Assembly (NCBI GenBank): GCA_947625905.1
Contig: CANQQJ010000007.1
Location: 18,714-82,713, forward strand
From: an uncultured Clostridia bacterium
GTDB taxonomy: Bacteria; Bacillota; Clostridia; Monoglobales; Monoglobaceae
Direction: 5' to 3'
DNA length: 64,000 nucleotides
Positions 1-64,000 of the stretch are shown here, one piece after another. The notes beneath the pieces were generated by a model. The model was not told where the DNA came from, searched no databases, and worked only from the letters and a program-made list of their open reading frames with translations. Position numbers and translations under genes: made by a program. Positions within the stretch are counted from its first letter, which is position 1; each line of letters starts with the position of its first letter.

Positions 1-247
1 AGAAATCATACCATGCCGTTATGATTCTTGATCTGTTTTGCGCAATATAACGCGCAATTTTATTTAAATCATTCTGAGGTATTTGGCTTTTATTATGCAC
101 TAATTCTACTCCGCCGGGTCTTATCCAAAATTTTGTCGCATTTTCTGTTTGCTTTCCCTTACACACATGGACGTGCGGCGGCTCGTTATTTTCATTTGCC
201 CAAAAGAAGAACGAATATCCCAAAAAATCAAGCAATATTTTAGGCAA
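1..247 (-). CDS. DUF4160-family protein (putative toxin-antitoxin component), TTG start, runs off the window edge
   Basis: Not in the ORF track. Manual translation from TTG at 247 (GGAGG RBS upstream) gives MPKILLDFLGYSFFFWANENNEPPHVHVCKGKQTENATKFWI...IITAWYDF, with the FFxxE-EPPHVHV...KFW motif typical of DUF4160. Confidence 0.75.
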   Translation of the reverse strand, partial: MPKILLDFLGYSFFFWANENNEPPHVHVCKGKQTENATKFWIRPGGVELVHNKSQIPQNDLNKIARYIAQNRSRIITAWYDF

Positions 248-506
248 CCGTGCCGCCTCCTTTTCTGGCAAATTCCCATATCAGTGAATCATTATCTCTG
301 ACATACTCTTTCAAATCCAAAATATCATCATCGGAAAAACCAAAAGACTTATACACATTACATCCCGGAAGTTCCATGTCAAGAAAGTCAAACCCTTTTC
401 CGTTCGGACGCTCAAAATGAACTCTCACAGCCTCAAATCCGTTTTTATCCATAACCTCGCTGTGGTTCATAGTTATTCCGTTTACCGTAGAATAGTAGTA
501 ACTCAT
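240..506 (-). CDS. 88-aa acidic hypothetical protein, putative partner of the DUF4160 protein
   Basis: Track ORF 240..560; better start is ATG 506 (MSYYYSTVNG) after an AGGAG RBS. Its stop overlaps the DUF4160 start by 8 nt. Confidence 0.7.
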   Translation of the reverse strand: MSYYYSTVNGITMNHSEVMDKNGFEAVRVHFERPNGKGFDFLDMELPGCNVYKSFGFSDDDILDLKEYVRDNDSLIWEFARKGGGTVA

Positions 507-529
507 GTATATCACGCTCCTGTACAATT

Positions 530-548
530 CTATTGTATCAAACAATAG
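530..548. promoter_or_regulatory. Inverted repeat CTATTGT-N5-ACAATAG, candidate operator of the small two-gene operon
   Basis: Perfect 7-bp palindrome just upstream of the RBS of the 240..506 gene. Confidence 0.45.
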
Positions 549-595
549 ACATAATATCAAGATTAATTTTGTCGAAAAAAGTCTTAATATTCCTA

Positions 596-623
596 TTTAC
601 TTTTTTGCCGCATTGTGCTACAA
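596..623 (+). promoter_or_regulatory. Sigma-A-type promoter for the structured leader and AbrB-like gene
   Basis: TTTACT (596-601), 16-nt spacer, TG-N-TACAAT extended -10 (618-623); predicted start near 630, where stem P1 begins. Confidence 0.5.
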
Positions 624-630
624 TAGTTTC

Positions 631-793
631 GCAACACAAATTAAATATTATTATACATTGAAAAGACCTAGGTGTGCGTTTGTTAAAAACGCACGCTTGG
701 AAACAATTGCCTATGGTCTTTTCAATACATTAGGTTAAATTTGTGTTGCAATCCAAGCTGCGTTTTTTGCGCGGCTTTTGCCGCGCTTTTTTT
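631..793 (+). ncRNA. Candidate structured leader RNA or small RNA ending in an intrinsic terminator
   Basis: Perfect stems 631-642/738-749 and 657-668/715-726 (12 bp each) and 674-681/687-694 (8 bp). Alternative pairing 686-701/752-766. Terminator GCGCGGC-TTTT-GCCGCGC-T7 at 769-793. Confidence 0.6.
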
Positions 794-821
794 ATCGGCA
801 ATCGCGAAAGGAGAGACAAGC

Positions 822-1076
822 GTGCGGTGCGTTAAAACAATTGACGAAAACGGAAGGATAACCATACCTAAATACATGCGCAAAATGATAGGGATAAGCG
901 GCGCGGAAAACATTGACGTGCTGCTTATGGACGAGGTCGGACAAATCGTGCTGCGCCGCAGGGAGCCGAAGTGCGCTGTCTGCGGCTCGCCGAAAAACCT
1001 CAGAGAGATCAACGGCGCCCACATATGCCGCGGCTGCGCTGCCGCCGTGTCGGCGCTAAATAAAAAAGAGCCGTGA
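822..1076 (+). CDS. AbrB/MazE/SpoVT-family regulator with C-terminal CxxC...CxxC zinc-ribbon-like tail
   Basis: GTG start at 822 after AAAGGAG; IDENGRITIPK swapped-hairpin motif; CAVC and CRGC. Confidence 0.8.
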   Translation: MRCVKTIDENGRITIPKYMRKMIGISGAENIDVLLMDEVGQIVLRRREPKCAVCGSPKNLREINGAHICRGCAAAVSALNKKEP

Positions 1077-1087
1077 AGCACGGCCCC

Positions 1088-1450
1088 CTATAATTCTTTT
1101 ATTCCCTTAGCTTTTTGCATAACCGCCGTTATCAGCAGGATCACGGCGAAAATCCCGGCGACCGCCGACCATACTTTAAGGTCGGTATATGTGCCGGCCG
1201 ACGCCGCGGCGGTCAGCGCTCCGACCGCATAGAAGCACACCGAAACGATCGTCCCCGCGAAGCTTTTACGCGCCGCGACAGACACGATCCCCGCGACCAG
1301 CATACAGACCGCGAGAAGCATTCCCGCCGTGCCGCTTACCTCGCCGCTCTCCGCGAGCGTGTTTCCGACTCCCACAGCGCAGGACTGCAGCATGATCAGC
1401 ACGCAAAGCACAATTGATATTATTCCTATGATCATTCTTAGTATTTTCAT
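1088..1450 (-). CDS. Small multi-pass membrane protein, unknown function
   Basis: 120 aa, about four hydrophobic segments, GGAGG RBS, directly downstream of the lipoprotein gene. Confidence 0.7.
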   Translation of the reverse strand: MKILRMIIGIISIVLCVLIMLQSCAVGVGNTLAESGEVSGTAGMLLAVCMLVAGIVSVAARKSFAGTIVSVCFYAVGALTAAASAGTYTDLKVWSAVAGIFAVILLITAVMQKAKGIKEL

Positions 1451-1461
1451 TTTTATTCCTC

Positions 1462-2028
1462 CTACTGCAGCGTTATTGTTCCGCTAATTTTTTTGCCGCT
1501 TATGCCGAGCCAGTCCGTGACCGTCACGGTGATCTGCGAAGTCGCGCTTCTCAATTTATACGCCGCCTCGACGTCGAGCGCTCCGCCGTTTTGAACCGTG
1601 GTAAGCGACGGCTGCGCGTCATAGGTACCGTCGGTTATTATCGCGTTTTCAAGGCCGACGCCGTCCTGGAACAGCTTGACCGACGCCGCGGTCGTGAACA
1701 TCGCCTCGTCGCTTCCAGTGTTTTTGTAATTAAATTTTAATATTATCGCGGGGTTCCCCTGATAGTCCTTTCCGATCCTCGCGCCTTTGTATGTCAACAC
1801 GCAGTCGGGAAGCTCGGCCGTGTTTCCGATTTGCAGTTCCTCAGTGCCGTTTGTCTGCGCCCGGTCTTGCGTTTGAGTTTGCGCTTGCGTCTGATTTTGG
1901 CTCTGAGCCTGATTTTGCGTCTGCTGCCCGCTCTGCGCCGCTCCGCTCTGCTGCGTGTTTGAAGCGCCGCATGAGCACATTGAAACGGCCGCAACCGCAG
2001 CCAGAATTAACGCGGATATTTTTTTCAT
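1462..2028 (-). CDS. DUF5067/DUF4352-like Ig-fold lipoprotein
   Basis: Start MKKISAL at 2028 (GGAGG); lipobox-like SMCSC; Gln/Thr-rich linker; C-terminal FQDGVGL...VQNGGALDVEAAY pattern. Confidence 0.6.
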   Translation of the reverse strand: MKKISALILAAVAAVSMCSCGASNTQQSGAAQSGQQTQNQAQSQNQTQAQTQTQDRAQTNGTEELQIGNTAELPDCVLTYKGARIGKDYQGNPAIILKFNYKNTGSDEAMFTTAASVKLFQDGVGLENAIITDGTYDAQPSLTTVQNGGALDVEAAYKLRSATSQITVTVTDWLGISGKKISGTITLQ

Positions 2029-2114
2029 GCTGATCCCTCCGAATTTAATTAATATAAAAATAAAGCATTGCAAATACTTTCATAAATATTATACAATGCT
2101 TTGATCTATATTTG

Positions 2115-3200
2115 TTATACCCGCAGTATAAATTTAAGTATGTCGGTCCCGCCGCCGTAGAGAACGATCATAATAACAAACGCGATAAACAGCAGCAAGA
2201 TCCACTCTTTGGCCCCGAAACGCCTGAATCTGAAAATTTTTCCGATTTTTTTGTAATTCGCCATAAACGCGAACGGCAGAATGAATATGGATATAACGCT
2301 CCAGATTTCGGAAAGTATCGAGTATGCGTCTTTGACCGTAACGATCTTTTGGACCGAGGCGCCGAGCCCGCCGAAAAAAATCAGATAATACGCCGCGCAT
2401 ATCGCGGCATGGGCGGCGTTTCCGTTTCTGAAACCCGGAATATATCTATAAAACGGCTTTTTGATCTTGACGGTCCCGGGATCTCCGCTTCCGTAAATCG
2501 CGCCCATAAGCTCGACGACAGATGAATATCTGTCCTCCATCCGCATACTAAGGCATCTGCGGATTATTTTTCCCGCCTCTCCTCCGGCGATCTTCCTGTT
2601 AGGCATTTCTCCGGTCAGCATATAGTTCATCAAAACGCCGACGGAATATATGTCGCTTCTGGCGTCGGTCTGTGCGAAGCCGAACTGCTCGGGCGGAGCG
2701 TAGCCCGCAGTACCCATGATCGTCGTGTCGGACGAGGCTCCGAGCCGCACGCTGCGCGATATGCCGAAGTCGATAAGCTTCGCGGAGCCGCCGTCTATCA
2801 TAACATTGCCCGCCGAAATATCACGGTGAATAATATTTATGTTGTGCATTTCAGCGAGAAGCCCGAGCACGGGCCGCAGCGTTTTCATGACCTCGTCGGG
2901 GCTCATCGGGCCGTTTTGACTTATGTATTTTTCAACGGTCACGCCGTTGATCAGCTCCTCGATAACCACGGCGTAATCGCGGTACCTGTGGACGCAGAGC
3001 ACCCGAGCCTTCGCCTCGGACTGTATACGCGAAAGCCGATCGTATATGTCCGCGCGCTCCAAAGACACGTTTTTTCTCACGTACAGACGCCCCGAGCGCT
3101 CGTCTCTGACAAGGCACACCGAGCCGTCGTCGTTCATTTTTTCAACATCATAGCATACCGCGAACAAATTGTCGTCGTAATTTGAGTTAAATTCCGTCAT
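2115..3200 (-). CDS. Hanks-type Ser/Thr protein kinase with C-terminal transmembrane helices
   Basis: HRD, DFG and GTAGYAPPE motifs; hydrophobic C-terminus. Confidence 0.85.
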   Translation of the reverse strand: MTEFNSNYDDNLFAVCYDVEKMNDDGSVCLVRDERSGRLYVRKNVSLERADIYDRLSRIQSEAKARVLCVHRYRDYAVVIEELINGVTVEKYISQNGPMSPDEVMKTLRPVLGLLAEMHNINIIHRDISAGNVMIDGGSAKLIDFGISRSVRLGASSDTTIMGTAGYAPPEQFGFAQTDARSDIYSVGVLMNYMLTGEMPNRKIAGGEAGKIIRRCLSMRMEDRYSSVVELMGAIYGSGDPGTVKIKKPFYRYIPGFRNGNAAHAAICAAYYLIFFGGLGASVQKIVTVKDAYSILSEIWSVISIFILPFAFMANYKKIGKIFRFRRFGAKEWILLLFIAFVIMIVLYGGGTDILKFILRV

Positions 3201-3268
3201 AGTTCTGCACCTCTTGACATACTATACCATAAAATATATAATTAAGTCAAACAAAGGAGTGACAGATC

Positions 3269-3691
3269 ATGTCTAAATCGACCGGAGAATTGCTCGAGAT
3301 ACTTAAGTCGAGCAATGATATACAAAAGTTTTTGAACGAATACAAGGACGAGCTTAAAGGCCTCGACACCGCCGAATACCTTAATATGCTGCTGCGCGAG
3401 AAAGATCTCGAAAAATCCGAGGTTATCAAAAACAGCAATATAAACGGAATATACGCCTACAAAATATTCAACGGCGAAAGAAAGCCGTCGCGCAGCAAGC
3501 TGCTGTGCCTCGCCTTCGGAATGGGTCTCGACCTTGACGAGACGCAGCGCCTGCTCGCCGTTTCGGACTGCGGCATGATGTACTCTAAAAATCCCGCCGA
3601 CGCCGTTGTTATCCACGCGATAACAAACAAACTCTCCGTGATGGAGTGCAACGAGATACTTTTTGAGAACGGCCTGCCCGTGATCGAATAG
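3269..3691 (+). CDS. XRE-like helix-turn-helix protein divergent from the kinase
   Basis: 140 aa; HTH-like segment followed by IFNGERKPSRSKLLCLAFGM; AAGGAG RBS. Confidence 0.65.
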   Translation: MSKSTGELLEILKSSNDIQKFLNEYKDELKGLDTAEYLNMLLREKDLEKSEVIKNSNINGIYAYKIFNGERKPSRSKLLCLAFGMGLDLDETQRLLAVSDCGMMYSKNPADAVVIHAITNKLSVMECNEILFENGLPVIE

Positions 3692-3692
3692 C

Positions 3693-4163
3693 TTATTTTT
3701 CTATTTCTCTTATCAGGTTAACCATTTCTATCGCGCCCAGCGCGCAGTCGTAGCCCTTGTTGCCGGCTTTGGTGCCGGCCCTTTCTATAGCCTGCTCGAT
3801 ATTGTCGGTGGTGAGTATGCCGAACATTATCGGAACGCCGGTTCTGAGCGCTTCGGCGGCGATGCCCTTTGACACCTCATTGCACACATAGTCATAATGC
3901 GAGGTCGCGCCGCGTATCACCGCGCCCAGGCAAATGACCGCGTCGTATTTTCCGCTTTTCGCCATTTTTGAGGCGGCAAGCGGGATCTCAAACGCTCCGG
4001 GCACCCACGCGAGCTCGATGTCGTCGTCCCCGATGTCGTGGCGCCTTAAGCCGTCCTCGGCGCCCGAGATCAGCTTTGACACGATGAACTCGTTGAACCT
4101 TGAGGCCACGATCCCGATTTTGATTTTTGATTCGTTTACAACTTTTCCTTCATAGATTTTCAT
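3693..4163 (-). CDS. ribH: 6,7-dimethyl-8-ribityllumazine synthase
   Basis: [27 protein letters not shown] motifs; last gene of the rib operon. Confidence 0.97.
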
Positions 4164-4176
4164 AAAAATACCTCCT

Positions 4177-4211
4177 AACGTAGTGATTAGTGATTAGTGA
4201 ATAGTGATTAG
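4177..4211 (+). repeat. Heptamer array AACG-(TAGYGAW)n, copy 1
   Basis: TAGTGAT TAGTGAT TAGTGAA TAGTGAT TAG; related copies at 32231, 32315, 36576 and 42976. Confidence 0.8.
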
Positions 4212-4212
4212 G

Positions 4213-4314
4213 ACGGGCGGCAGATTGCCGCCCCTACAGGTTTGGTGCAATTTGCACGGATCGCGGCAATCCAATATATCATCGTGCCTGTAGGGGCGGA
4301 TATTATCCGCCCGT
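4213..4314. repeat. Inverted pair of GTAG-type REP palindromes (REPIN-like)
   Basis: 4213-4238 reads TGTAGGGGCGGCAATCTGCCGCCCGT on minus; 4289-4314 reads TGTAGGGGCGGATATTATCCGCCCGT on plus. Confidence 0.8.
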
Positions 4315-4315
4315 T

Positions 4316-5515
4316 TTACAAATCCAAAATGTGGCCCATTTTGGATTTTTTGGTTTTGAGATAGAATCGGTTCGTGTCGTTGGGCTCGATCTGTATCGGG
4401 ACGCGCTCGGCTATCTCCATGCCGAATCCCGACAGCTGATATATTTTGTCGGGATTGTTGGTGAGCAGCCGCAGTGTCTTGGCTCCCAGATCACGCAGGA
4501 TCTGCGCGCCGATATAATACTCCCTCAGATCGCCCTCAAATCCCAGAGCGATGTTGGCCTCGAGGGTGTCAAGCCCGCCGTCCTGCAGCTCGTAGGCGCG
4601 CAGCTTGTTTATAAGCCCTATGCCCCTGCCCTCCTGCCTCATGTAAAGCAGGATGCCGCGGCCTTCCTTTTCGATAGCGGTCATCGCCGCCGCCAGCTGC
4701 TGGCCGCAGTCGCAGCGCAGCGAGCCGAAAGCGTCTCCCGTCAGGCACTCGGAGTGGACGCGGCACAGAAGATCCCTTCCGTCTCCGATATCGCCCTTGA
4801 CAAGCGCCACATGGTGCTCGCCGTTGAGCTTGTTGACATAGCCGTACGCTTTGAAACTGCCGTACTTAGTGGGCAGCTTGGTGGACGCCACCCGCTCGAC
4901 CAGCACGTCGTACTGTTTGCGGTAGTCGCTCAGAGCGCGTATGGTGATATATTTAAGCCCCCACTTTTCCGCGAACTCTGCAAGCTCGTCGCGGCGCATC
5001 ATGGTCCCATCGTCGCGCATTATCTCGCAGCACAGTCCGACCGGTCCGAGCCCCGCCAGCCGCATAAGGTCCACCGCCGCCTCGGTGTGGCCCCGCCGCT
5101 CGAGCACTCCGTTTTTCTTAGAGACCAGCGGGAACATATGCCCCGGACGCCTGAAATCCTCGGGCTTTGAGCTTGCGTCCGCGCACTTCATCGCGGTCAT
5201 CGACCGCTCCGCCGCCGATATGCCCGTGGTCGTTCCGACGTAATCCGCCGACACGGTGAAGGCCGTCTCGTGGTTGTCGGTGTTGTCATCTACCATCTGC
5301 GGGAATTTGAGGCGCCGCGCGGTCTCGGCGTCCATCGGCATACAGATCAGGCCTTTGGCGTATTTTGCCATAAAGTTCACGTTCTCGGCAGCCGCGAACT
5401 CGGCGGCGCAGATCAAGTCGCCTTCGTTCTCTCGGCTCTCGTCGTCCGAAACAACAATTATTTCGCCGTTTTTGAGCGCCTCAAGCGCCTCGGGGATCTC
5501 CGAAAATTTCATCAT
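4316..5515 (-). CDS. ribBA: Bifunctional DHBP synthase / GTP cyclohydrolase II
   Basis: [35 protein letters not shown] motifs. Confidence 0.97.
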
Positions 5516-5530
5516 TCACACCATTCCTTT

Positions 5531-6163
5531 CTAAAACCCGTATTTCGCCAAAAATTCTCTCGTTATCCCTCCGCCGTTTTTTGCGGAAAGAATTTTTTCA
5601 ACGTACTTCGCGATGCAGTCGGTCTCTATGTTGACCGCGTCTCCGGCCTTTTTGCGGCTCAGCATCGTATTTTCCGCGGTGTGGGGTATGACCGAGACCG
5701 TGAAGCCGCCGCCTTTGACATCGGCCACGGTCAAGCTTATCCCGTCGACAGCGACCGAGCCTTTTTCGACAATATGCCGAGCGAGCTCTCCTGCCTCTAT
5801 GGTGTACAAAACAGCGTTGTCGTCGCTTTTGATGCCCGTGATCCTGCCGGCGCCGTCTATATGCCCGCTCACTATGTGGCCGCCCATGCGTCCGCCGAGC
5901 ATTACGGCGCGCTCAAGATTCACGCCGCTGCCGACCTTGAGCGAGCCCAGCAGCGAGCGGCTCAGCGTCTCGCGCATAACGTCGGCGGTGAAAGTCCTGC
6001 CTGAAATTTCGACGGCGGTCAGGCACACGCCGCTGACCGAGACGCTGTCGCCTATCTTAAGGTCGTCGAATATCTTGTCTCCCGCGATCGTCAGTCTCGA
6101 CGAGGCCCTGCCGCTGACTATCCTCTTTATCTCTCCTATTTCCTCTATTATCCCCGTGAACAC
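5531..6163 (-). CDS. ribE: Riboflavin synthase
   Basis: MFTGIIEE N-terminus, GGHIVSGHID, VNIETD. Confidence 0.97.
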   Translation of the reverse strand: MFTGIIEEIGEIKRIVSGRASSRLTIAGDKIFDDLKIGDSVSVSGVCLTAVEISGRTFTADVMRETLSRSLLGSLKVGSGVNLERAVMLGGRMGGHIVSGHIDGAGRITGIKSDDNAVLYTIEAGELARHIVEKGSVAVDGISLTVADVKGGGFTVSVIPHTAENTMLSRKKAGDAVNIETDCIAKYVEKILSAKNGGGITREFLAKYGF

Positions 6164-7242
6164 TTGATATCCCCCTCTATCAGAAAATCATCGCCCAGGC
6201 GGCTGATCTTCGGCTCGCTTATCCGAAACGCCTGCGACGGGTCGGAAACTCCGACGCCGCCCACCGGTGTCTTGGCCGCCGCGCCTCCGAATATCTTGGG
6301 CGCGATATAGCACTTGACGTGATCGACTATGCCCGCTCTCAGCGCCGACCACGCGATCTCACCGCCGCCCTCGATAATAACGCTGTCGATCTTGAGCTCG
6401 CCGAGCTTTTTCATAAGCAGCTTCAGGTTGACCTGTCCGTCTCTGCCCGCGGCGCGGATAACGCGGCAGCCCGCTTTGGTATACGCCTCGGCGCGCTTTC
6501 CGCTGCCCGAGCAGGTCGCGATAACGGTCGGTATTTCCTTGGCGGTGCGCACGAGCTTTGAGTCGAGCGGGGTCATAAGAGTGCTGTCGCACACTATGCG
6601 CGTCGGGTTTGTTCCGCCTTCTATGCGGCACGTCAGCTCGGGATCGTCGGCGATAACCGTGTTCACGCCGACTAAGATCGCCGAATAGGCGTTTCTGTCG
6701 CGGTGGGTGTCCTCGCGGGCTTTTTCTCCCGTTATCCATTTGGATCTTCCGCTCGCCGCCGCGATTTTTCCGTCGGCGGTCATGGCGTATTTGAGCATCA
6801 CGTAAGGCTCGCCGCTCGTGATATAACGCATAAAAATTTTGTTGAGCTCAAGGCACTCTTTTTCAAGCACTCCGACAACGGTCTCAACTCCGTTCCGCCG
6901 CAGCCTTTCGGCGCCGCCTCCGCCCACCTTGGGATTCGGGTCAAGACTGCCGATAAACACTCTTTTTATGCCGCTCTCGATCACAGCGTCGGCGCAGGGC
7001 GGCGTTTTGCCAAAGTGGCAGCAAGGCTCAAGCGTCACGTACATATCGGCTCCGCTCGGGTCCTCCGAGCAGGCCGCCAGCGCGTTCCGCTCGGCGTGGG
7101 GCCCGCCGTATTTTTTGTGGTACCCCTCGCCTATTATCCTGCCGTCCTTCACTATCACGCAGCCGACCATCGGATTGGGCGAGGTTCTTCCCCTGCCCTT
7201 TGCCGCCAGCTCGAGCGCGCGGCGCATGTACTTTTCATCCAT
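6148..7242 (-). CDS. ribD: Bifunctional pyrimidine deaminase / reductase
   Basis: PNPMVG, HAE, VTLEPCCH...PPC, IEGGG motifs. Confidence 0.97.
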   Translation of the reverse strand: MDEKYMRRALELAAKGRGRTSPNPMVGCVIVKDGRIIGEGYHKKYGGPHAERNALAACSEDPSGADMYVTLEPCCHFGKTPPCADAVIESGIKRVFIGSLDPNPKVGGGGAERLRRNGVETVVGVLEKECLELNKIFMRYITSGEPYVMLKYAMTADGKIAAASGRSKWITGEKAREDTHRDRNAYSAILVGVNTVIADDPELTCRIEGGTNPTRIVCDSTLMTPLDSKLVRTAKEIPTVIATCSGSGKRAEAYTKAGCRVIRAAGRDGQVNLKLLMKKLGELKIDSVIIEGGGEIAWSALRAGIVDHVKCYIAPKIFGGAAAKTPVGGVGVSDPSQAFRISEPKISRLGDDFLIEGDIKCSRG

Positions 7243-7294
7243 TATATCCGCCTCCTGTCAAAAAAGCCCCGAGCAAAACTCTGGGCCTTATCTC

Positions 7295-7326
7295 AAAACA
7301 AAAACTCCGAGGACCTGCCTTCGGAG
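7295..7326 (-). terminator. Intrinsic terminator of the FMN riboswitch expression platform
   Basis: CTCCGA-N10-TCGGAG followed by TTTTTGTTTT on minus, between the aptamer and ribD. Confidence 0.75.
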
Positions 7327-7344
7327 CGTTTTTACATAATGAGT

Positions 7345-7456
7345 TCCTTCTCACATCCGGACTTTGACCGTCGGCTTCGGAATCTCACCGAATCATGCCA
7401 AAATGGCTCGCGGGCTGTACCGCCGGTAGGGACTTTCACCCTGCCCTGAAGAAAAT
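7345..7456 (-). promoter_or_regulatory. FMN riboswitch (RFN element)
   Basis: Minus strand reads TCTTCAGGGCAGGGTGAAAGTCCCTACCGGCGGT...GATTCGGTGAGATTCCGAAGCCGACGGTCAAAGTCCGGATGTGAGAAG, matching the canonical RFN pattern, upstream of the rib operon. Confidence 0.97.
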
Positions 7457-7640
7457 ATTTTTTCTGTACTTTATAATATCACTCGCATCCGCCTTTGTCA
7501 ACCCCAAAATTTGAGGCGGAATACAAGAAATTCCGCCGCGATAAACAATAATTTGTGTAATTTTAACTTGCAATCGCCGCGGTTTGCCATTATAATTAAT
7601 AGATGTGAAAATAATACAGTGATCAAATAAGGAGAAAGAT

Positions 7641-8834
7641 ATGGTTACACTCGATAAAATCTACCACGGCGCGCACGTGCTTAAGCAGGTGCTGCGCCCG
7701 ACCGAGCTGATACGCGCGACCAGAATGTGCCCCGACTGCAATCTCTATCTCAAAAACGAGAATTTGCAGGTGACGGGCTCGTTTAAGGTGCGCGGCGCGT
7801 ATTACAAAATTTCTCAATTGACCGACGAGGAAAAGGCAAAGGGCGTTATCGCCTGCTCGGCGGGCAACCACGCGCAGGGAGTGGCCCTGGCGGCGTCCAT
7901 GCACGGAATAAAAGCAACGATATGTATTCCCGACGGCGCTCCGATATCCAAGGTCGAGGCCACAAAGAGCTACGGCGCGGACGTAGTTCTGGTGAAGGGC
8001 GTTTATGACGACGCCTACGAGAAGGCGCTGCAAATGGTCGAGGAGACGGGCGCCACGTTTATCCACCCGTTTAATGACGAAAAGGTTATCGCGGGCCAGG
8101 GCTCGATAGGCCTTGAGATAATCGACCAGCTTGACGATGTGGACGCGGTCGTTGTTCCCGTGGGCGGCGGCGGACTTATATCCGGAGTGGCGTTCACGCT
8201 CAAGTCGCTCAATCCCGACATCAAAGTGTACGGCGTGCAGGCCGAGGGCGCCCCGTCAATGAAAGCCTCTATAAATGACGACAAGATCGAGACCCTTAAC
8301 GGGGTCCACACCATCGCCGACGGAATCGCGGTGAAAACTCCGGGCGATCTGACGTTTGATATATGCAAAAACTACGTTGACGATATCGTGACAGTCTCGG
8401 ACGACGAGATCTCAACGGCGATATTAGAGCTTATCGAGCGAGAAAAGGTCATAGCCGAGGGCGCGGGAGCCGCGTCGGTCGCCGCGATAATGTTTGACAA
8501 GCTGCCCACCAAGGGCAAAAACGTGGTGGCTCTGGTTTCGGGCGGCAACATAGACGTGACTATCCTTTCGAGAGTTATAAACCGCGGCCTTCAGATGACG
8601 GGCCGCCTGACCGAGCTGGTTATCGAGCTCACCGACAAGCCGGGACAGCTGCTGACCGTGTCGGAGATAATCGCGTCGTACGGCGCGAACGTTGTGGAGC
8701 TCGACCATAACAGAGGCGACAGCCACATTGACATCAATGACTGTATTCTCAGAATATCGGTCGAAACCAGAAACCGCGACCATCTCAACGAGATAATAAA
8801 CGCCCTGACAAAGAGCGGATTTAAATTAAGATAA
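7641..8834 (+). CDS. ilvA: Threonine ammonia-lyase with C-terminal ACT domain
   Basis: KNENLQVTGSFKVRGA PLP-lysine motif, SAGNHAQG, VGGGGL; C-terminal DKPGQL ACT. Confidence 0.9.
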   Translation: MVTLDKIYHGAHVLKQVLRPTELIRATRMCPDCNLYLKNENLQVTGSFKVRGAYYKISQLTDEEKAKGVIACSAGNHAQGVALAASMHGIKATICIPDGAPISKVEATKSYGADVVLVKGVYDDAYEKALQMVEETGATFIHPFNDEKVIAGQGSIGLEIIDQLDDVDAVVVPVGGGGLISGVAFTLKSLNPDIKVYGVQAEGAPSMKASINDDKIETLNGVHTIADGIAVKTPGDLTFDICKNYVDDIVTVSDDEISTAILELIEREKVIAEGAGAASVAAIMFDKLPTKGKNVVALVSGGNIDVTILSRVINRGLQMTGRLTELVIELTDKPGQLLTVSEIIASYGANVVELDHNRGDSHIDINDCILRISVETRNRDHLNEIINALTKSGFKLR

Positions 8835-8856
8835 TCTATTATACGGAGGTAATATT

Positions 8857-9228
8857 ATGGAAAAGATACACACCAACGGCGCTCCCGAGGCCATAGGCCC
8901 CTACTCACAAGCCGTCAAGATCGGCGGCACGGTCTACACCTCGGGCCAGATAGCGATAAACCCCGCTGCGGGAAGCATTGAAGCCGACGACATCAAAGGC
9001 CAGACCCGGCAGGTCATGGAAAACCTGACCGCGGTGCTTGAGGCGGCGGGATCGTCCTGCGATAAGGCGCTCAAGACCACCTGCTTTTTGGCGGATATAA
9101 ACGACTTTGCCGAATTCAATGAGATATACGGCGAGTATTTCACATCAAAGCCCGCCCGTTCCTGCGTGGCCGTCAAGGCTCTGCCCAAGGGCGCGCTGGT
9201 CGAGGTCGAGGTCATAGCGGCGGTATAG
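8857..9228 (+). CDS. ridA: RidA-family enamine/imine deaminase
   Basis: APEAIGPYSQA, SGQI, PARSCV, LPKGALVEVE; adjacent to ilvA. Confidence 0.9.
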   Translation: MEKIHTNGAPEAIGPYSQAVKIGGTVYTSGQIAINPAAGSIEADDIKGQTRQVMENLTAVLEAAGSSCDKALKTTCFLADINDFAEFNEIYGEYFTSKPARSCVAVKALPKGALVEVEVIAAV

Positions 9229-9230
9229 CT

Positions 9231-9959
9231 GTGAGCAGGCGAAAAAGGCTCTCGGCGGTCGACTGTATCCGCGCCGCCGCGATAATAAGCATGATATTAT
9301 ACCACGGATTTTGGGATCTGTGCTCGCTCGGCTTTCTGCAGGGCGGCCTTATCGGCTCTCTCTCCGCGGTCATTTGGCAGCGCAGCATAGCGTTCACGTT
9401 TATCGCCGTGTCGGGCTTTTGCTTTTCGCTGGGCAAAAAGCCGATAAAAAACGGTATAATTCTGTTCCTGCTCGGCGCGGGCATATCGGCCGCGACCGCT
9501 GTTTTTATGCCCCAAAACATAATATTATTCGGGATACTGACATTTTTGGGCAGCGCGGCGCTCGTGACCGCGCTGCTTGATTTCACCCTTAAAAAAATCA
9601 GCCCGTACATCGGGCTGATCTTATCGCTTGTTTTGTTTGTTTTGGCGTTTGACATAAACGCGGGGCATATCGCGGGGCTGCCGCTGCCCGCGGCGCTTTA
9701 CACAAACTGCATAACCGCGTTTTTCGGGTTCCCGCCCCGGGACTTTTTCTCGGTCGACTACTTCCCGCTCTTTCCGTGGCTGTTTTTGTACCTCGCGGGG
9801 TATTACCTTTTTAAATTATGTAAAAGATCGAACCTTCTGCGCTTTCTAAGAAAGCCCGACATAAGACCGCTGACGTTTATCGGCAGACATTCGCTTGTTA
9901 TATATCTTGCGCATCAGCCGATCATCTACGGGATATTATGCCTGATACCGCGCCTGTAG
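9231..9959 (+). CDS. DUF1624 / HGSNAT-like membrane acyltransferase-family protein
   Basis: RLSAVDCIRAAAI...MILYH, DYFPLFPW, GRHSLVIYLAHQP. Confidence 0.75.
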   Translation: MSRRKRLSAVDCIRAAAIISMILYHGFWDLCSLGFLQGGLIGSLSAVIWQRSIAFTFIAVSGFCFSLGKKPIKNGIILFLLGAGISAATAVFMPQNIILFGILTFLGSAALVTALLDFTLKKISPYIGLILSLVLFVLAFDINAGHIAGLPLPAALYTNCITAFFGFPPRDFFSVDYFPLFPWLFLYLAGYYLFKLCKRSNLLRFLRKPDIRPLTFIGRHSLVIYLAHQPIIYGILCLIPRL

Positions 9960-9970
9960 CCGAACGCTTT

Positions 9971-11263
9971 TTATTCAAAAGCCTGCTCGAGGTCCGCTAT
10001 TATGTCGTCAACGCTTTCGGTTCCGATAGAGAGCCTGATCGTGTTGGGATTGATGCCCTGATCGAGCAGCTCCTCGGCGGTCAGCTGCGAGTGGGTGGTG
10101 CTGGCAGGATGTATAACCAGCGACTTGACGTCGGCCACATTGGCCAGCAGCGAGAATATCTGCAGTCTGTCGATAAAGTCGCGCGCATCCTTTTCGCCGC
10201 CGTCTATGTCGAACGTAAATATCGAGCCTCCGCCGTTCGGGAAATACTTTTTGTAAAGCTCGTGGTCGGGATGATCGGGCAGCGACGGATGATTGACCTT
10301 CAAAACCTTGGGATGATTGCTCAGATACTCAACGACCTTTTTGGTGTTTTCGGCGTGGCGCTCAACTCTGAGAGACAAAGTCTCAAGACCCTGGAGCAGC
10401 AGGAACGCGCTGAACGGCGCCAGCGTGGCTCCGGTGTCGCGGAGCAGTATGGCGCGTATCTTTGTCACAAACGCCGCCTCTCCGACGGCCTTTGTGAACG
10501 AAATGCCGTGGTAGCTGGGATTCGGCTCGGTCAGCGACGGGAACTTTCCGCTCGCTTCCCAGTCAAATTTTCCGCTGTCAACTATAACGCCGCCGAGCGT
10601 GGTGCCGTGGCCGCCTATAAACTTTGTGGCCGAATGGACAACTATGTCAGCGCCGTGCTCGATCGGGCGGATAAGATAAGGCGTGCCGAAGGTGTTGTCT
10701 ATAACCAGCGGTATCTTGTTTGCGTGCGCTATCTCGGCAACCGCGTCGATATCCGCGATATCGCTGTTGGGGTTGCCCAAAGTCTCGATAAATATCGCCT
10801 TTGTATTGGGCCTGATCGCGTTTTTAACTTCATCAAGATCATGTATGTTGACAAAAGTGGTGTCAACTCCGTACTGCGGCAGAGTGTGCGCCAGCAGGTT
10901 ATAGGTTCCGCCGTATATGGTCTTTTGCGAGACTATATGGTCGCCCGCCTGCGCCAGGTTCTGTATCGTGTAGGTGATGGCCGCAGCGCCCGATGCCGTG
11001 GCAAGCGCCGCGACTCCGCCCTCAAGCGCTGCGATCCTGCGCTCGAAAACGTCCTGCGTCGAGTTTGTCAGTCTGCCGTAGATATTGCCGGGATCGGCAA
11101 GTCCGAAGCGCGCCGCCGCGTGGTCCGAATTTTTGAAAACGTACGATGTGGTCTGATAGATCGGAACCGCTCTCGCGTCGCTGGCGGGATCGGGGCTTTC
11201 CTGTCCGATATGCAGCTGCTTTGTTTCAAATCCCCATTTTGATGTATCTTTTATATTTGCCAT
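9971..11263 (-). CDS. metY: O-acetylhomoserine aminocarboxypropyltransferase (sulfhydrylase)
   Basis: PIYQTTSY, IYGRLTN, HSATKFIGGHG PLP motif, LANVADVKSL, HPASTTH. Confidence 0.92.
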   Translation of the reverse strand: MANIKDTSKWGFETKQLHIGQESPDPASDARAVPIYQTTSYVFKNSDHAAARFGLADPGNIYGRLTNSTQDVFERRIAALEGGVAALATASGAAAITYTIQNLAQAGDHIVSQKTIYGGTYNLLAHTLPQYGVDTTFVNIHDLDEVKNAIRPNTKAIFIETLGNPNSDIADIDAVAEIAHANKIPLVIDNTFGTPYLIRPIEHGADIVVHSATKFIGGHGTTLGGVIVDSGKFDWEASGKFPSLTEPNPSYHGISFTKAVGEAAFVTKIRAILLRDTGATLAPFSAFLLLQGLETLSLRVERHAENTKKVVEYLSNHPKVLKVNHPSLPDHPDHELYKKYFPNGGGSIFTFDIDGGEKDARDFIDRLQIFSLLANVADVKSLVIHPASTTHSQLTAEELLDQGINPNTIRLSIGTESVDDIIADLEQAFE

Positions 11264-11330
11264 AATAATTATCTCCTTCTTAAATATATTTTATTTTAAT
11301 AAAAATTTTCAAACCGGCTTGCTCGCGGCC

Positions 11331-11399
11331 TCACATTCGCCCGAACCTCCAATTGAATCTGAGAAGCTTTGTAAACAGTCTCACATATTCTTGTATCAT
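11331..11399 (-). CDS. Candidate 22-aa leader or small protein MIQEYVRLFTKLLRFNWRFGRM
   Basis: AAGGAGAAAACC-ATG strong RBS; lies between the promoter/operator and metY. Confidence 0.5.
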   Translation of the reverse strand: MIQEYVRLFTKLLRFNWRFGRM

Positions 11400-11419
11400 G
11401 GTTTTCTCCTTTTGTCACT

Positions 11420-11474
11420 ATTCCTATAGATTTAGTATGTTTTAGATAATAGCACATAATAATATGTTTGTCAA
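11420..11474 (-). promoter_or_regulatory. metY promoter (TTGACA-17-TATTAT) with a CymR-like box over the start site
   Basis: -35 at 11474-11469; TG-extended -10 at 11451-11446; box AAAACATACTAAATCTATAGGAAT at 11443-11420. Confidence 0.7.
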
Positions 11475-11594
11475 GGACTTTTTTTAAATTTTTTTATTTT
11501 TTTTTGCAAAAAATTGGCGATAAGCCCTTGAATCCTATAAATCCTATGGTATAATAGTATATTAGTAGATAAATTTTTGATAGGGGTGATATAA

Positions 11595-12032
11595 TTGAAG
11601 ATTTCAACAAAAGGCAGATACGCGGTCAGGATGCTCCTGGATATGGCAGAGCACACAGACGACGGATTTATTTCACTTAAGGACATAGCGGAGCGCCAGG
11701 GGATTTCAAAAAAATATCTGGAGCAAATCATATCCCTATTCAACAACACGGGAATTCTGCGCTCGAGCAGAGGCTTTAAGGGCGGATACAAGCTGTCGAG
11801 GCAGCCTTCCGAATACACCGTCGGTGAGATACTCAGGATAACCGAGGGCAGCATTGCCCCGATCGCCTGCCTTGATCAAAAGCCCAATCAATGCGAGAGG
11901 CAGGCCTCGTGCAAGACTTTGTTCGTCTGGGAGGGGCTGAGAGACGTGATCGCCGAGTATCTGGACGGTATAACCATTCAGGACATCATTGACCGAAGCC
12001 GCGAATACTCCGGCCACGATTATGTGATATGA
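11595..12032 (+). CDS. Rrf2-family transcriptional regulator (three-Cys type)
   Basis: MKISTKGRYAVR, SKKYLEQI, RGFKGGY, C-x7-C-x5-C; TTG start; divergent from metY. Confidence 0.92.
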   Translation: MKISTKGRYAVRMLLDMAEHTDDGFISLKDIAERQGISKKYLEQIISLFNNTGILRSSRGFKGGYKLSRQPSEYTVGEILRITEGSIAPIACLDQKPNQCERQASCKTLFVWEGLRDVIAEYLDGITIQDIIDRSREYSGHDYVI

Positions 12033-12061
12033 GCTGATATTATTCATATTCGATTATTTGT

Positions 12062-12089
12062 AACAAATTTTCATACCCGCCATAGAATA
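12062..12089 (+). promoter_or_regulatory. Possible mother-cell (SigK/SigE-type) promoter
   Basis: AACA, 15 nt, CATAGAATA upstream of the Cys-rich gene. Confidence 0.4.
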
Positions 12090-12133
12090 TATTGAAAGCG
12101 GCAAAGGCCGCGAAATATTCAGGAGGTTTGATT

Positions 12134-13069
12134 ATGAGTTATAAAAATACTTACGGCAGACAAAACGGCTGCGGCTGCGGCTGTGACTGTGACAACGACG
12201 CCAATGTTGACGCGGCGGGCATCGCCGAGGACTGCGCCGCGGAAGCGGCCGACACAGGCGAAAGGCGCCGCGAGGATTTCTCGGATCCCATATGCGTCAG
12301 CGCAAAGAAGATCTACGACTCGTGCAGAGAGAGAAACTGCGTCGCGGATTCGAGAGTGTTTTTCACCGCCGAGAACCAGCAGCTCATTGAGGACGCGATA
12401 AACGTTAAGCTCAAAAAGGCTGAGATCATCTGGGTGTATACCGATATCGAGCCTCTGCTCTATAACTCGGGCTACTACTCGATAGACATAAAATTCTTTA
12501 TCGACGTCACTCTCGAGGTGTTCACCTGTCTGGGCGCTCCCGAAGAGATACACGGCCTCACAACCTACGACAAGCGCATAATCCTCTATGGCAGCGAGGG
12601 CAGGACCAAGACGTTCACCTCGACCATGCAGCCCGGCGAGGAGATCGAGAGCGTCAGAAAGTCCACCAACATGCCAACCGTCACGGTCGAGGCTGTCGAT
12701 CCCATAGCTCTCGGCGCAAAGCTGGTTGACAAGGAGAACTCCTGCGGATGCTGCAGCGCCGCCGCTATACCCGAGAACATCTGCTCCTGCTACGGCGACG
12801 ATCTTGTGGTCGACGACGACGCAAGACAGGTGCAGGTAAGCTTCGGCTTGTTCACGATCGCCAGAATTGAGAGAGACGTCTCGCTGATGATCGACGCGGT
12901 CGACTTCTGCGTTCCCGAAAAGGTCTGCGCCGCGGCGGGCGACGACGATCCCTGCGATCTGTTCAACACTATCCGCTTCCCGCTTGACGAGTTCTTCCCG
13001 CCCGCGGGCGATAACACGACAGGCGATCCCTACTGTGAGGGCTCGGGCTGCGGCTGCGGCTGCAAATAA
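12134..13069 (+). CDS. Cysteine-rich acidic protein, probable spore coat/exosporium component
   Basis: Start MSYKNTY at 12134 after AGGAGG; GCGCGC tracts at both ends; KIYDSCRERNC core; CATA-N3-TA promoter element. Confidence 0.55.
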   Translation: MSYKNTYGRQNGCGCGCDCDNDANVDAAGIAEDCAAEAADTGERRREDFSDPICVSAKKIYDSCRERNCVADSRVFFTAENQQLIEDAINVKLKKAEIIWVYTDIEPLLYNSGYYSIDIKFFIDVTLEVFTCLGAPEEIHGLTTYDKRIILYGSEGRTKTFTSTMQPGEEIESVRKSTNMPTVTVEAVDPIALGAKLVDKENSCGCCSAAAIPENICSCYGDDLVVDDDARQVQVSFGLFTIARIERDVSLMIDAVDFCVPEKVCAAAGDDDPCDLFNTIRFPLDEFFPPAGDNTTGDPYCEGSGCGCGCK

Positions 13070-13084
13070 CACTAAATACCATAA

Positions 13085-13113
13085 AAAATATGGCGCGAAA
13101 AGCGCCATATTTT
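13085..13113. terminator. Bidirectional terminator between convergent genes
   Basis: AAAATATGGCGC-GAAAA-GCGCCATATTTT. Confidence 0.8.
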
Positions 13114-13116
13114 AGC

Positions 13117-13335
13117 TTATCTGCTGCTTTCTTTAAGCTGGTACCTGGACAGGATGCGCTCACGGAAAAAGAACGTGATCGACCATATGGCGCCCAGACT
13201 GACCAGCGTGTAAATAATACGGCTGATTATGCTCATGCTTCCGAAGATGAACGAAACCAGGTTAAAGTCGAACAGGCCGACAAGACCCCAGTTGAGACCG
13301 CCGATTATTAACAATATCAAAGCTAATATATCCAT
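13117..13335 (-). CDS. DUF378 (YuzA-like) small membrane protein
   Basis: ALILLIIGGLNWGLVGLFDFNLV signature; start MDILAL at 13335 after AAGGAG. Confidence 0.85.
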   Translation of the reverse strand: MDILALILLIIGGLNWGLVGLFDFNLVSFIFGSMSIISRIIYTLVSLGAIWSITFFFRERILSRYQLKESSR

Positions 13336-13371
13336 AACGTCAAAGTCTCCTTTTAATTTTGGATTCACAAC

Positions 13372-13400
13372 TATTATGCCCGACCGCGGATTTTATATTC
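13372..13400 (-). promoter_or_regulatory. SigG-type forespore promoter for the DUF378 gene
   Basis: GAATA-N17-CATAATA on minus. Confidence 0.6.
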
Positions 13401-13504
13401 AAAAATTCTATTTCCGATATTTTAGTATTTTTTGATTTAAAAATTTTGCTTGAAAACAGATATTGATTTATGTTAAAATAGTAAATCGGACAGGAGTGAA
13501 ACAA

Positions 13505-15262
13505 ATGTGGAAATACATACGGCCGTACCTGCCTTACGCGGTGTTCGCGGCGCTCTGCATGGTGGGCGAGGTCTCGATGGACCTGCTGCAGCCCGACATA
13601 ATGAGCCGCCTTGTGGACGACGGCGTTCTCGGGATTTCAAACGGCGGCGTCAGCGACCTTAACATGGTGCTTAGAATGGGCGCGGCGATGCTCGGCATCG
13701 CGCTTTTGGGCTGCGTTTTCGGCTCGACCAACAACGTTTTTGTGCAGTACGCGGGCCAGAGCGTGGGCAACGATATGCGCAAGGACTGCTTTAAAAACAT
13801 ACTGCGGTTCTCGTTCCCGCAGGTGGAGCGGTTCGGCACGGGCTCGCTTATCACCCGCGTCACCAACGACATAACGCAGGTGCAGGGCTTTGTGAGCATG
13901 TTTGTCCGCGGCCTTATCAGGACATCGCTGCTCACTATCGGAAGCGTGTTCTTTTTGTTCAAGCTCAACACCGCGTTCGGACTTATATCTCTGTGCGCGG
14001 CGCCGCTTGTTCTGCTTATAATCATAGTCTCGATACTTAAAACAAACCCGCTTTTCCCGAAGCTTCAGCAAAAGCTCGACAACATAAACTCGATCATGCA
14101 GGAGGATATCTCGGGCATACGCGTCATAAAGGCCTGCGTGCGCGAGGTTTACGAAAAAGTCCGCTTCGGCAAGGCCAACGACGAGCTGATAAAAACGCAG
14201 CTCAAAATTTTAATTATTTTCGCTTTTATGAGCCCGCTTATGAATATGCTGCTCTACGGCGCGATAGTGCTTATCCTGTATTCCGGAAACGCGCAGGTGA
14301 TGTCGGGCACGGCCAGCCCCGGCGCGGTCATGGCGGCGATAACATACGCGACGCAGCTCTTAAACGGAATACTTATGCTTGTAATGCTGTTTCAGACCAT
14401 ATCGCGCGGATACGCCTCGTGGAAAAGAGTGCGCGAGGTATTAAATTCCGAGCCCGACCTCAAGGACGGAGATTTTGACGGCAGAACCGAGCTTCGGGGA
14501 AGCGTCGAGTTTAAAGGCGTGTCGTTCGCTTTTCCGGACAGTGACAAAAACGTGCTCGACGGCATAAGCCTCAAGATAAACCCGGGCGAGACGATCGCGA
14601 TAATGGGCGCCACGGGCTGCGGCAAGACCTCGCTGGTGAGCCTGATACCCAGATTCTATGACACCGTAGAGGGCGCCGTTTTGGTTGACGGAGTTGACGT
14701 TAAAAAATACAACCAGACCGCGCTAAGACAAAAAATTTCGGTCGCTCTTCAGAAGAGCGAGCTTTTCAGCGCGCCGATAAAAGAAAACATCGCCTGGGGC
14801 AAGCCCGACGCGAGCGGCGATGAGATAATCGAGGCCGCCAAGATCGCGCAGGCTCACGATTTTATCATGAACACTCCGAACGGGTACGACACAATGGTGG
14901 CCGAGAGGGGCACAAGCCTCTCGGGAGGACAGAGGCAGCGCGTGGCGATCGCCAGGGCGGTGCTGAGCCCCGCCGAAATACTTATATTCGACGACGCGAC
15001 CAGCGCCCTTGACCTTAAAACCGAGGCCGATCTGTACGCTGCGCTTAAAAAGCACAGGCCCGACATGACAAAAATCATCGTTGTGCAGAGGATCGCGTCG
15101 GCTCGGTTCGCCGATCGGATCGCTGTTTTGGAGCACGGCGTGATCGCGGCATGCGGAAGCCATGAGGAACTTTTAAAAACATCCGGCACGTACCGCGACA
15201 TATACCGCTCGCAGATGTCGGACGAGGAAAGCGGGGTGAGCGCGGATGGCCGAGCAAATTAA
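13505..15262 (+). CDS. Heterodimeric ABC exporter subunit (degenerate-site half)
   Basis: TMD+NBD; GATGCGKT, LSGGQ, Walker B FDD (Asp replaces Glu), switch Gln (VVQR). Confidence 0.9.
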   Translation: MWKYIRPYLPYAVFAALCMVGEVSMDLLQPDIMSRLVDDGVLGISNGGVSDLNMVLRMGAAMLGIALLGCVFGSTNNVFVQYAGQSVGNDMRKDCFKNILRFSFPQVERFGTGSLITRVTNDITQVQGFVSMFVRGLIRTSLLTIGSVFFLFKLNTAFGLISLCAAPLVLLIIIVSILKTNPLFPKLQQKLDNINSIMQEDISGIRVIKACVREVYEKVRFGKANDELIKTQLKILIIFAFMSPLMNMLLYGAIVLILYSGNAQVMSGTASPGAVMAAITYATQLLNGILMLVMLFQTISRGYASWKRVREVLNSEPDLKDGDFDGRTELRGSVEFKGVSFAFPDSDKNVLDGISLKINPGETIAIMGATGCGKTSLVSLIPRFYDTVEGAVLVDGVDVKKYNQTALRQKISVALQKSELFSAPIKENIAWGKPDASGDEIIEAAKIAQAHDFIMNTPNGYDTMVAERGTSLSGGQRQRVAIARAVLSPAEILIFDDATSALDLKTEADLYAALKKHRPDMTKIIVVQRIASARFADRIAVLEHGVIAACGSHEELLKTSGTYRDIYRSQMSDEESGVSADGRAN

Positions 15263-17069
15263 AACCCAAAGAGTTGTGGTCGAGAAAAAGCTGCCCGGCA
15301 GGAACCGCGGCAACAGATTCGCCGAGGTCGAGCATGCCGACAATGTAGGCGCGACCTTAAAGAGAGTTTGGAAATACTTCGCGAAAGAAAAAGCCGTGGT
15401 TATATCCATGCTGGCGATAGTGGTACTGGGGACCCTTTGCGGCGTGTACGCGCCGAGCGTCCAGAGCCGCGCTATCGACATAATCGCGGGAGCCGCCGAG
15501 GGACGCCTGATAAAAACTCTGGCGCTGATGCTGAGCGTGTATCTTATATACAGCGTGTGCCAGCTGTTTCAGGGCATGCTCAGCGCGCGCCTGAGCCAGA
15601 GGATCGTCAGCCGCATGCGAGGCGAGCTGCTGAGCAAGATCGTCGACCTGCCTGTCAAATATCTCGACACCCACAGCCACGGCGATGTTATGAGCCGAAT
15701 GACAAACGATATAGAAAACATATCAAACACGGTCTCGCAGTCGCTGCCGTCGCTGTTTTCGGGAGTGCTGACCGTGACGGGCACGGCCGCGGTCATGCTG
15801 TGGTTCTGCACCCCTCTGGCGCTGCTCAGCTTTATAACGGTTATTTTGACATTCACGGCCACGAAATTTTTGTCAAAGCGGGTGCGCAAATTTTCGAGAG
15901 AGCGCCAGCGCCTGCTGGGCGAAATGAACGGCACGGTCGAGGAAATGATCGACGGCTACCGCTCGGTCGTGGCCTATAATCACCAGACCGCGACCGCGAA
16001 AAGCTTTACCGACACCTCGAACTCGCTGACCTCCGCGGGGATCAGGACCGAGGTTTTCAGCGGCGTTATGGGCCCGATAATGAACTGCATCGGAAATATC
16101 GGATTTGTGATAATAGCCGCCTTCGGCTGTCTGTTCGCGATAAAAGGCATGATCTCGGTAGGCGTTATCTCGGCGTTTATCATATACGCCAAGCAGTTCA
16201 GCCGCCCGATAAACGAGATCGCGCAGCTCTACGGCCAGCTGCAGACGGCGGTCGCGGGAGCCGAGCGAGTGTTCATCGTGCTCGACGAGCAGCCCGAGGA
16301 CATGAGCGGCGAGCCGATAGGCGAGATCGAGACCGCCGAGGTGGAGTTTAAAAACGTGAATTTCTCATACGAAAAGGGCAAGCCGGTTATCCGCGACTTC
16401 AGCCTCACGGTGCCGAGCGGCAAAAAAGTCGCGCTGGTCGGAGCGACGGGAAGCGGAAAGACCACTATCGTCAATCTGCTGATGCGCTTTTACGATATCG
16501 ACAGCGGCGAGATACTTATAAACGGCCGAAACATCGCAAATATGTCGCGCGGCTCGCTCAGAGAAAACGCGGCCATCGTGCTGCAGGACACGGTACTGTT
16601 CTCCGACACCATCGAAAACAACCTGAAATACGGAAATCCCGACGCGAACGATAATCTGATCGAATCGGCGATAGAGATGAGCCGCTGCCAAAGCATGATT
16701 CGCAGAATGAAGGGCGGGATCAAGGCCAAGCTCAAGGCGTCGGGCTCGAACATAAGCCAGGGTCAGAGGCAGCTGCTGGCGATCGCCAGAGCCTTTGTCA
16801 CAGACCCGAAGATACTGATACTGGACGAGGCCACCTCAAACGTTGACACCAGGACCGAAAAGGCTATACAGGACGCGATGCACACCGTTATGAAAAACCG
16901 AACGAGCATAATCATCGCCCACCGCCTTTCGACTATCCGCGACGCGGACATGATCGTGGTCATGGATCACGGAAGGATCGTGGAAAGCGGCACCCACGAC
17001 GAGCTGCTTAAACAAAACGGCAAGTACCGCGCTCTGTACATGACCCAGTTCGCGGGATTCGCCACATAA
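15246..17069 (+). CDS. Heterodimeric ABC exporter subunit (consensus catalytic half)
   Basis: GATGSGKT, ISQGQ, LDEATS, IAHR; overlaps the first subunit. Confidence 0.9.
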   Translation: MAEQIKTQRVVVEKKLPGRNRGNRFAEVEHADNVGATLKRVWKYFAKEKAVVISMLAIVVLGTLCGVYAPSVQSRAIDIIAGAAEGRLIKTLALMLSVYLIYSVCQLFQGMLSARLSQRIVSRMRGELLSKIVDLPVKYLDTHSHGDVMSRMTNDIENISNTVSQSLPSLFSGVLTVTGTAAVMLWFCTPLALLSFITVILTFTATKFLSKRVRKFSRERQRLLGEMNGTVEEMIDGYRSVVAYNHQTATAKSFTDTSNSLTSAGIRTEVFSGVMGPIMNCIGNIGFVIIAAFGCLFAIKGMISVGVISAFIIYAKQFSRPINEIAQLYGQLQTAVAGAERVFIVLDEQPEDMSGEPIGEIETAEVEFKNVNFSYEKGKPVIRDFSLTVPSGKKVALVGATGSGKTTIVNLLMRFYDIDSGEILINGRNIANMSRGSLRENAAIVLQDTVLFSDTIENNLKYGNPDANDNLIESAIEMSRCQSMIRRMKGGIKAKLKASGSNISQGQRQLLAIARAFVTDPKILILDEATSNVDTRTEKAIQDAMHTVMKNRTSIIIAHRLSTIRDADMIVVMDHGRIVESGTHDELLKQNGKYRALYMTQFAGFAT

Positions 17070-17076
17070 TATTTTC

Positions 17077-17105
17077 TTGACGCCCGATAAAGAATAAAGT
17101 ATAAT
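17077..17105 (+). promoter_or_regulatory. Sigma-A promoter
   Basis: TTGACG-N17-TATAAT. Confidence 0.75.
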
Positions 17106-17133
17106 AAATACAAATATATATGGAGGTAAGATC

Positions 17134-17751
17134 ATGGACACAAACGCTATCTACAAAGTGGGCTACGGACTGTATGTGCTGTCGGCAAACGACGGCGGAA
17201 AAGACAACGGCTGCATAATAAACACGGTAATGCAGATCACGTCAAGCGGGACGTTTAAATTTATCATATCGGTCAACAAGGCGAATCTGACCCACGACAT
17301 GATAAAAAACAGCGGCAAGTTCAACGTTTCGATATTGACAGAGGAAACCCCGTTTTCGATGTTTGAGACCTTCGGCTTTAAAAGCGGCAGAGACGCCGAC
17401 AAGTTCTCGGAGATCGACTGCGCGAAAAGGGCCGAAAACGGCTTGCTTTATCTTGACAAATACGCCAACGCGTATCTGTCGTTTGAAGTTATCGACGCGG
17501 TCGACTGCGACACCCACACGATCTTTGTCGCTAAACTCATAGACGCGGTCTCGCTCTCAAGCGGCGAAAGCCTGACATACGCGTATTACCACAAGCACAT
17601 CAAGCCGCAGCCTAAAAAAACCGAGAAAAAAGTGACCGGCTGGCGCTGCGTTATCTGCGGATATATCTATGAGGGCGAGGAACTGCCGCCCGACTTTATA
17701 TGTCCGTGGTGCAAGCACGGCGCCGCTGACTTTGAGAAGATCGAAGCATAA
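17134..17751 (+). CDS. Flavin reductase-like protein with C-terminal rubredoxin-like domain
   Basis: YGLYVLS...NGCIINT, HTIF; C-terminal WRCVICGYIYEG...CPWC. Confidence 0.88.
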   Translation: MDTNAIYKVGYGLYVLSANDGGKDNGCIINTVMQITSSGTFKFIISVNKANLTHDMIKNSGKFNVSILTEETPFSMFETFGFKSGRDADKFSEIDCAKRAENGLLYLDKYANAYLSFEVIDAVDCDTHTIFVAKLIDAVSLSSGESLTYAYYHKHIKPQPKKTEKKVTGWRCVICGYIYEGEELPPDFICPWCKHGAADFEKIEA

Positions 17752-17754
17752 AAC

Positions 17755-17778
17755 AAGCAGGAGCATCCGCTCCTGCTT
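17755..17778. terminator. Bidirectional terminator
   Basis: AAGCAGGAGC-ATCC-GCTCCTGCTT between convergent genes. Confidence 0.75.
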
Positions 17779-17783
17779 TATTA

Positions 17784-18899
17784 TTAGCCGCCGGAAAACG
17801 CTTTCGCGGTCCGCTCCAGGATCTTTCTTATTTCCAGATCCTGCGGACAGGCGGCCTCGCATCTTCCGCATTTCACGCAGTCCTCGGGCCTGCCGCGGCC
17901 CGAGGTGTACACCTCGTAGTAAAATCCGCCCTCGCCGTATCTTATCCTTGAATTAAGACAGGATATCAAAAGCGGTATCGCTATATCCTTGGGGCATACG
18001 CGGGTGCAGTACTCGCAGCCTGTGCACTGAACAGTCTGCTCGTTTTTTAAGATCTCGCAAACCTTTTTCACCGCCTCGAGCTCACGCTCGCTCAGCGGCT
18101 TTAAATCTCCGAACAGCGCGATGTTTTCCTCAACCTGCGCCATGTTCGACATGCCCGACAGGACAAGGCGCACGCCGTCAAATCCCGCCGCGCAGCGCAG
18201 AGCGTAAGCCGCGGGGGTTCCTCCTCCGCTCTCGCTCAAAACAGCCTTCGCCTCATCGGGCAGATTGACGAGCCTGCCGCCCTTTATCGGCTCCATAACG
18301 AACGCGGGCTTTCCGTGTTTTGTGCACATCTCGTAATTCGCGCGGCTGCGGATCCCCGGATCGTCCATATCCAGATAATTCAGCTGTATCTGCACTGCCT
18401 CGATCTCGGGGCGCTCGCTCAGTATCATGTCAAGGACGTCATCGGTATCGTGGAACGAGATGCCTATGTGTCGGATCATGCCTTGAGCCTTCAATTTTTT
18501 CGCTGCCTCGAACGCGCCCAGCTCGCTGTATTTTTTATAGCTCCTCGAGGACAGCGCGTGCATCAGATAAAAATCGAAATACTCAACGCCGCAGCTTGCA
18601 AGCTGCTTTTCAAACGTCTCGTAAATATCGGCCTCGCTTTTGAAAAACTCGCTTGAAAGCTTGTCGCAAAGGACGAAGCTCTCCCGCGGGTACCTCGACG
18701 TGAGGCACTTTTTAAGCGAATCCTCGCTCCTGCCCCCGACATAGCCGCGGGCTGTGTCAAAGTAGTTAAAGCCCGACGACATATATTTGTCGATCATATC
18801 GGCGAACTCGCCTAAGATCACTTCGCCGTTTTTGTCTCTGGGCGGCCGCATGGCGCCAAAGCCCAGACCGCCCTTTATTTCTTCAAAACAATTTTTCAT
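17784..18899 (-). CDS. Aldo/keto reductase with C-terminal 4Fe-4S cluster motifs
   Basis: LGFGAMR, NYFDTARGY, MEPIKGG; CTGCEYC...CP and CVKCGRCEAACP. Confidence 0.9.
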   Translation of the reverse strand: MKNCFEEIKGGLGFGAMRPPRDKNGEVILGEFADMIDKYMSSGFNYFDTARGYVGGRSEDSLKKCLTSRYPRESFVLCDKLSSEFFKSEADIYETFEKQLASCGVEYFDFYLMHALSSRSYKKYSELGAFEAAKKLKAQGMIRHIGISFHDTDDVLDMILSERPEIEAVQIQLNYLDMDDPGIRSRANYEMCTKHGKPAFVMEPIKGGRLVNLPDEAKAVLSESGGGTPAAYALRCAAGFDGVRLVLSGMSNMAQVEENIALFGDLKPLSERELEAVKKVCEILKNEQTVQCTGCEYCTRVCPKDIAIPLLISCLNSRIRYGEGGFYYEVYTSGRGRPEDCVKCGRCEAACPQDLEIRKILERTAKAFSGG

Positions 18900-18903
18900 G
18901 ATT

Positions 18904-21900
18904 TTATTTACCCAGCGGCGCTATCGTGTCGGTTCCGCTCCAGATAAACGCCCTTGCCGAGCCGCCCTCGGGGACCGCTATATCAAATCCGTCAAACGAT
19001 GCCGCGCCGACGTGTATATCCGACACGGGCACATTCTTTGTCTCCGCGTCCGAAAGCGCGCCGTCCGCGTTATACGCCGCGGCGATAACCGTCACGCTGT
19101 CGATATCGGGCAGCTCGTTCACGACCGCTGTCACCGCGGTGATCTTTCCGGCGGTTATGACAGGTTCAACATTCTTAAACGGTGCCGGCGCAACATGCAC
19201 AATAAAGCTGATCATTTGTCCGCTGTCGGTTATCGCGCTCAGCACGGTGCTGCCCGCTTTGGCTCCGTATATTTTGCCGACGGCTTTGCCGTCTTTTACT
19301 GCCGCGCCGCGGGTGTCGGTGATAAGCAGATATCTGTTACCCGAAACAAAGCTCACCAGAGACGTGGTGTCGGCGGGTTCAACGTTTACCGAGATTTCAG
19401 CCTCCGAGCCCTCGGGGATAGTGATCTCTCCGCTCATATCCGAGCCGATCGACGCCGCGGGCCTGCCCTCCTCCGACTGCGTGAACACGAGATTTTGAAT
19501 GGTAAAGGTTATCTCGATCTTTGAGGGATTCTCGATATTCTTAAAGTTTACGATGTGTTTGTTTTTGTCGGTAATGATGTAGTCGTCATTAACGGCCGAG
19601 CCGTCCCAGCCGTTGAACGGATCGTTCGTGTCAAAAATGCCGCTGTCTTTGATTGCTGACTTAAAGCCGGTCTTTGTGATCGTCAAAGGCTGACCGTTCA
19701 CCTTGATCTCGTCGTATCTGATCTCGCAGCTGTCAACGGGACTTTTGACCGCGCCGCTCGTGTCGACATCATAATCCTTCAAATAAATCGCTACAAAATC
19801 TCTGATATCCGAAACGCCGGCTTTTTTGCCCGCGTCCGATAAATCTTTGGCAAGATCAAACTCCGCCTTATATTGTCCGTCCGAGGTGATCTTGACCGCC
19901 GCGCCTCTTTCGGTGCCCGCGTATGTTCCGCCGTACAGCACGTTAAGCGCGACGTTTATACCGTTATCCGACGCTGCCTCGATCACCGTTACGGGCACCG
20001 TGAAAGTTGTTCCCGTTTCGGCGGCGATCGTTATAAACGCCGTGCCCGCTCCGACGCCGACCACTTTTCCAAACGCGTTAACCGTGGCGACATTCTCGTT
20101 TGATGTGTAATAATACAGCTTTTCGCCATTATCCGCCGCAGCGTCGATATATAAATATTTATTCTGCATAAGAGTATATCCCTTTTGAGCGACGGTTATG
20201 CTCTGCGCCGGAGCAGCCGATTCTTTCGCCTTGACAACAACCTTGATCACCGCCTGAGCCGATCCGCTCTGAGAATACGCCGTCACGTTTGCCGTTCCGA
20301 TCTTTACTCCTTGTATAAGTCCGTTATATACCGTCGCGACATCGTCATTGTCGGATTTCCATATCACGACGTCATTGCTTTCCGCGGGCCGCACCGAAAC
20401 TCCGACTTTCTCGCTTCCCCCGACTTCGATCTCAACGGCCGTCTTATCGGGAACGATCTCGGTTATCTCGGTTATGCTCGGATTGATCTTTATGTCATTC
20501 ATGTCATAACTCTTATTCGCCGAGGAAGGCGCGACAAACATACCGCGCATCATCGCGTCGGTTATGGTCTTGAATATCGGCTTTTTGCCCTCTCTGTCCC
20601 AGACCGACCAAGACGAGTCGGGGGATTGGGTCATATCGAACCAGCCCTGGTCCCAGACGCACGGCACTACCTTTGCGACCTGGCAGGCGCGGGTCACGAT
20701 CTCATCAAAATACGCGCGGTCATAATCATTAAATCCGCTCGGATTGTTTTTGTTAAGCTTGTTGCGGTTGCCGTACTCACCAAGGATCATCGGATAATTT
20801 TTAAATTTATTATTCATTTTCCTGAGCTGGTCGACCACCTCGTAAACATTGCTGTATGTCCATGTCGCGTTTGTGCTGCTTTTGTAAATATGAGCGGCGA
20901 ACATGAGGCGCGTGTCGGTGTTATAGCTGTCGGTCGGCATTTTGAAGGCGCTGTCCGTTCCCGCATTGGCAAAATGCGACACGGCCGAGATCCAGCGTTT
21001 TTTGTTGTTTGAGCCCGTGGAGCGCACAACGTTGACGCATATCTGGTTGAGGTTCATGATAAGCGGAATATCATAGTTTTTAACATTCGTATCATTTTTA
21101 TTACTCGCATCATGAGTGGTGCTTGTGAGCTCGTTGGCGGCCTCAAAAATCAAATGCTCGTCATAATCTTTGAATTTCTCGGCTATATGCCTCCAGACGT
21201 TTTCGTATTTCTCATACACATAATCCAAGTTATCCGAGCCGACGGCAAGCCAGCCGTCCGCGCCGTCGTGGTGAATGTTGATTATCGCGTACATATCAAG
21301 CTCAACGCAGTAATCTACAATATCCTGAACGCGGTTTATCCACGCGTCGTTTATGGCGTATCCGTTTTCGTCGTCGATCATGTCGCCCCATGTCACGGGA
21401 ATACGAACCGTGTTGAATCCCGCGTCATGTACCGAACGTATAATATCCTTTGTCGTGGCGACGGACTGCCATATCGTCTCGCCGGGATGGAAAGCGTTGT
21501 GTCCGTCCATGGTGTTGCCCAGGTTCCAGCCCACGCCCATTTCGCCGACCGTCTCCTGCGGCGAAAGAGTTCTGAAAGGCTGCGGGTTGCCCGGGTCGGC
21601 GCTGTCCTTGAATAAAAGGTTTGACTTGGCGGCCTCAAGATTTTTTCTCGCGGTCTGTAGCTGCGAATCCGAGGCGGAAGAGTTGTTTAAAACTCCCTCG
21701 GCGGTCGTTATCGCGCTTTGGAAGGTCTTAAACGACGCATCCTGATACTTTGCCGCGTCCAATGCCTTTGAATAGTTTATCGAATATTCAAGCCAGCCTC
21801 TCGCCGTCTCGGGAAGTCCGCTCGGCTGCGATAAATAAGCGTAGCCCGTCAGAGTAACAACAACTTCGTCGGCAGGCTCAACAAACGAAATGTTTATACC

Positions 21901-22341
21901 TTGAGCGACATAATCATCTTTATTTCCTTTAAACGAGGCCGTAACATCGGCTGTGTGCACATAGGCCGTATATGCTCCGTTTTCCGAAACGGAGCCTCCT
22001 ATAGTTATAAAATTATCCTGCCAGCCGCTCCATTCCGTTATCTCGTAAGGCTGCAGAGTGAACACATTGGTGTCATCGGCAACCGGGCCCGTCACCGTGT
22101 ATGTCACCTTGATATATTCCGACGTCAAAAATTCCTTTGTCGTCATACTTTGTATATAACCGTCAAAGCTCCCGTCCTCGCGCGGTTTAAGATCGGTTGT
22201 GCTTATTTGTTTTTCAAGAACGCTCGTCTCCTTAAATCCGCTGACGTCGGGCACCTCCGCGGCACTCGCATCCGTTATGCCCGCAAGCGGCAGAACCATC
22301 GCGCAGATTATCGCAAGCGCAAGAATTCGTCTGATCTTCAT
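18904..22341 (-). CDS. Secreted multidomain GH5 endoglucanase (GH5_4-like) with FIVAR-like, Ig-like (Big_2) and unassigned modules
   Basis: Signal peptide; GWNLGNTMD, VRIPVTW, NIHHDG, FEAANE (acid/base), LGEYG (nucleophile); repeated WKSDNDDVATV / YTSNENVATV Ig-like units. Confidence 0.85.
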   Translation of the reverse strand: MKIRRILALAIICAMVLPLAGITDASAAEVPDVSGFKETSVLEKQISTTDLKPREDGSFDGYIQSMTTKEFLTSEYIKVTYTVTGPVADDTNVFTLQPYEITEWSGWQDNFITIGGSVSENGAYTAYVHTADVTASFKGNKDDYVAQGINISFVEPADEVVVTLTGYAYLSQPSGLPETARGWLEYSINYSKALDAAKYQDASFKTFQSAITTAEGVLNNSSASDSQLQTARKNLEAAKSNLLFKDSADPGNPQPFRTLSPQETVGEMGVGWNLGNTMDGHNAFHPGETIWQSVATTKDIIRSVHDAGFNTVRIPVTWGDMIDDENGYAINDAWINRVQDIVDYCVELDMYAIINIHHDGADGWLAVGSDNLDYVYEKYENVWRHIAEKFKDYDEHLIFEAANELTSTTHDASNKNDTNVKNYDIPLIMNLNQICVNVVRSTGSNNKKRWISAVSHFANAGTDSAFKMPTDSYNTDTRLMFAAHIYKSSTNATWTYSNVYEVVDQLRKMNNKFKNYPMILGEYGNRNKLNKNNPSGFNDYDRAYFDEIVTRACQVAKVVPCVWDQGWFDMTQSPDSSWSVWDREGKKPIFKTITDAMMRGMFVAPSSANKSYDMNDIKINPSITEITEIVPDKTAVEIEVGGSEKVGVSVRPAESNDVVIWKSDNDDVATVYNGLIQGVKIGTANVTAYSQSGSAQAVIKVVVKAKESAAPAQSITVAQKGYTLMQNKYLYIDAAADNGEKLYYYTSNENVATVNAFGKVVGVGAGTAFITIAAETGTTFTVPVTVIEAASDNGINVALNVLYGGTYAGTERGAAVKITSDGQYKAEFDLAKDLSDAGKKAGVSDIRDFVAIYLKDYDVDTSGAVKSPVDSCEIRYDEIKVNGQPLTITKTGFKSAIKDSGIFDTNDPFNGWDGSAVNDDYIITDKNKHIVNFKNIENPSKIEITFTIQNLVFTQSEEGRPAASIGSDMSGEITIPEGSEAEISVNVEPADTTSLVSFVSGNRYLLITDTRGAAVKDGKAVGKIYGAKAGSTVLSAITDSGQMISFIVHVAPAPFKNVEPVITAGKITAVTAVVNELPDIDSVTVIAAAYNADGALSDAETKNVPVSDIHVGAASFDGFDIAVPEGGSARAFIWSGTDTIAPLGK

Positions 22342-22550
22342 ATGATCTTGCCTCCAATCATAAATTGATTTTTAATATCCGTATATAATTATAAACGAAT
22401 TATATAAAATTTTCAATATAAATATATCAATAATATAACATTAATTTTTAGTTAAAAAATTTTTAAAAAATTATTGCATTTTCTGTCATGTTCATGTAAA
22501 CTATATATTAAGTATGTATAAAATTAACTATAGTGAGGAGACTGAATTTT

Positions 22551-23810
<1,260 letters not shown>

Positions 23811-23842
23811 TTTTTGCATTAACATAAAGGAGAAAGCTATCT

Positions 23843-26800
23843 ATGGAAAAACTAAAAAAACGCGAAGATATACATAAGGTGCTGATCATCGGCTCGGGTC
23901 CGATAATCATCGGACAGGCATGCGAGTTCGACTATTCGGGAACCCAGGCCTGTAAGGCGCTGAGAAAGCTGGGCTACGAGATCGTGCTGGTAAACTCCAA
24001 CCCAGCCACGATCATGACCGACCCCGAGACCGCCGACGTCACTTATATCGAGCCCCTCAACCTTGAGCGGCTCACGCAGATCATTGAAAAAGAGCGCCCT
24101 GACGCGCTGCTGCCTAACTTAGGCGGACAGTCGGGCCTCAATCTCTGCTCGGAGCTGGCAAAGGCGGGCGTGCTTGACAAGTACGGCGTGAAGGTCATCG
24201 GCGTGCAGGTCGACGCGATCGACCGCGGCGAGGACAGGATAGAGTTTAAGAACACAATGAATTCCCTTGGCATTGAGATGGCGCGCAGCGAGGTCGCGTA
24301 TTCGGTCGACGAGGCGCTGAAGATCGCCGACGAGCTGGGCTATCCCGTTGTTTTAAGACCCGCCTACACCATGGGCGGCGCGGGCGGCGGCCTGGTTTAC
24401 AACACCGAGGAGCTTAAGGTTGTGTGCGCCAGAGGCCTGCAGGCCAGTCTTGTGGGACAGGTCCTGGTAGAGGAATCGGTTCTCGGCTGGGAAGAACTGG
24501 AGCTTGAGGTAGTGCGCGACGCGGCGGGCAACATGATAACCGTGTGCTTTATCGAAAATATCGACCCGCTGGGCGTTCACACGGGCGACTCGTTCTGCTC
24601 GGCGCCAATGCTGACCATACCCGAGGACGTTCAGGCCGAGCTCCAAAGGCAGGCCTACAAGATAGTTGAGGCCATTCAGGTCATCGGCGGCACCAACGTT
24701 CAGTTCGCCAGGAACCCCGAGGACGGCAGGATCATAGTTATAGAGATCAACCCCAGAACGTCGCGCTCGTCGGCTCTTGCCTCAAAGGCTACCGGCTTCC
24801 CGATCGCTCTGGTATCGGCCATGCTGGCGTCGGGCCTTAATCTCAGCGACATTCCCTGCGGAAAATACGGCACACTTGACAAGTACTATCCAGACGGCGA
24901 CTATGTTGTTATCAAGTTCGCGCGCTGGGCGTTTGAAAAATTCAAGGGCGCTCAGGATAAGCTCGGAACACAGATGCGCGCCGTAGGCGAGGTAATGAGC
25001 ATAGGCAAGACATACAAAGAGGCGTTCCAAAAGGCGATACGCAGCCTTGAGATAGGCAGATACGGCCTCGGCGGCGCCAAGGACTTCGGCGAAAAGACCA
25101 AGGAGCAGCTTTTAAATATGCTCAAGACGCCCACCAGCGAGCGGCAGTTCATCATGTACGAGGCCCTGCGCAAGGGCGCGGAGGTCGAGGATATATACCA
25201 AATCACAAAGATCAAGCACTATTTCATCGAGCAGATGAAAGAGCTTGTCGAGGAAGAGGAAAGTCTCAAGCAGTATAAGGGCAGCGTTCCTCCGACCGAG
25301 GTGCTCAAAACAGCCAAGCAGGACGGATTCTCGGACAGATATTTGAGCGATCTTTTAAGCGTTTCGGAGGAAGATATCAGAAACGCAAGGATAGCCGCGG
25401 GCATCACCGAGGCGTGGGAAGGCGTGCACGTGAGCGGCACGCAGGATTCCGCCTACTACTATTCATCATACAACATGAAGGATGAGAGCAATGTGAACAC
25501 CGACAAGCCCAAGATCATGATACTGGGCGGCGGACCCAACAGAATAGGACAGGGCATCGAGTTTGACTACTGCTGCGTTCACGCGGCCATAGCGCTCAAA
25601 AAGCTGGGCTTTGAGACGATCATTGTCAACTGCAACCCCGAGACGGTTTCGACCGACTATGACACATCGGACAAGCTGTACTTTGAGCCTCTAACACTTG
25701 AGGACGTGCTTAGCATACACGAGAAGGAAAAGCCGGTGGGCGTTATCGCTCAGTTCGGCGGACAGACGCCTCTCAATTTAGCGGCGGAACTCAAGAAAAA
25801 CGGCGTAAACATCCTGGGCACGACCCCCGAGACCATAGACCTGGCCGAGGACAGAGACCTGTTCCGCGCTATGATGGACAAGCTGGGCATACCGATGCCG
25901 CAGTCGGGAATGGCAGTCAACGTGGACGAGGCTATCGCGATCGCCGAGGAGATCGGATATCCCGTTATGGTGCGCCCCTCATACGTTCTGGGCGGACGCG
26001 GCATGGAGGTAGTGCACGATGAGGAAAGCCTGCGCATCTACATGGCGGCTGCCGTCGGCGTGACGCCCGACAGACCCATACTGATCGACAGATTCCTGAA
26101 CCACGCCATGGAGTGCGAGGCGGACGCCATCAGCGACGGCGAGAACGTGTTTGTGCCCGCCGTTATGGAGCATATCGAGCTCGCGGGCATACACTCGGGA
26201 GACTCGGCTTGCATACTGCCTTCGATGAACATACCCGAAAAGCACGTCAAGACAATAAAGGAGTACACGGCGAAAATCGCGCGCGAGATGAACGTGCGCG
26301 GTCTTATGAATATGCAGTACGCCATCGAGGACGACGTGGTTTACGTTCTGGAAGCAAATCCGAGAGCGTCAAGGACCGTGCCTCTGGTTTCAAAGGTTTG
26401 CAACATTCGCATGGTGCCGCTGGCGACGGACATCATAACCGCGCCGCTGACCGGCAGAAAGTCGCCCGTTCCCGAGCTTAAAGAAAAGAAGATACCTCAC
26501 TACGGAGTTAAAGAGGCAGTGTTCCCGTTCAATATGTTCCAGGAAGTCGACCCCGTGCTCGGGCCCGAAATGCGCTCGACCGGCGAGGTTTTGGGCATGG
26601 CCCCCACCTTCGGCGAGGCGTTCCTCAAGGCGCAGGAGGCCACGCAGATCAAGTTCCCCACAAGCGGCAAAATGCTTATCAGCGTCAACGACCGCGACAA
26701 GGACGAGCTGGTGGAAGTGGCGCAGGGCTTTAAGGAATGCGGCTTTGACATAGTGGCCACCGAGGGCACCGGAAAAATGCTGCGCGACAACGGCATTGAC

Positions 26801-27070
26801 GTCGAGATTGTCGCCAAGCTGGGCGAGGGACGCCCCAATGTTCTGGACATAATCACCAACGGCGAGGTCAACATTGTCATCAACACGCCCACCGACAAAA
26901 AGGGCGCCACCGACGACAGCTACATCAGAAAAGGCGTGATAAAGGGCAGGATCTCATACGTCACCACAATGGCCGAAGCCAAGGCCGCGATCGCCGGATT
27001 GAAAACCATCAAGGACGCTACCGGCGGCGTGAAATCCCTGCAGGAGCTCCACGCCGAGATCACCGACTAA
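23843..27070 (+). CDS. carB: Carbamoyl-phosphate synthase large subunit
   Basis: GSGPIIIGQACEFDYSG; two ATP-grasp halves; C-terminal MGS domain. Confidence 0.97.
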   Translation: MEKLKKREDIHKVLIIGSGPIIIGQACEFDYSGTQACKALRKLGYEIVLVNSNPATIMTDPETADVTYIEPLNLERLTQIIEKERPDALLPNLGGQSGLNLCSELAKAGVLDKYGVKVIGVQVDAIDRGEDRIEFKNTMNSLGIEMARSEVAYSVDEALKIADELGYPVVLRPAYTMGGAGGGLVYNTEELKVVCARGLQASLVGQVLVEESVLGWEELELEVVRDAAGNMITVCFIENIDPLGVHTGDSFCSAPMLTIPEDVQAELQRQAYKIVEAIQVIGGTNVQFARNPEDGRIIVIEINPRTSRSSALASKATGFPIALVSAMLASGLNLSDIPCGKYGTLDKYYPDGDYVVIKFARWAFEKFKGAQDKLGTQMRAVGEVMSIGKTYKEAFQKAIRSLEIGRYGLGGAKDFGEKTKEQLLNMLKTPTSERQFIMYEALRKGAEVEDIYQITKIKHYFIEQMKELVEEEESLKQYKGSVPPTEVLKTAKQDGFSDRYLSDLLSVSEEDIRNARIAAGITEAWEGVHVSGTQDSAYYYSSYNMKDESNVNTDKPKIMILGGGPNRIGQGIEFDYCCVHAAIALKKLGFETIIVNCNPETVSTDYDTSDKLYFEPLTLEDVLSIHEKEKPVGVIAQFGGQTPLNLAAELKKNGVNILGTTPETIDLAEDRDLFRAMMDKLGIPMPQSGMAVNVDEAIAIAEEIGYPVMVRPSYVLGGRGMEVVHDEESLRIYMAAAVGVTPDRPILIDRFLNHAMECEADAISDGENVFVPAVMEHIELAGIHSGDSACILPSMNIPEKHVKTIKEYTAKIAREMNVRGLMNMQYAIEDDVVYVLEANPRASRTVPLVSKVCNIRMVPLATDIITAPLTGRKSPVPELKEKKIPHYGVKEAVFPFNMFQEVDPVLGPEMRSTGEVLGMAPTFGEAFLKAQEATQIKFPTSGKMLISVNDRDKDELVEVAQGFKECGFDIVATEGTGKMLRDNGIDVEIVAKLGEGRPNVLDIITNGEVNIVINTPTDKKGATDDSYIRKGVIKGRISYVTTMAEAKAAIAGLKTIKDATGGVKSLQELHAEITD

Positions 27071-27111
27071 AATAATATCTTCGACATATAATATTAACGG
27101 AGGAACGCGTT

Positions 27112-27330
27112 ATGGAATATACGATCAATCTGACATGGGACGATGAAGCTCAGGTATGGATCGCGACAAGCGACGATATACCGGAACTTGTGCTTGAAAG
27201 TGGCTCATTTGATGCTCTTCTTGAGCGCGTAAGATTCGCGGTTCCCGAACTTCTTGAGCTTAACGGAACCGAAAAAACGCCCCTTAACCTTTTCTTCGTA
27301 TCAAAGCGCCGCGAAAGGATAGCACTGTAA
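27112..27330 (+). CDS. DUF1902-family (HicB-like) antitoxin protein
   Basis: WDDEAQVWIATSDDIP-LVLESGSFDALLERV pattern; AT-richer than flanks. Confidence 0.8.
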   Translation: MEYTINLTWDDEAQVWIATSDDIPELVLESGSFDALLERVRFAVPELLELNGTEKTPLNLFFVSKRRERIAL

Positions 27331-27376
27331 CGCAATTTTAATACAATCCGGAATCAATTTCAGATTCAGATAATAT

Positions 27377-27400
27377 AAAAGCCCCTGCTTCGGGGCTTTT
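27377..27400. terminator. Bidirectional terminator
   Basis: AAAAGCCCC-TGCTTC-GGGGCTTTT. Confidence 0.8.
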
Positions 27401-28613
27401 ATAATTCTCTTTTAAATTCGGAAATTCTGTGGCGGAAGTCGGGGACCGCGCCGCGAAGTATATCCTTGCGGTGGAGCATTTCGTCAAGGCGCAAAATATA
27501 ATCCTTCGGCTCCTTGACGTTGAATATCCGCTCAATGCGGTCGGTTTCCCTGTCGACAGTTTTTGTAACGCCGCCGCAGCCCATCGAAATGATAGTCTGT
27601 ATTTCCTCCATGATATAGAGATTATACAGCGACTCGTATCCCGGCAGGGCGTACCCCACATTCTCAAGGTTGCCCAGCTGGTTCTTCTGGCGGTACATAT
27701 AATACGGGCGTTTGCCCTTTGATGCCAAAAACTCTCGGGCGAAGTCGACCATTTTGCTGACCGTTCCGCCGTCGCTCAAATCGTAATCGCTCAGATACTC
27801 GTTAAGTCTCGACGAGCGCTTTATGCTCATAACATGCACCGTGGTGTCGGTCGGCTCGAGCTTTTCCACTTCCTCAAGCGTGTACTTGAACATATCAAGA
27901 TTCTCTCCGGGGAGACCCGCGATAACATCCATGTTTATATCGTCAAAGCCGCGCTCCCGCGCCAGCGCCATAGCGCCGCGTATATCCTGCGCCGAGTGCG
28001 CCCTGCCGATAACATGCAGCGTCTCGTCGTTCATCGACTGAGGATTTATGCTTATGCGGCTGACGCCGTGCCTTTTCATAACGTCCAGCTTTTCGCTGTC
28101 GATCGTATCGGGTCTGCCCGCCTCTACCGTGAATTCCCTGACCCGCGACAGATCGAACTCGTTTTCAAGGCAGGTCAGCATATCGTCCATAAGCTCGGCA
28201 GAAAGCGAGGTGGGCGTTCCGCCGCCTATGTAGACGGTCTCAACGGTGTTTTTGTTTTCCTTGACTATCTCGGCCGTGTAGGCGATCTCCTTTTTGAGAG
28301 CCTCCACATAGGCGGGCTTGAGCTTCGCCGCCTGCTTTGTGCCGTTTGTGACAAAAGAGCAATAAAGGCACCTGCTTGGGCAGAACGGGATACCGATATA
28401 GAGGCTGACGCCGTTTTCGTACATTTTTTCACGCACGGGAATAAGAGCCCTCGCACACTTTAGCGCAAGGGCCGCTTTTTGATATTCGGTTCCGCATTCG
28501 GTCATAAAATAGTCTATGACCTGCTCATCGGTCATGCCTCGCGCCAAAAGCTTGGTAGCAATCTTGGCGGGTCTTATTCCGGTAAGCTTTCCCCATGGAT
28601 TGTTTTCATTCAT
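27399..28613 (-). CDS. hemZ: HemZ-type radical SAM protein (coproporphyrinogen dehydrogenase-like)
   Basis: PWGKLTGIRP, YIGIPFCPSRCLYCSF, YIGGGTP, YMYRQK; start MNENNPW at 28613. Confidence 0.88.
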   Translation of the reverse strand: MNENNPWGKLTGIRPAKIATKLLARGMTDEQVIDYFMTECGTEYQKAALALKCARALIPVREKMYENGVSLYIGIPFCPSRCLYCSFVTNGTKQAAKLKPAYVEALKKEIAYTAEIVKENKNTVETVYIGGGTPTSLSAELMDDMLTCLENEFDLSRVREFTVEAGRPDTIDSEKLDVMKRHGVSRISINPQSMNDETLHVIGRAHSAQDIRGAMALARERGFDDINMDVIAGLPGENLDMFKYTLEEVEKLEPTDTTVHVMSIKRSSRLNEYLSDYDLSDGGTVSKMVDFAREFLASKGKRPYYMYRQKNQLGNLENVGYALPGYESLYNLYIMEEIQTIISMGCGGVTKTVDRETDRIERIFNVKEPKDYILRLDEMLHRKDILRGAVPDFRHRISEFKREL

Positions 28614-28694
28614 AATGCGGCTATTCTTTCCTTTCCGTCTTTTTTGCGCGCCCCGCTTGTCCGCTATGGGCAAATGATGTGTGACCTCGTTTAT

Positions 28695-28790
28695 TCATTG
28701 CAATCGGACTTTAATTCTGCCTCGAACCCGCTCCGCGGCTCCGGTCGCAGCGGGTCTTATCCCAGTGAGAACTCCCCATGGATTGTTCAT
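28695..28790 (-). pseudogene. 31-codon stub duplicating the hemZ 5' end
   Basis: MNNPWGVLTGIRPA... versus hemZ MNENNPWGKLTGIRPA; about 40 nt of clear similarity, then unrelated sequence and a stop. Confidence 0.7.
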
Positions 28791-28794
28791 AGAA

Positions 28795-28839
28795 CCCCTC
28801 TCCGCCCGCAAGCGGGCACCTCTCCCCAAGGGGCGAGGC
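28795..28839 (+). repeat. BoxC-like double-hairpin element, copy 1
   Basis: CCCCTCTCC-GCCCGC-AA-GCGGGC-A-CCTCTCCCC-AA-GGGGCGAGGC. Confidence 0.7.
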
Positions 28840-28841
28840 TC

Positions 28842-29474
28842 TTATCTCAGATAAAAATTATGGCTTCTCTCGTAGCCGACCGTTGTGGATTCGCCGTGGC
28901 CGGGATAAAGCGGCGTGCCGCCGCTCAATACCATCAGTTTTTTCTTTATCGAATTTATCTCGGCCGCCATATCGCCCGTCGGCAGATCAGCTCTGCCGAC
29001 GCTGCCGCAGAACACGGTGTCGCCGCAGAAAACCATGCCGCCAAACTCAAGGCACATGCTGTCTATCGTGTGCCCCGGAGTATAGATGACTTTAAACTTC
29101 TCGTCTCCGAAGGCTATCTCGTCACCGTCCGCAACCGTCTCGTCAGCCGAAAATGTCTCTATCCTGCCGCCGATATCCTCACAGCAGTTTTTCCGCGGGT
29201 CGCCCAACACGTCGACGCCTTTTATGTGGCAGTAAACGGGCGCGCCGGTCATTGATCTGAGGCCCTTCAGCCCGCCGATATGGTCATAGTGGCCGTGGGT
29301 CAGTATTATCAATTCTATATCGCAGCCCTCGTCCTCCGCTGTTTTGTATATGAGCTCGGGCTTGTCGGCGGGGTCGATAACCGCCGCCTTTTTGCGCGCG
29401 GTGTCGCAGAACACATAGCAGTTTGTCGCGACCGGGCCGAGGATCAATCTTTTGATTTTAATATTTCCGTTCAT
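28842..29474 (-). CDS. MBL-fold metallo-hydrolase (glyoxalase II-like)
   Basis: LTHGHYDHIGG, TPGHT, GDT, PGHG. Confidence 0.92.
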   Translation of the reverse strand: MNGNIKIKRLILGPVATNCYVFCDTARKKAAVIDPADKPELIYKTAEDEGCDIELIILTHGHYDHIGGLKGLRSMTGAPVYCHIKGVDVLGDPRKNCCEDIGGRIETFSADETVADGDEIAFGDEKFKVIYTPGHTIDSMCLEFGGMVFCGDTVFCGSVGRADLPTGDMAAEINSIKKKLMVLSGGTPLYPGHGESTTVGYERSHNFYLR

Positions 29475-29489
29475 GTCCGTCCTCCCCGT

Positions 29490-31682
29490 TTAATGCCGCC
29501 GTCTGTTGACCGAAATAATACCGCTCAGGTTCTTGATGTCCTTGATTATTTTGTCAAGCTGGCGGGTGTTCGATATCTGCGCGGTGACCTCCACAATTGC
29601 CAGATCGTTTTTGCCCGTTCTGGCGTTTACGTTTGTTACCGGGGCTTTTGTCTCGTTTATTATATTCATAATGTCGACCAGAAGATTAACTCGGTCCGAG
29701 GCGGTGATGGTTATGGTGGACTTGTACGAAAGCGGTGTTTCGGGATCCTCTATCCAGTGCACCGATATCAATCGACCGCGCTCCAGTTCACTGTTTTGCG
29801 CGTTGATGATGTTGAGGCAATCCGCTCTGTGGATCGCCACTCCTCTGCCTCTGGTCACATAGCCGACAATATCATCGCCCGGGATCGGATTGCAGCAACG
29901 GGAAAAGCGAACCATACAGTTCTCGATACCCTCGACCGCAACGCCGCCCGCGCTGCTCTTGGGGCCCTGCTTGACCTTTATGGGCACTGCCAGTTCCTCG
30001 GGCGTGACCTCGCGCTCAAGCAGGCGTCTGCTCTTTGATTCGGTTATGAAACGATTCACAAAGCGCGTACCGTTCACCCCGCCGAATCCCACGGCGGCGT
30101 ACAGATCGGTTATCTCCTTAAATCCGTACCGCTTGAGCAGCGGATCAACAAAATCCGCATCCTCGATATATTTCTGCGGTATATTATTTTTGGACATCTC
30201 TTTTTCGAGTGCCGTTCTGCCTTTTTCGATATTCTCCTCACGGTTGACCTTTTTGAACCACTGGTTTATCTTGTTGCGCGCCTCGTTGGTCTTGCATATC
30301 TTGAGCCAGTCGATATTGGGGCCGTGAGGCGTGGAGCTTGTGATTATATCCACAAAGTCGCCGTTGCGCAGCTCGTGAGACAGCGGCACGATCTTGCCGT
30401 TGACCTTGGCGCCTATCATCTTGTTTCCGACCGCGCTGTGTATTTTGTACGCGAAATCTATCGGCGTGGAGCCCACCGGCAGGGCCTTGACGTCGCCCTT
30501 CGGCGTGAACACGAAAACCTCGTCGCTGAACATATCTATCTTGAGGGTCTCCATGAACTCGTCGGGATTGGTGGTCTCCTTCTGAAGCTCCAGCAGATTC
30601 TTTATCCAGGCCAGCTTCTCGTCCATATCGTCGGTACCGCTTTTGCCCTCTTTGTACTTCCAGTGGGCCGCGATACCGTTCTCGGCGATTTGGTGCATCT
30701 CCCATGTTCTGATCTGTATCTCAAACGGGGTGCCTCCGGGGCCTATAAGCGTCGAGTGCAGCGACTGGTACATATTCGGCTTGGGCATCGCGATATAATC
30801 CTTGAACCTGCCCGGCATCGGAGTGTACAGCTCGTGCACCATGCCCAGCACCGCGTAACAGTCGGCCACTGTGTCGACTATCACGCGCACCGCAAACAGA
30901 TCATACAGCTCGTCGATCGTCTTGTTCTGCATAAACATCTTTCTGTATATGCTGTAAAAATGCTTGGCTCTGCCGTAGGCGGTCGCCTTGATATTCATTT
31001 CATCAAGCTTCTTTTTGATTATGTCAATGATCTCGCTGATATATTGCTCGCGCTCCTCACGCTTTTGAGCGATATTGTCCACGATCTCATAATAGCCTAT
31101 AGGGTCGATGTAACGAAGCGCCAGATCCTCAAGCTCCATCTTGATCTTCGCCATACCCAAGCGATGAGCCAAAGGCGAGTACACCTCAAGCGTCTCGCGG
31201 GATATCGCGCGCTGGCGGTCCTCCTTCATGAAGCGCAGAGTGCGCATGTTGTGGAGCCTGTCGGCGAGCTTGATTATGATGACGCGCACGTCCTTCGCCA
31301 TTGCGAAAAACATCTTGCGCAGCGTCTCTACCTGCTGCTCCTCTTTTGAGGAATACGGGATTTTGGCCAGCTTTGTAACGCCGTCCACCAGCATGGCGAC
31401 GGTCTCACCGAATTCGCGCACCAGATCTTCTCGAGTGGCCTCGGTATCCTCGACCACGTCGTGAAGCAGTGCGGCGCAGATCGACTCGGTGTCAAATTCC
31501 ATCTCGGCGATGATCGACGCTACCTGAATGGGATGGTTGACAAAAGGCTCGCCCGATTTGCGCTTTTGGCCCTCATGATGCTCAACGGCATAGTGATAAG
31601 CCTTCTCCACCTGGGATAGGTCGCCGTTTTTATTATATTTTCTGATCAAATCAATTAAAGTAGAAAGCTCGTTGCCCTTCAT
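29490..31682 (-). CDS. rel: Bifunctional (p)ppGpp synthetase/hydrolase
   Basis: RKSGEPF, LLHDVVED, KLADRLHN, YQSLH, EIQIRT, HWKYK; TGS, ZFD and ACT domains. Confidence 0.97.
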   Translation of the reverse strand: MKGNELSTLIDLIRKYNKNGDLSQVEKAYHYAVEHHEGQKRKSGEPFVNHPIQVASIIAEMEFDTESICAALLHDVVEDTEATREDLVREFGETVAMLVDGVTKLAKIPYSSKEEQQVETLRKMFFAMAKDVRVIIIKLADRLHNMRTLRFMKEDRQRAISRETLEVYSPLAHRLGMAKIKMELEDLALRYIDPIGYYEIVDNIAQKREEREQYISEIIDIIKKKLDEMNIKATAYGRAKHFYSIYRKMFMQNKTIDELYDLFAVRVIVDTVADCYAVLGMVHELYTPMPGRFKDYIAMPKPNMYQSLHSTLIGPGGTPFEIQIRTWEMHQIAENGIAAHWKYKEGKSGTDDMDEKLAWIKNLLELQKETTNPDEFMETLKIDMFSDEVFVFTPKGDVKALPVGSTPIDFAYKIHSAVGNKMIGAKVNGKIVPLSHELRNGDFVDIITSSTPHGPNIDWLKICKTNEARNKINQWFKKVNREENIEKGRTALEKEMSKNNIPQKYIEDADFVDPLLKRYGFKEITDLYAAVGFGGVNGTRFVNRFITESKSRRLLEREVTPEELAVPIKVKQGPKSSAGGVAVEGIENCMVRFSRCCNPIPGDDIVGYVTRGRGVAIHRADCLNIINAQNSELERGRLISVHWIEDPETPLSYKSTITITASDRVNLLVDIMNIINETKAPVTNVNARTGKNDLAIVEVTAQISNTRQLDKIIKDIKNLSGIISVNRRRH

Positions 31683-32381
31683 GTCGTCGCGTCTCCCTTC
31701 GTCGCAAATTTCTCCGCTTATCGTAAAATACGCAAGCGTATTTTACTCATCGCTACGAATTTGCTCCTCTTTCCCACAAAGCGCACTCCGTTGGCGCTTT
31801 GCGGGAGCCCTGTCTGCCTCGCCTCTTGGCTCGTTCCGACGCAAGCGTCGGAAGCTTCGCCCTTACCGGCGGCATTTATTTGTAGCAATAATTCCGTTTC
31901 ACTCCATTATTGCTCTTTATGTCCGGCGCTGCCGCGCCTCAATCGCATCTAAAACATGCCGCCGGCATGTTTATTAACGATGCTACTCCTCTTCCCAAAA
32001 ACGCAAGCGTTTTCGGGAGCCCTTTTGCACTCCGTTGGCGCTTTGCGGGAGCCCTGTTAACTCCTCTCAGTCAGCTCCGCTGACAGCATTAAGGAAGCTC
32101 TTGGTCAAAATTGCAAGCAATTTTGAAAGATAGCTTTGAACCCGCAAGCAAGCTTGCTGATTATCCCCAAGGGGCTGCCCGTTTGCCTCCTCCCGGGAGG
32201 AGGTGTCAGGCGCAGCCTGACGGAGGTGGGAACGTAGCGATTAGTGATTAGATAATAACGATCAGACCTATGAACGCGGGGATATGCAAACGTTTTTACC
32301 GAATTAACTCCGCGTATTCGCTATTCGCTATTCCCTAATTACTACGTTGGCGCAAGGGCTCTTGTCCCCTGCGCCCTTTTT
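31683..32381. repeat. 700-bp intergenic cluster of hairpins and nested repeat elements
   Basis: About ten inverted repeats, a 31-bp direct repeat (31783-31813 = 32027-32057), a BoxC-like element (32185-32230) and two inverted heptamer arrays (32231-32251, 32315-32348). Confidence 0.8.
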
Positions 32382-34085
32382 TTATCTTGATTCCGTGGGT
32401 CTCATGTCCTTTAGTATCAGTTGCACATTCTGGAATCCTTTGTAGTCGTTTATATCAAGCGCGAACGCAACGTCAACGAAGTCGCCTTCCTCAAAGCTGC
32501 TGTAGTATTCGCCCATGCCGAAGCCCACCGCGTCGAGGTACTTTCCGTCTTTAAAAAGCGTCATTCTCAAATGCTTGCCCTCGCTCATAACGCTGATACG
32601 GTGTATTTTTATATTGCGCACCGAGAATGAAGGCGTGGGATTGTTGACGCCGAACGGCTGAAGTTTGTTTATATCGTGAACGGTGTCAAGCGTTATATAC
32701 GTCACCTTTATCTGAGCGTCCAGCGAGATCTCGGGCACGCGGTTAACGTTGGCTGTGTTTCCCTTGGCGTACTCGTTGATCTTTTTCCTGAATGCTTCAA
32801 TATTGTCCGCCTTTATTGTCAGTCCCGCGGCCAGCTCGTGGCCTCCGAATTTTTCAAGCAGATCCGCGGAATTTTCCAGCGCGCCGAACAAATTGAAGCC
32901 GGTAACGCTCCTTCCGCTGCCCTTGGCCGAATCACCGTCAACGGCAAACAGGATAGACGGCTTATAATACTTCTCTGTTATTTTTGACGAAACTATGCCG
33001 ACTATACCGTGGTGCCAATTTTCATGAGGAATAACCAGAATATCATCGTCCTTGATCTCGGGATGCTGCTCGATATACTCAAGAGCCTCCTTAAACATCT
33101 TCTGCTCGGTCTGTTGGCGCAGAGTGTTCTCGTGGCACAGAGACTCGGCGAGCTCGGCCGCCTTTTCTTTGTCGTCGGTCAAAAACAGCTCAACGCTGGT
33201 CGACGCGCAGCCCAGTCTGCCGCTGGCATTGATCCTGGGCGCTATTGTGTAGCCGATGGTCGAGGTGGTTATCGCTTTACCGTTTGTCGAAACGTCGATA
33301 AGCGCCTTAAGGCCGATATTTTTTGTGGTCTTGAATTTTTTAAGACCCTCGGTTACAATGACGCGGTTCTCATCGATCAGCGGCGAGATGTCCGCCACGG
33401 TGCCGAGACACATCAGATCTGCGTATTCGTTCATAATATTTTCAAGAGGCTCGCTCTTGTTGAGCGCCTGTATAAGCTTAAACACAACGCCCACTCCCGC
33501 GAGACTTTTGAACGGATAAGGGCAGTCCTTGCGCTTGGGGTCGATCGCGGCGTACACGTCCGGGATCGTCTCTTTGCACTCGTGGTGATCGGTTATTATA
33601 AAGTCAAGTCCGATGGACTTGGCGTACTCCGCTTCCTCCACCGCGGTGATTCCCGTGTCAACCGTGATAATGAGCTTGGTGCCGTCGGCTTTGATCTTGT
33701 CCAGCGCCTCTCGGTTAACTCCGTAGCCCTCGACCATTCGGTCAGGAACATAGAACCCGACTTCTATGCCCATTTTTTTGAGCTGCTTATAGAGTATGGC
33801 GATCGAGGTGATGCCGTCCACGTCATAGTCGCCGTAGATCGTTATCTTCTCGTTGTTCTCGCCGGCGGCGAGGATCCTCTCAACCGCTTTGTCCATATCC
33901 TTCATTAAGAACGGATCGTGCAGCTCGCTCAGATCCCTTGACAGGAATTTTCGTATATCTTCATCCTCCCTGATGCCGCGGTTATACAAAATAATAGCCG
34001 TGAGCGGTGAGACCTTAAAGGTCCTGGAAATCTCGAGCACCCTGTTTTTGTCAAACTGTTTAAGAATCCATGTCTTTTTTAGCAT
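32382..34085 (-). CDS. recJ: Single-stranded-DNA-specific exonuclease
   Basis: YGDYDVDG, ITVDTG, TDHH, LGTVAD, PRINASGR, GSGRS, GGHELAAG; start MLKKTW at 34085. Confidence 0.97.
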   Translation of the reverse strand: MLKKTWILKQFDKNRVLEISRTFKVSPLTAIILYNRGIREDEDIRKFLSRDLSELHDPFLMKDMDKAVERILAAGENNEKITIYGDYDVDGITSIAILYKQLKKMGIEVGFYVPDRMVEGYGVNREALDKIKADGTKLIITVDTGITAVEEAEYAKSIGLDFIITDHHECKETIPDVYAAIDPKRKDCPYPFKSLAGVGVVFKLIQALNKSEPLENIMNEYADLMCLGTVADISPLIDENRVIVTEGLKKFKTTKNIGLKALIDVSTNGKAITTSTIGYTIAPRINASGRLGCASTSVELFLTDDKEKAAELAESLCHENTLRQQTEQKMFKEALEYIEQHPEIKDDDILVIPHENWHHGIVGIVSSKITEKYYKPSILFAVDGDSAKGSGRSVTGFNLFGALENSADLLEKFGGHELAAGLTIKADNIEAFRKKINEYAKGNTANVNRVPEISLDAQIKVTYITLDTVHDINKLQPFGVNNPTPSFSVRNIKIHRISVMSEGKHLRMTLFKDGKYLDAVGFGMGEYYSSFEEGDFVDVAFALDINDYKGFQNVQLILKDMRPTESR

Positions 34086-34196
34086 ACCTGTTATATCTCC
34101 CCAAATCAATTAATTTACATAAGAAACAACCATCTAATAATTTTAACATTAGTTCCGCAAAAAATCAACATATTTTTGAAAAAAATATTAATTTTT

Positions 34197-36563
34197 TTAC
34201 TTCACTTCGACCACGGTCACGCCAAGATCGCCCTCGCCGAAACGGCCGGGTCTGAACCTGCGCGCGTGCGGATGGTGCCTTAAATAGTCCTGTATCCCCG
34301 CGCGGAGCGCGCCGGTGCCCTTGCCGTGGATAATGCTTACCTCGCTGAGACCGCTGAGCGCCGCCTCGTCAAGGAACTTGTCTACCTCGAGCTCCGCCTC
34401 GCCTATCGTCATGCCGCGAAGATCGACTTCCGTCCTTCCGCTGCGCTCCGCTTTGACGGTCTGCGCGCGCGGCGGCGTGTAGCTTTTGGGTTTTTCGCCC
34501 TGCTCGTCCTCAAGCACTATCAGGTTCGAAAGCTCGGCGGTTATCTTCATGATCCCCACTTGTATCACCGCCGTCTTGCTGTCTTTATTAATCGACAGCA
34601 CCGAGCCCTTATCGTTGAGATCCATGATCAGCACGTTTGCGCCCGGCTTTAATGTGTTGAGGTTCACGTTGCTCTTTCTGCCGTCGTTTCTGCGGCTCTT
34701 GGGGCGCACGTTTTTCTTTTCCTTGAGCTTAAGCTCTTTGCGCACTTCCTCTATAGCGCGGGCGGTCTCCTTTTCGCGGTTCTCGCGGCGGAGCTTGTTT
34801 ATCTCCTCAAGCATGCGCTCGGTGTCCTCCTGCGCCTGCCTGATGATCTTATCCGCTTTTTCGCGTGCCGAATCGTATATCTTGTCTTTCTTTTTGGTGA
34901 TCTTCTCACGCTCTCGGGCCAGCTCGTTTCTGAGCCGCTGCGCCTCCTGTCTGAGCTTTTCCTGCTCCGCGCGCGCTCTTTCGGCGGACAGGCGGTTCTC
35001 CTCGATAGAGCCCAGCACGTCCTCAAACTTGAGGCTGCCGCGCGACAGCTTATCCTTTGAATTTTCGATTATATCGATCGGAAGGCCCAGCTTTTTCGAG
35101 ATCGCGAAAGCGTTGCTCTTTCCGGGCACGCCGATAAGCAGCTTATACGTTGGGCTAAGCGTCTTTACGTCAAATTCGCAGGACGCGTTCATCACGCCGT
35201 CGGTCTCAATGGCATAGAGCTTCAGCTCGCTGTAGTGGGTGGTGACCGCGATCTTGGCGCCCGCCTGACGCACGCGCTCTATTATCGAGGCCGCCAGCGC
35301 CGCGCCTTCCACCGGGTCGGTGCCCGCGCACAGCTCGTCGAACAGCACAAGCGACTTCGCGTTCATATTCTTTACTATATGCACGATGTTCTTCATGTGT
35401 GACGAGAACGTGGACAGGCTCTGCTCGATGCTCTGCTCGTCGCCTATATCGGCGAACACGTCCTCAAATACCGCCGTTTCGCTCTCCTCGGCGGCGGGGA
35501 TATGCAGACCCGCCATCGCCATCAGACAGAACAGACCTATCGTCTTTAGCACGACCGTCTTGCCTCCGGTATTGGGGCCGGTTATTATGAGCGCGTCAAA
35601 ATCGCCGCCGAGGCGCACGTCCACCGGAACAATTTTGCTCCTGTCTATAAGCGGATGCCTGCCGCGTATTATATTTATCCTGCCGTCGGAGTTGAGCTTC
35701 GGGCAGACCGCCTTCATTTCAAGCGCCAGCCGCGCCTTTGCGAACACGAAATCAAGGTACATGATCGTGTCGTAGTTATATTTGAGCTCATCCGAGATCT
35801 CCGCGGCCTCGGACGAAAGCTCGTAAAATATCCGCTCTATCTCGGTCCTTTCTTTAAGCTCCAGCTCGTGCAGGTCGTTGTTGAGGCTGACCACGCTCTG
35901 GGGCTCGATAAACACGGTGCTGCCGCTTGAGGACATATCGTGGACGATGCCCGGCACATCACTTCGGTGCTCCGCCTTGACCGGGACAACATAGCGGTTG
36001 TTGCGCATGGTGACGATCGCGTCCATCAGATATTTTTTGTAATGCTGAGAGCGCACCATTCCGTCAAGGCTGCTCTTTATCTTCGACGCGGCGTTCTTCA
36101 TCTTTCGTCTGATGTCCGCCAGAGCGGGGCTGGCCGTGTCGGCCACCTCGTCCTCGGATATTATCGAGAGCGTGATCTCGTCCTCGAGGGACTTAAAGCT
36201 TGTCAGCTCCGAAAAATAACCCGAAAGTATTCCCGTCTGCTCCTCGGCACACCGACTGAGCGTCCTTGCGCACCTTAAAACTTTGGCGATATTCAAAAGC
36301 TCGGACGCGCTGAGGCTGCCGCCCACAGCCAGGCGCTTGAGCGAGCCTTCCACCGGCTCCAGCCTCAGGATCTCGGGAAATCCGAATTTTTGAGACATGG
36401 TGACGGCCGCGTCGGTCTCAAGCAGAGCCTGCTCCGCCTCCCGAAGGCTCGGCGACGGTTTCAAATCATCGGCGATATTAGCCGCGCCGTGATTTTTGCA
36501 AAGCGCCGACAGCGATCTTATTATTTTATTAAATTCAAGTATAGACAATGTTTTTTCATTCAT
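34197..36563 (-). CDS. mutS2: MutS2 (endonuclease / ribosome-collision ATPase) with Smr domain
   Basis: TGPNTGGKT, IGDEQSIEQSLSTFSSH, DELCAGTDP; C-terminal DLRG...IIHGKGTG. Confidence 0.96.
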   Translation of the reverse strand: MNEKTLSILEFNKIIRSLSALCKNHGAANIADDLKPSPSLREAEQALLETDAAVTMSQKFGFPEILRLEPVEGSLKRLAVGGSLSASELLNIAKVLRCARTLSRCAEEQTGILSGYFSELTSFKSLEDEITLSIISEDEVADTASPALADIRRKMKNAASKIKSSLDGMVRSQHYKKYLMDAIVTMRNNRYVVPVKAEHRSDVPGIVHDMSSSGSTVFIEPQSVVSLNNDLHELELKERTEIERIFYELSSEAAEISDELKYNYDTIMYLDFVFAKARLALEMKAVCPKLNSDGRINIIRGRHPLIDRSKIVPVDVRLGGDFDALIITGPNTGGKTVVLKTIGLFCLMAMAGLHIPAAEESETAVFEDVFADIGDEQSIEQSLSTFSSHMKNIVHIVKNMNAKSLVLFDELCAGTDPVEGAALAASIIERVRQAGAKIAVTTHYSELKLYAIETDGVMNASCEFDVKTLSPTYKLLIGVPGKSNAFAISKKLGLPIDIIENSKDKLSRGSLKFEDVLGSIEENRLSAERARAEQEKLRQEAQRLRNELAREREKITKKKDKIYDSAREKADKIIRQAQEDTERMLEEINKLRRENREKETARAIEEVRKELKLKEKKNVRPKSRRNDGRKSNVNLNTLKPGANVLIMDLNDKGSVLSINKDSKTAVIQVGIMKITAELSNLIVLEDEQGEKPKSYTPPRAQTVKAERSGRTEVDLRGMTIGEAELEVDKFLDEAALSGLSEVSIIHGKGTGALRAGIQDYLRHHPHARRFRPGRFGEGDLGVTVVEVK

Positions 36564-36575
36564 AAATTTGCTCCC

Positions 36576-36606
36576 AACGCAGCGATTAGTGATTATTAGC
36601 GAATAG
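36576..36606 (+). repeat. Degenerate heptamer array abutting the mutS2 RBS
   Basis: AACGCAGCGATTAGTGATTATTAGCGAATAG. Confidence 0.65.
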
Positions 36607-36715
36607 AAATTTCCGCTATACTGTTTTATATTATACTAAACGGAGGCGCCTTAGTCAACAACAATTTATCACGCGATCACTCGTCTCGTATATAATATAT
36701 CAAGGAGTTGAGTTT

Positions 36716-37087
36716 ATGATCAATCAAATTCTAACAGTATTTATGGGGGTTTTCGCGGTCATAGGGATCATGACGGCGCTGTACGCGGCGACCGAGTCGA
36801 TAGGACGAGCGCGCCGCAAGCGCGAGATCCCGACCGAAGTGGTGATGTTTGTAAGCGCGTCGGACAGAGATAGCGCAGAAGGGGCAGTCCGCGAATACGC
36901 GTCACGCCTGTGCTCGGGGCTGTGCGGCATCAGAGCGGGCGCCCTTTCGGTCGTTATTTCGGGCGAGGGCGATGCGCGCGAATATTTTGAAACAAGAGAA
37001 ATTCTGTCAAAGCTCGAGCGCGACATAAGCATAATAAAGGTTTACACCGAAAGCGATTACATCAAACATATCAAAAGCGGCGCGTAG
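36716..37087 (+). CDS. Hypothetical protein with N-terminal membrane anchor
   Basis: AAGGAG RBS, hydrophobic N-terminus, 123 aa. Confidence 0.6.
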   Translation: MINQILTVFMGVFAVIGIMTALYAATESIGRARRKREIPTEVVMFVSASDRDSAEGAVREYASRLCSGLCGIRAGALSVVISGEGDAREYFETREILSKLERDISIIKVYTESDYIKHIKSGA

Positions 37088-37188
37088 ACCGCCGCTCCGC
37101 ATTAGAGCGCTTGACATAAGGCCGAGATCGGTGTAAAATAAAAAAGACGGTGAGATCGCCGTTAATCCGATTTGCGGGAGACAAGATC

Positions 37189-37581
37189 ATGAAGCCTGTT
37201 ATAATATTTATGAACGTCGGCGAGGGCAAGATAAACAAACTGCGCCCGATACTGAACCTTATGGGGATAGGGATAAAAATAATCGACCAAAGCCGCATGG
37301 GCGACTCGGTCGGATATATCGCGTACCCCGATGAATTTGAAAACAAGCCCGAGCCGAGCGGCGGCGAAAGCTTCGGCGAGGAATTTATGCTGCTCTGCGG
37401 CATGGATCCGAAAAATCTGGACGCCGTTCTGAACTTTATGCGCAAGGGAAAAATGAGCATAGGGCTCAAAGCGATGCTGACCGAGACCAACTCAAGCTGG
37501 ACTCTCGGCCGTCTGATATCCGAAATATCCGCCGAGCGGAAAATGATCGCCGCGAGCCTTAAAAATAAGCGAAGCAAATAA
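37189..37581 (+). CDS. DUF3783-like protein
   Basis: GDSVGYIA...EEFMLLCG...LKAMLTETNSSWT pattern; start MKPV at 37189. Confidence 0.7.
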   Translation: MKPVIIFMNVGEGKINKLRPILNLMGIGIKIIDQSRMGDSVGYIAYPDEFENKPEPSGGESFGEEFMLLCGMDPKNLDAVLNFMRKGKMSIGLKAMLTETNSSWTLGRLISEISAERKMIAASLKNKRSK

Positions 37582-37582
37582 T

Positions 37583-37897
37583 CTAATCGGCGTCCTCGTC
37601 GAGAGCCTCGATCAGAAAGCTGACCGGGCGGAATCCGTCATTGCATGATATCATGGCGGATTTTTTGTTTTTCATCCAGCCGCCGAAAAAATCACCGCCG
37701 CCGCAGGCTAAAGCCATCACAAAAGGCGACATGCTCTCCCACGCGCTCTCGCAAAGCCCCTCGGGCCTCTTGTGGCCGTTCGCGACAAAAACCATGCCCT
37801 CGCGGATATCGCAGGGATGCTCGATCGGGTTCTCGTATTTTTCTATCAAGTCGTCGTATCTCGCCCGCCTCATCACGGTTATCCTGCATTTTTTCAT
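37583..37897 (-). CDS. TIGR04076-family protein
   Basis: CRITV...PEGLCESAW...ISCNDGFRPVSF; start at 37897. Confidence 0.8.
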   Translation of the reverse strand: MKKCRITVMRRARYDDLIEKYENPIEHPCDIREGMVFVANGHKRPEGLCESAWESMSPFVMALACGGGDFFGGWMKNKKSAMISCNDGFRPVSFLIEALDEDAD

Positions 37898-38054
37898 AAT
37901 TTTTCTCACCTCGTTTCTCGTATCAAACAGAAAATCTTTTCTTTATATTTTAATTATAACACAGGCTTCGTTTCGGAACAATACGCAAAATTACCGAGTA
38001 TGCTCAAAGTTTTAAATTTCATTGCCAAAATGTGAAAAATATTCAAATTAATGC

Positions 38055-38083
38055 TTGCTTATTGTAAAAACTTGAGGTATAAT
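38055..38083 (+). promoter_or_regulatory. Sigma-A promoter of eda-kdgK
   Basis: TTGCTT-N17-TATAAT. Confidence 0.65.
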
Positions 38084-38146
38084 ATACATGAAAAATAAAA
38101 AATACGCAAAAGAATTATTTTTAATATTAAATTAGGAGGAGTAAAA

Positions 38147-38794
38147 ATGGATAAACAACAGGTTTTAACGAAAATGACAGACGCGGGTCTGGTTGCGGTC
38201 GTTCGCGCGAGCAGCGCTGAGGACGCTATCAGAATTTCCGACGCATGCCTGGAGGGCGGCTGCCCCTCGATCGAGCTGACATTCACGGTTCCGGGCGCGC
38301 ACAAAGTTATCGAGGCTCTTGCCGCGAAGTACCCCAACGGCGAGATGCTGCTGGGCGCCGGCACGGTCCTGGATTCCGAGACAGCAAGACAGGCAATTCT
38401 CTCGGGCGCCAACTTTATCGTAAGCCCCGGCTTCAACGCCGAGGCCGCAAAACTCTGTAACCGCTACGCGGTGCCCTACATGCCCGGCACAATGACCTTC
38501 ACGGAGATCCTCACCGCTATGGAAGCGGGCGTTGACATCTGCAAGGTATTCCCCGGCGACATCGTGGGTCCCAACTTCATCAAGGACGTTAGAGGTCCTC
38601 TGCCCCAGGCCAAGCTGATGCCCACAGGCGGCGTTGACGTAAACAACGTTGACCAGTGGATCAAGGCGGGCGCTGTTGCCGTAGGCGCGGGCTCGGCTCT
38701 CACAAAGGGCGCCAAGACCGGCGACTATGCCGACATCACAAAGACAGCCAAAGAGTTTATCAAGAACATCAAGGCGGCGCGCGCGGCTCTGTAA
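38147..38794 (+). CDS. eda: KDPG/KHG aldolase
   Basis: IELTFT, GAGTVLD, VSPG, KVFPG, PTGGV. Confidence 0.93.
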   Translation: MDKQQVLTKMTDAGLVAVVRASSAEDAIRISDACLEGGCPSIELTFTVPGAHKVIEALAAKYPNGEMLLGAGTVLDSETARQAILSGANFIVSPGFNAEAAKLCNRYAVPYMPGTMTFTEILTAMEAGVDICKVFPGDIVGPNFIKDVRGPLPQAKLMPTGGVDVNNVDQWIKAGAVAVGAGSALTKGAKTGDYADITKTAKEFIKNIKAARAAL

Positions 38795-38839
38795 GCATTG
38801 ACGCGAATACTTAAATTTTAAAAAAGGAGAATTTTTACA

Positions 38840-39871
38840 ATGGCAAAAATTGTTACAATGGGCGAAATTATGCTCAGATTATCAACACCTAACAACGAGA
38901 AATTCATCCAGGCCGATGAGTTTGACGTAAACTACGGCGGCGGCGAGGCTAACGTTGCGGTATCGCTGGCTAACTACGGCCACGACGCCGAGTTCGTTAC
39001 GGCTGTTCCCGACAACCCGATCGGCGAGTGCGCCGTTGCGGCTCTGCGCAAGATGAACGTTAAGACCGACAACATCGCGAGATGCGGCGAGAGACTGGGC
39101 ATCTACTACCTCGAGACAGGCGCTTCGATGAGAGCCTCGAACGTTGTTTATGACAGAGCTCATTCTTCAATCTCGACAGCCACCGAGGCTGATTTTGATT
39201 TTGACAAGATCTTTGACGGCGCGGATTGGTTCCACTTCACGGGCATTACCCCCGCTGTTTCGGACGCTGCCGCCGAGCTGACGGAAGCCGCTCTTAAAGC
39301 CGCCAAGGCTAAGGGCGTTAAGGTTTCGGTTGACCTCAACTTCCGCAAGAAGCTGTGGTCGAGCGAGAAGGCTCAGAAGATCATGACAAACCTGATGCAG
39401 TATGTTGACGTTTGCATAGGCAACGAGGAAGACGCCGAGAAGGTACTCGGCTTCAAGCCCGGCAACACAGACGTTACAAGCGGCGACCTCGAGCTCGCCG
39501 GCTACGAGGATATCTTCAAGCAGATGGTTGAAAAGTTTAACTTCGAGTATGTTATAAGCTCGCTGCGCGTAAGCCATTCTGCTTCCGACAACGGCTGGTC
39601 GGCATGCATCTACTCAAGAGACACCAAGGAATTCTATCACTCCAGAGAGTACAGAATTTCTCCCATCGTTGACCGCGTAGGCGGCGGCGACTCGTTCGCG
39701 GGCGGCACGATCTGCGGCTTCGTTGACGGAAAGAACTTTAAGGACGCTCTCGAGTTCGGCGTTGCGGCTTCGGCTCTCAAGCACACTATCCCCGGCGACT
39801 TCAATCTGGTTACCCGCGCGGATGTTGAGAACCTGGCGGGCGGCGACGGCAGCGGCCGTGTTCAGAGATAA
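38840..39871 (+). CDS. kdgK: 2-keto-3-deoxygluconate kinase (PfkB family)
   Basis: GEIMLRL, GGGEANVA, DLNFRKKLW, DRVGGGDSF; follows eda. Confidence 0.9.
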   Translation: MAKIVTMGEIMLRLSTPNNEKFIQADEFDVNYGGGEANVAVSLANYGHDAEFVTAVPDNPIGECAVAALRKMNVKTDNIARCGERLGIYYLETGASMRASNVVYDRAHSSISTATEADFDFDKIFDGADWFHFTGITPAVSDAAAELTEAALKAAKAKGVKVSVDLNFRKKLWSSEKAQKIMTNLMQYVDVCIGNEEDAEKVLGFKPGNTDVTSGDLELAGYEDIFKQMVEKFNFEYVISSLRVSHSASDNGWSACIYSRDTKEFYHSREYRISPIVDRVGGGDSFAGGTICGFVDGKNFKDALEFGVAASALKHTIPGDFNLVTRADVENLAGGDGSGRVQR

Positions 39872-39886
39872 TTCTATCGCAAACTT

Positions 39887-39915
39887 AAAGCGGCGCACAT
39901 CGCGCCGCTTTTTTA
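39887..39915. terminator. Terminator after kdgK
   Basis: AAAGCGGCGC-ACATC-GCGCCGCTTT followed by Ts. Confidence 0.8.
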
Positions 39916-40224
39916 TTATGCGTTCCATTGGTATTTTTTCATATCGACGTGTCCGCTCGGGGTGAACTCCACGCCCTCGTCAAGCAGCCGCTGTCTTTGC
40001 TCGGGGAATCCCGGAGCGAGCCGCCCCGCGCTGTTTACCACCCGGTGACAGGGATAGTCGCCGTAATACTCGGATACGCTTAAAATTTTCCCAACGAGAC
40101 GCGCGTTTTTCTCTCTGCCGATAAGGCGGGCTATCTGCCCGTAGGACGCAACTTTTCCCTCGGGGATCTCCCCAACGGCCGAAAGCACCTCGTATATCAG
40201 CTCATCCGAAATAACAGCGGACAT
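39916..40224 (-). CDS. MGMT-family / alkyltransferase-like protein
   Basis: IPEGKVASYGQIA, ARLVG, PCHRVVN. Confidence 0.88.
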   Translation of the reverse strand: MSAVISDELIYEVLSAVGEIPEGKVASYGQIARLIGREKNARLVGKILSVSEYYGDYPCHRVVNSAGRLAPGFPEQRQRLLDEGVEFTPSGHVDMKKYQWNA

Positions 40225-40229
40225 TTTTC

Positions 40230-40886
40230 TCACTCCTTATTGATCCTGTTTAAAATACCTTCATCGTCTATCCCCGGGTGCGTCGCGATCATCCGGATCA
40301 CCTGCTCGGTGAAGTCGGGGTCAAGCCCGAGCTTTTTCGCAATTTTGTATGAGCTCTCGCCCTTGCTCAGACGCTTGGTTATTCCGCGTATGGCGGCGCG
40401 CGGGTCCTTTGGCTTTTTCATAACTTGCGCGGTTTCGGAAATGTCGACGCGCCTTGCGGAATATTCTCCGTTTTCTATGGTAAGCACCGCCCAAGTGATC
40501 GGCAAATCGAATCTGCGTCTGCCGCAGCTCCCGGGATTCAGCCAAAGCCTGCCGCCTCGGGTCTCGCATAAAAACTTGTGGGTGTGCCCGAATATGACAA
40601 TATCGGCGTCGATTTTATCGGAAATATCTTTTTTGTTGTGTATCAGGAAAAATTTTAAGCCGTCCAATGTGAACTCCAGCGTTTCGGGAAGCGCATCAGA
40701 CCAACGGTCGTTGTTGCCTCGGACAGCAAAGAAAGGCGAGCCCGGTTTAAGAGCCGCCTTGATATCGTTATAGTTTTTTTCCGTGGCGAAATCTCCGCCG
40801 TGGATGACCGCGTCCGCGCTGCTTATCGCGGACTTGACCTCCGGACGCAAAGAGCCGTGAGTGTCGGATGTTACAATAATTTTCAT
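40230..40886 (-). CDS. YfcE-family metallophosphoesterase with C-terminal helical extension
   Basis: SDTHG, HGGD, VRGNND, GHTH, NPGS; start MKIIV at 40886. Confidence 0.85.
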   Translation of the reverse strand: MKIIVTSDTHGSLRPEVKSAISSADAVIHGGDFATEKNYNDIKAALKPGSPFFAVRGNNDRWSDALPETLEFTLDGLKFFLIHNKKDISDKIDADIVIFGHTHKFLCETRGGRLWLNPGSCGRRRFDLPITWAVLTIENGEYSARRVDISETAQVMKKPKDPRAAIRGITKRLSKGESSYKIAKKLGLDPDFTEQVIRMIATHPGIDDEGILNRINKE

Positions 40887-40899
40887 AGTGTTAAGAAAT

Positions 40900-40981
40900 C
40901 CCACCTCCGTCTTTTCGCCTTCGGCGAAAATCCACCTCCTCCCGGGAGGAGGCATACGGGCGGATGATATCCGCCCCTACA
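40900..40981 (+). repeat. BoxC-like double hairpin fused to a GTAG-type REP
   Basis: CCCACCTCCGTC-TTTTCGCC-TTC-GGCGAAAA-TCCA-CCTCCTCCCGGGAGGAGGC (40900-40953), then the REP at 40956-40981. Confidence 0.8.
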
Positions 40982-41005
40982 GGGAATGGAACAGATTTTT
41001 AAAAT

Positions 41006-41227
41006 TCAGCAACAGTCACAATCATGATGATGATGGTGGTGATGATGCTCATGATCGTGATCGTGATCGGACAATATCACGCTGTCGATCTTTATCTCGT
41101 TGTATTCCTTGCCTGTCTCAAGGCACTTGCCGCAGTTGTCGCACAGCTTGAGCGGATTTAAGTCGCAGTAGTCGCACTCGCCGCAGCCCGTGCACAGTCT
41201 GTCATACAAAACGCATTGCTTAGCCAT
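41006..41227 (-). CDS. 73-aa Cys/His-rich putative metal-binding protein
   Basis: CxxCxxCxxC and CxxCxxC clusters; tail DHDHDHEHHHHHHHHDCDCC; GGAGG RBS. Confidence 0.75.
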   Translation of the reverse strand: MAKQCVLYDRLCTGCGECDYCDLNPLKLCDNCGKCLETGKEYNEIKIDSVILSDHDHDHEHHHHHHHHDCDCC

Positions 41228-41239
41228 GTCCGAGCCCTC

Positions 41240-42526
41240 CTAAAATTCCGACGCGGCGCGCAGTATGGCGATCTTGGCGCTGTCGTATATAACTCCGCCC
41301 TGCATATAGGCCGTATACGGCTCGCAGATCGGAGCGTCGGCCGAGAGCTCTATCGAGGCTCCCTGCACAAAGGCGCCCGCGGCCATTATGACCGGATCGT
41401 CGTAGCCGGGCATGTCCCAGGGCTCGGGCGTCACATAGCTGTCTATCGGAGAGCCCTTTTGTACCGCTTGGCAAAATTTTATCACGTTTTCGGCGCTGCC
41501 GAATTTTATCGCCTGGATTATGTCGCTGCGCTCGGCCGTGCTCGACGGGCAGACCTCAAAGCCCAGTTCCTCGAACATCGCGGCGCACAGCGCGGCCGTC
41601 TTTATGCTTTCGGCCACGATATGCGGCGCCTGATAAAGGCCCTGATACATATTGCGGTTCATACCGAGGCTGGCGCCCACGTGCTTACCGAGCCCGGGCG
41701 CGGTCAGCCGAAAGCCGACCCTGCGCACACACTCTTTTGTGCCCGCGATATAGCCGCCGCTCAGCGCCAGACTGCCGCCCGCGTTCTTTATCAGCGAGCC
41801 GACTATCAGATCAGCTCCGAGCTCGGTCGGCTCCTTTGTCTCGACGAATATTCCGTAGCAGTTGTCCACCACGCAGAGCGTTTCGGGACTGATCGTTTTA
41901 ACCAGCTTTATTATTTTTCCTATCTCGGCCACCGAGAGCGAGTCGCGCCAGTCGTAGCCCCTTGAGCGCTGGATAAGCACGGCTTTTATTTTCTCGGCCT
42001 TGAGCAGTTTTTCGATGCCGGAATAGTCGGGCTTGCCGTCCTTTAGATCGACTTGGCGGTACCCGACGCCGAAATCCTTGAGCGAGCCGGGATCGGGATG
42101 ATCGCCCTCGCGGATCCCGATAACTTCCTCCATTGTGTCGTAGGGCGCACCCGCGACCGACGCCATAACGTCGCCCGGGCGCAGCACGGCGAACAGACAG
42201 GCAGAGATCGCCTGCGTTCCCGAGACGATATTGTGCCGAACCATAGCGTCCTCGGCGCCGCAGATCTCGGCGTAGACCTTATCGAGAGCGTCTCTTCCCA
42301 GATCGTCATAGCCGTAGCCCGTGGTCTCGCCGAAGTGGGCATACGAAATGCGGTTGTTTTGAAACGCCTTGAGCACCTTCGCCTGATTTATCTCGGCAGT
42401 CCTCTCGATTTTTTCAAACACGCCGCTCAGCCGCTCCGACGCGGTCTCGTATATGCTCAGCGCCTTGTCGGTTATCCCGAAATTTTCTTTGAGACAGCGC
42501 GCGTATTCCTCGTTGTTATTCAGCAT
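41240..42526 (-). CDS. Methionine-gamma-lyase-family / aluminium-resistance (YnbB-like) PLP protein
   Basis: TGYGYDDLGR, SGTQAI, VDNCYG, GSLIKNAGG, EPWDMPGY. Confidence 0.88.
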   Translation of the reverse strand: MLNNNEEYARCLKENFGITDKALSIYETASERLSGVFEKIERTAEINQAKVLKAFQNNRISYAHFGETTGYGYDDLGRDALDKVYAEICGAEDAMVRHNIVSGTQAISACLFAVLRPGDVMASVAGAPYDTMEEVIGIREGDHPDPGSLKDFGVGYRQVDLKDGKPDYSGIEKLLKAEKIKAVLIQRSRGYDWRDSLSVAEIGKIIKLVKTISPETLCVVDNCYGIFVETKEPTELGADLIVGSLIKNAGGSLALSGGYIAGTKECVRRVGFRLTAPGLGKHVGASLGMNRNMYQGLYQAPHIVAESIKTAALCAAMFEELGFEVCPSSTAERSDIIQAIKFGSAENVIKFCQAVQKGSPIDSYVTPEPWDMPGYDDPVIMAAGAFVQGASIELSADAPICEPYTAYMQGGVIYDSAKIAILRAASEF

Positions 42527-42959
42527 AACGGAGCTCGTTCACATCCTTGGCCGACAGAACCTTCACGCCGCCTTCTTTGAGCGCCGTGACCGAGTTCTCA
42601 AGGTCGTTTGTCTTGATTATTATGACCGCCTTGCTCGACTTCTCGCCTATGAACGAGTAGATGTAGTCGATGCTGATATCCTTGTCTTTAAGTATCGTGA
42701 TAACGTCGCTGAAAGCGCCGATGTTGTCGTCGATCGAGATGGCGATAACGTCAGCGGCGTTGGCGGTCATATCGTTGGCGCGGAGCACCTGCTCGGCCTT
42801 TACCGGGTCGTTAACGATCATTCTCAGTATGCCGAAATCGGTCGTGTCGGCGATGTTGATCGCGCGGATGTCAATATTGTTGTCCTTTAATACTTTTGTT
42901 ATCGCGGCAAGTCTGCCGGGTCTGTTTTCCATAAACACGGAAATTTGTTTTACATACAT
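42516..42959 (-). CDS. ACT-domain protein
   Basis: KQISVFMENRPGRL, IADTTDFGILR; typical neighbour of paaK/ior. Confidence 0.88.
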   Translation of the reverse strand: MYVKQISVFMENRPGRLAAITKVLKDNNIDIRAINIADTTDFGILRMIVNDPVKAEQVLRANDMTANAADVIAISIDDNIGAFSDVITILKDKDISIDYIYSFIGEKSSKAVIIIKTNDLENSVTALKEGGVKVLSAKDVNELRYAE

Positions 42960-42975
42960 TTAATTTTACCTCCTA

Positions 42976-43071
42976 TCGTAGTGATTAGTGATTAGTGAAT
43001 AGCGAATAGTATCCTCCCTCTCCCTCCTAAAGGAGGGAGAGGCTGACGGGCGGATAATATCCGCCCCTACA
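42976..43071 (+). repeat. Composite repeat: heptamer array + hairpin + GTAG-type REP
   Basis: Heptamers 42979-43010; CCTCTCCCTCCT-AA-AGGAGGGAGAGGC 43017-43043; REP 43046-43071, identical to the 4289-4314 copy. Confidence 0.82.
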
Positions 43072-43106
43072 ACATGGTAATTGCCGCCTCCTCGGGCGAG
43101 CCTATC

Positions 43107-43688
43107 TCAAGCCTTGCGGCCTAAGGCGAAGGCTTTGAGGTTCACGTCCACCGCCTTTTGGGGAACGGTGGCTTTTATCGTGTCTATCCACGCCTGTTCG
43201 GGGATCTCCATACGTTTTGACAGCACTCCGATGAGCGCCACGTTCGCGCATCTGATATTGCCCGCCGTCATCGCCAGCTCGGCCGCGTCCGCGGGAACTA
43301 TGGCGGCGTTCTTCGCCTTTATCTTTTCGATTATGTTCTCGGGATATTTTTTCGCGCCGATTATGACCGGCATCGGGTCTATATTCTGTGTGTTGCAGAT
43401 AATGGTGCCGCCCTTTTTGAGATAGGGCAGGTATCTGTAGGCCTCAAGCTCCTCAAAAGCCAGTATCAGGTCTGCCTCTCCCTTGTCGATTATCGGCGAC
43501 GCCACGCTCTTGCCGTACTTCACGTAGGTAACGACGCTGCCGCCTCTCTGGGACATGCCGTGCACCTCTGATACTTTCACGTCAAAGCCCTCGCCCAGAA
43601 GCAGATTTCCCAATATGCGGCTGGCAAGCAGAGTTCCCTGTCCGCCGACTCCAACGATCATAATTGATTTGCAGTTTGTATTGTTCAT
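43107..43688 (-). CDS. iorB: Indolepyruvate:ferredoxin oxidoreductase beta subunit
   Basis: GVGGQG, EVHGMSQRGGSV. Confidence 0.92.
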   Translation of the reverse strand: MNNTNCKSIMIVGVGGQGTLLASRILGNLLLGEGFDVKVSEVHGMSQRGGSVVTYVKYGKSVASPIIDKGEADLILAFEELEAYRYLPYLKKGGTIICNTQNIDPMPVIIGAKKYPENIIEKIKAKNAAIVPADAAELAMTAGNIRCANVALIGVLSKRMEIPEQAWIDTIKATVPQKAVDVNLKAFALGRKA

Positions 43689-43698
43689 GATCCGCCTC

Positions 43699-45429
43699 CT
43701 ACTCTATCGCGCCGAAAGCGCACACGCCGCGGCACAGGCCGCAGCCCACGCACTGGGTCTTGTCTATCTCTATCCTGCCGCCCTTGTCCACGATGGCGGG
43801 GCAGCCGAGCTTCATGCACATTCTGCATTTTTTGCACTTGTCTTGATCTATTGCTATGGGGCCCGGGAACTTCACGGATTTAAGCAGCGCGCACGGCCTC
43901 TGCACGATTATCAGCGACGGTTCCTCGGCTGCAAGCTCCTCTTTTATGACCTTCTCGGTGCCCTTTAGGTCAAACGGGTCAACTATCGCTATCCTGTCGA
44001 TGCCGACGGCTTTTCCCAAAAGCTCAAGGTCGACCTGCTTGGTCATCTCGCCTTTTAAGGTCTTGCCTGTCGTGGGGTTGTCCTGATGTCCCGTCATTCC
44101 GGTGATCGAGTTGTCAAGTATCATAACGGTGTTTATGCCCTTATTGTAAACTATGTCGATAAGGCCCGTTATGCCGCTGTGAATAAACGTAGAGTCGCCC
44201 AGGACGGCCACCGTCTTTTTGGCGTAGTCACTGCCTCTCGCCAGCGACATGCCGAACGCCATGCCGATCGACGCGCCCATGCAAACGACCGAATGTATCG
44301 ACTGCAGCGGCGCCGCGGCGCCCAAGGTGTAGCAGCCGATATCTCCGCACACATTGACGCCAAGCTTTTTTAAAATATAGAACGTGCCTCTGTGGGGGCA
44401 GCCGGCGCACAGCACGGGCGGGCGGACGGGGATCTCCTCGTCGGGCTCGTCGAACGCGGCGCCCTTGGTTCCGCTGATAAGCTCCTTGATCTGTCTTGTC
44501 GAGAACTCGTAACACATGGGGAACAGCTCTTTGCCTATCGGCTCAAGGCCGATATTGCGGCAATGCTCCTCGATGAACGGGTCGAGCTCCTCAACCACGT
44601 ACAGCTTATCCACCTTGGCGGCGAACTCTTTTATAAGCTTTGTCGGCATGGGATACGCCATTCCCAGCTTCAGCACCGAAACGTCGTTTCCGAACGCCTC
44701 GCGCACATAGTTATAGCACATTCCGCTTGTAATTATTCCGATCTTGGTGTCGCCGTATTCCGCGCGGTTGAGCGGAGTTGTTTCGGCGTACTCCGCGAGC
44801 TTCTTTGTACGCTCCTCCACAACCGGGTGGCGGCGTATCGCGCTCGACGGCATCATTACATATTTTGAAATATCGATTTCGTAATCCTTAAGCTCCGGCA
44901 CCTCTCTGTCCTCAATGGGCGTCACGCTCTGGGAGTGCGCCACTCTGGTCGACAATCTGAACAGCACGGGGGTGTCGTATTCCTCGCTGATCTCGTAGGC
45001 GAGCTTGACGAACTCCTTACACTCTTTGCTGTCCGAAGGCTCGAGCATGGGGATCTTCGCGGCCTTGGCGTAGTTGCGGCTGTCCTGCTCGTTCTGAGAC
45101 GAGTGCATGCTCGGGTCGTCCGCGACGGCGATAACCATGCCGCCGTTGACTCCTGTATACGACGCGGTAAAAAGCGGGTCGGCGGCCACATTGAGGCCGA
45201 CGTGCTTCATGGCGCAGAACGATCTTGCTCCGCCTACCGCCGCGCCAAGCGCAACCTCGGCGGCGACCTTCTCGTTCGGCGCCCACTCGGCGTATATCTC
45301 ATCGTATTTCGCGGCGAACTCCGATATCTCGGTGCTCGGCGTGCCCGGATAGGCCGAGGCGACAGTCACTCCGCACTCCCAAAGTCCGCGGGCGACCGCC
45401 TCGTTTCCGAGCATAAGCTTTTTCTGCAT
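43699..45429 (-). CDS. iorA: Indolepyruvate:ferredoxin oxidoreductase alpha subunit
   Basis: GNEAVARG, YPGTPSTE, MKHVGLNVA, CAGCPHR, GDIGCY; C-terminal ferredoxin. Confidence 0.94.
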   Translation of the reverse strand: MQKKLMLGNEAVARGLWECGVTVASAYPGTPSTEISEFAAKYDEIYAEWAPNEKVAAEVALGAAVGGARSFCAMKHVGLNVAADPLFTASYTGVNGGMVIAVADDPSMHSSQNEQDSRNYAKAAKIPMLEPSDSKECKEFVKLAYEISEEYDTPVLFRLSTRVAHSQSVTPIEDREVPELKDYEIDISKYVMMPSSAIRRHPVVEERTKKLAEYAETTPLNRAEYGDTKIGIITSGMCYNYVREAFGNDVSVLKLGMAYPMPTKLIKEFAAKVDKLYVVEELDPFIEEHCRNIGLEPIGKELFPMCYEFSTRQIKELISGTKGAAFDEPDEEIPVRPPVLCAGCPHRGTFYILKKLGVNVCGDIGCYTLGAAAPLQSIHSVVCMGASIGMAFGMSLARGSDYAKKTVAVLGDSTFIHSGITGLIDIVYNKGINTVMILDNSITGMTGHQDNPTTGKTLKGEMTKQVDLELLGKAVGIDRIAIVDPFDLKGTEKVIKEELAAEEPSLIIVQRPCALLKSVKFPGPIAIDQDKCKKCRMCMKLGCPAIVDKGGRIEIDKTQCVGCGLCRGVCAFGAIE

Positions 45430-45432
45430 ACT

Positions 45433-46749
45433 TTAATTCTCTCCTCTCAAGTCAACTATTCTCTTGGCTTTGCCCGTGGTGCGCTCGATCGACTTGGGCT
45501 CGGCCAGCCTCAGCTTGGCGCGGAGGCCCAGCACGCTGTTGAGACGCTCCGACATCTCGCGGGTCAGCTTTTCGATCTCGGAATATTTCTCGAGCAGCGA
45601 GCCGTCTATCAGCTCGACTACGATCTCCAGTTTATCCAGCATATTCTCACGGCGCAGGATAAGCTGATAGTTGGGGCTGACCTGCGGGAACTCGAGCACA
45701 ACGCTCTCGATCTCCGACGGGAACAGATTTACTCCCTTTATCTTTATCATGTCGTCGGTCCTGCCCTGGATAGGCGCGAGTCTGTACGAGGTCCTGCCGC
45801 ACTTGCAGGGCTCCTCGATCAGGTAGGATATGTCGCGGGTCCTGTAGCGGACGACGGGCATGGCCTCTTTGGCAAGGGTCGTGATAACGACCTCTCCGGG
45901 CTCTCCGGCGGGCAGCACTTCGCCCGTTTTGGGGTCGATGATCTCAACGATGAACATATCCTCGTTGATGTGCTCGCCGCATTTGTAGATACACTCTCCC
46001 GAAACGCCGGGGCCCATGACCTCGGTCAGACCATAGTTGGATGTGACAAGCATATTGAGCGAATGCTCAAGGCTTAAGCGCATATTCTCGCTCATCGCCT
46101 CGGAGCCGAACAAGCCATACTTGAGCTTCATTCTCTTGAGCAGGTCTTTTTCTTTTATTATCTCGGCCAGATATGTAGCGTATGACGGAGTTGCTACCAG
46201 ACCGGTGGCGCCGAAGTCTTCCATCAGCATCAGCTGGCGCTGGGTGTTGCCGCTGGATATCGGCACGATCGTGGCGCCGACTTTTTCGATACCGTAGTGC
46301 AGGCCGAATCCGCCCGTGAACAGGCCGTAGCCGAACGAGATCTGCACCACGTCGGTCTCGTCGATTCCCGCGCCCATAACGATCCTGGCGATCGCCTCGG
46401 ACCATGTGTCAAGGTCCTTTTGGGTATAGCCCGCCACTACCGGCTTTCCGGTCGTGCCCGACGAGGCGTGTATGCGGACAACTTTGTTCATGGGCTCGGC
46501 GAACAGGCCGAAGGGGTAATTGTCGCGCAGATCGTCCTTTGTGGTAAACGGCAGGTTTTTGAGATCGTCAAGAGATTTCACCATCTCGGGCTTTATCCCC
46601 AGACTGTCGAAACGGTCGCGGTAGAACTTGACGTTGCTATACGCCTTGTCAAGCATATAGCGCAGCCTCTCCAGCTGGATTTCCTCGATTTTCGAATGGT
46701 CTTTTTCACATTCAATGTCTTTGTTCCAAATTTTTACTTGCTCTTGCAT
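45433..46749 (-). CDS. paaK: Phenylacetate-CoA ligase family protein
   Basis: HASSGTTGKP, YGLFTGGFG, YGLTE, RYRTRD, GRTDDM; start MQEQV at 46749. Confidence 0.88.
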   Translation of the reverse strand: MQEQVKIWNKDIECEKDHSKIEEIQLERLRYMLDKAYSNVKFYRDRFDSLGIKPEMVKSLDDLKNLPFTTKDDLRDNYPFGLFAEPMNKVVRIHASSGTTGKPVVAGYTQKDLDTWSEAIARIVMGAGIDETDVVQISFGYGLFTGGFGLHYGIEKVGATIVPISSGNTQRQLMLMEDFGATGLVATPSYATYLAEIIKEKDLLKRMKLKYGLFGSEAMSENMRLSLEHSLNMLVTSNYGLTEVMGPGVSGECIYKCGEHINEDMFIVEIIDPKTGEVLPAGEPGEVVITTLAKEAMPVVRYRTRDISYLIEEPCKCGRTSYRLAPIQGRTDDMIKIKGVNLFPSEIESVVLEFPQVSPNYQLILRRENMLDKLEIVVELIDGSLLEKYSEIEKLTREMSERLNSVLGLRAKLRLAEPKSIERTTGKAKRIVDLRGEN

Positions 46750-47008
46750 GTTTATCTCCTTTTTTCGGGCGGCGCGAGGCCGTCCTTTTCTACTTATTAT
46801 ATACATTAAGAATATTATATCATTACGCGGAGCATATTGCAAGCACTATTTTATTTTATATCTCGCATCTTTAAAATACCCGTTCACGTCAAAAAAGCGG
46901 CATTTTATGCTCCGGGTATTGAAAAATATATTTTATTGTAGTATAATACATTGGATAAAACTGAAATGAATAAATAATTTTAAAATATTTTAATCGGAGG
47001 TATCTATT

Positions 47009-47326
47009 ATGTTATTGGTAAACACGGATTATATCAGCGGAAAGGAACTGGAAACGCTGGGCCTTGTAAAGGGCAGCACTATCCAGTCAAAAAACATCGG
47101 CAAGGACCTCACTCAAAGCTTTAAGACGCTCGTGGGCGGCGAGCTTAAAGCTTACACCCAAATGATGAACGAGGCGAGAGATCTCGCAACGAGCCGCATG
47201 ATCGCCGAGGCGGAAGCAATGGGAGCCGACGCGGTCGTGAACATAAGATATTCATCCGCCGCCGTTATGCAGGGAGCGGCAGAGGTCATGGCGTGCGGAA
47301 CAGCTGTGAAATTTACAAACAAATGA
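47009..47326 (+). CDS. YbjQ (UPF0145) family protein
   Basis: LVGGELKAYT, GADAVVNIR, GTAVK. Confidence 0.9.
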   Translation: MLLVNTDYISGKELETLGLVKGSTIQSKNIGKDLTQSFKTLVGGELKAYTQMMNEARDLATSRMIAEAEAMGADAVVNIRYSSAAVMQGAAEVMACGTAVKFTNK

Positions 47327-48918
47327 TCATTAAGCTGAGAAAAATAATCGCGGCCGCTGCCGCCGCTGCGATTATAGCGCCGCTTCCCGTCCACGCGGCC
47401 GCCGATATGTTTTATGTCTGCGCCTACTACAGCGAGGACGGGAACCTGATCGACGCGGTCGGCATAAGCGACGCGGCGAGCGACGATGAAATGAAAAGCC
47501 GCCTTAACGCCTACGCGCCGAGCAGCGCCGCGGCCGCCAAGCTGTTCCGCTGGAATTCAAATCTGGCTCCGATCGAGGTGCCGCTTGAATCGAATTATTT
47601 AAACGGCGCGGACGCTCAAGGCGACACGAATGACGGCACGATCAAAGCTCCCAACGTTATAAGCGAGATGTGCGTCCCGTCCTACTGGATATCAAAAAAT
47701 CCCGACGCGGACAAAGTCATTATGAACGATAGCGAGATAAAGGCTCTCAACCGAAAAATACTCGACACGCCCGAAACTTACACCAACGACCTTATGGCGC
47801 AAAGCGACACATACAACGGACGGTACATGGCGGACCTAAACGCCGATTTTGAGTCGCCGACGGGGCTTTATCTAAGCGGAGAGCCCGTGCCCGAAAGCTA
47901 CTATCAGGCAATACGCGACAATATCAAAAATGCGCCAGTCTCGGAAAACATGAAGCTCAGATACGGATTCGCTGTAAACAGAACGGTCATGAAAGCCTAT
48001 CCCTACGAGGATTATCTCTCTGACGACCCGAGCGATCCCGAATGGGACAATTTGGTTTCAAGCGCGATACTTGTCAACGAGCCTCTCGTTATATACTTCA
48101 CGACCGCCGACGGAAAATTCAGCCTCGTTAAGAGCGCGTGCTGCTCCGGCTGGGCGCCGACCGAGGATATCGCGGTATGCGCGGACAAGGCCGAATGGCA
48201 GACCGCGCTCGACCCTAATCAGGTTTTGGTCGTTACCGACCAGAAGGTTTATCTTGAGCCGAGCGCCGATTCGGACTTAAACGAAAAACTGCTGACCATG
48301 GGCACCGCGCTTGAGCTCGTCACCGATCATTCGGGGACCGTGGCTCACAGACTGCCCTGGAACAACTATGTGGTGAAAATGCCCGCCCGAAACGAGGACG
48401 GCAGCTTTTATCAAAAGCTCGCGCTCATTCCCGCGAACCGCGGCGTCAGCGTGGGATATCTGCCGTACACCGAGGCGAACGTTATCACGCAGGCGTTCCG
48501 CTCGCTCGGCAACCGTTACGGCTGGGGAGGCATGATGAACTCTCAGGATTGCTCGTCGTTTGTCAGGGAGATATACAAATGCTTCGGATTTGAGCTTCCG
48601 AGAAACACGACATGGCAGTCGGCTGTGCCCGCGGAGGTTGCCGAGATGTCCGCTATGACGACAGAACAAAAGAAAGAGATCCTTGACGCTCTGCCGCCCG
48701 GAGCAATATTGATCTTCCCGGGGCACGAGATGCTTTATATCGGTAAGGACAACGGGTTTTACTACACCGTGAACGACGTGAGCTCGCTTGTAAGCCCGGC
48801 TGACCCGTCCGGCGGAATTATTAAGCCGCGCACCGTTATACTGAACGATCTTTCGACGCTTCGGGCAAACGGCACCACATGGCTCGATAATCTCTCCCAC
48901 GCGGTTGTGATAAAATAA
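47323..48918 (+). CDS. Secreted SH3-containing NlpC/P60 (C40) cell-wall peptidase
   Basis: Signal peptide; LGNRYGWGG, DCSSFV (catalytic Cys), PGHEMLY (His); ATGA overlap with the ybjQ-like gene. Confidence 0.85.
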   Translation: MIIKLRKIIAAAAAAAIIAPLPVHAAADMFYVCAYYSEDGNLIDAVGISDAASDDEMKSRLNAYAPSSAAAAKLFRWNSNLAPIEVPLESNYLNGADAQGDTNDGTIKAPNVISEMCVPSYWISKNPDADKVIMNDSEIKALNRKILDTPETYTNDLMAQSDTYNGRYMADLNADFESPTGLYLSGEPVPESYYQAIRDNIKNAPVSENMKLRYGFAVNRTVMKAYPYEDYLSDDPSDPEWDNLVSSAILVNEPLVIYFTTADGKFSLVKSACCSGWAPTEDIAVCADKAEWQTALDPNQVLVVTDQKVYLEPSADSDLNEKLLTMGTALELVTDHSGTVAHRLPWNNYVVKMPARNEDGSFYQKLALIPANRGVSVGYLPYTEANVITQAFRSLGNRYGWGGMMNSQDCSSFVREIYKCFGFELPRNTTWQSAVPAEVAEMSAMTTEQKKEILDALPPGAILIFPGHEMLYIGKDNGFYYTVNDVSSLVSPADPSGGIIKPRTVILNDLSTLRANGTTWLDNLSHAVVIK

Positions 48919-48998
48919 AAATTTATAACTTGATTTTTATTTCGACAAGTGATATAATATTTATAAATAAACATAATTATAATGAAGGAGTGCTGATT

Positions 48999-49301
48999 AT
49001 GGATATAAAATTAGAAAAAAACGGTCAAACCGCAAAAATTGCCCTTGAGGGAAGACTGGACACAAACACCGCGCCCGAGCTTGAGAGCAAGCTCGGCGAG
49101 CTGGACGGAATAACCGAACTCGATTTCGATTTTGCCGACCTTGTTTACATATCGAGCGCGGGTCTCAGAGTTTTGCTGGCGGCTCAGAAAAAGATGAACG
49201 CCGCGGACGGCAAAATGGTTATCCGCAATCCCAACGAGCTTATAAACGAAGTGTTTGAAGCGACCGGATTTGACGAGATCCTTGATATTCAGAATTCATA
49301 A
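48999..49301 (+). CDS. STAS-domain anti-sigma-factor antagonist
   Basis: GRLDTNTAP, YISSAGLRVLL (phospho-Ser motif), VFEATGF. Confidence 0.92.
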   Translation: MDIKLEKNGQTAKIALEGRLDTNTAPELESKLGELDGITELDFDFADLVYISSAGLRVLLAAQKKMNAADGKMVIRNPNELINEVFEATGFDEILDIQNS

Positions 49302-49318
49302 TAATTTAGGATAATTTA

Positions 49319-49339
49319 GGGGCGCCGAATCGGCGCCCC
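49319..49339. terminator. Hairpin between convergent genes
   Basis: GGGGCGCCGA-A-TCGGCGCCCC. Confidence 0.7.
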
Positions 49340-49366
49340 TATTAATATTGCATATATTTTTTTCAT

Positions 49367-52207
49367 CTACAGCAGCGCCACGGTCAATGTAAGCACATTT
49401 TTGTCATCCTCGCGGGCATATTCCATAGACTCGGTCATTTTGCGGACGAGCAGAATACCGAGACCGCCGATCTGCCGATCATCCGCCGAAAGCGTTATGT
49501 CGGGCTCGGGCGCGTCGAGCGGATTGTAGGGAATTCCGTTGTCCGTGAATTTAAGATACAGCTTGCCGCCGTCGATCGACCATGTGATCGATGCCATGGT
49601 CGCTTTGCTGTGGTTTAAGATATTGGCGTATATCTCGTCGATCGCGATGCTCACGCGGTTGCCTATCCTGGGCACAACGTCAAGCTTTGACTTTATCCTG
49701 TTTGTGAAGTCTATGACCGCGTCGGTCGATTTCTCGCCCGGGATAAACACGATCGAATTGTCGCCGCTGACATAGTTGAGCGTGAAGCACAGCATTGTTA
49801 TATCGTCAAACTGCGGAGCGCCCCCCGCGAATATGTCCAGGTCCGACTTGACGGCACGGCAGATGCCCTCGGGACCCATCGCGGCATTTGAACCCACGAC
49901 CTTTAGCATGCGCTCCTCGCCGTAGAAGTCTTCGTTTTCGTCGTTGGCCTCGGTCACGCCGTCGGTGTACACGAATATCTGATCGCCCGGCATCAGCCGC
50001 ATTTCGTGTTTGCGGTACTTGATGCCTTCCATTCCGCCCAATACGAAGCCGCCCTTTTGCTTTACCGACTCGCAGGTACCGTCCGTACGGCAGATGACCG
50101 GCGGGGTGTGGCCCGCGCCGGAATAAGTGAGCATTCCGGTCTTTAGATCAAGTATACCTATCCACGCGGTGACAAACATGCCCGCGTCGTTGCTCTCGCA
50201 GAGCTTCTCGTTGGCCTCGGTCAATATGCGCTCTATATCGGCGCCGCTCTCGGCCAGGTCTTTTATAACCGATTTCGCGCGCATCATGAACATCGCCGCG
50301 GGAATACCCTTGCCCGATACATCGGCTATCACAAAGCCGACCGAGGAATCGCTCAGCATATAGAAATCATAGAAGTCGCCGCCCACCTCTTTGGCGGTGA
50401 ACATCTGCGCGTAGACGTCAAACTCCTTGCGGCTCGGGAACGGCGGGAACACCGTGGGTATCGCGGAATACTGGATCTGCTTGGCAAACTCCAGTTCCTT
50501 GTCTATCCTCGCCTCTGCCTCGCCGATATAGCGCTTTAAGGTATCGACGGTCGAATTTATGTCATCCGAAAGCGAAGCGAATTCGCGGTTGGTGCGCACA
50601 TCGACCGTGACATTAAGATCTCCTCCCGTAATTCTCGAAAGCGCGCCGTTGATCTTGTTGATGTTGTTGAGTATGACGCTCTTTATCAGGAAGTAGATCA
50701 AGATAAACAGCACCGCGAAAATGAGGATCTCCATAAACAGACTGAGATAAACCGAAACGTTCCTCATAAACTGCGCCTCGGTTTTGGGAAGCGCTCCGAA
50801 GATATAATACCCCTCGACAAAGGCGTATTCGCATAAATAAGAAGTGTCCGCGAATTTTGTCTCAAACACGCTCTCCTCGTTTACCGCCTCGGTATCGACG
50901 ACCCATATGCCCATTTCTTTAAGGTTTCGGCCTTCATACTCGCTTCCCGCGGTAACAATGTTCCAGTCGCTGTCGCATATCACGATAAAACCGCTGTTGT
51001 CGATATGGCGGTTCCTGGCGATCTTGCCGACGAAGCTGTCGATATCTGATTTAAACTGCTTGTAGTCATAGCCTGCTTGTATAAAGCCTCCGCCCGGAAG
51101 AGCGACCCCCGCGTATTTTCTGTACTCACCATCGCTGTGGGTGTGGGGCATATAAGGCTGAACATAGTGGTCGACGCCGCCCTCGTTGATAACAAGAAAC
51201 TCGTTCGACTGTTCTCCCGAGCGCATATCAAAGCCTATATAATCGGGAACGCTGCTGTTTGATATAAAGCCGTCCGCGCTCACGATGTTTATTTCTTTTG
51301 TGTTGCTCGCTTCGGCAAGGCGCACGAGGAAGTCGGCGCTCTTATCGGACGAGGCTATATAGGCTTTCGCTATTACCCGCGTTTTTTCGAGCAGATTTTC
51401 GTCCGACGCGTCGCTTATGTCGTTTTTGACGTCATTGATCGAAGTAGTTATGACCGACTCTGTCTCGGTGTCCGCCATTTTGCTCTGAAGAATATATGTG
51501 TATGAACTCGTCAGAACATAGGCTATCACAACAAAGATAAAGAGCCACTTTTGAAACGTCTTGGATATTCGTCTGTTTTCTCCGCTCCCAAACGAGATCA
51601 GGACTCTCTCGCGGCTCACAAGCGTCACCGCGATGATCGAAAATCCCACCGCAAGCGCGTTATAAATGATCATTGGCAGAGTCGCGTTCTGAACAAAAGT
51701 GAAAGCGGTGTCCGCGTCGTTCATGTTTGTGAAAAATATCATGAGCATATGAAAGACTTCGCAGATAACCGCGGCGCCTATGCCGTATAACCATGTCGCT
51801 TTTTTATCGTCAAACATGACCTTTCGGAGCCACGCGGCAAAAAAGCTGGCCGCGATCGTCGACACCGTGCAAGCAACCTGAGTGTATGTGCCCGCGAGAC
51901 CGAAAAACGGCGCAGCATAACGGTATATGCCCGCTATAAGTCCGGCGATTATGCCTGCGGGGCCGCCGAAAATCAGCGCCGCGCATATCGGAGACGCGTC
52001 GCGCACATTTATTATAACTCCCGAGCCGATGTCAACGCCGATAAGATCAGTGCTGGACAAAACCGCAAGCAAGCCGAAAACAACGCCGATCGCTATCTGC
52101 CTCGTCTTTCGGTTCAGGCGCCCGAAAGGCGTTTTTTCCTCCGCAAAATAAAAAAGCAAGGCAGCCGCGGCGTTATACAAAACGGGAAGGGCCATAGTTA
52201 AGCTCAT
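49367..52207 (-). CDS. Membrane SpoIIE-type PP2C phosphatase: 5TM-LytS-like N-terminus, extracellular sensor, HAMP, PP2C and C-terminal HATPase (anti-sigma kinase-like) domain
   Basis: NVRD...GGP (5TM); VGGDFYDF, ADVSGKG, TDGVTEA, DDIT (PP2C); DEIYANI, DNGIPYNP, GGLGILLV (HATPase). Confidence 0.88.
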   Translation of the reverse strand: MSLTMALPVLYNAAAALLFYFAEEKTPFGRLNRKTRQIAIGVVFGLLAVLSSTDLIGVDIGSGVIINVRDASPICAALIFGGPAGIIAGLIAGIYRYAAPFFGLAGTYTQVACTVSTIAASFFAAWLRKVMFDDKKATWLYGIGAAVICEVFHMLMIFFTNMNDADTAFTFVQNATLPMIIYNALAVGFSIIAVTLVSRERVLISFGSGENRRISKTFQKWLFIFVVIAYVLTSSYTYILQSKMADTETESVITTSINDVKNDISDASDENLLEKTRVIAKAYIASSDKSADFLVRLAEASNTKEINIVSADGFISNSSVPDYIGFDMRSGEQSNEFLVINEGGVDHYVQPYMPHTHSDGEYRKYAGVALPGGGFIQAGYDYKQFKSDIDSFVGKIARNRHIDNSGFIVICDSDWNIVTAGSEYEGRNLKEMGIWVVDTEAVNEESVFETKFADTSYLCEYAFVEGYYIFGALPKTEAQFMRNVSVYLSLFMEILIFAVLFILIYFLIKSVILNNINKINGALSRITGGDLNVTVDVRTNREFASLSDDINSTVDTLKRYIGEAEARIDKELEFAKQIQYSAIPTVFPPFPSRKEFDVYAQMFTAKEVGGDFYDFYMLSDSSVGFVIADVSGKGIPAAMFMMRAKSVIKDLAESGADIERILTEANEKLCESNDAGMFVTAWIGILDLKTGMLTYSGAGHTPPVICRTDGTCESVKQKGGFVLGGMEGIKYRKHEMRLMPGDQIFVYTDGVTEANDENEDFYGEERMLKVVGSNAAMGPEGICRAVKSDLDIFAGGAPQFDDITMLCFTLNYVSGDNSIVFIPGEKSTDAVIDFTNRIKSKLDVVPRIGNRVSIAIDEIYANILNHSKATMASITWSIDGGKLYLKFTDNGIPYNPLDAPEPDITLSADDRQIGGLGILLVRKMTESMEYAREDDKNVLTLTVALL

Positions 52208-52275
52208 ACATTTATCACCCCGGATATTTTAATATTACATTATAATTATATCACACATCCGCCGGGGAACGCAAG

Positions 52276-52317
52276 ACGTTTCGCGTCCATTCACGTCAAA
52301 ATCCGAACATTTCACGT
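52276..52317 (-). promoter_or_regulatory. Direct repeats ACGTGAAWNG, 21-bp period (candidate LytTR boxes)
   Basis: TTCACGTCAAAAT at 52290 and 52311 on plus; third degenerate copy at 52276-52286; upstream of a promoter with TATAAT but a weak -35. Confidence 0.6.
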
Positions 52318-52398
52318 CAAAATTAAAGTTTTCTATTGATTTTTGTTTTAAAATAATATATAATATGATCAGATATTTTAACGAAATGGGGTCACAAA

Positions 52399-53010
52399 AT
52401 GAAAACAGACGTATGTAAGCTGACAAACGATAGATCAACGCTCGACAACATACTCGCGGAAGCGGAAAAATCGGCGGAGTATAACAAGCTGACCGCCAAG
52501 CAGTCGCTTCAGCTGCGCCTTCTGGCGGAGGAAATGGTCGGCATGCTGCCCGAGCTTCTTGAGATAGGAAACGGCGACTTCTGGATCGAGAACGACGGTT
52601 CGGAGTATGAGCTGCACGCTGCTATCAAGACAAAGCGCATGACGCTCGACAAGAAAGAGGAGATCATGTCGGTCTCAAAATCGGGCGTTAACGCGTCGTC
52701 AAAGGGTATCATAAACAAGATCAAGCTCATCGCCGAATCCATGGCGGACGGCTATGCTGAAGCTTCGAGAATGTCAAACGCCGCAGGCTATGAGTTCTAC
52801 GACATGGGCTCGGGGACAGGAAATCTGCAAAACGAGATCTGGTCGGAGGCATGGTCGCTTAAAAATTACAGAGACAGCGCTCAGGATAACAAAGACAAGG
52901 AAACATGGGACGAGCTTGAAAAATCGGTGATCGCCAATATAGCCGACGATGTGATAGTTGGCTATGTGGGCCGAAAGGTCGATATCATAATCAAAAAAGT
53001 TTTTAAATAA
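52399..53010 (+). CDS. Hypothetical protein, possibly a degenerate HATPase/anti-sigma-like fold
   Basis: LRLLAEEM N-box-like helix, no clear G boxes; own promoter TTGATT-17-TATAAT at 52336-52364. Confidence 0.55.
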   Translation: MKTDVCKLTNDRSTLDNILAEAEKSAEYNKLTAKQSLQLRLLAEEMVGMLPELLEIGNGDFWIENDGSEYELHAAIKTKRMTLDKKEEIMSVSKSGVNASSKGIINKIKLIAESMADGYAEASRMSNAAGYEFYDMGSGTGNLQNEIWSEAWSLKNYRDSAQDNKDKETWDELEKSVIANIADDVIVGYVGRKVDIIIKKVFK

Positions 53011-53017
53011 CCCGAAG

Positions 53018-53045
53018 ATCGGCGGCGGCAATGCCGCCGATTTTT
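53018..53045 (+). terminator. Intrinsic terminator
   Basis: ATCGGCGGC-GGCAAT-GCCGCCGAT-TTTT. Confidence 0.8.
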
Positions 53046-53190
53046 ATTATACGCAAGATGCTCGCGCCGCTTAATTTCTATAAAACCCGTAAGTTATATG
53101 AGTTTTTTATTTTTTGCTTGATTTTTTCTGTTTTTTATGATAAAAAAATTTTAGTGTTATAAAAATAACAATCGGATCGAGGTGATTGTC

Positions 53191-53910
53191 ATGCTGAAAA
53201 TCGCTATATGCGATGACGACGCGGAATTTTGCGACGCCGCCGCCAAGTCCGTGCGCGGCTTTTTTGCCGATATGGAAACCGATTGTCTCATTCAATCGTT
53301 CGATTGCGTGTCGGCACTTGACAACTCGATAAAAAGCGGCACCGAGTATGACTTGCTGCTTCTTGATATTTTGCTTGACGACGGCAACGGCATGAACTAC
53401 GCGAAAGAGCTTCGCAAGCACAACAGAAATATCGACATCATTTTTATAACAACAGCCAAAGAATACGCAATCGAAAGCTTTGACGTCGATCCGCTGTACT
53501 ATATCCTGAAGCCGCTTGACAGCGAAAAGCTCGTCGCGGGTCTCGGCCGCTATATGAAAAAGCATATAAAGGACAACGTCTGCTTTACCTCGTCAAACGG
53601 CTTAATAAAGTTAAATCTCAATGATATCCTCTATTTTGAAATTTACAGACACCGCATAATCATTCACAAAATCAACGGGGCCGATGTCGTTCTTCGCGGC
53701 ACGCTCAGCGAGATCGAGACGCAGCTCCCGCGGGCGCCTTTTGTGAGGCCGCACAGAAGCTATCTGGTCAACATGAATTATATTACCGAGATCACGCGCT
53801 TTGACATACTCATCTCAAACGGCGAGATCGTCCCTATCAGCAAGTCGCGGTTTAACAGAGTCCAGCTCAGGTTTTTGGGCTTTCTCGACAAAAAAGATAT
53901 TTTTGATTAA
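53191..53910 (+). CDS. LytTR-family response regulator
   Basis: IAICDDD, LLDI, YILKP; C-terminal FVRPHRSYLVN, VPISK. Confidence 0.93.
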   Translation: MLKIAICDDDAEFCDAAAKSVRGFFADMETDCLIQSFDCVSALDNSIKSGTEYDLLLLDILLDDGNGMNYAKELRKHNRNIDIIFITTAKEYAIESFDVDPLYYILKPLDSEKLVAGLGRYMKKHIKDNVCFTSSNGLIKLNLNDILYFEIYRHRIIIHKINGADVVLRGTLSEIETQLPRAPFVRPHRSYLVNMNYITEITRFDILISNGEIVPISKSRFNRVQLRFLGFLDKKDIFD

Positions 53911-53954
53911 GTTAAGACGCCGCACAACGCGGCGCCTTTATTTTTGTTCCGTTA

Positions 53955-55856
53955 TCAAACTTTTATATCGGACAAACTCCTGCTTAAGCAGAAATCGCTT
54001 TTAAGCGAGAACGATGAGTATTTCCTCTCGGTATGCAGCATACCGCCGTATTTTTGGGCAATCCTCTTCATGTTTTCCAGGCCGTAGCCGTGCGTTTTGT
54101 CTTTTTGGGCCGCGGCCGCGTTTTCGGGAGCGCTGTTGTCGCACCCGATAAAAAGATATTTTCCCTGTATATACATTTTAACATGAATATACCTCTCTTG
54201 GCCCGGCTCTGTTTTTTCGCAGGCGTTCAGGGCGTTCTCGAACATATTTGTGAGAAATACGCAAAAATCGGTGTCAGAGATCGGGATCTCCTCGGGAATA
54301 TTAAGGCTGTGTTTGACCTCGATCCCGCGCGCCTTGGCGCGGCCCAGATATTCGCTCGCGATAATATTCACCATCATGTTTTTGCTGTATTGACCATCCG
54401 GCATATCGTTGTATTCGCTTGTCAAAGACTGCGCGTACTCAACCGCTCGGTCGATCTCACCGTTCTTCAGCATGCCGGACAATGTGAGCATATGATGGCG
54501 TACCTCATGCCTTATCGAGTATGTCTCTTCCTCCGATTCCGCTATTCTCTTGTAGCTTTCCATCGCGCGCTTGTTCTGTTCCTCAAGCACGCCGAGCATA
54601 ACTCTTGAATAGAGCGTGCGCCTCACAAACGTGATCATAACGCCCGCCGTGATAGTAAAAATTACGATGAAAAATACATACTGTATCAGCGGATAAAAAA
54701 TTCCGTGCATCGGGCTCACAAACAAGAGCTTTAAATAGTCCGCCACATTTCCGTACCAATGGAAGCCCAACCTGATCAAGCGCACAACGGCAGCGGCCGC
54801 CACGATAAGAATATATATGATATAAGATTTTTTGAATCTCATCTTTTTATATCTCATCTCGAATATTGACATAATCAGCGTCAGTATGATCAAAGCTAAT
54901 ACTAACGGAGCCGTCGGTTCCGCGGGATACGAGCCGCTTAATACCCATTCCCTTATCATCTTTACGCTGTCAAACACAAACCAAAACCCGGTCGCGGCGG
55001 CAAGTACAACGCGCCGCCACGATGTGAGACAAAGGGCTATAAACAGCAGCAGCGGCGCCATGCGCAGCCCGCAGATAAATTCAAGCGCGCCGAGCTTTTC
55101 GGGCAGCAGACTGTATGTTCCGGCATTTGACTCAAGGCCCCGGTACATGAACCATATCAAATAAAACAGCGTCAGGAGCAGCACCTTTTTGTCCGCTCTG
55201 CCGTTTTTTATATCGAGCAGATAGATAAGCGCGGTCAGGATCGCCAAAAATGCGCACAGCGCCATATGCGTGATCGGCGTAACGTTTTCGACCGAGGTCA
55301 AAGCGAACAGCGTTTCGCTGCTGCACAAATACGGGAATATCGGAACGATATCCGCCGTCTCGGACGGAAAATATGAAATAACGCTCAATTTGCGGCCCAC
55401 ATAGTCGTCGGGCAAAAAAATTTCAATCTTCTCGGACGGGCACGGCTCGAAGCCTTCGGTCACGGCAAAGCCCGACTCGTCTCTGGGCGCGCCTTCAAAG
55501 CTTGTGTATATCATATCGTCATCGAGGTATATATCCGCTCCGCACACGACGTCATACAAAAAAATTCCGAGATGCGCGCCGTCAAGCTGCTCATTCAAAG
55601 TTCTCTCGGCCTTAACCGCCCTGCCGCTCTCTCCGGGAAAACTTACCGTGTATTCGTCAACGAGCTCCGCGCTGACGGGTCTTGCGGACGAGCCCGAGAT
55701 GATCTCATAGCTCCAGCCCATATCGGCTCCCGGGTCCATGCTTATGTCTTTCAGATCGGTCCGCTGCATCAATGAGTAGACCAAGAAAACAAAAACGAAC
55801 ACGCAAATAAAGGCTGTGATACCGAGCATATACTGCCTTTTTTCGTATGATCTCAC
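53955..55856 (-). CDS. Multi-TM GHKL sensor histidine kinase (AgrC/VirS-like)
   Basis: RHEVRHH H-box, NMFENALNAC, HGYGLENM; GTG start. Confidence 0.88.
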   Translation of the reverse strand: MRSYEKRQYMLGITAFICVFVFVFLVYSLMQRTDLKDISMDPGADMGWSYEIISGSSARPVSAELVDEYTVSFPGESGRAVKAERTLNEQLDGAHLGIFLYDVVCGADIYLDDDMIYTSFEGAPRDESGFAVTEGFEPCPSEKIEIFLPDDYVGRKLSVISYFPSETADIVPIFPYLCSSETLFALTSVENVTPITHMALCAFLAILTALIYLLDIKNGRADKKVLLLTLFYLIWFMYRGLESNAGTYSLLPEKLGALEFICGLRMAPLLLFIALCLTSWRRVVLAAATGFWFVFDSVKMIREWVLSGSYPAEPTAPLVLALIILTLIMSIFEMRYKKMRFKKSYIIYILIVAAAAVVRLIRLGFHWYGNVADYLKLLFVSPMHGIFYPLIQYVFFIVIFTITAGVMITFVRRTLYSRVMLGVLEEQNKRAMESYKRIAESEEETYSIRHEVRHHMLTLSGMLKNGEIDRAVEYAQSLTSEYNDMPDGQYSKNMMVNIIASEYLGRAKARGIEVKHSLNIPEEIPISDTDFCVFLTNMFENALNACEKTEPGQERYIHVKMYIQGKYLFIGCDNSAPENAAAAQKDKTHGYGLENMKRIAQKYGGMLHTERKYSSFSLKSDFCLSRSLSDIKV

Positions 55857-55901
55857 AATTTACACCTCCCGACCGTTAAGGCCCTCTGCTTTGATATATT
55901 T

Positions 55902-56066
55902 ATTCTATGATAAAAACTAATGTATGTCCATAACGATTCATGTCTCAAAACGCACAATTCGTGTAATCGGGCTCGGTTTCGCGCTTAAAATAAGCCTGCT
56001 CATGACGTGAATCGCGCCAAATCCGACACGAACAATGTAGACACGCCGATTTTTATATGGTATAAT
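55902..56066. promoter_or_regulatory. Divergent promoters, each preceded by a 21-bp-period direct-repeat pair
   Basis: Minus: TGGACA-17-TAGAAT (55930-55902) with repeats at 55933 and 55954. Plus: TAGACA-17-TATAAT (56038-56066) with repeats at 56005 and 56026. Confidence 0.6.
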
Positions 56067-56143
56067 ATGCATGAAAAAATTAAAAACCAAACCTGACGCG
56101 CGGCGCAGAAAACGCCCGCGCCGAATCAAGAAAGGAGAGTTTT

Positions 56144-57121
56144 ATGGACATCAATTATTTGCTTATGCTTCAAAATTTCCGAGAGGCTACCGGAGGCGCT
56201 CTAAACACGATCATGGAGTACATAACGAAGCTGGGCGAGACATCGACGCTGCTTTTGATACTCGGACTTGTGTACTGGGCATTTGACAAGAAAAAGGGCA
56301 TATATTTAATGTTCACGCTGTTTACGAACCGAATCATAAACGGATTTGTTAAAATTACCGCCTGCGTTTACCGCCCGTGGATACGCGATGCCCGAATCGA
56401 GCCGGTGCCCGCGGCCAAGGCCGGCGCCACGGGATACTCGTTCCCCAGCGGACACACGACCAACGCGGTCAGCTTTTGGGGCGGATACGCCATGAACACC
56501 GATGACGGCGTAAAAATCCCGAGATTTTTTCAGGTCATTTTATGGGTGATTGTGCTGCTGATAGCGTTTTCAAGAAACTATCTAGGCGTTCACACGCCGC
56601 AGGATGTTATAGTCGCGCTCGTTATCGGAGTCGCGGTGCTGTTCCTCATCGCGAAGCTTTTGCCTATTGTGGACAAAAATCCCAAAGCTGACATTTGGGT
56701 AATGATCGGCGGTGTGGCGCTGTGCGCGCTTCTTATCGTTTATGCCGCGCTCAAATCATACCCCGTTGACTACGCGGCCGACGGCTCGGTTATCGTTGAG
56801 GGCTCGAAAATGGCGGTCGACTCGTACAAAAACGCCGGTATGGGCATCGGATTTTTTATCGGCTGGTTCATCGAGCGCCGCTTTATAAACTTCACAACCG
56901 ACACCGGAGTTTTGGAGCGCGTCATAAGAGTTTTTGTATGCGTGTTTATCTATGAGATGCTTGACGCGGCGGCCGGTCCCGCGGCCGATATGCTGAAGGG
57001 CATGCTCGGCTCGGGCTTTTCAAATGCGCTTGTCCAGTTCGTGCTGATACTTTACTTCACGGCGGGCGCTCCGGCGATAGCTAAGCTTATAGCGATACCC
57101 TTTAAGAACCGCGCAGAATAA
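56144..57121 (+). CDS. PAP2-family membrane phosphatase
   Basis: K-x6-RP, YSFPSGH, SRNYLGVH. Confidence 0.9.
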   Translation: MDINYLLMLQNFREATGGALNTIMEYITKLGETSTLLLILGLVYWAFDKKKGIYLMFTLFTNRIINGFVKITACVYRPWIRDARIEPVPAAKAGATGYSFPSGHTTNAVSFWGGYAMNTDDGVKIPRFFQVILWVIVLLIAFSRNYLGVHTPQDVIVALVIGVAVLFLIAKLLPIVDKNPKADIWVMIGGVALCALLIVYAALKSYPVDYAADGSVIVEGSKMAVDSYKNAGMGIGFFIGWFIERRFINFTTDTGVLERVIRVFVCVFIYEMLDAAAGPAADMLKGMLGSGFSNALVQFVLILYFTAGAPAIAKLIAIPFKNRAE

Positions 57122-57131
57122 TATGTAATGT

Positions 57132-57167
57132 AAAATATCCCTCCGGCGGACGCGGAAGGGATATTTT
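57132..57167. terminator. Bidirectional terminator
   Basis: AAAATATCCCT...AGGGATATTTT. Confidence 0.75.
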
Positions 57168-57172
57168 TTATT

Positions 57173-59854
57173 TTACCACAATTTCAGTCTCTGCTCGGGC
57201 GGCACATACATGGGATCGTCTTCCGAGATATTATAAATTTGATAGAACTCATCCATCGACGCTATAACGGCGTCGACCCTGACGCTGCTCTCGGAGCGGA
57301 TATCGGGTATGAGGCGCGAGTCGGTGACAAAGTTCTCGGTTCCGAGCTTGGCGAGCGCTTCCGCCCACGCTTCCACGGCCTCTCTTTGACCGTCGGGGTC
57401 GTCTTTCAAGATATTCAAGACGCAGCGCAGACCCGCAAAGTCCGCCATATTTTCAGAGACGGCCTCCTCGCCGTTTTGCTCGACTCCCTCGGCAAGCGAG
57501 AATTTGTCGTAATACTCGATAAAATTCTCAACGCGCTTGCTGTATTCCTCAAGATCGCCGTCTGTCCACCAGCTTTTTGTATTGCCTTTTTCGTCATACT
57601 CGGCGCCCGTTATGTCAAACGCGTGGCTTATCTCGTGAGCCGCGAACGCGCCAACGGTGCCCAGGTTCCGCGCGCGGCTCGCGCTCGGGTCATACATTCC
57701 CTCCTGCAGCAATCCCGCGCACACAAATATGCTGTTAATGTCATAAATATACGCCGCGTCGGTCGTGTCGGGAGGTATCTGCGCCAGCACAGCCGAAAAG
57801 TCGTCCTCGTCGCACTCCCGCTTCACCGTGTTGAACGCGCCGCCGTTTATTCTCATGCTGTTGTTAAAATACGTGCCGCCTTCCTCGGGCGGAATGATCA
57901 CCGGATACGAGCCGTTTTCAAAGCGTCCGATAACGGCTTTCATGTTTTCGATTTTTTTGAGCGCGGTTTGTTTGGCTTGATCGCTCAGCCACGCGTTGGC
58001 ATTGATAATGCTTGAATACTCGCCGAGTATATCGCCGACCATGGCGCGCACGTCGTCTGCCGCGGAATCGTCGTAATAATAATCGCAGTAGATCGAGCCC
58101 AGGTCATTCGGCAGCAGCTGTCTGATAACATTGATATTCTTGTCGCTTAAAATCCCGCCGCCGATCTCGTCGTCTCCGCCGGTCATTTCACGGAATTTTG
58201 CGGTCATCTCGGTGATACTCCCGCGCGTCGGCGGTTCGTCACCCGACATAAACATCATGGCGGCGGTTTTGACGTTCTCAAGATTCTCGAACGCCGCGCC
58301 CTCCTCCGCGTTCAAATAGCATCCCGCGGCCGTCAGCGCGATAAGCGCGTTGATCTTGAGCGCGTTTAAATCATCATCGGTCAAAAGCGCGTCTATCTCC
58401 CCTGCGGTATCCTCGCTATGAGACATAACGACGTCGGTTTTTTCAAAACCGAGCACCTTCAAGGTCGAGGCGAGTTTTACATTCGACAGCAGCTCGTCCG
58501 CCGCCGTTTCGCTGTATTTTTGATAATTCGGCACATCAACGCTGTAATTTTCGAGATTTATGTTGTGCTCCGCCGCGACGGCGAACAGTTCATCGACAAT
58601 GTCTTCGACGTTGACCGACGGATCGACCATCATTCTGAGGCTCATTCCCATAATTATAAGCGACATGGGATTCTCGTCCCGGCTCGCCGCATCCTGAAGC
58701 TCAAGAGCTTTCTTGATGTCGGCCTCGGAAAACTCATATCCCATCGCCGAAAGAACCTCTTTCAGGGCGTCCTCATAAAACGAGCCGAACGCCTCTTTGG
58801 TCGACTGTCTGTAATTTATAACGCCCATATCGCCGACCGGGTTTATCAGCACGCAGGGCAGCGCGTCGCCGCTCTGAGGGTCTTTGACCGCCTCGATGTC
58901 AAACAGAGTCGCGGCTCCTATATTTCTCAGTATATCGGTCGACGCGTCCGCAAGCGCCTCGACTGTGTCGGCGTGCACTATGGTGTTTCTGAGGTCTGTG
59001 ATCAGCTGCTTGTCCTCCTCGGTGGGCTCGGCGGATCCCGCCATGCACAAGAGCATATCGTGGACGCGCTGCTCGGCGCTTCCGCGCTCGTACTCAAGGC
59101 CGCCGTTCATAAGCTTTTGAAGCAGGTCTCTTTCTTTCTCGTTTATTCCCGCCTGCATGTCTCCTAAATTGGACCACGCGTTTTCGGTGTCGATAATACC
59201 GCCGTGCATGACGTCGATCGCGCTGACGGAAGATACCTGCGCGTTGCGGAACGCCTTGCTGTTCACGTGGCCGTAGAAGCTCTCGCCTATCGGCACGGTG
59301 TTCAAAAGCTCGTCGCTCCTGTCGGTCAAAAGCTTCACCTGCTCGACGGTTATGTTGTCGTCCGAGCCCAGAAGGCCGTTGCCGTAGCCCTTGACGATAC
59401 CCGCCCGCGTCAGAGCGTCTATGTCCTCTTTCGCCCAGTCGGGAACATCCGTAAACTCGATAGGCTCGCCGCCGCTTCCCGAGTTCTTCGGCATGCATCT
59501 CGCCAATATCGCCAGCGCCTCAACGCGCGTGATATTATCTTTCGGGCGCAGCGTGCCGTCATCGTAGCCGCGGATCAGGCCGTTTGAAACCGCCTTCTCA
59601 AAATCCGCCGCGTACTTTGGGGCTATATCCGCGCTGTCGGCAAAATCCGAAAGCGCGTCCGCGGCGCCGCGTAAATTGTTGCGGCCGACCGAGCGCACAA
59701 ACTCCGACACGACATACTCGCGCGCGGCAAACGCTCCGCTCTCCGCCGCGAAAGACGGGGCGGAGAGCGGGATAACTGAAACGATCATTGCCGCAGATGT
59801 CAAAATGCCTATAATTTTTTTGCTTAGTCTTATTCGGCTAATTTTTTTGGTCAA
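57173..59854 (-). CDS. SLH-anchored M13-family metallopeptidase (intact copy)
   Basis: TTG start, signal peptide; SLH motifs (GLIRGYDDGTLRP, ITRVEA, GIVKGYGNG); AHEISH and ENMAD. Confidence 0.88.
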   Translation of the reverse strand: MTKKISRIRLSKKIIGILTSAAMIVSVIPLSAPSFAAESGAFAAREYVVSEFVRSVGRNNLRGAADALSDFADSADIAPKYAADFEKAVSNGLIRGYDDGTLRPKDNITRVEALAILARCMPKNSGSGGEPIEFTDVPDWAKEDIDALTRAGIVKGYGNGLLGSDDNITVEQVKLLTDRSDELLNTVPIGESFYGHVNSKAFRNAQVSSVSAIDVMHGGIIDTENAWSNLGDMQAGINEKERDLLQKLMNGGLEYERGSAEQRVHDMLLCMAGSAEPTEEDKQLITDLRNTIVHADTVEALADASTDILRNIGAATLFDIEAVKDPQSGDALPCVLINPVGDMGVINYRQSTKEAFGSFYEDALKEVLSAMGYEFSEADIKKALELQDAASRDENPMSLIIMGMSLRMMVDPSVNVEDIVDELFAVAAEHNINLENYSVDVPNYQKYSETAADELLSNVKLASTLKVLGFEKTDVVMSHSEDTAGEIDALLTDDDLNALKINALIALTAAGCYLNAEEGAAFENLENVKTAAMMFMSGDEPPTRGSITEMTAKFREMTGGDDEIGGGILSDKNINVIRQLLPNDLGSIYCDYYYDDSAADDVRAMVGDILGEYSSIINANAWLSDQAKQTALKKIENMKAVIGRFENGSYPVIIPPEEGGTYFNNSMRINGGAFNTVKRECDEDDFSAVLAQIPPDTTDAAYIYDINSIFVCAGLLQEGMYDPSASRARNLGTVGAFAAHEISHAFDITGAEYDEKGNTKSWWTDGDLEEYSKRVENFIEYYDKFSLAEGVEQNGEEAVSENMADFAGLRCVLNILKDDPDGQREAVEAWAEALAKLGTENFVTDSRLIPDIRSESSVRVDAVIASMDEFYQIYNISEDDPMYVPPEQRLKLW

Positions 59855-59889
59855 TTCGGTTACCTCCGTTTTAAATACGAAAAATTATA

Positions 59890-62628
59890 TTACCAAAGAT
59901 CCAGTCTGTTTTCGGGAGCAACATACATCTTGTCGCCCTCTTTTACGTCGTACAGCTCATAGAACTCGTCCATCGACGCAACGACCGCGTCAACTCTTAC
60001 ATTGTTTGACGAGTGCACGTCCGCCGCCAAAATGTTCATTTTTGTCGACTCGCTTCCGAGCTCGGCCCATAACGCGGCGTATGATTCCAGAGCTTTCTTC
60101 TGCGCCTCGGGGTCGCCCTCGAGAATATTCAAAATACAGCGCAGACCCGCGTAGTCGGCCATATTCTCACCGATCGTTTTCTCGCTGTCCTGCGGCACGC
60201 CCTGCAGGACCTCAAAATTCCGATAATATTCCACAAAATTATCAATGCGCTTTTGATATTCTGCTTGATCCTTTTCGGTCCACCAATTATTAAGACAGTC
60301 GTTCTCGTCATACTGCGAGCCGAGCGAGTCAAACGCGTGGCCGATCTCATGACCGATCACGGCGCCGATCGCTCCGAGGTTTTCCGCTCTGTCAGCCTCG
60401 GGATCGTAGATCGGCTTGTTCAGTATTGCCGCCATAACGCACATTATATTGAGCTGAGGCGCGTAGAACGCGTTGACCATATCGGGCGGCGCCAGCATCT
60501 GCTCTCTGAGGAATTCTTTTTCGCTGCACTGGCGGACTTTTGTGTTGAGCATATCTTTAAGGACGCTCACCGTGTTCGAAAATACTGTTCCGCCCTGTTC
60601 CGGAGATGTGATCGTCGGGAACTCATAATTGTCGGGGTAACCGATCACCGCGATCATATTCGCTAACTTTTTGATAGCGTTCTGCTTGGTCTCCTCGCTC
60701 ATCCACGGATTCTTTTCAAAAGTCTCGACATACTCGCCCCATATCTCATCCAGCATTTCGGCTACATCATACGAGATCTGATCGTCGTAGTAATAGTCGC
60801 AGTAGATAAGGCCGATGTCGTTGGGCAGGTATGATCTTATCAATCCCAGATTCTCCGCGCTGAGCACGCTTTCTTCATCCTGATCGGCGCCTCCGCTCTG
60901 CGCGGCGTATACTGCCGCCGTGCCCAAAAAAGCCTCCGCCATTTCTTCGAGCAAACTCGTGTCGGTATCGGACGAGATGTACAGATACGCCATATACGTC
61001 ACAATGTTGATCTGTTTCATCGCGTCGCTCTCCCGGTCATTCAGAGGCGCGTTAAAGTCAGACAGGCCGAACAGCGCGTTTACCTTAAGAGCGTTAAGGT
61101 TATCCGCGGTAAAAGCTTTGTCGATCTCGCTCAATGTATCTTCGCTGTTAACAGCCACATTGTCATAATTCTTAAATCCTATTTTGTTTAATATATCGCG
61201 GAAATCAATATTTTTCGCCGCATTCTCGGCCTCGGCCGCGGAGAGGATGCGAGAATCTTCCTTATCGGATTCCAAGGTTTCGGGGTCAAGATCGGGGTGC
61301 TCGCTCAGCATGGCCTCGGTATCCTTGTTTATTGTCTCTTGAGTTATTTTCTGATCGGAGTACATTCTTATAGTCATGCCCTGCAAGATATCAGCGGCAT
61401 AGTTTTTGTCCCGCGTCGCCAGCGCCTGGAGGTCAACGGCGCGTTTTATGTCATCATCCGAAAACTCGCCGCCCATTGACTTAACAACGTCTTTAACCGT
61501 ATTTAAATAACGTTCGCCAAGCAGCTCCTTTGTCGCCGACCTGAAATTTATCAATCCTATTGATGTGTATTTCTTCAGGGTGATCTCGGGAAGAGCAATG
61601 CCGGTTTCCGGGTCTTGGGCTACATCGACCGAGAACAAAACATTTATTCCGGTCTCTGTCGCGATCTCGGTCGCCGTGTTCACAAGCTCCTCGACCGATT
61701 GCGCGTTTAAGATCTTCTGCCTCCAGTTCTGCACAAGAGCTTTGTCGCTTTCGGTGATCGTCTTTGAATCCTGCAGGCAGAGCAGCATGTCGTGAACTCT
61801 CTGTTCGGCGCTTCCGGGGCTGTACTCGAGCTCTCCGTTCATGAGCTTTTTAAGCAGATCGTTTTCCTGATCGTATATCTGCAGCTGAATATCGCTGAAA
61901 TAAGACCAGGAGTCGGAGGTACAACAACAGCGCCGTGAGCGGCATCGATAACGGGCGCGTTCGACAGCTGAACGTTGCGGAACGTCTTGTTGTTGATGTG
62001 TCCGTAAAAGCTCTCGCCGACGGGCACGGTGTTCAAAAGCTCGTCGCTTCTGTCGGTCAGAAGGCCGACCTGCTCTACCGTTATGTTATCGTCCGAGCCC
62101 AGAAGGCCGTTGCCGTAACCCTTGACGATGCCCGCGCGGGTCAGATCGTCGATATTCTCTTTCGCCCAATCGGGAACATCCATAAACTCGATAGGCTCAC
62201 CCGCATCATCGGGCACCTCGGGAATACATCTCGCCAGCATTGCCAGCGCCTCGATGCGTGTCACGTTTTCTTTGGGACGCAGCGTCTTGTCCTCATAGCC
62301 GCGCACCAGGCCGTTTGAGACCGCCTTTTCAAAATCGCCCACATAGTCCTCGTCAATATCGTCTTTGTCGGCGAATGTCGAGAGTATGTACGCGCTGCCC
62401 GTGAAATTGCTGCGGCCGACCGACTGCACGAATTCCGAAACCACATATTCGCGCGTCGCGAGCTCGGTGCCCTGCAATATTTCGGATACCACTGGCGGCG
62501 TCATCAGCCACATATTCGCGCGTCGCGAGCTCGGTGCCCTCCTCGGCAAAAGCCGGAACGGAAATCAGCGGCACGGTTGAAACGAGCATGGCCGCCGCCG
62601 TTAAAATACCGATAAGTTTTCTTCTCAT
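59890..62628 (-). pseudogene. Second SLH-M13 peptidase gene split into three ORFs (62353..62628, 61839..62549, 59890..61842)
   Basis: Colinear with the intact paralog; 67-bp insertion at 62441-62540 and an apparent 1-bp deletion near 61915-61920; catalytic GHEIGH and ENMAD retained. Confidence 0.8.
62441..62540. repeat. 33-bp exact direct repeat flanking a 34-bp insert
   Basis: CCACATATTCGCGCGTCGCGAGCTCGGTGCCCT at 62441-62473 and 62508-62540. Confidence 0.9.
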
Positions 62629-62933
62629 TTTGCTTACCTCCGCATTAAAAATTTTTTTGTATTATATATTTTACCACATATTACAAAAAAATCAAATACT
62701 TTTCACGCAAAAAACAGGGGGGTTTCGTGCAATAACGCCAAAAAATTATTATTTACGGCTCGAATGACGTTCCCGCCGACGCGCCTAAAATACATATAAA
62801 TTTAATTCGGTATTTTCGCGCAACTTAGTAAAAATTTATTATTGCATATTTTGAAGAAATATGGTATAGTAAAAAGAACGATTGTGTAAAAATCCAAGGC
62901 AGAAAATATAATATGATTTATGAGGTGATTAAT

Positions 62934-63911
62934 ATGGCTGAAAATATAAAAACCATAGGCGTGCTGACATCGGGAGGCGACGCGCCCGGCATGAACGCCG
63001 CGATCAGAGCGGTCGTAAGGGTCGGAGCGCATCACGGTCTTAAAGTTATGGGCATAAAGCGCGGATACTCCGGCCTTATCAAAGGCGATATAAAAGAAAT
63101 GCGTCCGCGCGACGTGTCCAACACGCTGCAGCGCGGCGGCACGATACTTCAGACCGCGCGCTGTCCCGAGTTTAAAAATGAGGAAGTCATAAAGCGCGGC
63201 GTTGAGATGGCAAAGATCTTCGACATCGACGGTCTTGTGGTCATCGGCGGAGACGGCTCTTTCAGGGGCGCGGCGGGACTCTGCAAGGCGGGTCTGCCCA
63301 CCATCGCGCTGCCCGGAACGATCGACAATGACATAGGCTGCAGCGAGTACACCATAGGCTATGACACCTGTCTGAACACGATAAAATCCGCGGTCGACAA
63401 TATAAAAGACACAACAGAGAGCCATGAGCGCTGTTCGGTTATTGAGGTCATGGGCAGATCGGCGGGCTTTCTGGCGCTTGACGTGGGCATAGCCTGCGGC
63501 GCGGACGTGATACTGGTGCCCGAGGTAAAATGGTCGCTTACGAACGATGTTTTAAAGCCCATCCTGCACAGCAAGGCCAACGGCGAAAAACGCTTCATCG
63601 TGATCGTGGCCGAAGGCGTCGGCGGCGTTGTTGAAATGGCGAAAAAGATAGAGGAAAAAACCGGCATCGAGTCGAGAGCGACTATCCTAGGTCATGTGCA
63701 GCGCGGCGGAAGTCCTTCCGTCCGCGACCGCGTTACCGCCTCGGAAATGGGAAGCCTCGCAGTCGAGCTTTTGATTTCCGGGAAACAGAATCGGATCGTC
63801 TGCATGAAGGACAATAAAATTATCGACGTCGATATCAAAGACGGTCTGGCCATGCAGAAAACGCTTTCAGAGCAGCATATAACTCTCGCCAAAAAGCTTT
63901 CGTACAAATAA
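62934..63911 (+). CDS. pfkA: ATP-dependent 6-phosphofructokinase
   Basis: LTSGGDAPGMNA, GGDGS, PGTIDNDI, EVMGR, LGHVQRGG. Confidence 0.97.
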   Translation: MAENIKTIGVLTSGGDAPGMNAAIRAVVRVGAHHGLKVMGIKRGYSGLIKGDIKEMRPRDVSNTLQRGGTILQTARCPEFKNEEVIKRGVEMAKIFDIDGLVVIGGDGSFRGAAGLCKAGLPTIALPGTIDNDIGCSEYTIGYDTCLNTIKSAVDNIKDTTESHERCSVIEVMGRSAGFLALDVGIACGADVILVPEVKWSLTNDVLKPILHSKANGEKRFIVIVAEGVGGVVEMAKKIEEKTGIESRATILGHVQRGGSPSVRDRVTASEMGSLAVELLISGKQNRIVCMKDNKIIDVDIKDGLAMQKTLSEQHITLAKKLSYK

Positions 63912-63920
63912 AATATTTAC

Positions 63921-63946
63921 GGCGCAGCCCAAGCTGCGCCGTTTTT
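63921..63946 (+). terminator. Intrinsic terminator after pfkA
   Basis: GGCGCAGC-CCAA-GCTGCGCC-GTTTTT. Confidence 0.8.
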
Positions 63947-64000
63947 ATACGCGCGATCATGATAACGGAGGCAAGTTTCGGCACAAAAATCATAATGACG

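Follow-up and report, generated by a model that had tools for sequence, protein, structure and literature searches.

Among the described systems of transcription attenuation, the trp leader of Escherichia coli, with its alternative helices 1:2, 2:3, and 3:4, and the pyr leaders of Bacillus subtilis, which are bound by PyrR and comprise anti-antiterminator, antiterminator, and terminator helices, are organized as chains of overlapping helices. Transcriptional riboswitches with pseudoknot-dependent expression platforms are also known. A related gene order is found in type III loci of the ToxIN type, which consist of a promoter, a non-coding RNA, an intrinsic terminator, and a protein gene, the RNA being made of tandem repeats and the protein being a ToxN/AbiE-like endoribonuclease. 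Finally, ANTAR-type antitermination sites comprise two tandem hexaloop hairpins (with A in position 1 and G in position 4), the second of which overlaps the terminator.

Here we analyze a leader from an uncultured Clostridia bacterium that shares features with several of these systems. It lies in a stretch of 64,000 nucleotides (hereinafter, the window), in which positions 596-824 of the + strand comprise, in this order, a promoter, a rod-like RNA structure that begins at 631, a 16-nt unpaired stretch, an intrinsic terminator, a Shine-Dalgarno (SD) sequence, and a GTG start codon. As in the trp and pyr leaders, the segments of this Monoglobus leader can pair with either neighbor, the last helix is a terminator in front of the gene, and the antiterminator shares the 5′ arm of the terminator. 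In contrast to those leaders, the Monoglobus leader has no leader peptide, PyrR, TRAP, or RAT-like motif, its chain consists of four helices, that is, one extra level, and the first hairpin sits inside a long rod that evolves rapidly. The layout of promoter, aptamer-like domain, terminator, and gene is that of a riboswitch, and, as in the riboswitches with pseudoknot-dependent platforms, one strand of the leader (strand C, see below) may either dock on the sensor domain or form the antiterminator. However, the internal loops and junctions are not conserved, the element is confined to one genus, and the gene that it precedes codes for a small protein of the DNA-binding type and not for one of metabolism or transport. 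The lack of conservation in the internal loops and the restriction to one genus, together with the topology of the B:C helix that is discussed below, make the leader a poor fit to a classical metabolite riboswitch. With the ToxIN loci the module shares its portability and gene order, whereas its RNA lacks tandem repeats and the protein is AbrB/MazE-like with a zinc ribbon and no endoribonuclease. An ANTAR-type antitermination site was also considered and rejected: the loops of the Monoglobus leader, GUUAA and UUUUU, are 5 nt each.

The comparative analysis confirms that the leader is a real, conserved, and strand-specific RNA structure. With respect to its function, we propose, with a probability of roughly 0.55, that it is a cis-acting transcription attenuator of an undescribed RNA family that controls a gene for an AbrB/SpoVT-type protein with a zinc ribbon. 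A search of the literature returned no description of this leader element.

Architecture of the locus

The features of the locus, with coordinates in the window, are the following.

596-624, + strand: sigma-70-type promoter, with the −35 element TTTACT (596-601), a 17-nt spacer, and the extended −10 element TGcTACAAT (616-624)
631-642/738-749, + strand: P1, 12 of 12 bp by folding and repeat finder, extending to about 631-646/734-749
Between P1 and P2, + strand: bubble (5′ side, 14 nt; 3′ side, 11 nt)
657-668/715-726, + strand: P2, 12 of 12 bp, with arms that overall span 657-673 and 709-726
669-673/709-713, + strand: extension of P2, UAGG(U)/(G)CCUA, with U714 bulged
674-694, + strand: P3 hairpin (A:B), 674-681/687-694, 8 of 8 bp, with the loop GUUAA at 682-686
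685-701, + strand: segment B, complementary to C, composed of the P3 3′ arm and the conserved linker GCUUGGA (695-701)
752-767, + strand: segment C, UCCAAGCUGCGUUUUU, unpaired in the minimum free energy (MFE) fold and almost invariant, with B or D as partners
685-701/752-767, + strand: B:C helix, 16 bp with C694 bulged, made of 695-701:752-758 and 685-693:759-767
755-763/769-777, + strand: candidate antiterminator C:D, 9 bp including 2 G·U, loop U5, −13.5 kcal/mol
769-793, + strand: terminator D:E, GCGCGGC-UUUU-GCCGCGC, stem 769-775/780-786 of seven G-C pairs, then U7 (787-793)
808-824, + strand: SD, AAAGGAGAG, at 808-816 and start codon GTG at 822-824
822-1076, + strand: AbrB-type gene, 84 aa, with an AbrB/SpoVT-type domain at about residues 4-48 and a CxxC...CxxC zinc ribbon at about residues 51-72

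The promoter has 9 of 12 matches plus the TG extension, and the start site predicted from it, at about 630-631, would be the first base of P1. Across the homologous loci described below the promoter is kept nearly base for base, the exception being the odd contig L002, and the SD is conserved in front of a start codon that is either GTG or ATG. As read directly from the sequence, the U-tract and the SD are separated by 14 nt, a gap in which no match to a promoter was found and which is too short for one. Given that there is no space for a promoter between the terminator and the SD, the gene depends on terminator read-through, and for a gene without a promoter of its own behind a terminator, cis-regulation by attenuation is the natural reading. 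Control by a leader peptide was rejected because, among the leaders of the four lineages, no ORF keeps its length or has an SD in front of it.

Homologous loci and distribution

The complete module of promoter, leader, terminator, ribosome-binding site (RBS), and gene is present in eight further loci (L001-L008), all of which are Monoglobus MAGs or gut-metagenome contigs, so that the conservation in related genomes on which the earlier note on this DNA had staked its proposal is indeed observed. Including the window, these loci fall into about four lineages: the window and L001; L005; L006, L007, and L002; and L003, L004, and L008. The upstream neighbor of the module is a divergent DUF4160 pair in the window, L001, L005, and L006, spoIIID in L003 and L004, and a different gene in L007, where the homology with the window starts at about position 584. 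Since the flanking genes differ between loci, the module is self-contained.

Searches with the protein, the DNA pattern, and the structure all delineate a limited distribution that comprises a few uncultured Monoglobus lineages and gut metagenomes. Only four close protein clusters are present in a database of 5.8 billion proteins, with a fifth, more distant one (P0005) recovered by a profile search. The DNA pattern of P3 plus linker occurs in four GTDB species genomes, all of them rabbit-gut MAGs of 'uncultured Monoglobus sp.' A scan of viral contigs with the C-D pattern gave 0 matches, a blastn search of plasmid and phage collections with the module gave no match, and DNA contigs from 4 sequencing runs contained no new variants of the element; the sequencing runs in which the locus is present were all DNA runs, with no RNA run among them. 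Five pattern matches in JGI metagenomes were rejected as chance matches that lie inside unrelated coding regions and have no terminator. By nhmmer and covariance model, each homologous locus has a single copy of the element, as does the 64-kb window; weak additional matches of the covariance model (29596-29670 in the window and others) are coding sequence and were discarded. Furthermore, no such leader is found at the P0005 locus, which has a short, plain 5′ UTR, or in front of the homologous phage genes, which sit in operons or behind plain promoters, and we count the lack of a leader in these distant homologues against the attenuator reading.

When the element was compared with Rfam 15 at the gathering thresholds, in the window and in the eight homologous loci, there was no match to any family, 6S included, in agreement with the earlier note, in which no known riboswitch class had been recognized. 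A permissive scan of positions 450-950 yielded only noise, with no 6S, T-box, or riboswitch model listed; the best sub-threshold match was to PrrF (26.6 bits, compared with a gathering score of 90) and was carried by the terminator.

Fold and conservation of the leader RNA

The 173-nt stretch has an MFE of −67.3 kcal/mol, compared with −37.6 ± 3.6 kcal/mol in 200 dinucleotide shuffles (z = −8.2; 0 of the 200 shuffles fold as well), and the leaders of the homologous loci have fold z-scores of −5.7 to −7.4. The rod composed of P1, P2, and P3 alone folds with −45.7 kcal/mol. When each lineage is folded on its own, the same succession of elements emerges, namely P1 (~16 bp), an internal loop, P2, a one-sided loop, P3, a free strand C, and the terminator, with P2 varying across lineages from 17 to 19 bp (longer in the L008 type) and the one-sided loop from 14 to 15 nt.

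By both folding and the repeat finder, the P1, P2, and P3 stems in the window are perfect Watson-Crick helices, and such perfect inverted repeats account for the strong fold of the reverse strand as well (MFE of −61.5 kcal/mol), so that the strand had to be decided by comparison of homologues. In every lineage the fold of the + strand is favored over that of the − strand, by a margin of 3.5-15 kcal/mol. The difference is largest in the L008 type, in which six G·U pairs of the + strand become A·C mismatches on the other strand and the − strand is 14-15 kcal/mol worse. Combined with the polarity of the promoter and the terminator, this preference indicates that the + strand RNA is the functional molecule and argues against a DNA palindrome or a mobile element.

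The sequence of the leader evolves in a strikingly uneven manner. Conservation is highest in P3 with its linker (GCUUGR) and in the 45-nt segment that runs from C to the U-tract, where the lineages share 86-98% identity, compared with values down to 76% for the coding sequence, and the only conserved unpaired positions are those of the P3 loop, the GCUUGR linker, and strand C. The bubble and P2, in turn, show 24-42% identity between lineages. Between the window and L006, the coding sequence is 93% identical (84% at third codon positions) and the promoter, P3, C, and the terminator are nearly identical, whereas the P2/bubble region is only 35-42% identical; nevertheless, a near-perfect P2 helix is formed in both, in a shifted register, such that ATTATTATA belongs to a loop in the window and to the 5′ P2 arm in L006. 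Since the register of P2 shifts between lineages, and the covariance model (R1) does not re-register P2 between them, the column-wise count of 73% paired cells understates this helix. Thus, a near-invariant switch core is adjacent to a stem whose sequence turns over faster than synonymous positions while the helix is kept, which makes the leader a useful case for studying the maintenance of RNA structure.

Compensatory changes are found in two of the helices. In P1, two pairs are compensated in other lineages, 634/746 (A-U to G-C) and 635/745 (C-G to U-A). In the alignment of B with C, 98% of the cells pair, compared with 30-57% after displacement of the partner by 1-3 columns, and there are two double changes, at 700/753 (G-C to A-U in the L006 type) and at 701/752 (A-U to U-A in the L008 type, U·G in L004). 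P3 is nearly invariant, with 96% of the cells paired; its change C690U in the L008 type yields a G·U pair and remains a wobble with both G678 in P3 and G762 in C. The terminator stem is invariant in all lineages and, given that C, D, and E never vary, the antiterminator itself is without covariation support. Control shuffles reached the observed paired-cell and covariation-score values in 2-9 of 500 cases, whereas the observed count of two-sided pair changes was reached in 33 and 215 of 500. The covariation that the earlier note had put forward as a check is thus found for two pairs in P1 and two in B:C but for none in C:D, and its statistics are weak because there are only about four independent lineages.

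A chain of mutually exclusive helices

Given that C is unpaired in the lowest-energy fold, its invariance requires a reason. All lineages contain a chain of mutually exclusive helices, A:B, B:C, C:D, and D:E, in which the B:C duplex has an energy of −18 to −21 kcal/mol and the antiterminator is kept at −11.8 to −13.6 kcal/mol. Computationally, the leader accordingly combines the constituents of an attenuator: a terminator in front of the RBS, a predicted antiterminator, C:D, and a further sequestering helix, B:C. In the window, the terminator is worth −16.0 kcal/mol and the antiterminator −13.5 kcal/mol, and the latter is part of the MFE structure of all transcript prefixes in which E has not yet emerged. 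The barrier for refolding from antiterminator to terminator is about 10.5 kcal/mol by a direct-path estimate, which would, as a rough estimate, correspond to seconds and outlast the exit of the polymerase from the U-tract. With the antiterminator close to the terminator in stability and separated from it by such a barrier, read-through is probably the default when strand C is free.

Much of this organization had been anticipated in the earlier note. Its three-stem fold, with P1, the 14/11-nt bubble, P2 with the extension, and P3, is recovered at the same positions, as are the perfect terminator at 769-793 in front of the RBS, with seven G-C pairs and U7, and the chain of antiterminator and terminator helices, which recurs as a mutually exclusive set in all lineages. 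Two elements needed adjustment: the promoter, placed there at 596-623, is present and ends one base later, at 624, and the antiterminator, given as 756-762/770-776, exists with 9 bp instead of 7, at 755-763/769-777. The proposed extension of the linker pairing to 686-693/759-766 is found as 685-693/759-767 within the 16-bp B:C helix. The linker pairing itself, 695-701/752-758, has the claimed complementarity, with two covarying pairs, but the pseudoknot that was drawn from it is incompatible with a straight rod because only 2 nt (750-751) join the base of P1 to C.

The distance to be bridged is considerable, since B lies at the far end of a helix of ~30 bp from the base of P1, and farther still in the L008 type. 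B:C crosses the rod topologically, so that the rod would have to bend sharply at the large internal loop or be opened, or else B:C would form in trans. If B:C takes the place of the rod, about 14-19 kcal/mol are lost: folds that contain B:C together with the terminator reach −48.3 kcal/mol at best, compared with −62 to −67 kcal/mol. By these model energies, capture of C by B would be uphill by about 14-19 kcal/mol, which weighs against the attenuator reading.

From sequence, folding energetics, and limited covariation, on which the functional claims rest, we infer the start site, actual termination, switching, and the effector of the attenuator as follows. Transcription would start at about 631 from the conserved extended −10 promoter, and the nascent RNA would zip into the long P1/P2 rod, capped by the invariant P3 (A:B). 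The next 16 nt, strand C, would then have two mutually exclusive partners. If C is free as D emerges, the 9-bp C:D helix would form first and block the terminator, such that RNA polymerase would cross the 28 nt into the RBS and the gene. If C is captured by B (685-701), D would pair with E, transcription would stop, and an RNA of ~165 nt would be released. B:C probably nucleates at the exposed linker (695-701), from where strand exchange would carry it into P3. An effector that shifts the balance between A:B and B:C, or binds C, would set the outcome. If confirmed, this scheme would add an undescribed family of structured leader RNAs to the terminator/antiterminator attenuators, with an unusually clean natural five-strand chain of mutually exclusive helices.

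The protein product and the predicted effector

The N-terminal 45 residues of the 84-aa protein match TIGR01439 (AbrB domain) with 33.8 bits, above the cut-off of 28.3, and Pfam PF04014 with 23.3, slightly below the cut-off of 24.7; in profile searches, the N-terminal domain aligns to the N-domains of AbrB, Abh, and SpoVT in PDB (E about 1e-3). The protein shares this domain with the swapped-hairpin proteins of the AbrB/SpoVT/MazE type and differs from them by the addition of a C-terminal CxxC-x14-CxxC zinc ribbon. The AlphaFold model has a mean pLDDT of 60 and is unfit for a fold search, and PADLOC reported nothing of note on the locus. Over its full length, the protein matches phrog_4681, which is annotated as antitoxin (6.7e-17), and its full-length relatives, ~30% identical, are encoded by phages and carry annotations as antitoxin or AbrB regulator; they come from Paenibacillus, Brevibacillus, and Bacillus phages and from human-faecal phage contigs. 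The protein and the global regulator AbrB of B. subtilis are not orthologues: the assignment of the gene to a global-regulator homolog in the earlier note is appropriate at the level of the AbrB-like domain but overstated as to 'global regulator', given that the relatives are phage proteins. Because such relatives are common in Firmicutes phages, the leader may point to how proteins of this kind are dosed.

With respect to the nature of the effector, our best guess is a protein, possibly the product of the gene itself, with a small-molecule ligand as the alternative. Given that the module is portable and always tied to one small nucleic-acid-binding protein, a protein effector is at least as likely as a ligand. 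The more specific proposition that the leader acts as the sensor in a riboswitch class not yet described, or else as an RNA operator of its own gene product, is tentative, and we would not bet on it. Were the operator variant true, the protein with an AbrB fold and a zinc ribbon would be an RNA-binding autoregulator that acts by attenuation, which to our knowledge has no precedent for the AbrB fold, and the fast-evolving rod would serve as a shape-only scaffold.

Alternative explanations

Conceivably, the ~165-nt RNA itself, rather than the control of the downstream gene, could be the function of the element: a stand-alone sRNA with C as the seed for targets in trans and with the gene expressed only by incidental read-through or, in a dual-function variant, an attenuator whose terminated product acts in trans. 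The element has its own promoter and a strong terminator, and C is single-stranded, invariant, and immediately 5′ to the terminator, a placement shared with many seed regions. B:C might mimic the pairing with a target within the same molecule. Nevertheless, the element is always found directly before the same gene, with no promoter between them, complements of C elsewhere in the 64-kb window occur at the frequency expected by chance (6, compared with 7.2 expected), and the overlap between antiterminator and terminator would be needless for an sRNA. We therefore consider an sRNA possible but, on balance, improbable.

Another explanation posits a constitutive structured 5′ UTR, in which the rod and a leaky terminator fix a low level of expression or stabilize the mRNA with no switch involved, for example, as an RNase III element or a 5′-end protection element. 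The great stability of the rod (−45.7 kcal/mol), by virtue of which alternative folds that engage B are uphill, is compatible with such a static role, and the variable sequence of P2 suggests that shape alone matters. However, this explanation leaves unaccounted for the invariance of the unpaired strand C, its covarying complementarity to B, and the overlapping antiterminator in all lineages, and it appears unlikely.

A module akin to type III toxin-antitoxin systems, in which the RNA binds or neutralizes the protein and the terminator sets the stoichiometry, would have the same gene order, would be expected to be self-contained in variable contexts, as observed here, and would accord with the full-length match of the protein to the antitoxin family phrog_4681 (6.7e-17). 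We regard this possibility as very unlikely given that the RNA has no tandem repeats, the only two rows that were detected being low-scoring ones of 11 nt (scores 34-36) located on strand C and the terminator hairpin themselves, and that the protein has an AbrB/MazE-type DNA-binding fold, with no ToxN-like endoribonuclease and no notable PADLOC match.

Scarcely more attractive is a feature that acts at the level of DNA, be it a MITE/REP-like palindrome or an operator with the inverted half-sites GCTTGGA (695-701) and its inverse (752-758). AbrB-type proteins bind DNA, the stems in the window are perfect Watson-Crick helices that fold on both strands, and the changes at 700/753 and 701/752 would also resemble co-evolving half-sites. 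Yet the element is single-copy, with no other instance in the window or the homologous loci, whereas repeats of the MITE/REP kind are present many times in a genome, the spacing of the half-sites varies between lineages, the polarities of the promoter and the terminator match, and there are transitions that preserve the pairing of the + strand only (C690U and the U·G at 701/752 in L004), all of which render a DNA-level role highly improbable.

The divergent 6S-like RNA that the earlier note had named as an alternative is superficially similar in size and in its rod-with-bubble shape but can be dismissed as next to negligible. The 501-nt region gave no 6S match even with E values of up to 10 admitted. 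In 6S RNA, which binds RNA polymerase holoenzyme, the two ends form a closing stem around a conserved central bubble; here, the 3′ end is a terminator hairpin of its own instead of a part of the closing stem, and the bubble sequence lacks conservation. Finally, the element accompanies a single gene in one genus.

Complementarity to the translation initiation region

Some segments of the leader are also complementary to the translation initiation region (TIR) of the gene. In the lineage of the window, 10 of 10 nt of B (690-699) are complementary to 817-826, that is, the spacer and the GTG start codon; the duplex has −20.1 kcal/mol, with 0 of 500 shuffles doing as well, and this complementarity is only partly kept in the other lineages. 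Furthermore, in read-through transcripts, E and the U-tract can pair with the SD and the start codon, and in 5 of 6 sequences the combination of the antiterminator with an E:TIR helix is approximately isoenergetic with that of the terminator and a free TIR. The E:TIR pairing may be an extra, translational layer or a by-product of the GC-rich repeats of the GCG(N)UGC type.

Sequence turnover within the leader

Comparison of the window with L006, another locus carrying the same module, reveals only 35-42% identity in P2 and the bubble between P1 and P2 (647-673 and 709-733 against L006 6928-7089, - strand), and the adjoining coding sequences of the same two genomes are 93% identical, with 84% identity at third codon positions. 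Judged from these alignments, turnover of P2 and the bubble evidently outpaces that of synonymous sites. Despite this divergence, a near-perfect P2 helix is retained in both, with displaced pairing registers. Furthermore, P1 in the window is unlike that of L005, which represents a separate lineage, yet P2 and P3 are identical in both, so that across the window, L005 and L006 the leader looks mosaic at the sequence level. Recombination, template-switch "palindrome correction" and diversifying selection are all possible causes of the rapid turnover.

The leader in L002, a 525-nt contig with 1.1x coverage, is present from the bubble onward; at positions 1-90 the promoter and the P1 5' arm are absent, the 5' part being replaced by sequence that holds a same-sense copy of TGTGCTG. 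Either the assembly is chimeric at this contig, or the rearrangement is genuine.

Potential translational control

In read-through transcripts of the window (780-828), the terminator 3' arm and U-tract are predicted to be able to pair with the SD (810-816) and also with the start codon region (822-828). In five of the six lineage sequences, the antiterminator combined with this SD/start-codon pairing has about the same energy as the terminator fold; on these modeled folds, the pairing could constitute a translational layer.

In addition, positions 690-699 of segment B (CGCACGCTTG) are complementary at 10 of 10 positions to 817-826 (CAAGCGTGCG), which comprise the spacer and the GTG start codon; the energy of this duplex in the window, -20.1 kcal/mol, was equalled by none of 500 shuffles. 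L005 retains only 7 bp of the pairing, and the L006 and L008 types form a weaker version of it.

Two segments of the leader recur among the first codons of the AbrB-type gene, namely GTGCGTT (674-680, repeated at 827-833) and AAACAATTG (701-709, repeated at 835-843).

Genomic surroundings

Upstream of the leader lies a divergent gene pair with its own promoter:
1-560, -, divergent two-gene pair
560-532, -, extended -10 promoter of the pair
243-506, -, first gene, 88-aa protein

The 88-aa protein had no family match; the second gene, farther left, encodes a DUF4160 protein, as seen in L001, a locus of the window's own lineage. The pair looks like a toxin-antitoxin-like pair and belongs outside the leader module, because spoIIID or other genes occupy that place in other lineages.

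Downstream, a hairpin separates the AbrB-type gene from a convergent gene for a 120-aa membrane protein, the first of several on the opposite strand:
1065-1089, scored on -, terminator-like hairpin
1088-3200, -, genes beyond the AbrB-type gene, 120-aa membrane protein gene first
1462-2028, -, DUF5067 lipoprotein, past the membrane protein gene
2115-3200, -, Ser/Thr protein kinase with C-terminal membrane region

Two known structured RNAs occur at loci that carry the leader:
7341-7457, -, FMN riboswitch (RF00050), full length, 112.5 bits
L007 4244-4340, +, skipping-rope RNA (RF02924), 49.1 bits (gathering score 36.7)

The FMN riboswitch sits upstream of an ORF (6148-7242, -) and recurs in L006 (141-257) at an equal distance from the leader. 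The skipping-rope RNA lies about 0.5 kb from the module copy in L007, on the opposite strand.

Follow-up and report, generated by a model that had tools for sequence, protein, structure and literature searches.

Our results tentatively support a model whereby natural off-target integration by Cas1-Cas2, acting at wild-type levels, inactivated a protein-coding gene on the chromosome of a gut commensal, an uncultured Monoglobus bacterium from rabbit. The structure in question lies in the 64-kb stretch of DNA analyzed here (the window), where 33 bp of coding sequence are duplicated exactly around a 34-bp insert within the gene for a cell-wall-anchored M13 peptidase. Off-target integration is, by anatomy and exclusion only, the best available explanation for this structure, and we hold it with somewhat less than even confidence. 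If the integration reading is true, the site is a new natural case of a known phenomenon and not a new kind of system.

Results

A 33-bp duplication with exact borders around a 34-bp insert

The structure consists of three adjoining parts:

62441..62473, unstranded: R1, first copy of the 33-bp duplication (gene sense AGGGCACCGAGCTCGCGACGCGCGAATATGTGG), encoding GTELATREYV
62474..62507, unstranded: 34-bp insert (gene sense CTGATGACGCCGCCAGTGGTATCCGAAATATTGC), single-copy in the window and present in unitigs of runs X3 and X1
62508..62540, unstranded: R2, second copy of the 33-bp duplication, an exact repeat, also present in unitigs

The 33-mer (CCACATATTCGCGCGTCGCGAGCTCGGTGCCCT) occurs in the window as these two copies, which are 100% identical; none of 100 shuffles contained two copies, and no third copy was found in the window with up to 3 mismatches allowed. 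The insert (GCAATATTTCGGATACCACTGGCGGCGTCATCAG on the plus strand) is likewise single-copy in the window with 3 mismatches tolerated, and the plus strand reads ...CCGAAA, R1, insert, R2, CCTCGG..., with a period of 67 nt (33 + 34). The bases preceding the two copies differ (a at 62440 before R1, g at 62507 before R2), as do the bases following them (g at 62474 after R1, c at 62541 after R2), so that the duplication is exactly 33 bp long and its borders are unambiguous. Microhomology is zero at both junctions, the insert ends sharing no base with the flank to be paired. The insert has a host-like GC content of 53% and no terminal inverted repeats at its ends. These observations confirm what the earlier note had read from the DNA, namely an exact 33-bp duplication around a 34-bp insert, a repeat encoding GTELATREYV in gene sense (minus strand), and a net frame shift of +67 nt; the open reading frame (ORF) from the ATG at 62628 ends after 91 aa.

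A perfect duplication with exact borders around foreign DNA bears the mark of integrase or transposase chemistry, in which strands are transferred at staggered positions and the gaps are then repaired. A 33-nt stagger far exceeds that of ordinary transposases and, to our knowledge, Cas1-Cas2 is the one well-characterized bacterial enzyme whose measured stagger is ~30 nt and whose inserted fragment is ~34 bp long. An intact mobile element was rejected because 34 bp is much too short for one and inverted repeats are missing from the ends, and an ordinary transposon insertion or footprint (2-15 bp duplication) because the duplication measures 33 bp and the insert ends lack inverted repeats; an att-site remnant was also rejected on anatomy. 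We further considered the footprint of a mobile element with an unusually long target duplication, for example of the IS1634 family, followed by near-complete loss of the element. IS1634-family transposases generate unusually long target duplications and are the only other enzyme class known to us with target duplications of tens of bp, but the 34-bp remnant has no terminal inverted-repeat symmetry, the window holds no related element, and a near-total internal deletion sparing both copies of the duplication would be an unlikely second event, making such a footprint a very improbable origin.

The insertion in metagenome reads

The locus was found in rabbit-gut metagenome runs, where Logan unitigs (built at k = 31 from k-mers seen at least twice, with a depth of only ~3x per run) bear out the insertion. 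The unitig of run X3 matches 62449..62677 without a difference and thereby carries 25 nt of R1 together with the whole insert, R2, and flanking sequence, while the unitig of run X1 covers 62489..62679, comprising part of the insert, all of R2, and flank. Run X4, which belongs to a separate study, has a unitig that is perfect over 62250..62473 and ends exactly at the end of R1, as expected from a graph fork at the repeat, which we regard as suggestive only. At the site, the remaining runs carry either nothing or just a strain of ~92% identity. An assembly or library artifact as the source of the structure draws on the depth of ~3x per run, on the finding that no single unitig spans the complete left flank-R1-insert-R2-right flank, and on the presence of insertion-specific 31-mers in 1 indexed public run only (X3). 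Against it, the insert is novel sequence and so cannot have been invented by the assembler, the k = 31 unitigs that hold insert, R2, and flank come from two runs of the sample, and the 33-nt repeat is shorter than the larger k-mers that metagenome assemblers typically use. An artifact is thus very unlikely to have produced the structure, and the 67-bp insertion is not an artifact of assembly.

A derived insertion in a decaying tandem paralog

The insertion lies in one of two neighboring genes, which we refer to as gene B and gene A, with the following features:

59890..62628, minus strand: gene B, a pseudogene with signal peptide, SLH, and M13 (PepO/neprilysin-type) peptidase regions, now three ORFs via two frameshifts (Pfam SLH, Peptidase_M13_N, and Peptidase_M13)
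62353..62628, minus strand: truncated 91-aa product from the true start, through R1 and the insert (ORF list, read-through)
61839..62549, minus strand: ORF in the original SLH frame, downstream of the insert and without signal peptide (gene-caller version P0001, MWLMTPPVVSEILQGTEL...)
61921..61922, minus strand: second gene B lesion, where one nucleotide is missing compared with gene A and L001 (GTTGTTG-TACC; alignments, repeat offsets 2731 versus 2732)
57173..59854, minus strand: gene A, intact tandem paralog of 893 aa with SLH and M13 peptidase regions and an empty site (ORF, alignment, Pfam)

Gene B is the upstream member of the tandem pair and has the same architecture as gene A. The insertion site lies 88 nt into gene B (minus strand, 62628 to 59890), and deleting one repeat copy together with the insert in silico restores the frame through the SLH region. 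The -1 frameshift of gene B, ~550 nt beyond the insertion, is an independent lesion, and its region is gap-free in unitigs from two samples (X3, 61732..61937; X4, 61852..62072). With the insertion and this separate 1-nt deletion, gene B is a pseudogene that has taken at least two hits.

The ancestral state was read from gene A and from the orthologs in four related Monoglobus species (L003, L004, L005, and L006, the last being the same as L001), all of which have an empty site with a clean 67-nt alignment gap. Given an empty site in both the paralog and the four relatives, the 67 bp are a derived, lineage-specific insertion that arose in one event; the empty allele whose existence the earlier note had left to comparison with other strains is thus found in gene A and in four related species. 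A simple slippage tandem duplication was rejected, as the 34-nt part is missing from all empty alleles and has no in-register alignment to either flank. The gene B ortholog is intact (891 aa) in L003 and L004 and is split in L005 (three pieces) and L006 (four or more) by independent breaks. The second frameshift and the independently broken orthologs in L005 and L006 indicate that gene B is dispensable, and the repeated decay of this paralog type among the relatives explains why a frameshifting insertion has persisted.

Searches for the source of the insert

The exact 34-mer has no match in IMG/VR, the JGI metagenomes, or the GTDB representative genomes. Neither the wobble-masked insert (three frames) nor three overlapping 20-mers matched the viral collection, the central 24-mer had no match in the JGI metagenomes, BLAST against phage and plasmid records returned chance-level matches only (E ~3-4), and local BLAST found no template across the 64-kb window and 8 related loci. 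The insert thus has no source above chance level in the DNA searched and may be foreign. The earlier note had proposed a search with the 34-mer; the insert is unrelated to the window and the related loci, and the viral, JGI-metagenome, GTDB, phage, and plasmid collections yielded no protospacer.

The earlier note had also pointed to a likeness between the insert and the sequence that follows the repeat. The likeness is present: the 3' part of the insert matches the codons right after R2 at 16/21 nt, in frame (VVSEILQ versus VVSEFVQ) and with partly synonymous differences; for the 5' half there is no alignment to these codons. The significance of the likeness is marginal: of random genomic 34-mers put in the same context, ~6% (p ~0.06) match the same strand within +/-100 nt at least as well at the DNA level, and ~4% (p ~0.04) reach an equal match at the protein level. 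We compared 163 retrieved family members (17 word-index matches and the best 150 of 23,838 hits of an exhaustive HMMER search), among which the motif [AT]REY.[VI]SEFVQSVG is strongly conserved and the words VVSEI, SEILQ, and TPPVV occur in 0/163. The marginal similarity and the lack of a carrier among these members leave a paralog origin, which the earlier note had favored as the alternative, weakened and unsupported.

In that alternative, the insert would be a fragment of a diverged paralog or ortholog (...LMTPPVVSEILQ) brought in by gene conversion or by recombination of the illegitimate or homeologous kind, and the same-frame match after R2 with its partly synonymous differences is what speaks for it. 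The comparison was, however, picked post hoc, and only the 3' part of the insert takes part in it. Moreover, the insert is absent from the tandem paralog and from the genes of the four relatives, the wobble-masked search in that frame returned nothing from the viral collection, and recombination would leave the perfect 33-bp duplication unexplained. We therefore consider an origin from a paralog improbable.

Properties of the duplicated site and its surroundings

The earlier note had drawn attention to palindromes in the duplicated site. TCGCGA and CGAGCTCG are indeed present within the repeat, but they are statistically ordinary: the longest palindrome in the 33-mer is 8 nt, an equally long perfect palindrome occurs in 11% of the 33-mers of the window, and the DNA hairpin of the 33-mer (-5.4 kcal/mol) is matched by 11% of the window 33-mers and by 26% of GC-matched 33-mers. 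Rfam families, including the CRISPR-DR models, gave no match to the 33-mer even at E<=10. An AT-rich promoter region begins ~90 nt from the site. Compared with curated repeat families and by generic sequence features, the site thus shows neither a likeness to a CRISPR repeat nor an unusual palindrome or cruciform next to AT-rich DNA.

PADLOC found no cas genes among the 53 ORFs of the 64-kb window, and no CRISPR arrays were found in the window or in the 8 related loci; a CRISPR-like signal in L004 was rejected as a 33-nt coding tandem repeat. A search of the literature on Monoglobus CRISPR returned nothing relevant. The natural one-spacer neo-array proposed by the earlier note accordingly stands in part: the reads, the ancestral empty site, the exact borders, and an insert unrelated to the window and the related loci agree with it, while a protospacer and a cas gene or array in the 64-kb window did not turn up.

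Discussion

In our model, the Cas1-Cas2 adaptation complex of the Monoglobus lineage would have integrated one prespacer-sized fragment of 34 bp outside any array. Two strand transfers on opposite strands would have taken place 33 bp apart, which would be the spacing that the integrase normally measures across one repeat, and gap filling would then have duplicated 33 bp of coding sequence on either side of the insert. The product would be one repeat-spacer-repeat unit, which puts the peptidase gene out of frame. What would have made the event tolerable is the intact tandem paralog, together with the repeated decay of the gene B copy in the genus. We infer here which enzyme acted, where the insert came from, and that 33 and 34 nt correspond to the host's own repeat and spacer lengths.

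Support for the idea that a CRISPR integrase acted at the site comes from the lengths. A 33-bp repeat and a 34-bp insert lie within the usual CRISPR repeat and spacer length ranges; type I-C systems, whose spacers are 33-36 bp, are common in Clostridia. The type I-C repeat of B. halodurans is 32 bp (PMC6519985), and the period of 33 + 34 nt would fit type I-C best. The junctions point in the same direction, in that zero microhomology at exact borders is expected of integrase-type staggered cleavage and fill-in, and not of microhomology-mediated switching. Several points weigh against integration. The 64-kb window holds no cas gene and no array, so that the host may have no matching system or no CRISPR system whatsoever; the searches yielded no protospacer; and the 33-mer has no Rfam CRISPR-DR match and no unusual structure. 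In addition, the weak in-frame resemblance of VVSEILQ to VVSEFVQ (p ~0.04-0.06) is not predicted for a random spacer, and we have only one such event, observed in one sample at a depth of ~3x.

The main rival is a duplication-insertion made without CRISPR, by break repair or by template switching with filler DNA, which we regard as unlikely when the two versions are taken jointly. In the break version, two nicks ~33 nt apart would be filled in and ligated around a stray DNA fragment; in the switch version, a FoSTeS/MMBIR-like process would copy 34 nt from an ectopic template and resume 33 nt upstream, so that the repeat is copied again. Geometry alone does not name the enzyme, the insert is host-like in GC (53%) and its template was sought in 64 kb of the genome, and selection on gene B is relaxed, so that any lesion would persist. 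Template switches, however, normally use at least 2 nt of microhomology, and the return junction has zero on both strands (...TTGC / ...ATCAG versus pre-repeat ...GAGG / ...CGAAA). FoSTeS/MMBIR events and internal tandem duplications with filler resemble the present structure in that sequence is duplicated and the junction holds a short insertion of non-local origin; both kinds of event, however, typically show junctional microhomology and templated filler, neither of which is seen here. The lack of junctional microhomology argues against FoSTeS/MMBIR-type switching, and a template for the insert was found neither in the window nor in the related loci. Finally, we know of no bacterial pathway for the specific 33 + 34 geometry, so that under repair without CRISPR the agreement with CRISPR lengths would be a coincidence.

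Most of what is known about off-target spacer integration comes from in vitro assays and from E. coli in which Cas1-Cas2 is over-expressed; examples from nature are rare and circumstantial. Were the integration reading true, the site would be direct evidence at the genome level for a mutagenic cost of CRISPR adaptation in nature, and for the seeding of repeat-spacer-repeat units from ordinary coding sequence. Verification would show the CRISPR integrase to be a real source of insertional mutation, would offer a natural substrate on which to study why a non-CRISPR site is open to attack, and would illustrate the first step in the de novo birth of an array. Should the host turn out to be without a matching system, the structure would instead document a class of duplication-plus-filler mutations in bacteria that has no explanation so far. 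Either way, little would change in practice for the organism because gene B is a redundant, decaying paralog.

Placing the structure beside known systems brings out what it shares with them and where it departs. The type I-E lengths of E. coli are 28 and 33 nt, in contrast to 33 and 34 nt here. A canonical CRISPR array, for example of type I-C with its 32-bp repeat (PMC6519985), shares with our structure the period of ~67 nt and the lengths of repeat and spacer. In contrast to such an array, our structure has only two repeat copies, no leader, no adjacent cas genes, and no match to a repeat family, and its repeat is ordinary coding sequence that is protein-conserved in the relatives. A canonical array was rejected on these grounds, as there are fewer than three repeats, the repeat codes for a conserved protein part, and no cas genes are nearby.

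Closer likenesses are found in off-target integration. P. furiosus Cas1-Cas2 integrates in vitro at off-target plasmid sites that share features with repeats (PMC6698737). As in those reactions, the site described here would have two attack positions on opposite strands with a fixed repeat-like spacing outside any array, whereas the P. furiosus sites share motifs of the cognate repeat and the 33-mer here matches no curated repeat family. In E. coli, off-target Cas1-Cas2 integration with repeat-length duplication has been established in vivo in the neo-CRISPR work of Nivala, Shipman & Church (Nat Microbiol 2018), in which Cas1-Cas2 was over-expressed and integration could land in genes, and which also gave circumstantial natural cases from two other species, as relayed in PMC7054753, PMC11788318, and bioRxiv 10.1101/148544. 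Our structure resembles the E. coli neo-CRISPR units in that chromosomal non-CRISPR sequence of repeat length is doubled around an insert of spacer length to give a one-spacer unit. It differs from them in being a natural event in an uncultured Clostridia gut commensal, in which a coding gene is disrupted and both the integrase and the source of the insert are putative.

Repeated decay of the gene B paralog

The paralog represented by gene B, the minus-strand SLH and M13 peptidase pseudogene, is undergoing repeated decay across the genus Monoglobus. Its ortholog is whole in two related Monoglobus species and broken independently in two others, while the ortholog of its intact tandem paralog, gene A, is intact in L004 and L005.

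Orthologs of gene B at loci of four related Monoglobus species
L003, 9989-12664: intact
L004, 9989-12664: intact
L005, 4276-6953: fragmented
L006, 347-2056: fragmented

In the window, gene B carries a second frameshift, a 1-nt deletion at 61921-61922 on the minus strand, which is independent of the 67-bp insertion and is present in read-derived unitigs of two samples. The insertion and the deletion combined bring gene B back into the frame of its start codon, but stop codons in this frame lie within the approximately 550 nt that separate the two lesions.

At the insertion site, a unitig from metagenome run X4, which belongs to an independent study, is identical to window positions 62250-62473 and terminates at the exact last base of R1, the 33-bp repeat copy at 62441-62473, a pattern that a fork in the sequence graph at that point would be expected to produce. 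Runs X9 and X10 contain a strain whose SLH region (window 62200-62447) shows about 92% identity.

Repeats and structured elements

Within L004, a 33-nt unit is repeated head to tail in 7.3 copies with 93% matches (1382-1623); it was considered as a CRISPR array and rejected, the units being a coding linker repeat inside a 643-aa ORF. A dispersed intergenic element made of heptad-like repeats, ACGTAG(T/C)GATTAGTGATTAG, was also observed in the window, and in some copies the repeats are followed by a GC-rich hairpin, GGGCGG-N6-CCGCCC.

Copies of the dispersed element in the window
4169-4238
42967-43071
32223-32265
36568-36610
40949-40981

Between two minus-strand genes lie about 700 nt (31683-32381) dense with perfect hairpins, at least four of which share a common loop (CAAG on the plus strand, CUUG on the minus strand). 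This region also contains a perfect 31-nt direct repeat, with copies at 31783 and 32027, and has an MFE z-score of -9 to -10 on either strand. An Rfam search of the region returned no match even at E<=1. The region may represent a structured RNA that has not yet been described, or a set of clustered palindromic elements. The sole Rfam family at the gathering threshold in the window is the following.

7341-7457, minus strand: FMN riboswitch (RF00050, 112.5 bits)

When all 53 ORFs of the window were searched with PADLOC, a few matched models for mads (mad3/6/8), a PD-T4-6 / Stk2-type kinase and MkoA; rather than marking defence systems, these matches may stem from generic domain homology.
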